Of a DNA stretch of 64,000 nt, positions 1 through 64,000 are shown piece by piece. This DNA comes from Octopus sinensis (taxonomy: Eukaryota). The DNA lies in NCBI RefSeq assembly GCF_006345805.1, contig NC_043001.1, positions 60,822,001 to 60,886,000 on the forward strand. The letters are read 5' to 3'. Under the pieces are notes generated by a model. It was not told the origin of the DNA. It saw only the letters and a program-made list of their open reading frames with translations, and did not search any database. How positions within the stretch are numbered: position 1 is the stretch's first letter; each line of letters begins with the position of its first letter. The position numbers and the translations under genes were made by a program.

Positions 1-2329
1 AATACAAGTTTATCAGCTCAAATAGGCTTCGAATATATTTGAACCCGTAAGAAAACAATTCACTGTGTTTTAACTTGGAGAAAATTTCTCGCTGTAGATA
101 AATGGTGTAAATACACCGAAAGCAGTTCCCAGACTGTGAGATGCAAGCATAAGCGCTACAAGTCGTGGTATTATGGCGGGGATTTCATAAGAGGGACAAT
201 CAGCGCATGGCACACCACCTCCAGTTTCTGTGACTGAAGGAAAAATAATCATTCTGAACGGCTTGCATTGATAACTTAGTATAATTTTTTGTGTATTGTA
301 AATTATGATAAGTTTGTTATCCATAATCAGTGAACTGGTTTTCATTTAAGTTGGAAGTTGTTTCCACCTCTCAAAGCACTAATTCTATTTCATCGTAATT
401 AAGAGTTTCTTATTTGCAGATGTACTCTATTGCAGTTTCTTGAAATATCTTTTGCTTTGTTATTTTCCCTACTGGAAATTTTTACTTCTCCCACCCTATC
501 TTTGCAAGTTTGCTTAATCTATCAGAATCCGTTTGATATTCATTCGCATATGTGTGGGACGAACATAAATGGGAACATCTTGAATATTGAATGCGATCTT
601 TTATAGTTGTTACTGTGGAAAGCTCACCTGATTGTCATTGAGATAATTATTGTTAAGGGTATGATCTTTAGTAAACTAATCTCTCAGTTCAATCACCAAT
701 ACAGACCCAGTTCCAAGTGGAGTCATGGTTTCTCTTAATTTGGTCCCTCTCTGGATCTTCCCATATAGTCGTATTTCCTTTAGAGTTTAAATCCTTTCAG
801 AAAATGTTTGCATTGCTATTTTTTCTTCTCAACTTGAATACAAATAAGTTCCTATTTCACAGCATCAATTACTTCTTAATTCTTGGCATGGCAGGAATGT
901 ACGAACCATTTTTCCCACAGTCATAGATACAAATATTTCCTCTTCCACCTTCTCTAATAAATCTTTCTCTGTGTACAGCACCGGCATTTCAATTTGGATC
1001 AACTGCTTCTGGCATAGTTTTCCTCCTTTTACTTTCATCTAGTACTCATATTTCATTTTTCGTCCAATTCTTCCAATTCACTATTTAAATACGATTACCC
1101 ATCAATTGAACTCAATTGGCTTCCTTGAAGTAAATTTGAACGTTAATATGAGCTGTTATCTTTTGAAATATATTGTTCTTACATTTACCTTCATTTACTT
1201 TCGCATAAGTTCATCACTCGTAATATATCTACAAATTTCCATCCGTTATTATCATGATCTTCGTGTAAGATTATTCTATTAAAATGTGGGCACTCATCTG
1301 TTTCTTCATAACTAAGGCCATATATTTTTATAAAAGGAACGCTCTTCCAATTTCCCTACAAAACGCATTCAGTGTATTATGAATTATTTATTTCCTTGCT
1401 TTTTCAGAATTAACGAATATCTTTATACCTTGCACGAAGAATAGATGTTTTAGGGAAGGTGCATTTCATCGTACTTTTCTAGGGCATGTTCACTTCCCTA
1501 AGAGTCATTGAGCATTAATGGGTTTACACCTAACAAGAAAACTACACTTCTCAGTGATTTTTATACTCATCATGCATTATGTTTACTAGTGTGCCACAGT
1601 AATGTTGTGAAGAAAGAAGATGTTTTAAAACATGCCAAAAACAAAACATGCCAAAGAAACCCCAAAATCGAAGCACAGTGACCCCAATTGTAAAAAGATT
1701 TTAAGTCGTCTCACGTCGTGCATAGATTAGCCTGTCGTCAGTTGTAATTCTTCGTTATTATTTTCTCAATGATCTGTTGGTAACGGTGCTTTTGAGTGTT
1801 CCCTGCAAAACTGTTGTTGAACAGACATATAAATTTTCTACATCAAATTATTACATGCTTTAGGTTGAAAATAGTATAATAATGACTAATATGTGACATG
1901 TGATTTGTCGTTAATTTCTGAAAGAATTTCACCTGTTTGGGATGTTTCATTAACAAAGTTGTTGATCTCTCATACATGTACCAGTATTATTTATGTGTTA
2001 CATATAAATTAAGGTGATTTTCGACTTTGCTGGACAAAGATTTTAGATCTTATATCCAAACTATGGTCATGGGTGTTTCTAATTTGCTTATATTTACATA
2101 TTGCTAGATATTATTCCTGGCCATATAGATTGATAGTTATTTTTTGCACTAAGTCAGATTTAACTGCTCTGTACTATTCTGCATTTCCATGATATGCAAC
2201 CAGTCAATACCGAATTCCTGTTCAGAATTCTTTCGCATTCTCCGTTATTTTTTGTTACGTTTTCCATTTTTATTATACGGATGCTTTCGTTTTAATCTAA
2301 AAATTACATTATGTTCAAATTGAATCGTT

Positions 2330-2470
2330 AACACGCCGGGCGACGTTCTGAGTTCAAATTCAACCGAGGTCGACCTTGCGTTTCATCCTTTCAGAGTCGA
2401 TAAATTAAGTACCAGTAACACACTGGGGTTGATGTAATCGGCTAGTCCTCTTCCGCCAAAAGTTTAGGCC
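2330..2470 (+). mobile_element. tRNA-derived SINE fragment, family B (3' part)
   Basis: Contains gttctgagttcaaattc..gaggtcgac.ttgc.tttcatcctttc..agtcgataaattaagtaccagt and shares motifs with 33999-34185. Resembles Octopus SINEs from memory. Confidence 0.7.
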
Positions 2471-2520
2471 TTATTATTATTATTGTTGTTGTTGTTTATG
2501 TTGTTGTTGTTATTATAATT

Positions 2521-3375
2521 GCCTTGCACAGCTTCTAACGCTGGGTGCCGATGAGAACGAGCTGTCCAGTCTGTTCGGAAGAACTTTCCGTTTGCGAAAT
2601 ATCTTGGATAATTTCAAGATGGCCTAGCGCTACCGATTCCAGATAAACTCTACAGGTAAGGGCATGTGCTGTCAGACGTGCTTGTCTGAGGTGCGCGCAA
2701 AGTGACGAACCCGTTCTGCACGCGCTCGTTCAGTGTTCGGGCGTTGCTGACTTGTCCTTGCAGTTGCGTGTGGAAGGGATCCGCCTGTCGGCCGAGTGAG
2801 TAGTGATGATCTTACCGCCGCCATTCTCAAATCGGGCAGGCAAAGCAGTTTTCATTTACCTGGTGGCTGTACGAAGCAAAAGAGTTTGTTTGCTGAACAA
2901 GGCTGAAAGGCATGAGATCAGATACATTCCTCTTTGGTAGAACTCTCATTGACTTAGTCAAGTTTCACTTGAAAAAGAAATTGAAAGCGGAGAGGGAAGT
3001 ACTGTCCTCGAGTGAGTTTATTGAAACGTGGATGTAAGTTGCGAAAATGGCAAGTGTGGACGGTACCCCACTCAGGTAGACCTGTGAGTCAGAGGGAAGG
3101 AATTGGAGAGTCTCTTGCTCTTGGTGTTTCGAGAAATATCGGACAGTGGTGTTCCGCGATTATCCCTCGAAGCCAGCCTGTATCAGGAGGGTCACATATC
3201 TATCATCCTTCCCGCCATTCTTTAAAACTTATGTATGTTGCGCATACCTCCCTTCTTTTTCAGTGTATACCGACTACACTTAATTTTTTTCCTTATCAAT
3301 TTATTATATGTAAACCTCCACGCTTGATGTGTCCTTGTATTGTCCCCCTCATCCTTCGCCCATGAAGCAAACAAA
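2521..3375 (+). mobile_element. Tx1-clade LINE, 5'-truncated ORF2 C-terminus plus 3' UTR (decayed)
   Basis: Frameshifted translation gives ALPIPDKLYR, a CLRCAQSDEPVLHALVQC zinc knuckle and FHLKKKLKAEREVLSSSEFIETW, followed by an A-rich tail at ~3365-3378. Homologous to the copy at 51512-52460. Confidence 0.75.
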
Positions 3376-3762
3376 AAAATCATCATTATTATTGTTGTTG
3401 TTGTTGTTGTTGTTCGTTGTGGTGGTGGTGGTTGTGGTGGTTGTGGCTTTGTTTTTTTGTTTATTGTCATTGTGATTTCTGGTGAAAACACCCTGGCGAC
3501 TGCATCGGGTTCCACGAATCAAATATCAAACTGTAAATGGAATCCTCAAAAGAAATATATTTATATAGATAAGTAAAGCGAATTTTTAGGATAAAAGCAT
3601 AGCACTAAGAGGATCAGTCTCACATCTCAAAATGCAAATCATTAAATCTAGGCATAGCAAATCATTAAATCTAGGCAAAGAATACAATCACGAGGATTTG
3701 ATATTTACATGTCCGAAACTTTTCTAAATTATTATAAATATTACTATGTCAACCAGCTGAGT

Positions 3763-4246
3763 AAAAAATGCTAGCATGAAAAGTAATATTCTTAAGATTA
3801 TAAACCTGAAAATGTATAGGACAAGTAATTATACCTGTAAAAGTACAGGACAAACTATTTCTTCAAGTAAAATAAAGAATAAGAAACTTTTTACCTAAAA
3901 TATTGCATCTAAAATTAAAATTTGAATATTAAAAATATTTTATTATAGTTTACAAATCACACTATACGTATTTAAGTAGAATTTGGCTACTTTACTACCT
4001 TAAATACAGAAAAAACGGACTAATGAGACAATCTTACAAATTAGCTGAACAGTTTTGTACAAGAAATTTAACATATGAGAACTGTAAAGAGTGATAAATT
4101 AGAAGAACTAGCATTCATTGCTGCAATATTTTTAGTAAAAAGTTTCTTATTCTTTACTTTACTTGAAGTAATAGTTTGTCCAATATTTTACAGGTGTAAT
4201 AACTTGTTTACAATCTTAAGAATATTATTTTCATGCTCGCATTTTT
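3763..4246. repeat. Imperfect inverted repeat (arms 3763-3907 and 4122-4246), MITE/foldback-like
   Basis: aaaaaatgctagcatgaaaagtaatattcttaagatt...aagaataagaaactttttacctaaaatattgca is matched by its reverse complement at 4122-4246. Confidence 0.8.
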
Positions 4247-4440
4247 CCATGTGATGTATATACTGAGAATAATAAGGCAGTCAGAATGCTGGATGATTAT
4301 ATATATTTTTATTAACACTTTAGCTCTTTCTTCTGTTATGTGGTTTAGCTCATCGATTATTTTTTCCGGAATTTGTTAATTTTTGCTAGTATTAGTGTTC
4401 ATTAAAGGTTCTTCTGCGACTGATGTCGAAGAAGAACCAT

Positions 4441-4491
<51 letters not shown>

Positions 4492-4519
4492 CAATATACA
4501 TATATATATATAATATATA

Positions 4520-4552
<33 letters not shown>

Positions 4553-4585
4553 ATATATATGTATATATGTATATATATATATATG
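4441..4585. repeat. (TA)n/(TATG)n microsatellite
   Basis: Seen directly. Confidence 0.98.
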
Positions 4586-5607
4586 ATTTTATAATTATCA
4601 AAACGTTTTGACATTTTTCTAGTAATATCAACAATTTTATTGATTAACGAATTCTTATATATGTTTGAATTTTTAGGTGAATAAGTGTTGACCTAGTCAC
4701 CAAAAGTAATAATATTCTATCTTTTGTTCATTGTGTAAAACTTTCGAAATGAAATGTCATTTCAAAAACTGAAAGCCAAACAAGTGTAATTAAATAATAC
4801 AGTATGAATCAATTCATATATGATTAAATTTGACACAGATTAATACATTTATATTTTCGTAGTTTTAATTGTATGTTTGTTATTTAATCAAATAATACAG
4901 TATAGGGTAAATTGACTATTACTATTTCCCGGACAATGTGGAAGAAATTCAATAAAATCAATAAGCTATATAAATGTGATTGAAATTATCTAGAAAATTA
5001 CCCTCGAATCATAGAAGCTAAGCATATCTATGTCTAGGAATTGTTATGTGATGTTATATAATAACGTTTTCTAATATATTCTTTTATGAATGTTTACAAC
5101 AAATCCTACAATTTCGCGAAATATTTTATAAATCGCATATATTAATTCTTTAAATATACTAAAATTCTAATTGTAATAAATTTTTAATTCTACGCTATAA
5201 TAATATAGTTAAAATTCAATAATATTTATATAAATTTAAGAATTTTAGAAAACGAAATGGTACGGTACTATGTTTTTCCAGAAACGATAAACATTAAACA
5301 GCATTGAATTATTGGTATTTTGTTATCTTTACGTTTCGCAAGAAATATAAATATAGCAGCAATATATTTGATTATATTATAAATATATTATTTTAATATA
5401 TTTGAGCAATGCTTCAAGTAATTTTTATGAACACATTTTACGAAATATATCTTTTTTGAAAACATGCCCCAAAACAATTTCAAATGACCTTTCAGATGTT
5501 TAAAAGTTTGATTGAAAGAAAGCAGAGTGAACGAAATCAAGATAACTATAATCTATATGATAAAAAAGCCTAATTAGTTTACTCCAATAATTGAACATAC
5601 TTTAAAC

Positions 5608-5977
5608 GCAGATGTGGCTGTGTGGTAAGGAGTTTGCTTCAAAACCCACGGTTCCGTGTAAAGTTCTACAGCGTGGCACTTTGGGAGAGTGTCTTCTTAT
5701 ATAGCTTTGGTCCGACCAAAGCCTTGTGAGTGGAGTTTGCAGATGAATGTTTGTGTGTGTGCATGTGTGTGTGTGTGTGTTTCCCAGTACCGCTTGACAA
5801 CATGTGTGTTTACATCCCCGTAACTTATCAGCTCAGCAAGAAAGAACGATAGATTGAGTACCAGATTTAGCAAAATACAAGTACTGTGGATTCATTCGAC
5901 TAAATTTTCTTCAAAGTGGTGCTCCAGCATGGTCGAAGTCTAGTAGCGGAAACAAGTATAAGATAAAAGATAAAAGA
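5608..5977 (+). mobile_element. tRNA-derived SINE, family A, near full length
   Basis: gtggctgtgtggtaag head (A-box-like), ccgaccaaagccttgtgagtgg, internal (TG)n, gtggtgctccagcatgg, gaaacaagta and (gataaaa) tail. The same motifs recur at 10256, 32855 and 44243. Confidence 0.85.
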
Positions 5978-7226
5978 TATTGAAGTTTAAGTATGCAAAA
6001 GTTTCTCTTCAGTCGTGTATGTAATATATGCGTATATGAGTTGAATACTTGTACACAAGCAATGAATATGGGGAATACATGTCAGCGAAAATTTGTCTCC
6101 ATGCAAAATGTGCAGAAACTACCTAAGAATATGCCTGCAATGCCCTTTCTCTTCATCGTGATAAAAGGTATTTCATTGTTGCAACCACTTCTGTATCTTC
6201 AACTTTTATCGCAGTATCACTCGAGCTTCGCTCTTTAGTAGCTTCTACGGAATGTGAGTATCACAGATCCATCTACACTCCAACCAGTCTCTAAGTTACT
6301 GAAAGTATCACTGACGCACCATTTAATCTTCAGATAACATACATATCAGATGCCATACATAAGAGACTTAAATTCATGTGCATTTATAAAATCTGCACTA
6401 TAGCTGCAAATCCGAGTCCATACATTCTTCGCAGAAAGGAGAGTGTATGCACAGGAAACGTTATGAGGGATTCCTTTTTGCTAATTTTGATTTAAATTGT
6501 GATATAATGAATGACTTTTGTCCAGTTATAAAGTACGTTCTGTTATTCGTACGAATTCACAAACAATTTCGTATAAAATATCTAGCTCTGCCTCGGCAAT
6601 GTTACATCTGTGCCGCAATAACAATCTATCATGCATGCGTTTTATGGATCGAAAGTTTTCTTTGAAAATACTTGGTTTTTGGTAATACGATTTTTCGTTT
6701 GCAAAGTTTCGAATTGGAAAACATTTGTAACTTAAGAGGATAAAAAGCGTATAAAATCCCTTCTGTACAGGTATGTACGTATATGTGTTGCCTACTTGCT
6801 AAAGACTGAGCATTATCCACACAGAAGCATACTCGGTGCTCTTGGATTGAGGAAATATTTATGGTTGTTTTTCACCTAAATACTGATGATTTAGACGTTC
6901 TCGTCGTAAAAAGTTGCTGCGAACAAATAATCATTCCGTTCGAAATGAGGAATTGGAGGAGATTTTGTTTTCGAAATAAGATAAAATAATGAAATATATA
7001 AAATATAACTTGCAAGGGTTAGACGGCTGCAGATTAATTTCTTTAATATCATTACGATTGATGATTGCAAATGTTAAACATTTCTTTTCATTAAGGAAAT
7101 ATGCTGGTTAATTTTCATTGAAAATTCTGCATCGAAGTGTACACCTTGCTATTAACAAGTGAAGCAGTTGCGGATTTAAATTAAAGTGATCCGATTATCT
7201 GCGGGGAAGTTAATATTAATGCTAGG

Positions 7227-7949
7227 GAAAATATTCTGCTCAATGAACTTGGTATGACGAAGTTTTCTGTTCAGAAGTGCGACGTCCTCTGACATCTAAT
7301 CAAAAGTGCATCACGAGAAAATCTGACATTGTACGAAGCAGATGCAGCTGGTTTCCTTGAACGTTTCTTAATCCAGAAAGGGTGTTGTCTTCATCATGTA
7401 GAGTCAAAGACAAACAGACAACCCATGCCCTGGAACTCTTCACTTTACCTACTCGTGGTAGAGATGCGAAAGGCATTATGATATTAAGAACGGCCACACC
7501 TACAATGGAGAGAACTATGCCAACTTGGACGAGGCAGTTACGAAAGGCTATGAAAAGTTACGAAAGGCACAGAAAAATTTACGAAAAGTGTTTTGTTTCA
7601 TCCTGACAAATGTGTAGCACACAATTCGTACGTTTTAGTGATTGATGTGAGTGAGTGTGGATTTGAAATCAGACTCTCTATTTTCCCGTTTAAACCTATA
7701 TGACCATCAACTGTTCCCTAACATGTAAAAACACTTGGCTGGGAATCACTATCTGAGTGATGATGACATTATATCTGCCGCTGATGACTTTTAATGACCA
7801 ACAAGATGTAAAAGTCTTCCAAGCCCTGCAACACCGATGGAAAAATTGTGTGGTCTGTAAGGGTGACTATGGTGAAAAATAAACGTCGTTTGATCACATT
7901 CCATAAGGATAACTTAGTCATTCCATGAACTTTTCAGCCGATCCTCGTA
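7227..7949 (+). mobile_element. Mariner transposon remnant (catalytic region and right TIR)
   Basis: Decayed transposase with NELGMTKF, DAKGIM, GENYANL, RQLRKAMKS, LFPNM*KHLAG and QALQHRWKNCV..KGDYGEK*. Ends ttccatgaacttttcagccgatcctcg-TA. Confidence 0.85.
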
Positions 7950-8839
7950 ATAGTTTCAATAAATATCATCTCCAAATGTTTTTGTGTGTATGTGTGTGTG
8001 TTTGCGTGTATGTGTGTGCGTGAACGTGTGTATGAAAACAGAATCACATATCTACACAAGATTTACGACGTCTATGTAGATTCCTCTCAGAATTATACAA
8101 CGATAGTGAACTGAAAAGGTTTAGCAAGCCAATTCCTAGACACACGGAGGCCCCTGGTCTGAGGATAACAAAGACTTACGTAATATATCACATATTTTAC
8201 TGCTTAAACTTCCTGTCATATGCCAAACGCCATCAACAACCTTCTTTTCTACAACATCTAATGCATTTCTAAGAGACAAACAGGACGCAACTTACATGAG
8301 TCAGCACACATCATATAACTGGTATTTTATTGATCTCTCACTACCCATTCCTTATCTTAACTCCGCATCAAACGGACCTAGCTTTACTATTGTTAATTGT
8401 AATAACAGCAAGAATACACTATATTAATATAATTATATAATTTATTGCATACACCCATGCGTACATTGTATGAGATAGATCTAACGAGCCAATGAAATAC
8501 ATAAGCTCGTGGTAAAAAATATAGAATACACTCATACGAACAATGATGGATATAGAAGTAGATTGATAGAAAGACACAAGGCTGGAAGATGATGAGGCAA
8601 GTGAATAAAAATAAATACAACAAATAGGGTTAGGATATATTTTGTGATATGTTACCAATTTGGTGAACAGCTGAATGTAGCTTGGGATATTTTGATAGAC
8701 GAGATACATAGATCGGATGACTATTGATTGCTATATCAATAGATCGATTAGTAAGATGATAAATTGACGTTTTGAGAAAGGAAGAGACATGAAAATATGA
8801 CACAAATAAGATAAAGATAAATGGACAGATTTCAAAATT

Positions 8840-8952
8840 ACTACACACACAAACATACACCCATGCACACACACACACACAAATACGCACACACACAAAC
8901 ACACACACACACACACACACACCACACACACACACACACACACATACACACA
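8840..8952. repeat. (CA)n microsatellite
   Basis: Seen directly. Confidence 0.97.
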
Positions 8953-10255
8953 CTGATACATCGTAGATTGGTTAGTTGGAGCGATCGATATATGTTTTAT
9001 AAAATGCATCGTAGTTATACGTTCTACAGTACTACACCGTGACCATGAAAATCAATTTGAGGCCATTTACAATAAGTCATTGATTCTTATCCTTGTTTTA
9101 TACTTTATCTGCTCTTGCTAGTTACTGTCATTGCTTTACTTTGATGTTGTCTATAAAATCATTGATGTGTACTCTTCCAGGTTGTATTTACTCCACAGTA
9201 GTATAAGAAATCTATTTCCATTCTTCATATTGTTTTTCTTTGATATTTTCTGTGTGGAGAGCAAAAAGATTTGATGATTACATTGAATCGATAATAGTCT
9301 GCAAGACATGATGTGCATGTTCGTATATTTTCTGATTTGCATCATTGATTATCTTCAAACAGATAGTCCCATGATCATGCACATACATACCAATATATAC
9401 ATATACACACACATACATACTGATGCTACATACACATATATATGTCTGTATGTTATATGTATATGTGTATGTATGTATGTATATGGCATAAGTATCGGTC
9501 TCCATATCTTGTTTTGTTTTGCGTTGTTTCCTGTGTTATTGGATTTTGAGGGTCATGCACGCTTTGTTTATGTGACTGGATACATTCATGTGGGTTTCAT
9601 AGCCAAAGTGTTCAGAAATATTAGAAATAAACCGAACAAATAGTATATTATTGTTTTGAAATAACTCTTATTTATTTGCAAAAATGGAAAAAAGAAAAAC
9701 TGAACGTAATATATCTCTTCTAACAAAAGTCAATAATTTATCGACCAGTCAAAACTTACCTTACTTTCACGTAGCTAACATCACATACATGGAAGCAATG
9801 TAGTAATATATCACCATTCCTAAGTTTTGTCTTTTTCCCCGAAATTCTCTTTTGGCAAAACATTAACAGTAAAAGAACTCTGATTTTCAATTCGATTGTA
9901 AGCATGAAGGTGTAAACGTCTTCGTGCTCACTATTATACTGAGCATATAAACACAATATTTTGGCAGCGGTTTATCATACATCTACAAAAGGGAGCATTT
10001 GCAATGCATTCTACAACACAGCACAAAACAAAACTAGATCCATAAACATTAGTAGAAAATATAGCCTTAAATTACATAATTCCCTTTGAAACAGATGACT
10101 GAAGGTGGATGAAATATTCTCAGAGCGAAATAGAGCTAAAACAACAACGGACATCCAGTACACAAGACAATACTGGGATTTATGACGTATATAGCAAGTT
10201 AAATTCAAAATCTACTCATACAGTGAATTTAACTATGTTTATACACATAGGCTCA

Positions 10256-10646
10256 GGTGTGGCTGTGTGCTTAGAAGATTTGTTACCAACCACATGCCTC
10301 TTGTTTCAGTCCAACTATGTGTCAGCTTCGTCAAGGCTGTTCTGCTATAGCTTCGGGCCGACCTAAGTCTTGTGAGTAGATTTGGTAAACGGAAACTGAA
10401 AGAAACCCATCGTATATATATGTGTGCGTGTGTGTGTTAGAGCCTGTATTTGTCACCCCTACCATTGCTTGACAACTGATGTTGGTATGTTTACGTCCCC
10501 GTAACTTAGAAGTTCGGCCAAAGAGATCGATAGAATAAGTAATAAGCTTACAAAGAAAAAGTCTTGAGTTCGACTTCTTCGAGTAAAATCCCTTAAGGTG
10601 GTGCTCCAGCATGGCTGTAGTCAAATGACTGAACCAAGTGAAAAAA
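10256..10646 (+). mobile_element. tRNA-derived SINE, family A
   Basis: caggtgtggctgtgtg head, gggccgacc, cggaaactgaaagaaacccatcg, ggtggtgctccagcatggc and gtcaaatgactgaa. Confidence 0.85.
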
Positions 10647-10844
10647 TTCTTTTTTTAATTGTCCTTTCGTAATCATGTTTTCAGTGCCTTTATATCGGTA
10701 ATTACTGGTATACAGTAGGAATGTCTGTCGCTAATTGTAGAAGTAAACACCTTGCTTCGATTGAACCTATACTGAAATATAATTAAAATGAGTAACAATT
10801 TATAGGAAGTTAGTGGCAGGTAGTGACTTTAAGATATTCCCAAG

Positions 10845-11571
10845 ACGTCTCCATTGAGTGCAACCGTACGATATTTCATCTTTTCCTCTTTAGAGATAGA
10901 TCACGTGGTTGCAATATATGCAGTTTGGACTTCAGACAACTTACAAGACGGTGTCATGTACAAAGCACACATTTACCAGTGGTTTTCACACTTTAGGAAT
11001 GGTCAATTGTCTCTTGAAGACCATTCTCGTTCACGGACACCGTTGACATACGGAACGACTGAAAACATCACGAAAATTCATAAAGTGAACTTGGAGGGCC
11101 GTGGTCGAACAATTGATAATTTTTTTTTATATGAGTCGTGTGTCCTGGAGCTCCTGCCACCGAATTTTGAGCGAAAAATTCCGAATGAAAAGAGTTGCAG
11201 CAAAATTTGTGCTTCGCTTGCTCACAGAAGATCAAAAGTGGTCACGACTGAATGCGTGTTGTGAACTGAAAGAACAGTTGGAAGTTGTTCTTCCTCTCTG
11301 TGACTTTGTTTTTTTTTTACTAACGAAAAAGTTAGTTATTCAAGGAATACGTTTTGCAGATGTGGAAGAGGAGAAGAAAAAACGACGGAGGCGTTAAAAG
11401 GCATCGCTTCGCAAGGGTTCCAGTACTGCTTCATGCAGCAGGAAATGCGTGGATTGATGCATCGCTTTAAATTGATAATACTTCGCAGGCAATAAACGTG
11501 TAAACATGTTAAACTAAATGAATAAAATATTATTGCAAAATTCCAAAATTTCTTTTGGGTACCCTCTCCTA
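10845..11571 (+). mobile_element. Internally deleted mariner remnant
   Basis: ORFs 10854-11264 and 11101-11397 give HTH-like YQWFSHFRNGQLSLED and MKRVAAKFVLRLLTEDQK (WVPRLL equivalent). They then jump to PLCDF..GIRFADVEE (YSPDL region). The right end is gggtaccctctcc-TA. Confidence 0.8.
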
Positions 11572-11616
11572 CTTGAAAGCAAAATTCATGAAAATCTGCA
11601 ATTTAGTGATGAATAA

Positions 11617-12589
11617 CACTGTGCAACACTCAAAAAAGTACAAGAGATCTGTGGCCATTTTTGTATGCAAATTGACGTGGGAAATCCATTTCTGGCCTTC
11701 TTTTTGTTGAATTAGGCATGGTTTCTACAGAATTGTCACTTTTTATCACTATTATTAAATAAAATTATCTACCGCATTGTAAAATGGGTTTCAACCCAGG
11801 GCTAGAGACCAATCTTCGTAACACCTACAATGTGAATCAAAGCTTGAGATGAATGTTATTTTTTTATCTTTCAGATCTTAATTGTTTTCAACAATGAGTG
11901 CAAGACAGTGCAAAAATGATCCAAACAGATTCTGTTATATCTGGGGGGAATTGACTTTTGCTAAAGAAAATCACATGCCATATCAAGAAAATATACAATG
12001 TATACTTCAATTGTTACTTAGGTGACCAGACTAAGTCATGGGCGCCTCATGTGTGTTGCCTTACATGTGTGAAAACATTGAGTAACTGGTTTCATGATAT
12101 GGGATGTAACATGTGCTTCACTCTCATTTGGATTTTTGGGGGAAAATCTTGGCAATGTGAGTGATGAACATGGCGAACGATTCCATCAGGTTATTCCAGT
12201 GATGGAGCGATGATTCATAAGAAAATGGAACTCTGGTATGTTGGCAGAATACTGCTGGGGTATTAAAAAAGATGATTACACTCCGCACAAGAGGCTTAGA
12301 AGGACAAAAGTTGTTTAAACTGAGAGGTGTGTTTTTAATTCATAACCAATATATGTTTTGTTATACCAACTAAATTTTTGTTTTGTTTTTTGTAACTTTC
12401 AGTATTTGCAATGTTGTGTTCAATACGCAATATTATGCAGTATATTATCAAACACGTTTCATGGTACAGGAAAACGGTGCTTAATCTAGAGAACTAAAGG
12501 TCAGAATCAGAATAGGGACAATTTTTTGACCCCAAAACAAGTCTTACTTAACTTGTACTTTTTGTTAACCTGAAATTTGTTGCACAATG
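11617..12589 (+). mobile_element. Chapaev3-like (CMC/CACTA superfamily) DNA transposon, internally deleted, TAA TSD
   Basis: Termini are CACTGTGCAACA and TGTTGCACAATG, with a subterminal aaaaagtacaag/cttgtacttttt pair and TAA on both sides (11614-16, 12590-92). Translation gives CKNDPNRFCYI, GDQTKSWAPHVCCLTC, NLGNVSDEHGERFHQ and MLAEYCW. Confidence 0.75.
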
Positions 12590-13021
12590 TAATTCACCAT
12601 GGAAGAAACAATAAATATGTTGTATATATGACGGCTATTGCGTCCCACACTCACAAATGTGCGAGAAAACCTTTACAAAGGACCTAAACCTAGAGTTACA
12701 TATATACTAAAAAGACAAATTAATATTAGCAAGTCGATTGATGTTAACGATGATAAATTTGATTGTGAGAAATATTTCAAACACAAATATGCAAAACAAC
12801 CGAAAGCTGGGACGGAATCTGGTTGGATTTTAACTAGTTCCGCACACATTTCGGAAAGAATTACGGTATTTTATCAACATAGCATGTTTGATCAGTTAGA
12901 ATATAATTTCTACCAAATCTACGAAATTATAATTTGAAAATATTACTCGACTAATTATTTTTTTAATTTCAATATTCTCAATCTTGATTTGTCATATATA
13001 CAGTAGTGTTTGGGAAACTAA

Positions 13022-13345
<324 letters not shown>

Positions 13346-14329
13346 ACGCGTGAGAAAGAAAGAGAGAGAGAGAAAAGGAGGAAAATGGAGAAATTGACAT
13401 ACAGACATCAGTTTATTCAAAAATATTCAAATCCATATAATAAAATTCTTGTCCTACAGTCGTTTCCATAACCAATTAGATCAATTACAAGAATTAAATT
13501 GATTTAATTTAATTTAAATTCTCATATTGAAATAGGCTAATTGGATATTTCATCAGGGAAGAATTTTCTCAAAAGGGAGTTACGTCTCAACGTGTTTGTT
13601 GACCTACCACTGACTCAAATATGTGCGTTTTAGAATGTGTTCGTTGTTTTAAAAATACCGTTATTTACATTATATATACATATAAACAAATATGTTCGAT
13701 ATATTTGTGCAGAACCATATGTAATACATGACGGTTTTTATTGGCGGGGATGTGGTAGTTAGGGCGAAATAGATGCTATAATAAGAGAGAGAATGATGGG
13801 TAGAGAGAGTGGGGGATAAGGTTGTAACATTCATCAAGGAGTTGTGAATGCGTTTGTTAAATATACTGAAGATAACAAAAATATGGCGCATCAAAACTTC
13901 TAGTTAATTACAATATAATAGTGTTGCCTCATCAATATTTGTGCGTAAATCTATGGTCAATATAAAATTTGTAAACGAAAACAAACCTTAACCATTACCA
14001 GATACTATTTATAAATAATATATATCAGACCATTGAACACTAAAGCTGTAATTACAATTAAGATAATGTTCTAGCTCAAATTTAGTTTTATAAATTATTA
14101 TAAGAATTTCCACGATATATTAATAAGAAACGTGCTTATTTTGAATTTATAATAAAATAACGATACATTGTCACGTATAGATGACATGACGTGCAGCTAC
14201 ACCATTTAATTGATATATTATATTATATTACATCATAACATATATTTTTCATCAATATTACATCACCTAACCATTTATTAACGATCAACATCAATGATGA
14301 TTATATATTGAATGGTAATTTCTAAGAGT

Positions 14330-15200
14330 CCATTTACTTGCGTGAACACATGAAAAACCAGAAGTTAAGAGACGTTTCGTAGAATATAAGATCAAAAATA
14401 AATCAAAAGGAGTTTTCAGGCTTATAAGCAGTTGTCTTGCTTATAATCTCCTACTCCACAGACAAATGGTTTTTCTTGTCTATCAAGTCCCAGATAAATT
14501 TACTGAGGATGGTAGGTCTGTTCATATTAAAGCTGTAAATATGGTTTGAGATGCGTTTCTTAACAAAATTTTGCACAACCCCTATATAGAAGAAACTTTT
14601 ACCCTAAGATATTACCGTACATCTGTAAACAACATTATTTTGCTTACAATAATTTTCAAATAAACATTCAGTTCTAAACCTGCCATCAGAAAATGTATTT
14701 TCATTAGTACTAGTATTATTATTCTGTTTCACACCATTATAAACAATATAATTGCTATCTGCCATTTAATCTGCTTTCAAGAGATTGGGATGGGATTGAC
14801 ACGGGCTGTTTCCCTTTGCACAATAGACGTCCCAAATTTACTTTCCTTTGTAACGTTTATTCCATTGGTATTACTGTTATGGCGTTTATTACTATTACAA
14901 TTATTATAAAAATTAGATACTTCCTTCCGCTAATTGAAGATATAATTTGGTATAAATTATTAGATATGAAATAACCAATTTTAAGAAGCCTGGTGTTTGT
15001 AATATCCTAATATTTATTTTCCTTTGTAAAGTGTTTAGAGAAAAGTTTGTGTAAGGTTCCAACCAAATTACCCTTAATTTGCTTTGCGAATGGAACTATG
15101 AACCAAAAATGGCTTTTAAAAAACACACACATTCTAAAACGTATAGATCTCTGGTCTGTTATAGGCCAACCAAAATTTTAAAATGAAACTCCTTTTTGTG
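14330..15200 (-). mobile_element. Penelope-like element remnant (RT-EN linker and GIY-YIG region)
   Basis: Minus-strand frames give FWFIVPFAKQIKGNLVGTLHKLFSKHF and KFIWDLIDKK, resembling the PLE WFNPP...KHF linker and the SKYIW motif. Many stops. Confidence 0.6.
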
Positions 15201-16019
15201 AAAATTTTCCCAGATGAAATACCCAATTAATTAATTTTAATATGAAAATATAAATCAATTCATATTTAATTTCTGTAATTGAATTTATTGAATATGGAAA
15301 CAGCTGTAGGACAAGAATTTCGTTATTTGAATATCTTTGAGTAAGCTAATATCTGGATGTCAGCTTTTCCATTTTCTTCCTTTTCTCATTCATAAATATT
15401 TTAGATACTTATATAAATCAATGCAAATCTGATATATTTAAGTTTCATTGGACACTGCTATAAACCGGAGAGCGAGGATGCTAGCATCTTTTAAAGGATT
15501 ATAGTTCCTTGACACAATCAAATTACATATATATATATATTAGAGCTTTACCTTTACGGGATGCACTCGTCAACAAAATAGATAGGAAGACAATATTTCA
15601 TATTGTAATGCAATGAATGCATTTAATATACAAAAGCACATTATTGCATGATGGATGCAACCACAATATGCTTTATACATTATATCTTTTGTACATTGAA
15701 ATGGAAATATATTTTCTAATAATACCTGACTGATAATTCATGTTTAAATGCACGCAGTTCAACAATATTCCGGAATCCGTTGAAAGTAATCTTCTATTAT
15801 ATAGTGTAATTAATCAATTACATACTTATTACTGTTATTTGATTCGAAGAAATGCACATATATGTAACCTTACAGTCTGCACAGTTTGAGTACAAATGTT
15901 GAATTACTGTTATTCAAATCCCTATTTGTTGATTATTCATGAGAACGTGAATAGTTAATTCTTTCATTTTCCATAATCTAAGTACATTTCACATATTCTC
16001 CATCATGGATGTATGTTTC

Positions 16020-16057
16020 TGTATAAATATATATGTGTATGTGCGTATGTATGAGTT

Positions 16058-16125
<68 letters not shown>

Positions 16126-16231
16126 TGTATGCATATATATATATGTATATGTATATATAAATATATGTGTGTGTGTGTGTAATATGTAAATATATACATA
16201 TAACTATAAATATTCACACTATCTGTCTATT

Positions 16232-16297
<66 letters not shown>

Positions 16298-16308
16298 ATT
16301 ATTATATA

Positions 16309-16370
<62 letters not shown>
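16020..16370. repeat. (TA)n/(TATG)n microsatellite block
   Basis: Seen directly. Confidence 0.97.
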
Positions 16371-16949
16371 CACAAAGTGGAGTTGTAGGGTACCGCACGA
16401 CTGGAATTATATAAGGAAGAAGGTTTGAAAATGCAGTTTTAAAAGATGTTTATTTACGTTACTGTTTTCACTCTTTGGAAAAAGATTGTCAAAAGTAACA
16501 TGTAAAAGTTTGGTTGTGTTAATTATTGGTTGTTACAAAATGCTACAATACATATATATATACAGTCTTTGGTAACAAGAACATGTTAAGAACATAAAAA
16601 AGTTTAACAAATTCATTAGAATATCGGGCACAAAAGATTACAACATAAATATACATTCTCAAGAAAATGTTAAAGATAGTTTCCAGAATGAATTATTAAA
16701 AAGTTCAGTGAAATATTGGTATACACGCAAAGAATATTATGAGTTCAAAAAAGTTTACATTATAGTAGTAGGGAAGCTCAAACTGACATGTCCACCATGT
16801 TAACGTAAAATATTATCTATTTCAAGGTAAAATGTGTGTTTGGGTGGGAGAAGGAAGAGTAATGTGGAACTGAAAAGAATTTCTCATTTTTGTCTCTCCT
16901 TCACGTATCAATGATTTGGGGGATTGGTCTTTAGAGGTCAGAATGGTTC

Positions 16950-17738
16950 TAGTGTGTGTACCTTTGTGTGTGTATATACATATGTGGTGTGAATAGATGT
17001 GTCTGTGTGTTTGTAAAATCTGGTAGGATGGTGTGTGTATATGTGTGCCCATTTGTCAACCGTGTGTGTGATTGTCTTGGTGTTGTATGTGTGTGTATGT
17101 ATGTGCGTGATTAGCATTTGTCATGGTGCTGTGTGTGTGCATGTGTGTGTATATGTGTGTCCCTTTTTGTCAACCGTGTGTGTGATTGTCTTGGTGTTGT
17201 GTGCATGTGTGTGTATATGTGTGTCTGTATGGAGGTCAAAATGGTGTGAGTGTGTGTGTCTTTGTGCGTGTATATATATGTATACATGTGTTTGGGTGTG
17301 TGGGGTGCTGTTTTTGATTGGCCACAGGGTCCATTGTGGCGTAAATAGATGTGTGTTTTTAAAATTTGGTAGGATGGTGTGTGTATATGTGTGCCCGTTT
17401 GTGTGTGTGTGTATGTGTGTGGTTAATGTTTGTTAGTGTGTTGCGTGTGCGCTAGTGTATATGTGTTTGTTCGTATGTGTGTCCATGTCTGTTGGGTGCA
17501 TCTGTGTGGCGTGTGTGTGTATATGCATTTTGTGTGTGTTGGTATTGAGTATGTGTTTGTATTGAGTGTGTGCGTATATATGGTGCGAGTGTGTGTCTTT
17601 GTGTGTGTGTATATACATATACATGTGTTTGTGTGTGTGTGTGTGTATGAATGTGCGTGATTGGTCTTTGTCATGGTGCTTTGTGTGCGCACCTGTGTGT
17701 ATATGTGCGTCTGTATGGGGATCAAAACGGTGTGAGTG

Positions 17739-17772
<34 letters not shown>

Positions 17773-18130
17773 CATACATGTGTTTGTGTGGGGGCCGATT
17801 TTGATTGTTCCCAGGGTCCACTGTGGTGTAAAAAGACGTGTTTTTAAGATTTGGTAGGAATGTGTGCGTATATGTGTGCCCGTTTGTGTTTGTATGTGTG
17901 TGGTTAATGCTTGTTAGTGTGTTGCGTGTGCGGCAGTGTGTGTATGTGTTTGTTCGTATGTGTGACCATGTGTATTGGGTTTGTCTGGGTGGCGTGTGTG
18001 TGTTTATGCGTTTTGTGTGTGTTGGTATTGAGTATGCGTTTGTGGGTGTGCGCGTACAAGGACACAAATGTGCGCCGGTATCCAACTGGAAAAGATGTTT
18101 TCTTGGTGATAAAAAAGCTAGTAACATTAG
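16950..18130. repeat. TG-rich degenerate minisatellite with higher-order units
   Basis: The anchor tggtagga..gtgtg.gtatatgtgtgccc recurs at ~17023, ~17366 and ~17851. The block ccacagggtccattgtggcgtaaa/cccagggtccactgtggtgtaaa occurs twice. Confidence 0.8.
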
Positions 18131-18258
18131 TATTATATATATATATGTACATATATATATATATATACATATATATTTATATATATATATATACATATAT
18201 ATATGCATATGTATTTATTATATGTATGTTATTTATTTAATGCTTCATTTATTGAAGG

Positions 18259-18379
18259 AGAAGAAGAAGAAGAAGAAGAAGAAGAAGAAGAAGAAGAAGA
18301 AGAAGAAGAAGAAGAAGAAGAAGAAGAAGAAGAAGAAGAAGAAGAAGAAGAAGAAGAAGAAGAAGAAGAAGAAGAAGAA
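18259..18379. repeat. (GAA)n microsatellite, ~40 units
   Basis: Seen directly. Confidence 0.99.
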
Positions 18380-18549
18380 AGGAATGCGAGATTTGTATGA
18401 CAGTATCGGGATATTAAATGGACAATTGACCTAAAAGTGACTCGTTAGTTATGATTCTGAAAAAACTCTTGAAGTGATTGTTTTGAATTTATCGATTTTA
18501 ATATTTGCGTGTGTGTCATTGTAAGTCCTTGGTGAATACGTCATTTGTT

Positions 18550-18826
18550 GCGGATGCATTCCAAAGGGGTTTGTATTTTGTGATAAAGAATGACTCTTTA
18601 CTTGCTACAGGTTGTATTGTCCCTGAATTGATAGTGGTGAAAACTTCTAAAGCTGTTTTTTTTTGTTGTTATTGACGCAAATGTCGACGTGTTCGCTGAA
18701 TGCTGTTTTACTGTTATTCGGAATTTTGATCTGAGATATGTGTAGATTCATCCTTTGAAGTAGACTATTTATTGTTTGGCCTATGCATTGCTCTCGATAC
18801 CCTGAGCAGATTAATACGTATATCAG
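18550..18826 (-). mobile_element. Penelope-like GIY-YIG endonuclease remnant
   Basis: Open minus frame LIYVLICSGYREQCIGQTINSLLQRMNLHISQI...SEHVDIC...KESFFITKYKPLWN fits the GIY-YIG pattern (LIY..C..C..YIG.T, R..H, E..I..P..N). Confidence 0.8.
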
Positions 18827-19756
18827 TAAAATCTATTTGCCACTGCAAAGTAGCAGTCCTCATTAGGATGATGTTACCACTTTTTTTAGCCCAAGGAAAA
18901 CATTTTTTCAAGCTGGGTAACTGCGTCTTATATCTCGAACAAGGGAGCTAATGTCCCCACTCTGCCTTAAATGGTACTTGTAACCGATACTTTCTTGGTT
19001 ATTTCCGTTCATTGGCACAAAGCGAGCAGTACTAGTCCTTGCTTGAGATATATATTTTTAAAGTGACCAACAGTCACTGATATCGTTTAGAGAAACACAA
19101 TTAATTTTAAATCAGTAAGCGAGAATTAATTAGTAACGGTACTTCAGAATAAAATATATTTGCCAATGTAAAGTGGCATTCCTGATTAGGACGATGTTAC
19201 TACCTATTATTAGCTCCAAGAAAACATATTTTCTAGCTAGCTACCGACGCACAACTTCGTGCTTATACCTCTAACTGGGCCTAGTGCTGCCATGTCTAGC
19301 CAACGGTTATACTGAGCCGATGAAGAGAAATAACCTAGAAACAATGTTCGGCATGTACAGTTTAAAGCTGAGTGGAGATATTAGCACTCTTGTTTGAGGT
19401 ACAAGGACACAGCTGTGCGACGGTAGCCAACTGGAAAAGATGTCCGCTGGTACCATTTAAGACTGATTGCGGACATTAGCTCCCTTCTTCGAGGTAGAAG
19501 GACGCGGTTCTGCGTCGGTTACTGGCTGGAAAACATGTTTGCTGGAGCTAAAATCCGTAGTAAAATTGTTCTAATCAGAACTGCTACTTTACGTTGGAAA
19601 ATACATTTTTCTCTATAGTACTGTTACTACTTACTTCTCGCTGAGAAATTTAAACTTATTATTTTCTTCCTTATATATATTTAATACTAAAACTCTAGAA
19701 GATATTTGTTTGTACCCGAAATATCTCAGAAATAGTATATTTTACCTTAATTCTAC

Positions 19757-19824
19757 TTTTTCTTCTTCTTTTTCTTCTTCTTTTTCTTCTTCTTCTTCTT
19801 CTTCTTCTTCTTCTTCTTCTTCTT

Positions 19825-19903
<79 letters not shown>

Positions 19904-19965
19904 TCCTTCTTCTTCTACTTTTACTTCTTTTTCTTCCGTTTCTTCTTTTTCTTCTTCTTCTTCTT
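19757..19965. repeat. Compound (TCT)n-(TAT)n microsatellite
   Basis: Seen directly. Confidence 0.98.
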
Positions 19966-20267
19966 AATCTTCTCCTTCTTGTTTTTCTTTCTTCGTCTTA
20001 TTCTCTGCCAGTTCTTCATCATGTATTCCTACATCCCCAACGATGGCAATATCTATGATAATTATTTCCTTCATTATTGTATCAACTACAGCAATGTCTG
20101 GTCTCTGATCATCAAACACCGAATCACATTGGATTTAAGATTGTATATTCATAATTCCCGATGATAACGTGTTTCATGCTCGTACCATTTCAATATCTTT
20201 TCAACACCATGTTTCTCACACAATCTCCAGGGAGCACACATAAGTTATCAACATCATAATCTTCATC

Positions 20268-20453
<186 letters not shown>

Positions 20454-20820
20454 ACCTCCGCCTTAGCGAACGCTGTGGTATTGATTTCAGTCGTGTTTGT
20501 TTGTTTGTTTGTTTCTTAATCCGTGAGCAACATATCTTAAGAAACGCTGAATGGATTCGTATGAAATTTCAGGGATGTTTGGCAGTGTGACTAGCACTAA
20601 CTGTTTAGATTTTAGGATCGATCCAGTACCGCACACGGACAATTTTTCCTATTTTTTGTTTACTTAAGTTTTGAGAGATGTCGTGTTCATTTTTACTATC
20701 CTCGGTTGTAAGAGCACTACAGTTTATTTCAGATATTTACATTTAAAAATCGTCTCAGGTTAAACGTTGAGGGGATGTTGGCTTTGCCTTGGCGGATGTT
20801 TGCGTTCTCTGACTGTTCTT
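20454..20820 (+). mobile_element. Non-autonomous Helentron/HINE (DINE-1-like), copy 1
   Basis: Starts acctccgcc with a decayed hairpin (ttagcgaacgctgtggt), then (TTTG)n and the core gaatggattcgtatgaaattt. The far end has the inverted subterminal ggcggatgt followed by tttgcgttctctgactgttctt. Confidence 0.65.
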
Positions 20821-20956
20821 GTTGTTGTTGTTGTTATTATTATTATTATTATTATATTATTATTATTATTATATATTATTATTATTATATATTATTATTA
20901 TTATTATTATCATTATTATTATTATTATTATCATTATTATGCTTATTATTATTATC

Positions 20957-21323
20957 ACCTCCGCCTTAGCGAACGCTGTGGTATTGATTTCAGTCGTGTT
21001 TGTTTGTTTGTTTCTTTCTTAATCCGTGAGCAACATATCTTAAGAAACGCTGAATGGATTCGTATGAAATTTCAGGGATGTTTGGCAGTGTGACTAGCAC
21101 TAACTGTTTAGATTTTAGGATCGATCCAGTACCGCACACGGACAATTTTTCCTATTTTTTGTTTACTTAAGTTTTGAGAGATGTCGTGTTCATTTTTACT
21201 ATCCTCGGTTGTAAGAGCACTACAGTTTATTTCAGATATTTACATTTAAAAATCGTCTCAGGTTAAACGTTGAGGGGATGTTGGCTTTGCCTTGGCGGAT
21301 GTTTGCGTTCTCTGACTGTTCTT
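20957..21323 (+). mobile_element. Non-autonomous Helentron/HINE, copy 2 (tandem, near identical to copy 1)
   Basis: Direct repeat of 20454-20820 with a period of ~503 bp. The only difference I noticed is in the (TTTG)n tract. Confidence 0.65.
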
Positions 21324-21330
21324 GTTGTTG

Positions 21331-21399
<69 letters not shown>

Positions 21400-21401
<2 letters not shown>

Positions 21402-21650
21402 TCATGAACACTCACAACTTATTTTGTTGAGTATGATAGAAAGTGTCAGCTGTCCACAGCCAGTAGACTAAGATGACACTTGTTTACTGGTCATGCTTCA
21501 AGAATTCTGCGAAGAATTCTTACAGTTCCAAGCAACGCTGAATTTTGTAGGTGTTCCTTCACACTGGCCTGTTACTAGCTGAGTGCTGAAATTCCCAAGT
21601 GCACCAATTACTATTAGTATCACGTCTACTCTCTTCATTGACCATAACCA
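21400..21650 (-). mobile_element. R4/Dong-like REL LINE, 3' end
   Basis: Minus frame gives MKRVDVILIVIGALG and, after a frameshift, the LLGT.RILRRILEA* terminus. The 3' UTR runs into (AAT)n. Confidence 0.65.
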
Positions 21651-23020
21651 TCGTATTTTATTATTACTATTATAATTATTTTTATTATTGATTTAATATT
21701 TTCTTATCCGTTTAAATTGGAAAGGCATAAAATATTGCACCGTACGGTATCTTATCTACCACATGCAACCTTAAATAAAATAACTTAACATGTAGCTAGG
21801 ATATGTAATCTTATGTATACATTTCTCGTAGATATGTTCTCGGTAAATGTATCAATACACAATATAATTTTTTCATTTATAAGATATTATTACATATGAA
21901 ATTTTTTCCGTATTTTTAATATACTTATTTGTACCCTTTACTCCATATATAAAAAAGATTTTTCTTACATTCACAATCCACTATTACCTTACATCAGTTA
22001 TTATTATTTATATAATATTGCTATAGACTTCCCACTTCCATTATGCCAAACTAGATTCTCAACTCTTGTTCTGTTTTGTAATTTATTCATACAAAAACAT
22101 AGTCAACCTACTAAATACCGATAACTATAACGCTTTTAAAAAATATTCTTACGACTTTGTCTCAGCTTAATTGCCCCTACAATATTAATTTCCTAGCCTC
22201 GAAGGGTTTTTTTCAATATTTTTAGCCACAGCAAGTACTTCTGTTTTTATTTCTTTATCTTATATTTAATTCACACAAATGAATAAACGTTTTTACACTA
22301 AAAAATAGCATCCATTATATGGAGCTATTCTCTAATAACTCCGTTTTCTTCGTTTGTATTCAACTAGCATAATAAAAACTATATTAACTAGTTTTCATTT
22401 TTTATTCTCGCACTGAAAATTCTTTTTTATTAAAAACAACTTTAAATATACACCATACCTTATATTACTTATATATTACTCATAACTATCAAGTCATATC
22501 CTAATTCAAATATAAGTATGCTGCCCCACTGGACATCTCTATCTTAATAAATGCTTTCTTTAGAGTGTATATTACTTAACTACTTATTTTTATATAGAGG
22601 GAATATTTCTTAAACATCTTTTATTTATATTTTCAAATAACCGTTAACCACATTTCTTTTAGTTTTGTTCACAACTAGACTCAACAAGTATGCTCTTGAT
22701 CTTTCATAAGGATAAAATATGTATATCCGAATATGTTATTTCCGGCATCAACTCTTCTGTAACAATAATAACAATTTTTTATATATATTTTTTTGCAACG
22801 AGGAGATCAGTAATATGAAATTATTTTAATTTAATTTCTAATTATTCTACTATGTTACTTACATGTGAAAAGCATGTATTAAAATTCTGTTTTAAATGTT
22901 AACATCTCTTCTCCAACTTTAACTGTTTGTTGACTTTCTATGGGATACTTTTCCATAAATTCTCATCACATACAATACACACACACGCACACACACAAAC
23001 GTGCACACACACACACATAT

Positions 23021-23082
<62 letters not shown>

Positions 23083-24599
23083 TGAAATGGATAAATGAAT
23101 TATCTCGTTACGGATTATTCAAAATTTAACCGATACCTGGGTAGCAAAAATCACAACAGAAAAAAACACGGTTGAGGTTACGACCATGGGGTGTCGCAAC
23201 CGTGCCTTAGTGCGGATAATTGAAGTTTTATATATTTAGTGAAGGGAAGAAATGGAGCTGAACGAAGATTCTACAAAATTCCTTTTTATTATTTTCTACA
23301 CATGTTTCAAAGGCTGCAAATTTCCAAATTCGGATTGAATAAGGAGACCATTTTGCAGCTTTCTCTTCTGGAAAAACCAGGAATTTAAATCTCCAAACAA
23401 ATGCGCAGCAAGCTATTCGAACAAAACGCTCCCTAGGAGCCCATGGTAAAACACAAAACTGTCTCACAAAACGTCAGGGTGGGTGAAGGCCGACGAAAAA
23501 GTCCGTTGGAATAAATCGAGGTCAAACTGCGGTTAAATTTGGTAGGGGAAGAATTCCAGAAAACCAAAGAGTGTGAATATATTCTGTATAACTAATGTTA
23601 ATGTTCGAATTGTTTTAAGAATGAAAGCTATCTTATTTGGGTGTGAGAAACTATTTACATGTATGTGTGTGTGCGCCTGTGTATGTGTGGCAGTATGTTA
23701 GGAAGCAGCTAGAGGGAAAATATATTGCAGATATTGTAGGTCAAGCGGCTGAAAAAAGCATGTGTCTGTGTGTTCGTCTGTGGTCAGTTTACACACAGAT
23801 GACTTGTCAAACAAGGGGAGTATAATCCCTGATATTGTTTCTAAAAAAGTAGCAGATCATACGCTAAAAGGGGAGTAATTTCCCTTTACAAATTTAATTC
23901 AAAATTGTTTCCAAAATTTTTTTTTCCAAATTTTTTCCAAAATTTTTTTTTCTTTTCTTAGGACATCAAGGTGTTAATTATCTTAGGCTTCAATTGTATG
24001 CAAGAAATGTGTGTCAAAACCGTTATGGGAGGAAACATATATATATATATGTATGTATATGTATAAAGGTAAGCAGAGTTAGCGGTTGGAATAACCGTCT
24101 AAGGGATGAGAATATCCGTTTTAGTAACGGTATCATATGTCTATGCAACTCTGGGCATGGCTATGCTAGCACACAATGCTCATAGGGTAAGGTAATAACT
24201 GAATAAACAAAAGTGTATCTGGAATTCAAATTTATATAAGCAGAAAATGGAGAAAAGTTTTGATCAACAAATAAAAAAATTGAATAACATCGGTTAATTA
24301 ATTTTTACATTACATAACCCATCTTACTGCCGTTTCGGCTGCCCTTTTGTCAGTCGGTGCTTATGAAAGAAAATGTTGAAGATAATATTCATCATCTTTA
24401 TAGCGCATTCCATCTAGTACATGGAGCTTCATCAGAGTAAATACAAAACAAATATATAAAATAAAATACCTACATATCGAGCAGGAACATCTACCTGAAG
24501 GCATTTGAGATTTGCTAGCTTCCCTACTTACTAAATCTTTGGGTTTTGTCTGGTTAACTCTAAGGCCCTTCGATTCTAAACTTTGTTTCTACACCTGAA

Positions 24600-25600
24600 A
24601 TTTCTTCTCTAGTTCTGATAGTGAGTCAGGTTTATGAACAAGATCATCAGAGGCATCCTGCCTTAAATTCCCCTGTAATTGCCTAAAAGATTATGATGAA
24701 CAGGAGTGGGATGCAAACATATCTTTAGTGAACCCCTACTTGTACCCTGAATTCATTGCTCTACTTGTTGCCCACCCTCACCTTACTGACTACATCCGTA
24801 TACATGACTTATACAGTTCTCACCAACCACTTCTCTATCCCTAGTTTCCGCATTTATCACCAAATAAAGGTCTCCTCCCTGCCAACAAAAGCCAAATAGA
24901 GAGGTTTATCTTTGGCTAGGTACTTCTGCAGCTACCTTAATAGAAATATAGCATCATTGGTGCTTATCTCTGGCACAAAACGAAACTGCATCTCATCTAG
25001 ACTAACTCTCTCCCAAATTAGTTGGGTTATGTTCCTCTCTGTGACTTTCATTAACTGATCCAACAATTTGATATCTTTCACCTTTAACTTTGTAGCAGTT
25101 GACTATGGTAGTGCTACACCAGTCATTGAGTATTACTCCTTCATGTACTACCAGATTAACTATACAGGTAGCTAGACCATAACCCACAGCGCCAGATATT
25201 TCAAGTATTTCAGCCTGATGGGCCGGGGGGTTCCCCCGTGTTCATATCCTTCATCGCTTCATCTACAACACTACTGCTTTTGGGATTGCTATTCTCCCTG
25301 CTTGAGTAATATGAGGCAGACACTCCTTCTCCCATGAGCTCTCATCATTTAGTAGCCTTTCATAGCCTCATTATTTGCAGAAATACTAACTGCAAGTGAA
25401 CCATCGTCTATGCAAACATACTTCTCTCCAACAATATCGCAATTTTTCATGGCACTGTCTTGCAAAACGAAACACCTGAATCCGCTGTTCCTCACTTGGC
25501 AGAACATTGGCAAACCTCTTGCTTTGTGTTTCGCCCCAGGCTAAGTATACCTGCTTCCTAGCTTCCCTTCTAACTGCTTGATATAGCTCATTGCTACCAC
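24600..25600 (-). mobile_element. RTE-clade LINE reverse transcriptase remnant
   Basis: Minus frames give LYLAFV, MRKLGIEKWLVRTV, SKVRVGNK.SNEFRVQVGVH and PLLFII. Multiple stops and frameshifts. Confidence 0.75.
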
Positions 25601-25932
25601 CGCCGTTTTAAGTTCTTCCAAGCCTGTTTCTTTGTTTTAATTGTCCTGTCAATCACATTGATCCACCACCATGTCACCCTAGGTCTAGTTTGGGATTTTG
25701 CACCAACCCCAAATTTATATATATACAGAGAGGTGGGATAAATACAGAGATAGATAGATAAATAAGCACATACATACATTACGTAGGCTTCTAAATAGCA
25801 TATAATAATCCTGCGTTCATGTAATGCATACATTCAGTTTAAATACTGTATTGACATTACAGCCTATTCGCTTCTTCCATTTTTAAATAATTTTATTTTT
25901 ACAATAAATAATTTATTGCTGTTATATATCAA

Positions 25933-26243
25933 ACACCTTTCGTAATAATAACATTTACTTAAGATGTAATCTAAAAGCAAACTATTATTTTGATCTTATG
26001 TCTATCGTAACCTGTAGTGACAGATACGAATATTTACACTTCTTGGTATATTGATACATTTCTTGTTTATTTTACTAGGGTCAATGTTCCTCTGAAAATG
26101 AGAATAACTTCAAATAGAATCTCACTAGGCGCACGCAAAAGAGAATTACATAAAATAAAAGAAACCAGAAGAAATAACACGAATTACTTTCGCATCAATA
26201 TTTTTCTATTATACTATATTTAAAAGATACCCCTGAGTAATAC
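25933..26243. repeat. 311-bp segment duplicated at 26999-27309 (~98% identical)
   Basis: Direct comparison shows about 5 substitutions. The ORF track also lists twin 68-aa ORFs at 26017 and 27083. Confidence 0.95.
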
Positions 26244-26702
26244 TTCCGCTCATTCTGCAAATTATTCTGTTTCTTTGAACAAGTGAAGTATCGAACTAAT
26301 CTAACAGGTAGGAACAGACTGAAATTGTTCGCGTGTATTCTATAGCGTGAGAATTGCACATGTGTTTCAATGTAGGCATGTAGTTCATTAAGTAATAAGT
26401 GAAACGTTATTGATACCTAAGGCAGAATCAATGAAATGTCCAAAATAAATGTTTAGCTTCAGTCGCATTAAGAGACGAAATTACATTTGGCAAAGAAACA
26501 ATTCTCTAGGTCTCTGCAGATCGTTCACCTAACAATGAGAATTATATTTTAAGACATGATAAAACTGTGTCGATATAGACGTTATTGCAAATAGGCTTCG
26601 TTCAAATATTTCATCTTCATTATTTACTGGTCAGCCAATTCACATTCTATGCATGTTGTTATTTGATACGTATTCCATCTTCCCTCGGATATAAAAAGGA
26701 AC

Positions 26703-26770
<68 letters not shown>

Positions 26771-26771
26771 G

Positions 26772-27650
26772 AGTGAGAGAGCAGTGCATGCCATCAAAGT
26801 GACACTGGGGTAAAATATACGAAGCCCAGCATACCCATCATGACTACCCGTCTGATAAGGGTACACCAGGCACATGCATCAAAATCATATGTGCGCGACA
26901 TGGTGATCGCATATCAAGATAAACAGCACATGACCTTGCAGGTGGGGCCCAGTTAGAATTTTCTTCAGGTCGAGTAGCCCATCCTGCTCAAAAATTACAC
27001 ACCTTTCGTAATAATAATATTTACTTAAGATGTAATCTAAAAGCAAACTATTATTTTGATCTTATGTCTAGCATAACCTGTAGTGACAGATACGAATATT
27101 TACACTTCTTGGTATATTGATACATTTCTTGTTTATTTTACTAGGGTCAATGTTCCTCTGAAAATGAGAATAACTTCAAATAGAATCTCACTAGGCGCAC
27201 ACAAAAGAGAATTACATAAAATAAAAGAAACCAGAAGAAATAACACGAATTACTTGCGCATCAATATTTTTCTATTATACTATATTTAAAAGATACCCCT
27301 GAGTAATACATCAAGATAAACAGCGCATAAACTATTGTTTAAGGATGTTGAACGAAACATCAATGTTTTCAGAGGTGAATTTATTCCAACCCCAAAAAAT
27401 CCCTCTCAACTCAAGGCTATGATGTTCCGCCACTACTTCTGCACGTGATCAGAGATGCACATATCGTCAGCCACAAAGGGACATATTCAACTGGTTACGG
27501 TCAAACAACTGACAAGCAAATCTGTGGTATTGAGCAGAATATTTGCTGTAGCCCATCTTTTATACCAAGACAAAACAATGTACATGATAGCACTTCCAAT
27601 GAGTTATGATCAGAAGCCATGAGAATCACTGCCTGGTACTGCATCAGGGC
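26772..27650. mobile_element. Unclassified interspersed repeat flanked by (ATT)n, interrupted by the 311-bp insertion
   Basis: gagtgagagagcagtgcatgccatcaaagtgacactgggg...gcctggtactgcatcagggc. I recall this as a common Octopus repeat but did not verify it. Confidence 0.5.
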
Positions 27651-27676
27651 AATTATTATTAGTATTATAATCATAA

Positions 27677-27731
<55 letters not shown>

Positions 27732-27750
27732 CATCATCATCATCATCACT

Positions 27751-27834
<84 letters not shown>

Positions 27835-27856
27835 ATTATTATTATTATTATTATTC

Positions 27857-28575
27857 TATGTTTGACTTTTGCTTTATATTTGTACAAGTTGGCTCCAAGT
27901 CTCACCCAGAGACCTCAAGAGACAACAGGTTGGAAGTTCGTGATGTTGTTATGCCTAGTGTGCCACATATTTGGTTTTGTATTTAGTGTTGTACTAGTGA
28001 ATTATTTAAAAAAAAAACAAAGAAAAAAACGAAAATTATGTTTGTTTTAAAACCTGTGATTACATAGAAAGTATTTTGCGTAGGATATGAGCAGTTCCCA
28101 TGAGCACTATCTTTTGAATTTCTGCTATTTTGGGGTTTCCTGGTATCTGAGTTAGGTAGCGATCAGCCCCTTTTGCTATCATTCCCAGGACACTTATGAC
28201 AACAGGTATTGTTTTAGACTTCAGGTTCCACATTTTGATGATTTCTATTTCAAGATCTTTATATTTGCTGTTTTTTGGTAGGTCTTGACAGATACGTTTA
28301 TATTGATTGGGACAGTCATATCAATGAGGAGACATGTTCTTTGTTTGAAGTCTTTCAATATGATGTCTGGCTAATTGCATCTATCTTTCTGTCAGTTCTA
28401 GAGGAGTGAGATGTGGTCATTTCCAAGCACTGGAGGTGGTTTGTGTTCCCACCAGTTTTTTTCATGGGGCAAATCCAGGTTTTTGCAGATTAACCAGTGG
28501 ATATATTGTGCAGCTCTATCATGCCTGTTGAGATACTCTGTAGGCGCTAGAAGACTGCACTTGGAGACAACATGA
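27857..28575 (-). mobile_element. R4/Dong-like REL LINE 3' fragment
   Basis: HVVSKCSLLAPTEYLNRHDRAAQYIHWLICK (CCHC region), PDIILKDFKQRTCLLIDMTVP (PD..D REL endonuclease) and IQKIVLMGTAHILRKILSM*. The UTR ends in (AAT)n. Confidence 0.85.
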
Positions 28576-28589
28576 TCAATGATTATCAT

Positions 28590-29236
28590 TATTATTTTTT
28601 TTTCTTTTCTTCTTTCAAATTTGCTTCCATTTCTTGCCGAGTGTCTTCCCGACTCCTAGGGCAAACAAACTCATAGTATACATTGGTAGACCGTTAAACT
28701 AAACTCAATAGTTCGTTCATTTTTTTAAGTTAAATTAAAATACATGGGTAGTAATAATTCTCACACCGACAATGCTCTTCTCAATACGTGTGATGTACCA
28801 GTTAAGACAATCTTTTGCACTTCTTGCAGGGATGGTAAGCCAGGGATCATTCTCATATCATTTTCGGTTCCCTTTTTGATCATTCCTAGTGCTCCTACGA
28901 TCACTGGTATTGTAACCGCCTTGAGATGCCACATTTTCTCAATTTCAATGAGTAGGTCTTTATATTTTCTGAGCTTATCAAACTCTTTCGCTGAGATATT
29001 ATGATCACAGGGGATGCTCATGTCGATCAATAAGCAAACTTTATTGTTTTGGTCTTTCACAACAATATCTGTTTTATTGGCCTTGATGGTTCGGTCTGTA
29101 TGTACTGGAAAATCCCACAGAATCGTTACATTTTCTCCTTCAGTTACAGCCTCAGGGTGGTGATTATACCACTTGTCGGCAGTTTTGATATTGTAATGCC
29201 GACTTATTAGCCAGTGTAGATATTGGCTAACTCTGT
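28590..29236 (-). mobile_element. R4/Dong-like REL LINE 3' fragment, second family
   Basis: ORF 28761-29429 gives RHDRVSQYLHW...LWDFPVHTDRTIKANKTDIVV...LIDMSIPCD...KYKDL...IVGALG...VLRRALSV*, followed by a 3' UTR and A/(AAT) tail. Confidence 0.9.
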
Positions 29237-29254
29237 CATGTCTTAATTTATACT

Positions 29255-29401
<147 letters not shown>

Positions 29402-29417
29402 TATTATTATTATTATT

Positions 29418-30510
29418 CCTTCGTAACACATTGTAGGTAAAAATGCACCGGAGTCTTTAGTCATCTATTAAGTCACAATAAGGATCTCAGACAGATAATA
29501 CTTTCTTTAAGATGTGCGCTGTGCTCAATAAGGCTTCATCAATCTTGCATAGGAATTCCAGTTGCCTTAAGAAGTCTTGAAGTTTCAATGGAATTGAGCC
29601 CAACATACCGTTCACCACTGGTATCACTTTTACGTTACCCTCTCACATTCTATACAGTCTTGTCATATCTACTTTCAGTTCAGAGTACTTGGCGACTTTT
29701 TCAACCTCTTTACTCATAACATTCATGTCATTTCGTATGGTTAGATTACGTTTCTCACAGTATTTGTCTCTCTTATTCAGTATGACACAATCCGGTCGAC
29801 GGTGTTCGATTACACGATCCGTTTGAAAATTATAGCCCCAGAGTATAGTTAATTTTCTATGTTCCTGCATAACATTACTTGGTACATGCTTATACCAGTT
29901 CTTTGTTACTTCATATTGGTATTTACGGCACAAGAGCCAATAAAGATACACACACAATTTATCGTGGCGGCGCTTCCTTTCATTTTATGCAAGGCTCTCA
30001 CAGACACGTAGCAAGTGCGTCACATTTTCCACACTCTTTTCACAGAATCTGCCTTTGTGAGTGTCAGAAGATTTATAGATGTTATACTTTACTGAACTGG
30101 TAGCGAGAGCCTGGTCTTGTGAAGCAATGATCAATCTTTCGGTTGTTACGCTTCAAATCACCTCGTTCAAGCCAATCCCTCGATGCTGTATTAACGTCAC
30201 GTTAAGGATAATACATGTTAAGGATAATTCCATTCAAACTGTCCATGCATTCTCATTTCCAGAAGGTCTTTTCCCTTCTTAGTCTATCTTTTCAATTATA
30301 TCAAGATTTCCAATCTTTCCAGTTCTTGCTAACCTGGGCTATTGCTGTGAATGGTACATTTTGTTTGGGCCTAAAGACTGGCGTCGCACTTTGTTTTATA
30401 GTGATTTTAGCTGTCATTTTTTGTTTCAACCCTTCGGCCTCATTTGAACCTTTGACCGATCCAACTATATTTCCACAAAGAACACTTATGAGAGCATCGC
30501 ACGATTAGAA
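29418..30510 (-). mobile_element. R4/Dong-like REL LINE 3' fragment, third family
   Basis: TERLIIASQDQALATSSVK, WLLCRKY, QTDRVIEHRRPDCVIL, KYSELKV and STAHILKKVLSV*. Confidence 0.85.
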
Positions 30511-30559
30511 TAGTTCTATTCACTCTGTGCCAAATAGATTAAGTGAATTTTTTAATACA

Positions 30560-31900
30560 TATATATCTTTGCTTTTTTCGTTTGAACTCGAAATGTTGCA
30601 TTACTTACGAATTCTCTAAAAAAAACAATCTCTTTCCCATAACATCACGTGCTACCTTTCTCGATTTAATTAATTTTGACTTATAATGGTGATATTACTA
30701 TCAGTGTCCAACTGCAATTTAACTCTTGTATTTCTGATTTTCGGATTCAGGAATTTCCTTATCGTTATATTATCAATTTCTACCGATGACATACTATTAT
30801 TCTTTTTTCCTTTGTTCTGAAGTTTTGTCATCTCCGTTCTACATTGCGTCTTTATATATCCTATATTACCACAACGAAAGCACTCCGAATTTTTTTTTAT
30901 GGACAATTTTTCCTCAGGTGTATACTTCCACATGCAAAACATGGGTCGATTTCCTGAGTATTTTATTTATTATTATTTTTTTTTAGAAAAAGCTTTATCC
31001 CTATGCTGACGATTTCGCACTTGTGTCGTGTCTTAATTTGAATATCCTTTCACAGTCTTCAAACACTTGCTGTTCCAGTTTTGCGAGCATTCTAGTTCTA
31101 GTAAGTCCCTGTGTAAAAATCAGGCATTTGAACATATCTGACGTTAATTCATCCAGCTTAAATGTCTCGTAGTCCCTGTTTACTGTACCAGCATTTGTGA
31201 AGCAGACCACGTCCTTGTTTTTCCCTATGTTCAGACACTTCCAGCGTGTGTTGAAAATGAGCTTTTTTCATTGAAAATTTTAAACAATATTTCTATTGTG
31301 CCATTAACGTTTATGTCAGAAGCATTTACCGGGAGTACATAATTACTGTATCGTTCATGTTCTGTTGCCCCCATTTTTCTCAAGATTAAGTGCGTTTTCA
31401 TCTCGTCGTCCCAAACTTTACCTTCTTTCTCGAAGATTAGCTCATATATTCCTCGATGGTAACTCCTTTGTCAGATTTGTATTGAACTTCGCTAAGGAGT
31501 TCGTGACATAGTCTGTCGAGAAGAATTTTTTTCTGAATTTCCTGACGACTTCATTAATTTTAGTACTTGTTGCTCTATAGTAACTGTTGTTGTTGTTCGT
31601 TCAGTTTTTGTTGGTGTTGTTGTTGTTGCTTCAGCTTTCGTTCTTGAATTTGTACCTGCTGCTATGGTTGTTCTTTCAGTTGTTTTTGTTATATATTTAC
31701 GATTTGTTTTCGCAAAATTCGCACATTGTCCTTGTACGACGTTAGAATTCTCGTGGAGTTTATATATTTCTCGTGAGTTACTTAAATCGTCGTCGAGTTT
31801 AACAATTACTCGTGAGTTGTTTAAATACTCGCCGCCACTGTTATAATCCTTAAAATATTGGATTGTTATAACGCCCACATCGGTATACAGCATACTTAGG
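30560..31900 (-). mobile_element. Gypsy LTR retrotransposon gag-protease remnant
   Basis: EHERYSNYVLP, FKLDELTSDMFKCLIFTQGL, zinc knuckle CFRCGNIGYIKTQC and protease-like LQLDTDSNITII. Confidence 0.8.
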
Positions 31901-32445
31901 AAAACCATTCTGACCTATAAAGCCTGATCCCCATATCCACTGAAACGTGAAAGAGAAGCAAAAACTTCTTTTCAATTTCACATTGCTTTTCCTTCCCCCC
32001 ACTAAACTCACCTCTTAAACTGTCCCTTGAAAGTAGAAAATAGTCTTTTACAGTAAAATTGTGAAACAAGTCAGTTGATCGCAAATTCTTTGTAAGCTAA
32101 ATATATCTCTTTCTGTGTATATATATACAACCAAAATATGACCATTTTGAACTTATAATTTTCTGTGTATATATATATATATAGATACTTCCAAACAAAC
32201 ATGATTTTTAATGACATCCTATATTTTAATGAACTTTTATATATTTTCCCAAGAGTTTTCCTTGTAAACCGTTTTTAACAGGTTCTTATTATTATCAAAG
32301 AATGTATATATGTATTGTTATATTTTGTGACAACCAGTACCTAACATAACAAAGCTTTTACATGTTACTTTTGACAATCCTTTTCTAAAAAAGTGAAACC
32401 GGTCAAGTAAATAATCATCTTTTATAATTGCATTTTCAAACCTTC

Positions 32446-32504
<59 letters not shown>

Positions 32505-32739
32505 TAAATTAGAGACAAAACCACTATTAGGCAAATCAAACAATGAAAAACTTAAGCCAATACATATGATTAATTTATATTATTTAAATATATAACAAAA
32601 TTATTTAAAAAATATAATTAATATAATAGTGGTTTTGTCTCTAATTTAATATAATATAATATTTTACTATAAAATTGGATTCAATCCTAAATCTGATTTT
32701 TCCCTGTAAGTTTGGATTTATTCCCTAATATTTATTATT

Positions 32740-32758
32740 AATATATATATATATATAT

Positions 32759-32845
<87 letters not shown>
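32740..32845. repeat. (TA)n-(TAGA)n microsatellite
   Basis: Seen directly. Confidence 0.98.
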
Positions 32846-32854
32846 TTTATAAGT

Positions 32855-33188
32855 GCAGGTGTGGCTGAATGGTTAAGAAAGTTGCTTTGCTACTACATGG
32901 TTTCAGGTCTGGTCTCATTGCGCGGCATCTTGTCAATGGAAACTGTCTACATGCTCGTCAAAGATGTGTGTGTGTGTGTATGTGTGTGTGTGTATTTGTG
33001 TCAATGTTTGTGTACCCACTGTTTGATAATTGCTGTGGATTTCGCAAAGAACCTTAACGGTTCGGGAAAAGAAAACAATGAAACAGATACCAAACTTTAA
33101 AAATTAAGATCTAGGGACGATTTGTTCGACTAAAGAACCCCTGAATGCGGTGCCCTATCATGGACGCAGTGCAATATTTGAAACATAA
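32855..33188 (+). mobile_element. tRNA-derived SINE, family A (diverged)
   Basis: gcaggtgtggctgaatggttaag head, (TG)n, cgatttgttcgactaaa and gcggtgccctatcatggacgcagt. Confidence 0.75.
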
Positions 33189-33279
33189 TGAACGATAGAC
33201 TAAAAGTTACATTCAGGTGCGACAGCTGTGTGAGTACAAATTTGATAATTAAATAAAAGGATCTTGCAAACGCCAGATA

Positions 33280-33960
33280 TGTATTTGGTTTTAAAATTTG
33301 TATATGTGTTCTGGATAAGCATTCTGATAAAATAAAATAAGACTGTACCTTCAGATTAGAAAACTGTTTAAATGTGGGACTGGAATCTTTGACATGCCTG
33401 CTTTGAATGATCCTTACTAATTTCCAGTATGACATGAATTTATTGTATAGTACGAATGTCAACTAATCTCTTTTTCAACAAATCTGGCAAGGATGGAATC
33501 CACACATTTAGTGCTATCGTGAAGACTGTCTGACATTCATTCTGAGGTTGCTTGCTGCAGCACGAGATAAGTGGCCGGTCTTGTTCAAACACGTTTGGCG
33601 TTTCACTACGTACCTCATCCACCCGAGTCATCATGACATTTTGCAGCACTTAAACATGTTTAGCTGCACTAATCCTGACAACTTGTGAAAGATGTGATGG
33701 AGCATAACATTACCTTCTTCCCTCACGACTCTTAAAACCATAACAGCTATTCGTATCTTAGTGTGCCGCACTTCGGGGACATTATATGATATGCAGTGAC
33801 GTCTCTAGTCTTCTGTAAAGCCCTGTGAGTGTTTGAACATGTAGAAAGTTTCATTTGTTGCTCAGATAGTTGAAACAGTTTTGCCAAAAGCTTTCACTTC
33901 CATCTGAATATTGCGTACAGAAAATTTGCAACACTTAGAAAGTTGACGATTTCAACATCG
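33280..33960 (-). mobile_element. Tc1/mariner (maT/DD37D-like) transposase remnant
   Basis: VMVLRVVREEGNVMLHH, VLQNVMMTRVDEVRSETPNVFEQD and NVWIPSLPDL (equivalent to WPPSSPDL). Confidence 0.65.
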
Positions 33961-33998
33961 CTGGGTTCCAAGCATATTCCAATAATTACTAAATGTTA

Positions 33999-34185
33999 GA
34001 TGGGGAGATGGCAGAATCGTTAGCACGCTGGGCAACATGCCTAGCGGGTATTCGCCTGTGTGTACATTCTGAGGTTTGGGCTTTTATCCTTTTAGAGTCG
34101 ATATAATAAGAACCACTTGATTTCTGTTTCGATGTAGTTGACATACCCACCCAAACTGCTGACCTTGTGCCGAACTTGGAACCAA
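33999..34185 (+). mobile_element. tRNA-derived SINE, family B (diverged)
   Basis: tggcagaatcgttagcacgctgggc head and ttttatccttttagagtcgata. Confidence 0.7.
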
Positions 34186-34344
34186 TAAGGACTCTTCATT
34201 TTACTGTTAGCATTTTCCCTGCATAGTGGATCGGGAAGTAAGCATACTTTTTACCCCCTTTCTCTCTATCTCTTTATCTCTCTATGTATGCATGTATGTA
34301 TATATGTATGTATTTATGTATGAATATACGTATGTATGTATATG

Positions 34345-34386
<42 letters not shown>

Positions 34387-35881
34387 GAACATACATACAA
34401 GTGTGTATGTGTGTGCGTGCGTTATGTGTTTGTGTGTTTGTAAGTATTCCCTTCTGTTTCTAACATTCTGTCATTTCTCTCCGCTCTTTTACCGATGCCC
34501 TCATTCTCTCCCTCTCATGCCAAACCACTGTCTTGCAATCAGTTTGTCTTGTTCCGATGCTGATAGCCATATTATCCTGAACAAGTGGTAACAGCATAAA
34601 GCAAGCAGAATCCTGCAGGAAGTCAACTTCACAACTATTAGTGTTACGATATAATGCAGGCAATGCATCAGAAAGACTGGTGGACGAACGAAAGAAGTTA
34701 TATGTTTCAGTCTTGTCTAGACAGGGGCACCATATTTTCTTTAGTGCTGAAATCACAAAAATACAACTAAACACTATATATTGAAGTTGGCGTTAACATG
34801 GGAAACACTTGTATAGCTAACATAAAAAGTAAACGGAACGGGCAACGAAGGCGTGTTCTCATCGCTGCACTTCGGAGGATAGTAAACCAGCACAAGATCT
34901 AAAGCGGACCGTGAATCTACACCAACGATGAAAGCTGATGTAAATATATAACCACACATACACACAAACACACACATACACACATACACACACATTCATA
35001 CTTGTAGCAGAGAGAGTGGGGAGGAGAACGAAAGATTGTATGAGTGTCACTCATATAGATAGTCAAAAGTTTGCGAGGCATATTGAGGGATTGAATTGGA
35101 GCGTAATAATATACAGCAAAATCGTGGGAGCAATAGAGATGTTGCAAAAGTTTTAAAGAGAGACATACACCATGTAATGGAATGTCATGGAAGAGTCTAC
35201 AGGAACTTAATTGTAAATAATGTAGGCTACCTCAGCGTAAACTAGATGCACTGGAAGTTAATTGCATATAAAAATATGTATGGGCTATTGTATAGAAATG
35301 CTAACTGAATGTAATTTAACTGCACTATGTGAATGGATATGCAGCCAGCAAAGCATGATTGTTTAAAAGTCAGCATATGCGGATAATTAAAGATTAAGAA
35401 AGAATAGAGAAATGAATTAATGGTGAAGGGTAAAATAATCTGCCAGCATCACTATTTGACATTTAATAATGGAGGGGTAGTGTTAGGAGAAGAAAAGTCC
35501 AATTAAAAACGTCAACTCTATATTTCTGTTACGAAAATCAGAGTGAAAAATTCAAGTATTTATGCCTGCGTATAGGAATGGATTAATGAGTTTATGTATG
35601 TATTCATGCATATAAATCACTACTGTATAAAGATAGTCAGATACGCATGAATATATATTGATATGCATTCAAGCATTAACCCTTCATACAATTTCTAAAT
35701 AACCTTGTCTCTGATTGTACATAAGCACGTTTACATTAATATTTTTCGCTTAATGGATCTTCCTTTCTGAACACACACTGTACAGATGTGTATGTATGCT
35801 TGTGACTTGATATAACGCGATCACATGAACATACACACACGCACACGCGCAGATGTTGTTGTCTCTATAAAAATGTATGTA

Positions 35882-35973
<92 letters not shown>

Positions 35974-36109
35974 CATACATACATACATACACTTATATAA
36001 ACACACATAACCACTCATAAACACACGAACACGCATGCACGCAACGTACGCAACACACGCACAGGCACATGTATATGCGAATATACGCATACATATTAAT
36101 ACATATTTA

Positions 36110-36310
36110 TGTGTGTGTGCATTTGTGCCTGCGTTTGTCCTCCTACGTCCCCGTTACTTATCAGTTCAGTAAAATAGACCAATAGAATAAGTACATTCTT
36201 GCAAAGAATAAATTTTGGTGTCGAGTTCTTCAACTGAAAAACACTTTAAGGTGGTGCTCCAGCATGTCCGCCATCAAATGACTGAAGCAAGTAAAGATGT
36301 AAAAGAATAC
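36110..36310 (+). mobile_element. SINE family A, 3' half
   Basis: tacgtccccgttactta, gaccaatagaataagtac, aggtggtgctccagcatg and aaatgactgaagcaagtaaa. Confidence 0.75.
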
Positions 36311-36767
36311 ACACAAATACACATAAGCATACACAGGCACATACACAAACCCACACTCACAGATATATGAAAATTTTAATGAGTGAGATGGACTAGATGC
36401 CAATTCATTTAGAGGTTACTCCTCATAGAAATTTGAAAAGCATATCATGACCACGGAAATTGCATGACTTATGAGACATTCCTTTTTTCAAAATAATGTC
36501 CGGTGTATCATTAATAAGGGATTATGATGCGTGGTAATTTAGAGGTCGGGTTGCTTGAAGTAAAAAGAAAAAGAAAATCAGTTATACGCATAAAATATCT
36601 AAATTTATCGTTGTAAGTTTGTCAGCAAGTATTTGTGAATCAGACTGATGGACATAGTATTTTGTGATCAGTAATATGATCGTTTTGAAGGTTTTGCGGA
36701 GTGACTTGTACTGATCGTAGTTGAAGCATATTCGGAACACCGAAAGGATATATACACTTAGGCATGG

Positions 36768-37153
36768 TTTCCGAAATGTTATCTATGTTAGTTAGCTTTA
36801 CTAGTAGTTAAATTATTTCAGACGTAGCATTTTTTAATGATTTTATGCTCATTAATACTGTGCGCTCCTCCTGTGTGTAGAGCCGAGAGAGATCCATCAC
36901 ATTGTTATAAAAGTATAGTTACCATGAGTATATACGTGTATCCGTGGGGTTGTGAGTGTTGGGCGTGTGTATTCGTGTGCGTGTGTGCGTGCGTATGTGT
37001 GTGCATGTTTTTGTGTGCGTCTGTGTGTGTGTGTCTGTGTCTATATCTGTATACGTATGTGTAAGTGCGCGTGTAGGCATATATTGTGTGTGTGTATACA
37101 TACTCACCACCTAATGATAATCGAAGTTCTCGTTCTCCCTTTTTCTTAGTATA

Positions 37154-37211
<58 letters not shown>

Positions 37212-37218
37212 CATATAA

Positions 37219-37257
<39 letters not shown>

Positions 37258-37480
37258 CAGAGAGAATGCACACGAGTGCACACACCAAACACTCACAGCC
37301 CCACGGATACACGTATATACTCATGGTAACTATACTTTTATAACAATGTGATGGATCTCTCTCGGCTCTACATGCAGAAGGACCGCACAGTATTAATGAA
37401 CATAAAATCATTAAAAAATGCTACGTCTGAAATGATTTAACTAGTAGTAAAACTAACTAACATAGATAACATTTCGGAAA
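36768..37480. repeat. Long inverted repeat (~213-bp arms at 36768-36981 and 37268-37480) around a microsatellite-filled spacer
   Basis: The arms are directly reverse complementary, roughly 90-95% identical by eye. The ORF track shows twin MILCSLILC ORFs on opposite strands. Confidence 0.92.
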
Positions 37481-37527
37481 TCACGTAACAGTCTGGCTGT
37501 TTTGCGTCGTTGTCCCCTTTTTTCATT

Positions 37528-37566
<39 letters not shown>

Positions 37567-37929
37567 TATAAATGAAAGAAAATGCACAGTTTATATAGTT
37601 TTAATATATTTTTTAATATATGTTATAATATTTTTTTTATATATGTTATATGTTTGTCAAATCTAGTAATATTTATAATTATTTATAAGAAATGGCGGAA
37701 AGTTTCTCATACATTTTCAAAATTAATTCAAAATTTTCAAGCAATGATATCACCACCATTAAATTATTCAAAATGCTAAGTTTGTATATAGTGTTTGTAT
37801 GGAAACTGTTTTCTAAATAACAATGATAGATATGTTTACTGAGTGGATGAATGCATACAAGACTCCGGGGAAACAGGAATATTTCTTAAAACATAAGAAC
37901 TCGTTGAAGTGCTGGATAACAATAAAATA

Positions 37930-39230
37930 AAATTGAAAAACTGAATCAAAATATTGAAGAACAGATATCAAAATTGTACACTTTGGAAATATAAAAGATA
38001 TGTAGCGTTTATAACGCTCATAAGGGAATAATATTTGAAACTTCGGTAGTAAGTGCGGAAGTGGGGCTCACTGAAAAAAATAAACATTATAGGGAGCATT
38101 GAAATTGTTTCAGAGTTCGACCAATTTTTACATGGGTGTTTTGGAAACATATGAATGATAAAGTCTACACTTATGAATGATAAAGTCTACCCCTCCAAAT
38201 ATAAATCATACGAATGATTCTGTGGGATGCAATGATGAATCAAATTATCAAGCTGGACACTGAATATCAATCTTTTATTGTTGAGTCGGCACAAAACTTG
38301 TCACATGATGACCAGCTGCAAATTGTGGTTCAATATATTCATACAGAAATCCTGTGAGAAAACTATTAAATTTTCTGTTTAGACACAATACTAGTACTGC
38401 AAGTAGATAATCTTTCATTTGAAAATATCTGTGGTTAGTCTTACGATAATGGATATTCGAAGAGGAAAGATCCAGAGAACGAGACACAAACACTCTTTAA
38501 AAATATATAGTAAAAGCATGCACCTTATTCACTCGGCCTTGTGGTGGAAGAAACTGTGTCTGTCGCACTGAAGTTGCTGAATGTTTTGACATTTTTCAGG
38601 AATTGTATGTTTTGATATCTAGATTATATTTTTACACTCCTTAACGAATATTGGCAATTTTAATCGCAAAGTACTCTCTACGTCTATGGTGGAATTATAT
38701 AATTGTAATAATATGGTCTGTAACCTTTGAAGCAATCATAAAATTAACAATATTTATGCAAGTCATTTTACAAACGCTTAAATATTTTCGAAGATTCAAC
38801 AAATAAACCTCAATATAAACGAAATGCAAATCTCTAAAGTGGGAATACGTTATTTTAACGAATCCTTGAGAAGACGTAAACTGTTTTAACAAGAAAGAAA
38901 TTTTAAACACTGAGATTTCTTGTGTATGAAGGTTCATCTTTTACTTTCATTTGTTAAAGACAAAAAATTTCAAGATACTTTATACGGCAGGACGCTACAC
39001 TATGAGTAAAAAGCAAAATGCTTGTGTGAGACAAGTGATAGTGTTTATTGAGACGATCTAAGGTGATTAGAATAGAAACTCTAAATCACATTTACGACGA
39101 TGTGGTTTATTACTAAAAAGCGACTCCGAAGAAATTCTAGGTTTTGAATTGGTGAATAATTCTGAGGCTAACGAGCATAATGTTAAAATTATAGTGTTAT
39201 ATTACAAAGGTGACGTAGACTATCTTAAGT
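37930..39230 (+). mobile_element. hAT transposase remnant (heavily decayed)
   Basis: SIEIVSEFDQFL, FIVESAQNLSHDDQLQIVVQY, ENICG*SYDNG and CFDIFQELY match the order of hAT/ZMYM-like DDE motifs. Confidence 0.6.
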
Positions 39231-39659
39231 AACACCAAAACACAGAGGAAAACGCGTCATTCGAAATACAATACATATAAAATTCTTCAATTTAAATGTA
39301 AAAAGAACTAATTGAAATGGATATGTTGCTAGAGAAGAATTTGGTATATGTAGTATATATTCTGATAGGTTTTTAAAATGAAGGATTATATTAACTCTAA
39401 AATTATCTAATATTAGACTTCTGTAAGTCAATAGCATAAAGTGTTATCTTTATGACCCTTCACGCTTTGGTGGAACACGCAATGCCGAAACGTACGTACG
39501 TTCGAGTAATTTATTCTATTTTTACCTCAGTTTTCCTCCGGTGTGTTTTCATGTACTGTGTAGAACGGTTAATGATAATATCGCGAGGGTGAGGTGCGAG
39601 GTTCTTAATCATACAGTAGTAATCATACACCTAGGTGTACACACAAGATATATACATAT

Positions 39660-39800
39660 ATAACTTAACGGTTCGGTAAAAATGACCGATAGAATAAGTA
39701 CTAGATTTACAAACAATAAATCCTGGGGTCGATTTGTTCGACTGAAGGCGGTGTCCCAGCATGACTGCAGTCAAATGACTGAAACAAATAACGGAATGAA
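39660..39800 (+). mobile_element. SINE family A, 3' fragment
   Basis: gaccgatagaataagtactag...ggggtcgatttgttcgactgaaggcggtgtcccagcatg..gcagtcaaatgactgaaac. Confidence 0.8.
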
Positions 39801-39824
39801 GAAATATATATAATAATATAAATA

Positions 39825-39873
<49 letters not shown>

Positions 39874-40449
39874 TATATACGTACATATATGTACATACTT
39901 ACATATATACATATGTAAGTACATATGTATATGTGGGCACGAGACGTCACGGAACGTAAACAACATAAAAATGCAAAAACATGAGACACGAAATACGTAT
40001 ACATGGAATATGAACTTTTTTTTGCAACAACGATAACAACAAATGGAGAACAAGTCAAATAACATACGAACGACCCTTTATCAGTTATCGGCTGTTCTTT
40101 TAATCCGTATTTCGAGCAATTCGACATTCTACGCATGAATATAAATGTGTATGTGCGTGTAATACAGAGATATTTTATTTGTGCATGTAATACAGGGATA
40201 TTTTATTAGTTGATCTAGTGACCGACCAACTAAAATCCGCCTATCGATTTTGATTTCCTCCTGAAATTATTATTATCTGTATACATATAACCACTCTTAT
40301 TGCAACACTGATATATGTGAAATTAAGCGTTCCGAAACGTGTAATGGCATAGTTGAAGTGGTTTTCTCTGCGATGTAATGCGGTGCAGAAGAATATTTGT
40401 AGATGTACTGCTTACGTTATAACTACAGTATGATGAAATGCAAATCGAA

Positions 40450-40570
40450 TGGACTTATCTCATGGTTTAATGGCCTACCAATGTATGCTATGAGTTTCTT
40501 TGCCCTAGGAGTCGGGAAGACACTCGGCAAGAAATGATAGCAAATTTGAAAGTTGAAGAAAAAAAAGTAA
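40450..40570 (+). mobile_element. 3' UTR fragment of the same R4/Dong-like family as 28590-29236, followed by (AAT)n
   Basis: ctaccaatgtatgctatgagtttctttgccctaggagtcgggaagacactcggcaagaaat is the reverse complement of ~28625-28690. Confidence 0.8.
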
Positions 40571-40599
40571 TAATAATAATAATAATGATAATCATAATG

Positions 40600-40656
<57 letters not shown>

Positions 40657-40740
40657 TAAATAAAAATAATAATAATAATAATAATAACATTAATATAAAC
40701 AATAATAATAATAATGGCATCAATAATATAAATGATAATG
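40568..40740. repeat. (AAT)n microsatellite
   Basis: Seen directly. Confidence 0.97.
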
Positions 40741-40899
40741 ATAAAAATGTGGAAAGTGAGAGAATGGAGAAAAAATTAGTAACAACCCTAACTAACATAA
40801 TATAATGATAGATATGGTAAATAACACTAATGTTAATAATAGCTCTAATAATAAAAATGAAAACAGCTTGTTCCTATATAATACAAATAACAAAAAACA

Positions 40900-41160
40900 C
40901 CCCACCCACCCCAGTTGTAGTTGTAGAATTAGATCAAGGTGTCCGGTATCTGCTATTTTTACTTCGGATGTTCGATAGATCTGAAAAAAACGCTTGAACA
41001 ATCTCATCTCTAGTTTTAGACTTAAACATAAGGTTGGTTGCATAACGCTGTATAGTAAAATTTGGGAATTGAAAGGAAAAACTATCGAGTTTAACCTAAA
41101 ATGTGATATAATAAGAAAGGCATAGCCTTATAAAAATAGTAGATTTTTGTTACAGTTAAT
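40900..41160 (+). mobile_element. Penelope-like GIY-YIG remnant
   Basis: CSCRIRSRCP, LKKRLNNLISSFRLKHK and SKIWELKGKTIEFNLK. Confidence 0.65.
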
Positions 41161-41697
41161 AAATATTATGTCTAGAGGATATATATTTAAAATCACAAGC
41201 AGTATTATGGCTGTTAATTGGTTAAGGGCATTAGAAATCTCTATTCTCCCTATCCCACTAGCTTCAGCCTACTAACTTTAGCTAAAATACATTCAAATGT
41301 GCCAAAGTTAAATTCCTCTTGAACTACCTCTTCCTCTATCTATAAATAGAAAAATTCTTGTTTGTCTCCATTGAACTTAATAGAAAACCCTCCCCATTGG
41401 TAAATCTAAATAACAAAGTAAACTCAGTAATAAAAAAAATCTGCCCATCAGGAAAGATTTACTACCATGTACTTACTGGTGAAATTCACCTCTCTGTCTG
41501 TATATCTACCCTCTTTGTAATGTTGGCAAATGGAATAAGCATAAAAATGAACATTGTCAATTTAATTAAAATATTCCATATGTGACTGAAGAGTGCTCTA
41601 CATTTAAAACTGATGTAATAGTTCCATTGTTTAATTAAATGAAGCAGCATGAAACGATTTTACTACACTACTTTGGATATCCTTGTTCCTTATTTTG

Positions 41698-41843
<146 letters not shown>

Positions 41844-42502
41844 TTAATCAATATAGGGTGGCAAAAAAATTTTGTAGAATTTTTTTGCCACCAGCGGCCT
41901 AGTGGGAAAAAATTAAATAGTCATAGACCATTTTTAAGTTCAACATCAACAATCAAGGAACGGCCATAATAGGCCATTCACCCACTAGAAATAACAGCCA
42001 AAGCTTCAACCGCAGATAAAAATTAATTCCGTAAACCAGGAGAAAATTTAAAAAACATTTACCCTGTAATTTCTTATACGATTAAACAGCAGATGAAACG
42101 GTGCATCGTATAAGAAATTACAGGGTAAATGTTTTTTAAATTTTCTCCTGGTTTACGGAATTAATTTTTATTTGCGGTTGAAGCTTTGGCTGTTATTTCT
42201 AGTGGGTGAATGGCCTATTATGGCCGTTCCTTGATTGTTGATGTTGAACTTAAAAATGGTCTATGACTATTTAATTTTTTCCCACTAGGCCGCTGGTGGC
42301 AAAAAAATTCTACAAAATTTTTTTTGCCACCCTATATTGATTAATTATGAATTTTCTGGTTAATTCCGTAATGGAATCGACGGCTTATATTTATTTGCTG
42401 CCGATAAATTTGGCGCGAGTGCGACGATTTGAAAATTTTAGGTCAGATATTACCTTGGCAGGGTCGGAAATGCCTCGTGAAAATATCTGTCCGACTTGGG
42501 CT

Positions 42503-42609
42503 ATTTCTTACTGAAGAATCTGAGGGCCTATGGAAGATTGGCTTGATTTAATTTAATCAGGTTAGTTTACCATTAAACAGCAGATGAAACGGTGCATAGT
42601 ATAAGAAAT
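42503..42609 (+). ncRNA. Type I hammerhead ribozyme 1
   Basis: Stem I atttctta/taagaaat, CTGAAGA at 42511-17, stem II atctg/cagat, GAAAC, stem III acggtgcatagt and GTA cleavage after 42601. Confidence 0.85.
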
Positions 42610-42994
42610 TACAGGGTAAACGTTTTTTAAATTTTCTCCTGGTTTACGGAATTAATTTTTATTTGCGGTTGAAGCTTTGGCTGTTATTTCTAGTGGGTGA
42701 ATGGCCTATTATGGCCGTTCCTTGATTGTTGATGTTGAACTTAAAAATGGTCTATGACTATTTAATTTTTTCCCACTAGGCCGCTGGTGGCAAAAAAATT
42801 CTACAAAATTTTTTTTTGCCACCCTATATTGATTAATTATGAATTTTCTGGTTAATTCCGTAATGAATCGACGGCTTATATTTATTTGCTGCCGATAAAT
42901 TTGGCGCGAGTGCGACGATTTGAAAATTTTAGGTCAGATATTACCTTGGCAGGGTCGGAAATGCCTCGTGAAAATATCTGTTCCGACTTGGGCT

Positions 42995-43101
42995 ATTTCT
43001 TACTGAAGAATCTGAGGGCCTATGGAAGATTGGCTTGATTTAATTTAATCAGGTTAGTTTACCATTAAACAGCAGATGAAACGGTGCATAGTATAAGAAA
43101 T
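42995..43101 (+). ncRNA. Type I hammerhead ribozyme 2
   Basis: Same motif, with CTGAAGA at 43003-09 and cleavage after 43093. Confidence 0.85.
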
Positions 43102-43486
43102 TACAGGGTAAATGTTTTTTAAATTTTCTCCTGGTTTACGGAATTAATTTTTATTTGCGGTTGAAGCTTTGGCTGTTATTTCTAGTGGGTGAATGGCCTA
43201 TTATGGCCGTTCCTTGATTGTTGATGTTGAACTTAAAAATGGTCTATGACTATTTAATTTTTTCCCACTAGGCCGCTGGTGGCAAAAAAATTCTACAAAA
43301 TTTTTTTTGCCACCCTATATTGATTAATTATGAATTTTCTGGTTAATTCCGTAATGGAATCGACGGCTTATATTTATTTGCTGCCGATAAATTTGGCGCG
43401 AGTGCGACGATTTGAAAATTTTAGGTCAGATATTACCTTGGCAGGGTCGGAAATGCCTCGTGAAAATATCTGTTCCGACTTGGGCT

Positions 43487-43592
43487 ATTTCTTACTGAAG
43501 AATCTGAGGGCCTATGGAAGATTGGCTTGATTTAATTTAATCAGGTTAGTTTACCATTAACAGCAGATGAAACGGTGCATAGTATAAGAAAT
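43487..43592 (+). ncRNA. Type I hammerhead ribozyme 3
   Basis: Same motif, with CTGAAGA at 43495-501 and cleavage after 43584. Confidence 0.85.
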
Positions 43593-43979
43593 TACAGGGT
43601 AAATGTTTTTTAATTTTCTCCTGGTTTACGGAATTAATTTTTATTTGCGGTTGAAGCTTGGCTGTTATTTCTTTCTAGTGGGTGAATGGCCTATTATGGC
43701 CGTTCCTTGATTGTTGATGTTGAACTTAAAAATGGTCTATGACTATTTAATTTTTTCCCACTAGGCCGCTGGTGGCAAAAAAATTCTACAAAATTTTTTT
43801 TGCCACCCTATATTGATTAATTATGAATTTTCTGGTTAATTCCGTAATGGAATCGACGGCTTATATTATTTTTGCTGCCGATAAATTGGCGCGAGTGCGA
43901 CGATTTGAAAATTTTAGGTCAGATATTACCTTGGCAGGGTCGGAAATGCCTCGTGAAAATATCTGTTCCGACTTGGGCT

Positions 43980-44086
43980 ATTTCTTACTGAAGAATCTGA
44001 GGGCCTATGGAAGATTGGCTTGATTTAATTTAATCAGGTTAGTTTACCATTAAACAGCAGATGAAACGGTGCATCGTATAAGAAAT
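43980..44086 (+). ncRNA. Type I hammerhead ribozyme 4 (best stem III)
   Basis: Same motif, with CTGAAGA at 43988-94, a near-palindromic stem III acggtgcatcgt and cleavage after 44078. Confidence 0.9.
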
Positions 44087-44206
44087 TACAGGGTAAATGT
44101 TTTTTAAATTTTCTCCTGGTTTACGGAATTAATTTTTATTTGCGGTTGAAGCTTTGGCTGTTATTTCTAGTGGGTGAATGGCCTATTTTGGCCGTTCCTT
44201 GATTGT

Positions 44207-44240
<34 letters not shown>

Positions 44241-44242
44241 GA

Positions 44243-44633
44243 GCAGGTGCGGCTGTGTGGTATGTAGCTTATTAATCAACCACATGGTTCTGGGTTCAGT
44301 CCCACTGCCGTGGCTCTTTGGGCAAGTATCTTCTACTATAGTCTTGAGCCGACCAAATACTTGTGACTGGATTTGGTAGACAGAAGCAGAAAGAAGCCCG
44401 TCGTATATATATATACATATATATGTGTGTGTTTGTGAGTCTGTGTTTGTCCCCCAGCATCGCTTGACAACCGATGCTGATGTATTTATGTCCCCATAAA
44501 CTACAGGTTCGGCAAAATAGACCGATAGAATAAGTACTAGGCTTACAAAGAATAAGACCTGGGATCGATTTGCTCGACTAAAGGAGGTGCTCCAGCATGG
44601 CCGCAGTCAAATGACTGAAACAAGTAAAAAACA
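44243..44633 (+). mobile_element. tRNA-derived SINE, family A, full length
   Basis: caggtgcggctgtgtggta (A box), ggttcagtccc (B-box-like), ccgaccaaa and gaggtgctccagcatggccgcagtcaaatgactgaaacaagtaaa. Confidence 0.9.
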
Positions 44634-44667
<34 letters not shown>

Positions 44668-44757
44668 CCCCCCCCCCCAAAAAAAACGAAGAAAAACAGA
44701 AAACAACGAGGACGTGGTACATGTAAAGTATTAGCAGGTATATATGTAAACGATAGG

Positions 44758-44910
44758 CTTCTTTCTGTTTCCTTTTACCAAATGAACTCACAAGGATTTG
44801 GTTGGCTCGAAGCTATAGTAGAAGACACTAGCCAACGGTTCCACGCAGTGTGGCTGAGGCCGGTACCATATAGTTGGGGATAAACGTCTTACCATATAGC
44901 AACGCCTGTG
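44758..44910 (-). mobile_element. SINE family A, 5' part, minus strand
   Basis: The reverse complement contains gtgtcttctactatagcttcgagccaaccaaatccttgtgagt. Confidence 0.7.
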
Positions 44911-45551
44911 ACTACTTATGTGTATGAATATCTATGTAGATACGTAACATTGTGAGTGAACAATGTAGGTGTCATTCCTGCTAAGAGTATGGTAATTTTA
45001 CTGAATCCTACGTAACTTGCTGAAAAGGCATTAATAGTCCAAATGCATTAATAGTTTTCAATTACGTTAAATTTGTTGAATATACTTAAGTTAAGTTCTT
45101 TAGGTTTTCATTTCCTACAAGTGTGGCAATATCAATAATTAGAGAACTTGTAAATATAAACATATCTTTTTTCCTTGTTTATTTATTTTCAAGATTTATT
45201 AAACATTTTTGTCTGCACGTGAGAGTAGACGAGCTGATATTTTCTTTGATATAAGTAAGGAAGAATACGATTTTTTTATGTTCGGATTATTATTGGATTT
45301 AACGAAAGGTTTTTAATTCAGAACTTAAAAAGCAGGAAATAATATACATCAGTTTCATATGCTCCAATTTTCATCTAATTCACCCTGATAAACAACAATA
45401 TATTCATAGTAAATTCAAGTTAAATAATTGTAATAACACGTATCGAAATTCTCTTTAAATCTAGTTACCCGGACGGAGACGGATTGTTCAAAGATAATAC
45501 ATGAACTAGTATATCTAACAAATAATATACTGCCGTGTGTGGGGAAGTGTA

Positions 45552-45585
<34 letters not shown>

Positions 45586-45677
45586 CATACATACATAAAT
45601 ACGTATGTATACTATATATTTTGTCTCGAGCTCGACCCAAGCACTTCTTAAGCAGTTCTATATATTTCGTACAAAAG

Positions 45678-45738
<61 letters not shown>

Positions 45739-45800
45739 TCTTATATATGTGAGTGAATGTATACACGCTCGCACACACATTTAAATATAAATATAAATAT

Positions 45801-45874
<74 letters not shown>

Positions 45875-46288
45875 TATATACTTACATATACATATACAAA
45901 TACATGTATTTGTATAAATAATATATATAGTATATGTGCGTTAGCCGGTATAAATTATTATTATTTTTTAATATGTCCTCTTTTCATTGCTTCAATTATC
46001 GTTATTTGAATGAAATTGAGTTATCTGAATTATGAGAACAACGATTAATTCATCGTTTATGAAATTTCTGATAGATGGGATCGCGTCTCATTTAAATGAT
46101 GACTCTGCTTATTATTTGTAAATTCCGGTAAAGTCAATATTTTGTTTAGGCTGCTACAGACGTATAATTCCTAATTGAATGCACTTCTACAGTAAGCTTT
46201 ATAATTTGAAATCGGTGAGCTTTCTATTAGCTCTAATTACACGTGATACATTTCAGCTAATTACTGATGACTTACTGTTGCTATAGTA

Positions 46289-47542
46289 TTAGGTCGTGAA
46301 GTATGAAACTTAGTAAGGTATAAGGTAAATTTTGACAGCTTCTCATTTTGCGCTATTATTATATTTAGACAAGCTTTATTATTTGTTCGAAAGCTGACAC
46401 ATATATTTCATTATTCTAACTCACTTTGCGCTTTATAAAGTATTTATAAATCATTTTTTGCTATATTGTTTAGAGATGGTTAAGTCGGAAATTCGTACAG
46501 TTTTTAAATATGAGTTATTCCTTAGAAATAGAGCATCACGGGCAGCTGGGAATAATAATGTATATTTCATTCTAATGTTATTACACAGCAGACAGTATCA
46601 AATTGGTTTGCAAAATTCCTGATAACTTTGACTTCACAAATGAGCAACGCGGTCGGCCAGAAACAAAGGTTAATAATGACGAGCTGAAAGCCATCATCGA
46701 GTCTAAAAGTGCCCGTGAATTATCGTTGTTGTTTGGTGTTAGCAAGCAAATAATATTGACTCACCTAGTTCAAATCGGTAAAGTGAAAAAGTTGGATAAG
46801 TGGGTTCCACATGAACTCAATGAAAATCAGAAACTGGAACGTTTGCAAGCCTGCATTATGCTACTTTCTCATCACAAAAAGTATCATTATTGAATCGAAC
46901 TGTAACATGTAATGAGAAATAGATCTAATACAACTGTAAACGTTCAGCACAATGGCAGGACAAAGCTGAGCCACCAAAACACAGTCCAAAAAGTAAAATT
47001 CTTCAAAAAAAGATGATGGTGTGTGTTTGTTGGTGTGGCGTATGTATGATCCATTATGATTTCATTGAACCTGCTTCATCAATCATGGCCGAAGTATACT
47101 GAAGTCAACTGGATCAAATGATGCAGAAACTTACAAAAAGAAAACAGCATAGGTTAGTTAATAGATCCACTCCGATTTTATTGCAAGACAACGCCAGACA
47201 ACATGTTGTAAAATTGACATTGGTGAAACCACAGGAGTTGAAGTTGGAAGTTCTCCATCATCCACCATACTCACCTGATCTTGCCCCCACTGACTACCAA
47301 TTCTTCCAGAATTTGGATAACTTTTTGACAGGAAAAGAATTTAATTCCGATGGTGCTGTAACAGATTTTATTGACTCTAGATTGCCAGGCTTCTACAGTT
47401 CCGGGATGGAGAAGTTACCGCTGAAATAACAAAAGTATGTTGACAATATGTGTGCATACTTTGATGAATAAAACTATTCCTAGTATTTATAAAACATAAG
47501 AATTTTTTTTCTTTTCTACAAATTTCATACTTAACGATCTAA
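46289..47542 (+). mobile_element. Full-length (~1.25 kb) mariner with TIRs and a pseudogenized transposase (ATG 46476, stop ~47471)
   Basis: TIRs ttaggtcgtgaagtatgaaact and aatttcatacttaacgatctaa, with TA at the left. Protein motifs are KVKKLDKWVPHELNENQK, ILLQDNAR and HPPYSPDLAPTDYQFF (D,D34D type). Contains frameshifts and stops. Confidence 0.93.
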
Positions 47543-49409
47543 AAGAACTCTTCTTGATAGATTACACTAGCAGTTGGAATTCTTTTGCTACAGAAATTTT
47601 GACATTCGTTGTCTATAAATACCTCAACGGTACCTTCAAAGTTTATTACAAGAAATAATGCCCTATTTTTGTATTTTGTAAGATTTAAGTCGCATTTCGT
47701 CGCTTCACGCTACTTGAACCAATATACTTTCTCCGGTTTTGTTTCTACATGTTTTACTGTCAATATAAAACATTAGCGAAGGAGGATTTTGAAATTGACT
47801 ATGCTCCACCTATAATATATAACTATTTCTCTTGTATAGATAATTATTTGTTACTTTTTATTTTTTACAATATCATATAAATATTTATTTATGTTAATGA
47901 TTCATTTAAGAAACATACAAAAAAGCCAGAACAAAGCAGACATCATAGTATGATTTTCATTTGTTCATCAATCTCATCTAACAAATACGAAACTCTTTTG
48001 TTTATATTGTATACTTGTCAAGAAAACATTCTCCCGCGTTACGCATTAGTGGAAGATTCACCAAATTAATATGCAAAATGAAACAAGCAGTATTGAAAAC
48101 TATTACTTATTAATAGAATAAAAGAAACACATGTTATAGTTATATAGTTACCATAGATTGAGTTCAGGGATAGAGATATTTGCAGTGGACTGAGATTCTT
48201 GATCACTGAACCATGCTTGCAGTTTTTAGAACAATATTTAATATTAGTTAGCAAATTTGCCTTCTCACTTCTGTTTCATATAAAATGCATAATTTTCACG
48301 TTACACCTTCAGTAGGCTTTCTTGTTATATTTGTACTACTATAAGATTTGTTCGATAACAGTGTTGTTTATATTAAGATGACATTTCTTAAAGTCAGTAA
48401 TTCACTTGAACAACCCAAAATATTAATATTAAAATCGCTTGCAGTTCTTAAAATTTATGATAGAAATTTTGTGTCAGTTAATCACAAGCAGATATATGCC
48501 TCTTTAGAAACTTGTTGGGGAAAAAGGAACGGTTGATATATATTTACTGGCAATAAATGTTTGTTTTTGAGTATAATATAATGAGAAAGTAAGAATTTAT
48601 TTAAAGTTTGTCAATATATAATTGAATATGTAAAAAAGAAATAAAAGAATATTTTCATTAAAGAACGAAGGTAATGTAATTGAAAATGTATTGGAGTATA
48701 TAAATATCAGAAATAAGAGTAGAAATATAGAACACCAAAATATACAATTGGATAGTTATCAGAAACTAACAAGCAGAAACAAGAAAAATCTTTTAAAAAA
48801 CGTAAGATCTTTCGTTTGATAAGCTACAGCGAAAGCTGAAGCAGAATATATAAACTGATGGGACATGAATGTCAATTATTGGTAGTAGGATATAAATTAC
48901 ATCAATAAAGCAATTGTGTATACAAAAAGAAAAAGCTAACAGTTCTTGAGAAGATACTAAATGAGAAAACAATGACATTTAAAAAACAAAGGAACTCCTC
49001 ACCGTAGGAAGATAGGAATTTTGATATATAAGAGGAAAACTCTTACGGTAACTTGAATGGTTATCTCAAACTGCTAATGGATACGTCCCACATACGAAAA
49101 ACGTCTCTGCAGTAGTATGATAATAATAATAAATTGGTTCTGATGATTGCAGGCGAGATAAAGCAGACCTTTTAACAAATGTGGTACAGCAGTCAACAAT
49201 TTACAGTATATCCTTCCAAGTTTAAAGCTAATAGTGCATACTTCCAAAGACTTGCGGATGTAATTTTTAGCATATTAAGTGGACACAACGAACATGTTTA
49301 GTTTTCTTACTCTTTTTAGTTGTCACATTTATCAGCCTTCTTCAGAGTCTAGGTTCGAAATGTGTCTAATATTCGCAAAAGCAAAAATAAACAAAAGAAC
49401 ATAAGTATA

Positions 49410-49560
49410 CGTAGGAATAGCTGCCTGACAAGAAATTTGTTTCTCAACACTATGGTTTTGGGTTCAATCTTACTGCATGTCACCTTTGACAAGTATCTGA
49501 GCGGATTTAGTAGACCGAAACTGAAAGGGACCAGTCGTATGTATAAATGTGCGTTTCTAC
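49410..49560 (+). mobile_element. SINE family A, decayed 5' part
   Basis: tatggttttgggttcaatcttactgcatgtcacctttgacaagt...gatttagtagaccgaaactgaaag. Confidence 0.6.
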
Positions 49561-50733
49561 GTTCTTTTTTATATTTGATGTGTTCTAATTTTCTGAAACA
49601 GTTTTCTGGCATCTACACAGTTTGTTTTCATGTCAAACAGCAATAGTTTGTTTTTCTGGCGATGTGTTTGATCAACAGTCATTATTCGAATATACCCAAG
49701 TAACTATCTCACGCAAACTTCATATACATCTACTATGATAATACTCTTGTGTTTTTCTTCGTTACAAGATATGATTCAGAAGGGAAGGAGTGAAAGCTGA
49801 ATAAGGAAGGAAGGAGTGATGGCAAACTGGTGGGATGGTGAACAATCAACGCTGAAAAGAAAAATCAAACAGCGTTTCAACCCTGTGAGAATATATGTGT
49901 GAATGTGCTTGTGTACAAGGGAAGTTTGTGAATGTATGTGAATATTGACAAGTGAATTACTTTGATTTACCATCCATATTTATATATAAAATATTACAAT
50001 TAGCCGTCACTTTTGAAGGCAAGGGCCAGTTATTATTATATAATTATCCTAATTTATGTGAATACATTTCAGTGCGATAAATTTCGATGTTTATGTGTGC
50101 ATGTGTCTCAGCGTCTGTCTCTATGCGTATGTGCGTATGTGTGTGTGTGTATATCACTGCGCGTCTGCGAGGGTGTGTCTGCGTGAAAAGAATATCTTTA
50201 GCGTCCAAATTATTATTTATATGATATAGTGTGCGAAAACATCACGAAATCCACATCGTCTAGACGGTAAAATAGAAAGTCGTGATAGCTTCCTTTCTTT
50301 TATTAGTAAAATTTATTAGAAAATATAATGATTGACACATTTACTACGAATTTGCTTGACAATTCTTTACGCGTCAAAAATATTTACTAGCATTTTCACA
50401 CGAGACAGTTTCAAATAAATCAAATTAAAATTTGCAGCGGCGATCATTCTCCTTTCTATCTTTCTCAGTGTGTTGTTTATAGACTATATTGCATTCACAC
50501 GCAGACACATTATATTATCATTCTGCTTGTTTTCGTACCTGGCTCTTTTGTCCGTGTATTACGCTAACAGCAAAGAAGGTACTAACTCGAATGTAGGAAT
50601 ATATATGTATATTGTGAGTGAACGTCAGACAAATAGAGCGAAGAGAGAAAGTGAGAAAGAGAGAGACGGGGAAATCTTTATTATGTTGCACTTGTGTGCT
50701 CAAGTCGCAGGCACTATTGAAATATCTAGATAA

Positions 50734-50770
<37 letters not shown>

Positions 50771-51098
50771 CACGTAGGTAAGCTTATAGCTATATCAATA
50801 TATCAGTAGATGTGCAGATTGAGTGATATATTAATAGATCTATAAATACATATTCTTTGGAACTGAGACGAGATGAAAGAGAAATCAAAATAAGCTCAAA
50901 TATACTGGACTGAACGTCCGTGGTGCTTGGAAAGCGAAACATGCTGCTTTCTTTATAGAGCAGCACGCATTTTTCATGAGCAAGACACTTTATAGCTCGT
51001 GGTCCAACTCTACACACTTGTAGATATACTTCTTTCTCTGTCACTCTCTGACTCCCTCAATCTCTCTCACTCTCTCTTTCAAACTCTGTCTCTCTGTG

Positions 51099-51165
<67 letters not shown>

Positions 51166-51334
51166 GTATGTATGTATATATACACGCACACACACACATA
51201 TGAATAGGTCCATATGTCCAGGTTCAACAAAATGAGTACTCCATCTAATGAGAGTAAATATTCCTTTTTTTTATGACCACCTCAGATGTATAGCCCACAC
51301 TACTAAACGTTTCATGCAGCTGGAACGCATATAT

Positions 51335-51511
51335 AAAACATAGTTTTTAGTATCAAACTATGATGAAGTGAGGTAGAGGCCTGATGATTGGGGTTACATT
51401 TTAAGAAAGGTTCCAGGAAAACACGGCGTGGTTAAGGAACCGGGAAAGGAGCCTCAAAACCACGTGTAGCCGAGATATAAGTAGTAAGTATGAAGCTAAA
51501 TTAAAATTCTT
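51335..51511 (+). repeat. Partial copy of the Penelope pLTR (inverted duplicate of ~52575-52750, 2 mismatches)
   Basis: Direct reverse-complement comparison. Confidence 0.92.
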
Positions 51512-52460
51512 CAGACGGCAATTTTCTTTTATTTATAAATATAGGGCTCAACATAGAGGGGGCATCACAAGGACGGAGAAATTAACATACAGTGCTGTGA
51601 CAGAGCGATGATAATTATAATGAGATCAAATAATGAAATGGAATAAAAATTCCATCAAAATCGAGTAAATAAGTAGAAATTTACTTTCTATCGCGGGTTG
51701 GTTCACTCACCACCCTTATCCGGTGTATCCCTTTTTGTCGTACGATAGCTGCACTTAAACATTTCCATTTACTCATAACTTTCTTACCATGTTCGTCCAT
51801 CATTTATCAAACATACCATGCGACAGGTATCTCTTTTCCAGCCGGATTTTACTTTCGAGATGGTAGTTCAAATAACAAGCCAACCCCTGGCAGGAGATGA
51901 AGGTACCTGGCGTGATCCCTTTTGCACAAGTTCTCCATACTGTCTCTTTCATTATGACCACTAGACAAAAAAAAACGGGTCTTTCTTTCCCTGTTCAAGG
52001 AAAAGGGCGACACAATTTAATGAGAGATTCAACTGATAGCTGCGTTCCTTCTCTCGTTGATAACAACTGCTCGACATAGGCTGTCACTTACCTAATCCCT
52101 GTACAATGCAACAGGTCGGTAGGATGGCACACTCGTGCATTGATAACCTCCCTCGAACAAATAAAGCTGATCGGTAACACAACTAGGTCAGAGATTTCTA
52201 GTAATTATCCAGATAACCCGACCAGAAGGTTCTTTCGAATAGGTTGGTTAAATAATTTCCATCGAAGTCGAGAGTCTCTCGTTAGACGTCGTCTGTCTTA
52301 AACTCTACTAACCCGCTATAGAAGTCCGCAGTGGAACTCCAGCAACTGGTATTGCCCGCCCGAGAGAGTAGCGTTAGTGTTAGTCAACTCTAGCTGCCTG
52401 TCACCCAGGCTAGGTCTCCGGATGACCCAATGACCCAACTCCCGAAGGCAAGTCAGTAGC
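51512..52460 (-). mobile_element. Tx1-clade LINE 3' end
   Basis: Minus frame YVEQLLS..EGTQLSVESLIKL...FFCLVVIMKETVWRT...YHLESKIRLEKRYL is homologous to 2521-3375. The 3' end reads ataaataaaagaaaa. Confidence 0.7.
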
Positions 52461-52524
52461 GGTAAGAAAAACTTCACGGTATATGTATACGAATATATGT
52501 GTGTGTGTGTGTGTGTGTGTATCT

Positions 52525-55500
52525 ATATATTTTTTCATTTAGAGATAGTAGGCCCCTTCATCCCATCATATAAAAGAATTTTAATTTAGCTTCATACTTA
52601 CTACTTATATCTCGGCTACACGTGGTTTTGAGGTTCCTTTCCCGGTTCCTTAACCACGCCGTGTTTTCCTGGAACCTTTCTTAAAATGTAACCCCAATCA
52701 TCAGGCCTCTACCTCACTTCATCATAGTTTGATACTAAAAACTATATTTTATTTTTTTAAACAAATAAGTATGTGTAAATAGGTTCGCCGGACCCTACTA
52801 TACAAGCCATAATTCAATTCAAATAAAATTTAAATAATTACAAGTAAATTAATACTAGATAAATATATAAACAAATTAAATAATTTAGGTTACCTAAAGT
52901 TATGGGGCAGTAAAATAGAAACTTTACAATGGTTTAAAAATATAAAAAAAAACAATAAGGAATTTAAGTTCATACAAACAGATATTGATAATTATTATGC
53001 TTCCATAAGTGAAATAGTGTTGAATAAGGCCTTGATATATCCTAAAAATAGAACAGAAATGACGATGGAGGAAATTAAGGTAGTCCAAATGGCAAGAAAA
53101 ATACTCATTAAATACAAAAATAAATTATGGGCTAGAAAGGATACTAGGGAGTATTTTGATGTACCTATGGGAGCGCCAGATTCAGCACAGGTAACCGACC
53201 TAGTTAGGATATACCTGATTTCTGAATTAAAATTAGAAAATGTAACTATTGAAGTGGGCTTACATAGGGATGATTTACTTTTAATAACAAAAAAAATGTA
53301 CAAATAGAACACTTGAAAATTATAAAAAGAAATTATACAGGTTTTTTAAAAATTAGGTGTTAGAAACTACTATATATAATGAACATTATAACGTAAACTT
53401 TTTAGATGCAAATTTTAACATTACTATAGGGTTAATACAGCCTTTCCATGAACTTAATGAAAACCTAAAATACTTAAATGCAGATAGTAATCACTCCACC
53501 TCGGTAAAAAAACGCTAATAGATAACATAGGGAAAAGGATATCAATGCTCTCTTCGAATTATGAGAGCTTCCTGAAAGACGCTGACTACTATAATGAAGC
53601 ATTAAGGATGGCTGTATATAAGGAAGAAATTAAATTCTAAAATAAGAGTATTAATAGGAATAAGTAACCTAAATAGTGTTAATATAGGGAGTAACATAAA
53701 TGTAAATGTAGACGAGAATAGAAATGTATATAATAATATATAGAAAAAGAAAAATAATATGTATAATAGTCATAACAGGATAACACACCGTAATGTTATG
53801 GAATTCAAGATGATAAAACACATAAAAAACAGGAAAAATATAAATGGTATAAAATATAAGGATAGGTTGGGTTTAATGGAGAAGGATTTAAAATTAAAAG
53901 AAAATCATAATGGAGACAATACGTTAAATAATATAGGAGATAATGACAAGACTTGTGTAAATAAAGATAAGGGGATTAATAATATAAACATAAATAAATA
54001 TAATAATAAAATAATATGGTTGATAGTCCCATATTGATAGTCAAGTTAAAAGTAATATTATTAAAGACATCATTAATACAATAGAATCATTTATTATAGA
54101 AAATAAAAAATATATGGAAATATTCTCTAAAAATAATATAGGAGTGGGGTATTCAACTTCTTATAATGTAGGGAATATTATTTCATCAATAAATAAGTAT
54201 AGGCTGAATAAATATTACTATGATAAATTAAATAATCATCTGAATAGGAAGACTGGAGACCGTAATAGTTGTAATTGTAGGGATGAAAGCCACATAATGG
54301 AAGATGTAATGTAAGTGATGTAGTATATAAATGTGTAGCTTCTGTAAAAGTAGATGGAAATGAAAATAGTGGAATAAATAATACGGATATTGAAAATTTT
54401 CTAGATAGAACGTATATTGGGTCGACATCGAATAAAATTAAACAACGAATAGCACAGCTCTTGAATTCATGTAAAAATAAGAAACTTATGAATTCGACAA
54501 AACCAGGTAAATACGTTTGGAGTTTAAATTTGAAAGAAATCCATTATGAATTAAAGTGGGATATAATATGTAAAAAATAATCGTATAGAATTGGAAATAG
54601 GTCATGTCTGTTATGTACCCATGAATTCATGTAGATATTGAGGACCAAAACGGGGCATCTAAATGCTCAGGAGGAAAGAAAAATAAAATGTAAACATAGA
54701 CTGAAATGCCTAATTAATAACGCCTAACCCGAAATTTAAAGCGTAAGTATTATTACTACTATTACTATTTAATATGAACGTACTAGGTTAAATTAACTTA
54801 CCATTAGATGTAGGGAGGAATAGCAGTGCGGTGTGAGCGAACAAAGGGTGGGAATAATATGGAATAATACGAAATACAAAAAGTAATGTTCCCATGATGC
54901 ATTTTTGTATTTCCTGGACTATGGTTACTATTAAGGTAATATGTAAATTAAGTAACAGTTTAAAAGAAGCAGCAAGTAGGTGGGAATGTAGTTCGCTGTA
55001 CCTTGCGATGTCAAGCCGAAATTAAGACATAGTAGGACAATAGAGTCAACGGTGGTTTGTATATATTCTTTTAAGTTACCCTTTAGCTATTTTTACTTCG
55101 TAAATTTTTAATTGTTATCATTCGTATCATTTGTAAATTTTCTTTTTGCATTTTGTCATTTGTACTATAGTTTTCATTTGAAAATTTCTATTCGTCATTG
55201 CTTCCATTTTTATTCGAATATATTTTTTGCCATTCCTTTCATTTTATATCATCACAAGTATATATTTTATTTTATTTTTTATCCCTATATATTATTAATT
55301 TTATATTTATAGACATAAGTTACGTGAGAACATAGTTTTTGAAAATTTTTATTCGTATTTTTTATTTTTATTTTTATTTTTTGTAATTTTTTATTTAATT
55401 TTTTATTTGAATTAAATTATGGCTTGTACAGCAGGGTCCGGTAAACCTATTTACACATACTTATTTGTTTAAAAAATTAAAATATGGTTTTTAGTACAAA

Positions 55501-55706
55501 CTAAGATAGAATGATGTAGAGGCCTGATGATTGGGGTAGCATTTTAAGAAAGGTTCCAGCAAAACACGGTGTGGTTAATGAAACGGGAAATGAACCTCAA
55601 CAAACGCGTGTAGCCGAGATATAAGTAGTAAGTATGAAATGAAATTAAAATTCTTTTATATGGTGGGATGAACGGGCCTACTATCTCTAAATGAAAAAAT
55701 ATATAT
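52525..55706 (+). mobile_element. Penelope-like element: inverted partial pLTR, 5'-truncated RT and GIY-YIG (pseudogenized), terminal pLTR
   Basis: RT motifs FDVPMGAPDSAQVTDLV and GLHRDD, then NFLDANF, IIWLIVPY, CNCR, YIGSTSNKIKQR, KYVWSL and CLLCTHE. Segment 52525-52845 is a diverged reverse complement of 55383-55706. Confidence 0.88.
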
Positions 55707-55765
55707 TTCCTCATTGAGAATAATTTGAACCCCTGTTATGCCGGAATTTTTATTCCCTAACAAAT

Positions 55766-55826
<61 letters not shown>

Positions 55827-55828
55827 GA

Positions 55829-55860
<32 letters not shown>

Positions 55861-55879
55861 TACGGTAGATGATTACAGA

Positions 55880-56900
55880 TTCTATGTACCCTGCCCTCCC
55901 TAGCAGTGATAACGTCCTTCCAGACTAAATCTGGGTCAGAACAGTAACCATGCTTGTGAACGCACTCAAATTCTTCTCTATCTCGAGTTCCGGACCGAAC
56001 CAGATTCCTAGCATCCTAACCGGACTTTCTGTCTTAACATCCCACAATGTTATTGGAAGGTATCGACTTGCCACTTCAAGTGCCGAGTTGCAAGCCGATT
56101 GATTTATCCTGGTTAATTTTTCATGTTGCCACTGCTTCGCATCTTCATACATAACGCTGATGCAGTTCATCAACAGCTCAGATCACGCGGGATGCTTGCA
56201 ATCTTCGCACCTATGGCTCAACAGCCAACACATACAAAAACTGAGACAGGGAACATTTTTGTCGAACAGAGCGCTCAATGTCGAATGGTTTCGAAAAGAA
56301 ACCGTTCAACCGGACGTTAGACTCGATGTTGCTGTACAAAGGAGCGCTCCAGCTTCGGAAAGTCGGGCCCAACCCAGCCGCTCCGAGGACCGCCGACAGG
56401 TACTGATGGTCAACCCTATTGAACGCTTTAGATTGGTCTAAATATACCAGTGCTCCATCTTTGCCAGACATTTTACCCACCCGCTCTAAGGTGTAGCGTA
56501 TGAGGTGGTGATTATTGTGAATCGTCCTGCCGGGGATGGCGCAAGTTTGCCCATGCCCAACAAGTCTGTCCACGACCAGCACTAACCTCTTTGCTAGCAC
56601 CTTGGCCAAAATCTTTACCCCCGTGTTTAACAGAGTTATGGGCCTAAAGTTACAATAATGATTCCCTTGCTAGAGTCCTTTCTGATCAACGTCACCACCC
56701 TCCGGCACGCAGCCTTGGGAATTCCTTCAATCTGCTGCCCATTGGCATAGACGCTGGCCAGTAGGTGCCCGAACAAGTCTGGCATACTTTGAAAAACTTG
56801 TAAGGTAGGCAGACCATCATGTTCCGGCTACCTGTCTCTGCAGCACTCGTACTTCATGATTTCCTCTGCTGTGATCGGTCCTTCACCGTACTCAGCCTTG
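55880..56900 (-). mobile_element. Tx1-clade LINE RT fragment
   Basis: ORF 56211-56609 gives KVLAKRL...QTCAIPGRTIHNN...LDQSKAFNRVDHQYL. Upstream lies RPITLLNT (minus strand, ~56620-56645). Confidence 0.9.
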
Positions 56901-57029
56901 CGTGCTGAGAGACGCGGACTTCCAGGCAGTATGCTCCCCTTTTATAAAAAACATATTCTCCTCATGTTATACGTTTTGTATATTATTTTTAAAACTGCTC
57001 TATTATTCCTTTCATTATTATTCCTAGTC

Positions 57030-57560
57030 GTAGACAGTGTTGTTGGAGAGGCGAAACGTGCGTCATCCCCGGCAGGACGATACACGACAATCTCCACCCC
57101 ATTCGCTACAATGTAGAGCGAATGGGTAAAATTTCTATCAAACGTGGGGCACTGGTATATTTAGACCAGTATAAAGCATTCGATAGAGTTGACCATCGGT
57201 ACCTGGAGGTGGTCCTCGGGGCGGTCGGGCTGGGCCCGACTTTCCGAAGCTGGATCGCTGCTTTGTTCAGCAACATCGAGTGTATCGTCCGTGTGAACGG
57301 TTTCTTTTGGAAACTATTCGATTTTCAGCGAGAGTTCCTTGTTTTCGCTTTTGTATATGTTGGCTCTTGAGTCACTGGTACGAAGGTTGGAAGCTTTAGG
57401 GGCATTCCGCGTGATCTGATCTGTGGATGAACTGCATCAGCGTTTCTTGAGGACATCACCATCATCGTATCGGATGAGACGCAGCTACCATACGTAGAAA
57501 ACTCCATCAGAAGATACGAAGCGGCGGTAGGAGCTACATTTAATCAGTCAGTCGGGGTGC
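57030..57560 (+). mobile_element. Tx1-clade LINE RT fragment (second copy, opposite strand)
   Basis: IPGRTIHDNLHPIRY...GALVYLDQYKAFDRVDHRYL and FLEDITIIVSDE (YADD equivalent). Confidence 0.88.
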
Positions 57561-57606
57561 AACTCAGGGTATGCCATACATGCGAGGCGGTAATAAAATA
57601 TACACA

Positions 57607-58795
57607 CAGGGGTAGAGCAAAATAATGGAAATACCTTAAAATTTTAAGCAAATTATCTTAATATGGGGTAGGACCGCCTTTGGAATGTATTACAACTTAA
57701 ATTCTACGAGCTATAGACTAGAAGAAAGTTTGAATTGTTTCCAAAGGAACTTTCGTCAATTCTTCAGCTAAAACATTCTCCTTTTCATGTAGTGGTGTGG
57801 TGGCCAGATAAGATTTTGAACTTCAATAGAATGTTCCTCGTGCCATTCAGTAACAACCTTAGCTGCATGAATTGGTGTATTATTATCCTGAAAGATTACG
57901 TTTACCACACGGAATAGTTCCGAAACCATAGGATAAATTTAATTAGATAAAATGCTTAAATATTCTTGACTATGAATTTTGCCATGAAAGGAAAATATTG
58001 GGCCGGCGGATTCCCAAGACATAGCTCCCTAGATCATCACAGATGCTCCTCCATGTTTAACAGTTAGAAGGAGGCAGTCTTGGTCAAATGCTTCTTTTGG
58101 TTGTCTTCAGACATATACTCGGCCAGTGGTCGCAAGTAAAGTAAAGGATGGCTCGACCGAGAAAATAACATTCTTCTACTGCTCTAGGGACCAATTCTGT
58201 ATATTTCTACTCCACACTAAACGCTTTGCAACGTTTGTTTTTGAAAGTAGTCGTTTTCTGATTGCAGCCCTCACGTGAAATATGGCTTAGTGCATCTCCC
58301 GGCGAAAAGCTTTTGTGGAAACTGGGTTCTCGAGGTTGTCATTAACCTCTGCAATAATTTTGAGAGCTGTACTTTTGTGATCCTTCCTAACAATTCGCGT
58401 AAGAATCCGACGGTCCCGATCTGAAAGTTTTGGTTTTCTTCCGGAGTTTTGTTTCGACGAGGAGGATTTTTTCCCTCTTTCTCAAAGGCTATAATTACTT
58501 TCGAGACAGTACTCGTTGATACACTAAACATTTCTGTTGTTTTCGTTACGCTAGAGCATGCCATTCCACTGTCAACGATTTGACATCTTTGAAAGTCCGA
58601 TAGATCTGTCATTTTAATGAATTTAAATTACCTTTTTCTGATGTTATCTTAAAAGAAACAGCAATTTTAGCAAAACATATTAAGCAACACTAATAAATAA
58701 TAAAACATAAAAATATACAAGCTTTTGACGGTTTTATAGATATTTCAAAATTATGATATTATGACGTTAGGTGTTTCCAATATTTTGTCCAACCC

Positions 58796-58798
<3 letters not shown>
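57607..58798 (-). mobile_element. Tc1 transposon with TIRs, decayed
   Basis: MTDLSDFQRCQIVD...SVTKTTEMFSVSTSTVSKV and FQDNNTPIHAAKVVTEWHEEH..WPP. TIRs are gggtagagcaaaataatggaaatacc and ggtgtttccaatattttgtccaaccc. Confidence 0.88.
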
Positions 58799-58865
<67 letters not shown>

Positions 58866-60090
58866 CGGCTGCTATTGTTTCGAAGTTCTGCTGGCTCATA
58901 CATATATGAAATATTTTATAAACAGTATCTCAGTGTTCGTATTCACATTCTGGATAGCTATTGCTTTAAGGAGCCTGGACTTCTGTTCAGTTGTTTTGCA
59001 TCCAAGCCGAGATAGAATGTTAATCATTGACATTAGTCAACGTCAATAATCTGCATACTACAAGCTTATTTATACAGCGCATCTCTCTTCTAGTCAGTAA
59101 CCACCTGAATGTTATGCTATAATGTAAAATTTGAAGTTTCTTGATGCTCTGTTTCGTATCTTTTATGCGAAAAGAAATGAAAAGAAAAAAATTAAGCGTA
59201 ATAGTTCGCATTCCCATATTGCAATATACTATTTTATTCATATAAGTATCAGTAACTTATAGAGCAAGAATCTGGCTTAAAAATTACCACTCATATAGAA
59301 ACCTTTCGACAATTTTTACGAAACACATACATGATTTCCTCCAGACATTGGAAGTACAGCTTCACGTGTTTCATCATAAAATTCCTCATTAATCTTTCGC
59401 AAAACTTTGAAAATAACGCACATACACCTCCTTAGAGAGAAACATAGGAAAAAACTACAGATATGCTGGTTTACTTAGTGGTGGTAACATGTATATCAAT
59501 ACAAATCTATATGAGGTCCTGCAACGTGTCATCTAAAACAAGTTAAAGGACAGAAGATCACAGGAAATAAGCAATTAATTTGAGTAGCTACCAGGAAGTG
59601 TTGAGTAAGTTCTCATTCAAAACTCCAGATATAAGTTGTAGAATATTTCTCAAAATTGAAACGCACCATCGTCTACTGCAAATTATAGTTCATAGGTATA
59701 CAAGATCTTCAATTAATTTTATTTTAACCGCTTTCATTATAACTGCGGATGATTTTTTACGATGTTATGATAGGTCATTTCCAAGCACTTACTAGACATG
59801 GGCACATTATTGAACAACTAATACATCAATATTATGCAATTCTTGCTGAAAATTTCTAAAATTAATAGAGAAATTCGAAGAACTGTTTTTGTTCAGTGGT
59901 AGAACTTATGTCATATTTGTAAAAGAAGAACATTCCAACATTCCAGGGAGCACTTGACTATATCTAACCCAGTGGATTTTAATTCAATATTTACGGGCTA
60001 TCATCAACAGTGATTTCTGCTTTGGATGTGATTAAACCTTCACTCCCCTCTAGGTTTTCAATTGTATTATATATAAGTGTATATGTGTAT

Positions 60091-60121
<31 letters not shown>

Positions 60122-60449
60122 TAAATGAAAAATAAGATACAAAATGTGACAAGAACGCAAAACAACCAGACAACTAGGTGATACAAAAAGGGACAAGACA
60201 TTCAGATAGACGATACAAAAAAAAACGAGGACGGGTCATTCGAAGCCTTTTGTCTTCAGTCAAGAACCGGATTATCCTCACAATTTCGGCTGATTAATCT
60301 TAAGATTGATCCAATCTGGCCAGCCCCAAGGAAAAACCAAACTAAGAGCATTAGATTCCTTGGAAAAAAGCATCGAATGTATAAGAAACAAGGACGGAAA
60401 AACAGATGATGTTACACGAATATAACTACAAAATTACAATAAAAAACAA

Positions 60450-60464
60450 AACAACAACAACAAC

Positions 60465-60519
<55 letters not shown>

Positions 60520-60520
60520 G
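60450..60520. repeat. (CAA)n-(TAA)n microsatellite
   Basis: Seen directly. Confidence 0.97.
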
Positions 60521-61067
60521 GACATAACAACAGGCGTCTTTCGACTGGGGACGAATTGAGTTCAGTTGGCGGGTGTGGAAATGAAGCCTTACGGCAGAGG
60601 GAAGGGTATCGATGTGGCAGTGACCGTGGTCAAGCGCAAAAAGGGTTAGCAGTCGGCCAACTGTCACGTGAGAAGAGAAGAGAGAGAAAAAGAGGAACAA
60701 AGGAATTAAGAAGGGGGTGAGGAGGGAGAGAGTGTGTGTGTGTGTAGGAGTAGATAGACAGAATAATGGAGTGGCGAGAAAAAAGAGAGAGACAAGAACA
60801 TAGTGAAGTGCAAAGTGAGTAAGAAAGGCAAAGAAATGTGAGAGAGAGAGAGAGAGAGAGTGGGGGAGAGTGTTGAAAAAGTTGTACAAAATTTAGTGAA
60901 ATGTGTACTTGTATATATATATATATTGTAATGACATAATGACATTTCGCCAACATAATTTTAGCAGTCCCATGATGGGACGAAGGTTACTGTCATATCT
61001 TTCTTTGAGACAGGTAGATATGACAAAATTTATTTTTTTTACATATATATATATGTATGTATGTGTG

Positions 61068-61112
<45 letters not shown>

Positions 61113-61119
61113 TATATAT

Positions 61120-61158
<39 letters not shown>

Positions 61159-63376
61159 TAAATGATGAGTCTTAAATTTCTAGTTTATTTACATTTCCTT
61201 AATTCCATCCTTGCATTGGAGTTTAAGACTGTAGTTAAGATAAAATTCAAAATCAAACTTTTTCAAATACTTTTTTTCACTTCGCTTAAATATAATCCTA
61301 ATCGCTATATATTAATCTTAATTCTTAACCATAAATCCGAAATCCTATCTTAAAAACACAAAGTTTTCGCATTAAATGGATCACTAAATACCTCGCCGTA
61401 CACCTGAAGAGAATTTTTTTTCCTTGGATAATTGCATTATCTCCTGTTTAAATGCAGCTAATGCAGAAAATAAATTTGGGAACAGCTTATGATAAATTTA
61501 GGGAAAACATTTTTGGGTAGGTTCCTGCTAACGGTGCAACCCTTTTTGTCATATTTCGAAGCAAGATTAGAAATTTGTTATGAAAATAAAGTAAGTATAA
61601 GAGAAAATTTTCAAAGAATTTACATATTTATTTCATTTTTGTCCTTAATACCATGTTCTTAAATTTTCTAACAATTTGTAATGAGATATGTCATTATTTC
61701 AAAGTCATGAATATGACATAACCTACGGCGTTAAATGTGATAGTTTCTTCCAAACTATAATTGACTTGCTCTTCGTAGATAACAACGCGCCGTTTGCACC
61801 CTCTCTTCAGGATCGTCAATAAATTTACAGCAGCAGTATCTTTTAGTTTGAACACATGTATAAAATAAGGCAGAGCTTGTATTTCAGTGGCATCCTGGCA
61901 ATAATCCAGTGGTTATGCTTTACAGCGTATGTTGCCAATAAAGCTCTTAAAATCCCCACACTTTCCCTCATTTTTCCTCCACAGTTACAAAAGATTCATG
62001 TTGTTAAAGAGATTACTAAAGCACGTTGTGCAAAAACTAATACAGCTTTGTCAATCTCTATGAGAGGATTTGATATACTCAAAAAAAAAAAGACGTTGAC
62101 ATTTATAAAACATTTTTAATGTATTACTGGAAACATCATTCAATTGAATAGCTTTTCCATGAGGTGACTGAAACGAATACATAATTTGAAATGAGAAGAC
62201 AAAGGGTACCACAGTATTATTCTGTCAGTGTGTAATATCTCTGATTTTGAAGCTTTTCAGATCAAAATTCAGTTGAGGTGGTATGGCCTTGCATCACGGA
62301 CGAGCGATGATAGGATTTTGAAGTCTTTTTTTAGAGAAACTTGAAAATACTTAGCGGAAAGTTGGTAGGCCAATACTATGATAGCAAAGACAAATGAATG
62401 GAAACCCGAATCACATAAGTATGAACATACTTAACTGGGATGATGTTGCCAGCAGTCGAAGGAACTGTTGTTTTTCATCATATCATGTTGCGTGAAAATA
62501 GAAACTAAATCACCAACATGTTTATTATTTTGAAATTATAATTGCTCTAATTGTGATTTTGCAGCCATCAAATGGCTGGCTTAACTGGCATAGTTGTCTC
62601 CGGACTGCTCAAAATAATATAAATATATGTACCAGTTGTAATCATCTCTGTAAAATACTCGCACACCTAAATATACACCATATATACATTCACCAACAAG
62701 AGTAAAGTAAGTTATATATAACTGTATAATAGCATGAGCGCCAAGCAGTGATTAGTTAAAATATGTTACATATTTTGACTTCACTATAGTTACTAGGGAG
62801 AAAAAGAAATCCTCTTATAGTATAAGTGGTAAAAGCATAATACTTACCAGTTCTTCCCTCAATCAGATTACCAGACGGCCGTTTCTGGATCTTTAGTTTT
62901 CATCAATTTGAAATATCGAAGAGATATAACCCTGTTCAGATTCAAAGCTGCAGCTCAAACTAAAGATCAGGCGTTTGAATAGCAAAAATCAGTCACCGAT
63001 GTTGTCAGTCTTTTTAGCTAAAGCTACGGCTTGGAATCTGCCAAGGGTTATGTTTCCTAAGAAAATACCATTCAATAAGGATAAAGTACCAGAAACGGTC
63101 GTCTTGAAATCCGATAGCGTAAAGCACAGGCGAATTATGTTTTGACATTTTACCATTAGAGAGAAATTAACTGTAATGTATTTGCTTTTAGAAGTTAAAG
63201 CAGGTCGCAAATATATTTCAGCTTAACTAAAGTACGTTCATACTTAGCTATGTTATAAATAATACGCATACAAAATGAAGATACATCTGCATAAATTAGA
63301 TAAAATTAATTTCTACGTAGATATATTGTGAATAACAAACATGAAATGAATACTACTTATGTATATATATATATAT

Positions 63377-63450
<74 letters not shown>

Positions 63451-63480
63451 CATATATATATGCACACACACTATTTAAAA

Positions 63481-63609
63481 GCAGCGGAAGTGTAAACAAG
63501 TAGTCACTCAGATTTTCACGTTCCCGTTCGTCGGAAATTTTGTTAACACAACTGTCCGACGAACGCAACGTGAAACTCTGAGTAACAGATTTTGTTATAT
63601 TTCTGCTGC
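63481..63609 (+). other. 129-nt long imperfect hairpin (candidate structured RNA/pre-miRNA or tiny MITE)
   Basis: Inner arms gtcactcagattttcacgttcccgttcgtcgga and tccgacgaacgcaacgtgaaactctgagtaac. Outer arms gcagcggaagtgtaa and ttatatttctgctgc. Confidence 0.6.
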
Positions 63610-63688
63610 AGTTAATATACATATTGCTCCACCTCTGGTATTTGAGTACAGCTTTTTTCTACCCTGTTTCACATTATGTGCTTGTTCT

Positions 63689-63737
<49 letters not shown>

Positions 63738-63739
<2 letters not shown>

Positions 63740-63990
63740 TGTACAGAGAATATTTACGAAACGCGAGAGAGCAGCTACAGAAACAAACAAGTTGAAGCAT
63801 CAGCGGCGAAAGAAAACAACAGGCAAGCAGAGGGCCGAGTCACCCTCTTTGTATGCAAGTTCTGTAGCAGAAGCTTCAATCATAGGAAGAATCAGCCATG
63901 AAAGAAGCTGCAAGAAAGGGAGTCCCTGATATGTTCGATTAAGTGAACTAAATTGACCGTCTACATAGACGAAAAGGCCCAATTAAACAC
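63738..63990 (+). mobile_element. RTE-like LINE extreme 3' end
   Basis: Terminal Cys/His motif CKFCSRSFNHRKNQ..HERSC (frameshifted), a short 3' UTR cgtctacatagacg and a (CA)n tail. Confidence 0.5.
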
Positions 63991-64000
63991 ACACACACAC

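What the first reader, a model, noticed from the sequence alone, without database searches (positions are those of the whole stretch)
41844..44210. Tandem hammerhead-ribozyme array: candidate cephalopod retrozyme/circRNA system with a ~491-nt monomer
Seen in sequence: four complete type I hammerheads are spaced 491-494 nt apart, each with a perfect 8-bp stem I (ATTTCTTA/TAAGAAAT), an intact CUGAAGA...GAAA core and a GUA site. Established: tandem type I hammerhead repeats define non-LTR retrozymes (described in coral, mussel and axolotl), whose multimeric transcripts self-cleave into monomers that circularise. Inference: this is a young, possibly active family. Its monomer is larger than the ~150-400 nt I recall for described animal retrozymes, and I know of no cephalopod description, though I could not search. 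Unit differences are mostly homopolymer indels that may be long-read errors.
Basis: partly seen in the sequence, partly recalled or inferred. Interest (0 to 1): 0.95.

Follow-up and report, generated by a model that had tools for sequence, protein, structure and literature searches.

The report
Tandem hammerhead-ribozyme repeat array (retrozyme)
A non-coding 492-bp repeat, present 4.3 times in a row in octopus-like DNA, carries in each unit a motif with the full catalytic core of a self-cutting hammerhead RNA, so it is most likely one more member of the known "retrozyme" class of small mobile elements rather than something new in kind.

Summary
A 492-bp tandem array lies at 42077-44210 (4.3 units, 98% alike). 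It holds four complete type I hammerhead motifs: 8-bp helix I, CUGAAGA core, GAAAC, GUA site. Predicted cuts fall after 42601, 43093, 43584 and 44078. A loose descriptor finds only these four in 64 kb, against 0.057 expected by chance.

- Helix II is a 68-nt arm closed by A10.1-U11.1. No Rfam hammerhead model, and no model built from four validated retrozyme ribozymes, recognises the motif.
- The array is preceded by an inverted, 5'-truncated 240-nt copy (41843-42082).
- The whole insertion sits inside a (TA)n microsatellite. These last two features are described for Penelope-like element (PLE) insertions.

The unit is non-coding, 36% GC and strongly self-paired (z = -5). Helix III has a palindromic loop. 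One predicted dimer transcript folds as a double hammerhead.

Best reading: a non-LTR retrozyme of the known animal kind, probably mobilised by a PLE. The monomer size is not exceptional, since published families span 51-972 bp. Cleavage, circular RNA, copy number and covariation could not be tested, because no other copy was reachable. I rate it a new member of a known kind, of moderate interest.

The parts
41700..41844 (.). (TA)n microsatellite on the left of the insertion; the target tract
   Evidence: Tandem Repeats Finder, period 2, 74.5 copies
41843..42082 (-). Inverted, 5'-truncated partial copy. It is the reverse complement of monomer positions 1-236, plus the last 6 nt (ATCGTA) of the preceding unit.
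   Evidence: BLAST: monomer 1-236 matches 42076-41843 at 98.3%. Inverted repeat I1: 41863-42082 against 42105-42324, 220 nt with one mismatch and a 22-nt spacer. Junction views.
42083..42104 (+). 22-nt loop of the palindrome (monomer positions 465-486, containing GAUGAAAC). This is the true start of the direct array. The segment 42077-42082 (TACGAT) can be assigned either to the inverted copy or to monomer TACCAT, and looks like microhomology at a template switch.
42077..44210 (+). Direct tandem array, 4.3 units of 491-494 bp. Unit boundaries at the predicted cleavage sites: 42111-42601, 42602-43093, 43094-43584, 43585-44078, and a partial unit 44079-44210 that ends at monomer position 132.
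42503..42609 (+). Hammerhead motif 1 (type I). Helix I is ATTTCTTA/TAAGAAAT. Core CTGAAGA is at 42511. The helix II arm is 42518-42585. GAAAC follows, then helix III ACGGTGCATAGT (A variant, with a G.A mismatch). Predicted cut is after GTA at 42601.
42995..43101 (+). Hammerhead motif 2 (A variant); predicted cut after 43093
43487..43592 (+). Hammerhead motif 3 (A variant, with a 1-nt deletion in an internal loop of the helix II arm); predicted cut after 43584
43980..44086 (+). Hammerhead motif 4 (C variant). Helix III ACGGTGCATCGT forms 4 bp with a palindromic UGCA loop. Predicted cut after 44078.
42105..42118 (+). Incomplete fifth site (ATCGTA|TAAGAAAT) with no CUGAAGA core upstream; not a complete ribozyme
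42602..43093 (+). Reference monomer as it would be released by two cuts (492 nt). It is 36% GC, has no ORF above 74 codons stop-to-stop in any frame, and has MFE -143.1 kcal/mol (z = -5.0).
42295..42331 (+). Internal 13-bp A/U-rich hairpin of each unit (GGTGGCAAAAAAA...TTTTTTTGCCACC); also at 42786, 43278 and 43771, and inverted at 41857
44209..44238 (.). (TA)n on the right of the insertion. The same tract continues beyond a SINE at 44635-44664.

Best explanation
This is one genomic insertion of a non-autonomous, non-LTR retrozyme: a 492-nt non-coding unit repeated head to tail, each unit carrying a type I hammerhead.

Proposed cycle (all steps inferred, none shown):
1. The array is transcribed as a multimer. 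No promoter was identified.
2. Each hammerhead cuts 3' of GUA. It does so either alone or, more likely, as a double hammerhead in which the palindromic helix III strands of two neighbouring units pair with each other.
3. The cuts release 491-494-nt RNAs with 5'-OH and 2',3'-cyclic phosphate ends.
4. A host tRNA ligase (RtcB type) circularises them.
5. The circle, or an uncleaved multimer, is copied more than once around by the reverse transcriptase of an autonomous element.
6. The cDNA is integrated by target-primed reverse transcription.

The insertion footprint points to a Penelope-like element (PLE) as the helper. There is an inverted 5'-truncated copy abutting the 5' end of the tandem. Both outer ends lie in a (TA)n microsatellite. 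Both array ends fall at arbitrary monomer positions (about 465 and 132), not at the cleavage site.

Shown: the motif, its non-random nature, the array and insertion anatomy, the lack of coding capacity, and the predicted folding. Inferred: cleavage, circularisation, the reverse-transcription template and the helper.
For: Motif:
- The complete core CUGANGA / GAAAY / RUH and three helices occur four times in register with the repeat.
- It is far beyond chance: 0 of 300 shuffled windows and 0 of 20,000 shuffled monomers at the observed stringency.
- The GUA site and a non-G-C pair at the base of helix II both have precedent in the experimentally self-cleaving axolotl retrozyme Ax353 / HHR_Amex2.

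Folding:
- The hammerhead fold lies within 1.5-3 kcal/mol of the MFE of the 107-nt domain.
- Helix III is a short stem with a palindromic UGCA loop, as described for metazoan type I hammerheads that act as dimers.
- The C-variant strand self-pairs over 12 bp (-17.5 kcal/mol).
- The MFE of the cis dimer transcript 43487-44086 is a double hammerhead, with helix I formed between unit n and unit n+1 and an extended helix III.

Retrozyme hallmarks:
- Tandem units, 36% GC, no ORF.
- The plus-strand monomer is strongly self-paired (z = -5.0), and the circular fold is 61% paired.

PLE-type footprint:
- The inverted 5'-truncated copy, partial tandem and (TA)n target match the description of PLE insertions in PMC8557442.
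- Published work argues that animal retrozymes are PLE-dependent.
Against: - No Rfam hammerhead family matches, even at E<=10.
- A covariance model built from four validated retrozyme hammerheads does not find the motif either.
- Helix II is a 68-nt arm rather than about 4 bp plus a loop.
- The 10.1-11.1 pair is A-U, whereas G-C is described as highly conserved.
- No loop 1 / loop 2 contact can be recognised.
- Three of the four complete motifs carry a G.A mismatch in helix III, and their dimer transcripts are predicted to fold otherwise.
- Only one locus is available. There is no other copy in the window, in the metagenome, viral or prokaryote collections, or through ORF look-ups. Copy number, mobility and covariation are therefore untested.
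- No PLE gene lies in the window.
- A SINE sits in the same (TA)n tract. LINE-type twin priming could therefore give the same inverted-plus-direct footprint.
Confidence: 0.7

Rival explanations
1. Decayed relic. The repeat descends from a ribozyme-bearing element, but the hammerhead no longer cleaves. The cause would be the A-U pair at 10.1-11.1, the very long helix II, or the helix III mismatch. The array would then be an ordinary minisatellite that grew by unequal crossing-over and makes no circular RNA.
For: No covariance model recognises the motif. G10.1-C11.1 is absent. Three of four motifs have a weakened helix III and a non-hammerhead predicted dimer fold. PLE-type hammerheads themselves cleave poorly in vitro. 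Local amplification by unequal crossing-over is the model favoured in the 2026 preprint.
Against: Every invariant core position is intact in all four copies. Units are 97-99% identical, so there has been little time for decay. The helix II arm, helix I and the palindromic helix III loop are all well formed. Helix II extensions are tolerated in hammerheads: type II forms are open at helix II and aptazymes are fused there (own knowledge, not tested here).
Confidence: 0.17
2. Part of an autonomous Penelope-like element. On this reading the units are tandem pseudo-LTRs of a heavily 5'-truncated PLE insertion, not a separate non-autonomous family.
For: The inverted 5'-truncated copy, partial tandem and (TA)n target are described for PLE insertions. 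PLE terminal repeats carry type I hammerheads with a larger-than-usual helix II and a palindromic helix III.
Against: There are more than four consecutive 492-bp units with no RT or GIY-YIG coding sequence between or beside them. PLE bodies are 3-4 kb. PLE mini-hammerheads lack a real helix III and have a short helix I, whereas this motif has an 8-bp helix I and a 2-4-bp helix III.
Confidence: 0.08
3. Chance resemblance, or an assembly artefact. Either an ordinary AT-rich minisatellite happens to contain hammerhead-like strings, or the palindrome and unit differences are products of long-read assembly.
For: The palindrome is nearly perfect (219 of 220). Most unit differences are homopolymer indels typical of long-read error. 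Covariance models are silent.
Against: Shuffle tests give 0.057 loose hits per 64 kb and none at the observed stringency. The motif is in register with the repeat, and the folding z-scores are -5.0 for the monomer and -4.0 for the ribozyme domain. An artefact would explain the palindrome at most, not the ribozyme array.
Confidence: 0.03

Closest known systems
Metazoan non-LTR retrozymes with type I hammerheads (coral Amil224, mussel Mg353, axolotl Ax330/Ax353; Cervera & de la Pena 2020, PMC7229834)
   Same: Head-to-tail repeats of a few hundred bp, one type I hammerhead per unit, low GC, no ORF, LTR, PBS or PPT, and a highly self-paired monomer. The CUGANGA/GAAAC/RUH core is shared. A short helix III with a palindromic loop implies dimeric action. 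A GUA cleavage site also occurs in Ax353.
   Different: Helix II here is a 68-nt, roughly 24-bp arm instead of 4 bp plus a 5-6-nt loop. The 10.1-11.1 pair is A-U. Helix I is 8 bp with no recognisable loop 1 / loop 2 contacts. The unit shows no sequence similarity to those elements, and covariance models built from them do not detect it. The host is an octopus-like mollusc. Expression and cleavage are untested.
Penelope-like elements: insertion architecture and hammerheads in the pseudo-LTRs (Cervera & de la Pena 2014, PMC4209133; Craig et al. 2021, PMC8557442)
   Same: Partial tandem preceded by an inverted 5'-truncated copy. Insertion into a (TA)n microsatellite. Type I hammerhead with a larger-than-usual helix II and a palindromic helix III.
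   Different: No RT or GIY-YIG ORF is present. No 30-40-bp 'tail' was recognised. [quoted passage not shown] The (TA)n bias is documented for Naiad elements, which lack canonical hammerheads.
Classical hammerhead satellites (newt satellite 2, Schistosoma Sm-alpha, cave-cricket pDo500), now regarded as retrozymes
   Same: Tandem satellite-like units transcribed into multimers that self-cleave, often as double hammerheads because helix III is weak.
   Different: Those ribozymes are compact and match Rfam Hammerhead_1. This one does not.
Plant LTR retrozymes (Cervera et al. 2016, PMC4918200)
   Same: Non-autonomous retroelements whose transcripts are cut by hammerheads and circularised.
   Different: Plant elements carry type III hammerheads inside LTRs, have PBS and PPT sites, have GC above 55%, and are thought to be mobilised by Gypsy elements. 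None of this applies here.

Membership tests
Hammerhead ribozyme, type I | Conserved catalytic core: C3-U4-G5-A6-N7-G8-A9, G12-A13-A14, the A15.1-U16.1 pair, and H17 (not G) at the cleavage site | tested here: met
   CUGAAGA ... GAAAC ... GUA| is present in all four units. It meets the CUGANGA/GAAAY/RUH rule used in PMC7229834.
Hammerhead ribozyme, type I | Three helices around the core, with helix I open-ended | tested here: met
   Helix I has 8 Watson-Crick bp. Helix II has 5 bp at its base plus an extended arm. Helix III has 2 or 4 bp. The fold energy is -27.6/-29.2 against an MFE of -30.7 kcal/mol.
Hammerhead ribozyme, type I | G10.1-C11.1 pair at the base of helix II (highly conserved, not absolute) | tested here: not met
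   The pair is A-U here. There is precedent for a non-G-C base: the axolotl HHR_Amex2 has a U.U mismatch and still cleaves.
Hammerhead ribozyme, type I | Recognition by curated covariance models (Rfam Hammerhead families) | tested here: not met
   No hit at gathering score or at E<=10 with lax filters. An ad hoc model built from four validated retrozyme hammerheads also misses it. The 68-nt helix II is the obvious cause, but this was not proven.
Hammerhead ribozyme, type I | Helices supported by compensatory changes among homologues | not testable with these tools
   The four copies are identical in the helices apart from one helix III position. No diverged copy could be retrieved.
Hammerhead ribozyme, type I | Site-specific self-cleavage | not testable with these tools
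   This needs in vitro transcription.
Metazoan non-LTR retrozyme | Short tandem repeats (about 150-450 bp; 51-972 bp in the 2026 survey), each with a type I hammerhead | tested here: met
   4.3 units of 492 bp, with four complete motifs in register (published ranges).
Metazoan non-LTR retrozyme | Low GC (<45-50%), non-coding, no LTR/PBS/PPT | tested here: met
   GC is 36%. The longest stop-to-stop frame is 74 codons, with at least 7 stops per unit in every frame. The 66-aa ORF has no homologue.
Metazoan non-LTR retrozyme | Highly self-paired monomer RNA | tested here: met
   MFE is -143.1 kcal/mol against -112.9 +/- 6.0 for shuffles, z = -5.0. The circular fold is 61% paired.
Metazoan non-LTR retrozyme | Expressed as linear and circular monomer RNA; dispersed multi-copy family | not testable with these tools
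   No transcriptome and no whole genome were available. There is only one locus in the window.
Penelope-like-element-type insertion (helper inferred) | Partial tandem with an inverted 5'-truncated copy immediately upstream | tested here: met
   The inverted copy 41843-42082 abuts the direct array across a 22-nt loop. The feature is described.
Penelope-like-element-type insertion (helper inferred) | Insertion bias for microsatellites such as (TA)n | tested here: met
   (TA)n lies on both outer ends. However, a SINE sits in the same tract, so the tract may be a general target for target-primed reverse transcription.
Penelope-like-element-type insertion (helper inferred) | Homology of the unit to a PLE pseudo-LTR, and presence of PLEs in the genome | not testable with these tools
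   There is no PLE ORF in the window and the source genome could not be searched. Naiad PLEs are reported in Octopus species.
Penelope-like-element-type insertion (helper inferred) | 30-40-bp 'tail' extension at one end | tested here: inconclusive
   No extra non-repeat segment is seen at either outer junction. The flanking microsatellite could hide one.

The most novel reading that the evidence does not exclude
The 68-nt helix II arm with an A-U closing pair may mark a distinct, functional hammerhead subclass that the Rfam models systematically miss. It could be widespread in cephalopods and other molluscs. On this reading, the locus would also be a rare intact footprint of a circular or multimeric ribozyme RNA integrated by a Penelope-like element. 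The evidence for that would be array ends at arbitrary monomer positions, a snap-back inverted copy whose junction lies inside the ribozyme, and a (TA)n target. This would be structural evidence, so far missing from the literature, for the PLE-retrozyme partnership in invertebrates. A side possibility is that the 236-bp perfect hairpin gives dsRNA that feeds siRNA or ADAR pathways against the family.
Probability: 0.2. Interest if true: 0.55.

Novelty: new member of a known kind. Interest (0 to 1): 0.35.

Why it matters
Retrozymes are an abundant source of small circular RNAs in animals, and how they move is unresolved. If this array is active, it would do three things:
- It would add cephalopods to the hosts.
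- It would show that standard covariance-model annotation misses hammerheads with a long helix II, so genome-wide counts would be underestimates.
- It would offer an insertion whose anatomy (inverted 5'-truncated copy, microsatellite target, ends away from the cleavage site) supports mobilisation by Penelope-like elements from a circular or multimeric template.

It does not open a new category. The ribozyme class, the element class and the proposed helper are all described.

Tried and rejected
- Rfam scans: the whole window at gathering score and the region at E<=10 gave no ribozyme family. The only strong hit, MIR1319 at 63 bits (below its gathering score of 116.6), is just the palindrome at 42034-42153.
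- Ad hoc covariance model: built from the coral, mussel and two axolotl retrozyme hammerheads published in the NAR 2020 supplement. Searched with filters off, it returned only noise at 7-9 bits and did not find the motif.
- Other copies in the window: none.
- Metagenome scan with CTGAAGAATCTG-N50-70-CAGATGAAAC: 22 loci, all chance matches in unrelated, mostly coding, DNA, with no homology to the monomer.
- Viral collection, 20-mer scan: nothing.
- Prokaryote genomes, 20-mer scan: three bare 20-mer coincidences.
- The unit's 66-aa ORF as a handle to other copies: not on record and no homologue.
- Coding function: rejected, since every frame has at least 7 stops per unit.
- Ribozyme on the minus strand: none found by the descriptor or by Rfam.
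- Helitron-type origin: considered because of the TA target. No 5'-TC or CTRR-3' ends were seen at the junctions.
- Host identification from a neighbouring TE ORF: ambiguous. Octopus sinensis is at 72% and shrimps at about 65%. It was settled better by DNA: the SINE matches an O. sinensis contig at 81% and another repeat matches it at 95.5%.
Full report
**1. Observation**

The region was read directly. Tandem Repeats Finder reports an array at 42077-44210 with period 492, 4.3 copies and 98% matches. The repeat finder gives start-to-start spacings of 491-493.

The string ATTTCTTACTGAAGA occurs at 42503, 42995, 43487 and 43980. GTA|TAAGAAAT occurs at 42108, 42599, 43091, 43582 and 44076. There are therefore four complete motifs. 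Each reads: helix I 5' strand AUUUCUUA, core CUGAAGA, helix II, GAAAC, helix III, GUA, then helix I 3' strand UAAGAAAU. Predicted cuts fall after 42601, 43093, 43584 and 44078. Three monomers of 492, 491 and 494 nt would be released.

My own descriptor required helix I >=4 bp, helix II >=3 bp with up to 100 nt between the core boxes, helix III >=2 bp and H17 not G. It finds only these four hits in the whole window on both strands. Dinucleotide-preserving shuffles of the window give 0.057 loose hits per window and none in 300 at the observed stringency. Shuffled monomers give 10 loose, 1 intermediate and 0 strict hits in 20,000. The motif is not a chance product.

**2.

(a) The motif is atypical.
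- Between A9 and G12 lie 68 nt.
- They fold into a 5-bp base (AUCUG/CAGAU, so 10.1-11.1 is A-U) followed by internal loops and a further 19 bp. The arm alone has -24.4 kcal/mol.
- No Rfam hammerhead family matches at gathering score or at E<=10 with lax filters.
- A covariance model built from the four experimentally validated retrozyme hammerheads printed in the NAR 2020 supplement does not find it either.

(b) The first 240 nt of the reported interval (41843-42082) are an inverted partial copy.
- It is the reverse complement of monomer positions 1-236 plus the last six bases of the preceding unit.
- It joins the direct array across a 22-nt loop (42083-42104, monomer 465-486) that contains the GAUGAAAC box.
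- The six bases TACGAT at 42077-42082 fit both the inverted copy (exactly) and the direct unit (TACCAT, one mismatch). This looks like microhomology at a template switch.

(c) The whole insertion lies in a (TA)n tract.
- The tract is at 41700-41844 on the left and 44209-44238 on the right.
- The outer ends fall at monomer positions of about 238 (inverted copy) and 132 (direct array), each sharing AT with the microsatellite.
- A SINE (44239-44634) sits in the same tract, which resumes at 44635-44664.

**3. Properties of the unit**

- It is non-coding. The longest ATG ORF is 66 aa. The longest stop-to-stop frame is 74 codons, and every frame has at least 7 stops per unit. The 66-aa product has no exact record and no homologue among 5.8 billion proteins.
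- GC content is 36%.
- The plus-strand monomer folds at -143.1 kcal/mol against -112.9 +/- 6.0 for shuffles, z = -5.0. The minus strand gives z = -3.7. As a circle it is 61% paired.
- The hammerhead fold of the 107-nt domain costs only 1.5 kcal/mol (C variant) to 3.1 kcal/mol (A variant) relative to its MFE.

Helix III comes in two variants.
- ACGGUGCAUCGU occurs at the site after 44078, and also at the incomplete site at 42108. It forms 4 bp with a palindromic UGCA loop.
- ACGGUGCAUAGU occurs at the three inner sites and has a G.A mismatch.
- The C-variant strand pairs with itself over all 12 positions (-17.5 kcal/mol). The A variant pairs over 6 positions (-7.5 kcal/mol).
- The predicted MFE of the cis dimer transcript 43487-44086 is a double hammerhead. 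Helix I forms between the 5' strand of one unit and the 3' strand of the next. Helix II is intact, and an extended helix III joins the two copies.
- The two A/A dimer transcripts are predicted to pair their helix II arms with each other instead.

These are predictions only. They suggest that the C form is the functional one and that the ribozyme works as a dimer, as described for newt, axolotl and PLE hammerheads.

**4. Comparison with the literature**

Retrozyme features:
- PMC7229834 defines metazoan non-LTR retrozymes as short tandem repeats (150-450 bp) of low GC. They carry type I hammerheads, lack LTR, PBS and PPT, and are expressed as highly self-paired linear and circular RNAs of about 170-400 nt. 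Circularisation is attributed to a tRNA ligase, and PLEs are the suspected helper.
- Its supplement shows that Ax353 cuts after GUA and that all four validated ribozymes share GAAAC.
- HHR_Amex2 has a U.U mismatch at the base of helix II and still cleaves, better as a dimer.
- PMC4209133 states that most metazoan type I hammerheads have a 1-2-bp helix III capped by a small palindromic loop, and that PLE hammerheads have a larger-than-usual helix II. It also states that G10.1-C11.1 is highly conserved. That feature is not met here.

PLE link:
- PMC8557442 describes PLE insertions as partial tandems often preceded by an inverted 5'-truncated copy. It reports a strong bias for microsatellites, (TA)n in Naiads, and reports Naiads in Octopus species.
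- A 2026 preprint (10.64898/2026.07.22.740005) argues from vertebrate data that retrozymes are non-autonomous PLE derivatives. It gives family consensus lengths of 51-972 bp. The 492-nt unit is therefore not exceptional.
- Neither that preprint nor the NAR 2020 paper mentions inverted copies or microsatellite targets for retrozyme arrays. The footprint seen here is a small new piece of support for the PLE link.

Cephalopods:
- The only hammerhead mentions found in the library are the Naiad paper and the giant squid genome paper, which counts 235 Rfam Hammerhead_1 hits without analysis.

**5. Host**

- A neighbouring TE ORF has its best named relative in Octopus sinensis (72%), but shrimps are close at about 65%.
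- DNA evidence is clearer. The SINE next to the array matches a copy in an O. sinensis contig at 81% over 371 nt. Window 26704-26993 matches the same contig at 95.5% over 290 nt.
- The window therefore comes from an octopod or a close relative.

**6. Mechanism and rivals**

The best-supported reading (confidence 0.7) is a non-LTR retrozyme insertion. Multimeric transcripts would be cut at GUA by hammerheads, probably dimeric, then ligated into circles and copied more than once around by a helper reverse transcriptase. Integration would be by target-primed reverse transcription into (TA)n.

Two features support a circular or multimeric template and a PLE-like helper:
- The array ends lie away from the cleavage site.
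- There is a snap-back or twin-priming type inverted copy.

Every step after the DNA anatomy is inference.

Rivals:
- An inactive relic amplified as a minisatellite (0.17).
- Tandem pseudo-LTRs of a truncated autonomous PLE (0.08).
- Chance, or an assembly artefact (0.03).
- LINE-type twin priming cannot be excluded as the source of the inverted copy, since a SINE used the same tract.

**7. Verdict**

What is unusual is the long helix II arm, which hides the ribozyme from standard models, and the clean PLE-like footprint. What is missing is any evidence of cleavage, circles, copy number or covariation. None could be obtained, because no other copy was reachable.

I rate it a new member of a known kind, interest 0.35.

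Noticed in passing
window 44239-44634 (with (TA)n at 44209-44238 and 44635-44664): A roughly 396-bp SINE is inserted in the same (TA)n tract as the ribozyme array. Other copies or fragments lie at 10254-10645 (74%), 5608-5961 (65%), 39670-39791 (86%), 36164-36295 and 44738-44876 (minus strand). It matches an Octopus sinensis contig (L023 4694-5062) at 81%. The tract looks like a hot spot for retroposition.
   Followed up: partly
window 42034-42153: Rfam MIR1319 microRNA-precursor match at 63.3 bits, E = 4e-11, below its gathering score of 116.6. It is only the perfect palindrome at the inverted/direct junction, not a microRNA gene.
   Followed up: yes
window 41843-42343: The inverted copy plus the first direct unit form a near-perfect hairpin with arms of about 236 bp and a 22-nt loop. 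If transcribed it would give long dsRNA, a potential siRNA or ADAR substrate. This is speculation and was not tested.
   Followed up: no
window 28761-29429 (-): ORF with a low-complexity N-terminus and a conserved 164-aa C-terminal domain that has no Pfam match. It has 91 relatives at E<=1e-10 in invertebrate assemblies. Named ones are Octopus sinensis LOC115230721 (72%) and Penaeus species (about 65%). It is probably the tail of a widespread retrotransposon ORF.
   Followed up: partly
window 26704-26993 and 27335-27859: These stretches match the Octopus sinensis contig VCDQ01003308.1 (L023) at 95.5% and 81.6%. They are a shared repeat family next to long ATT/TTA microsatellites.
   Followed up: no
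window 56211-56609 (-), 58271-58612 (-), 10854-11264 (+): A reverse-transcriptase fragment (Pfam RVT_1, 24.6 bits, below the cut-off) and two ORFs that look like transposase fragments by eye but have no Pfam match. No Penelope-like RT or GIY-YIG ORF was seen anywhere in the window.
   Followed up: partly
whole window: The window is extremely rich in microsatellites. Tandem Repeats Finder gives 85 rows, mostly (TA)n, (AC)n, (ATT)n, (GAA)n and (TATG)n. Many mechanical ORFs are just translated repeats.
   Followed up: no
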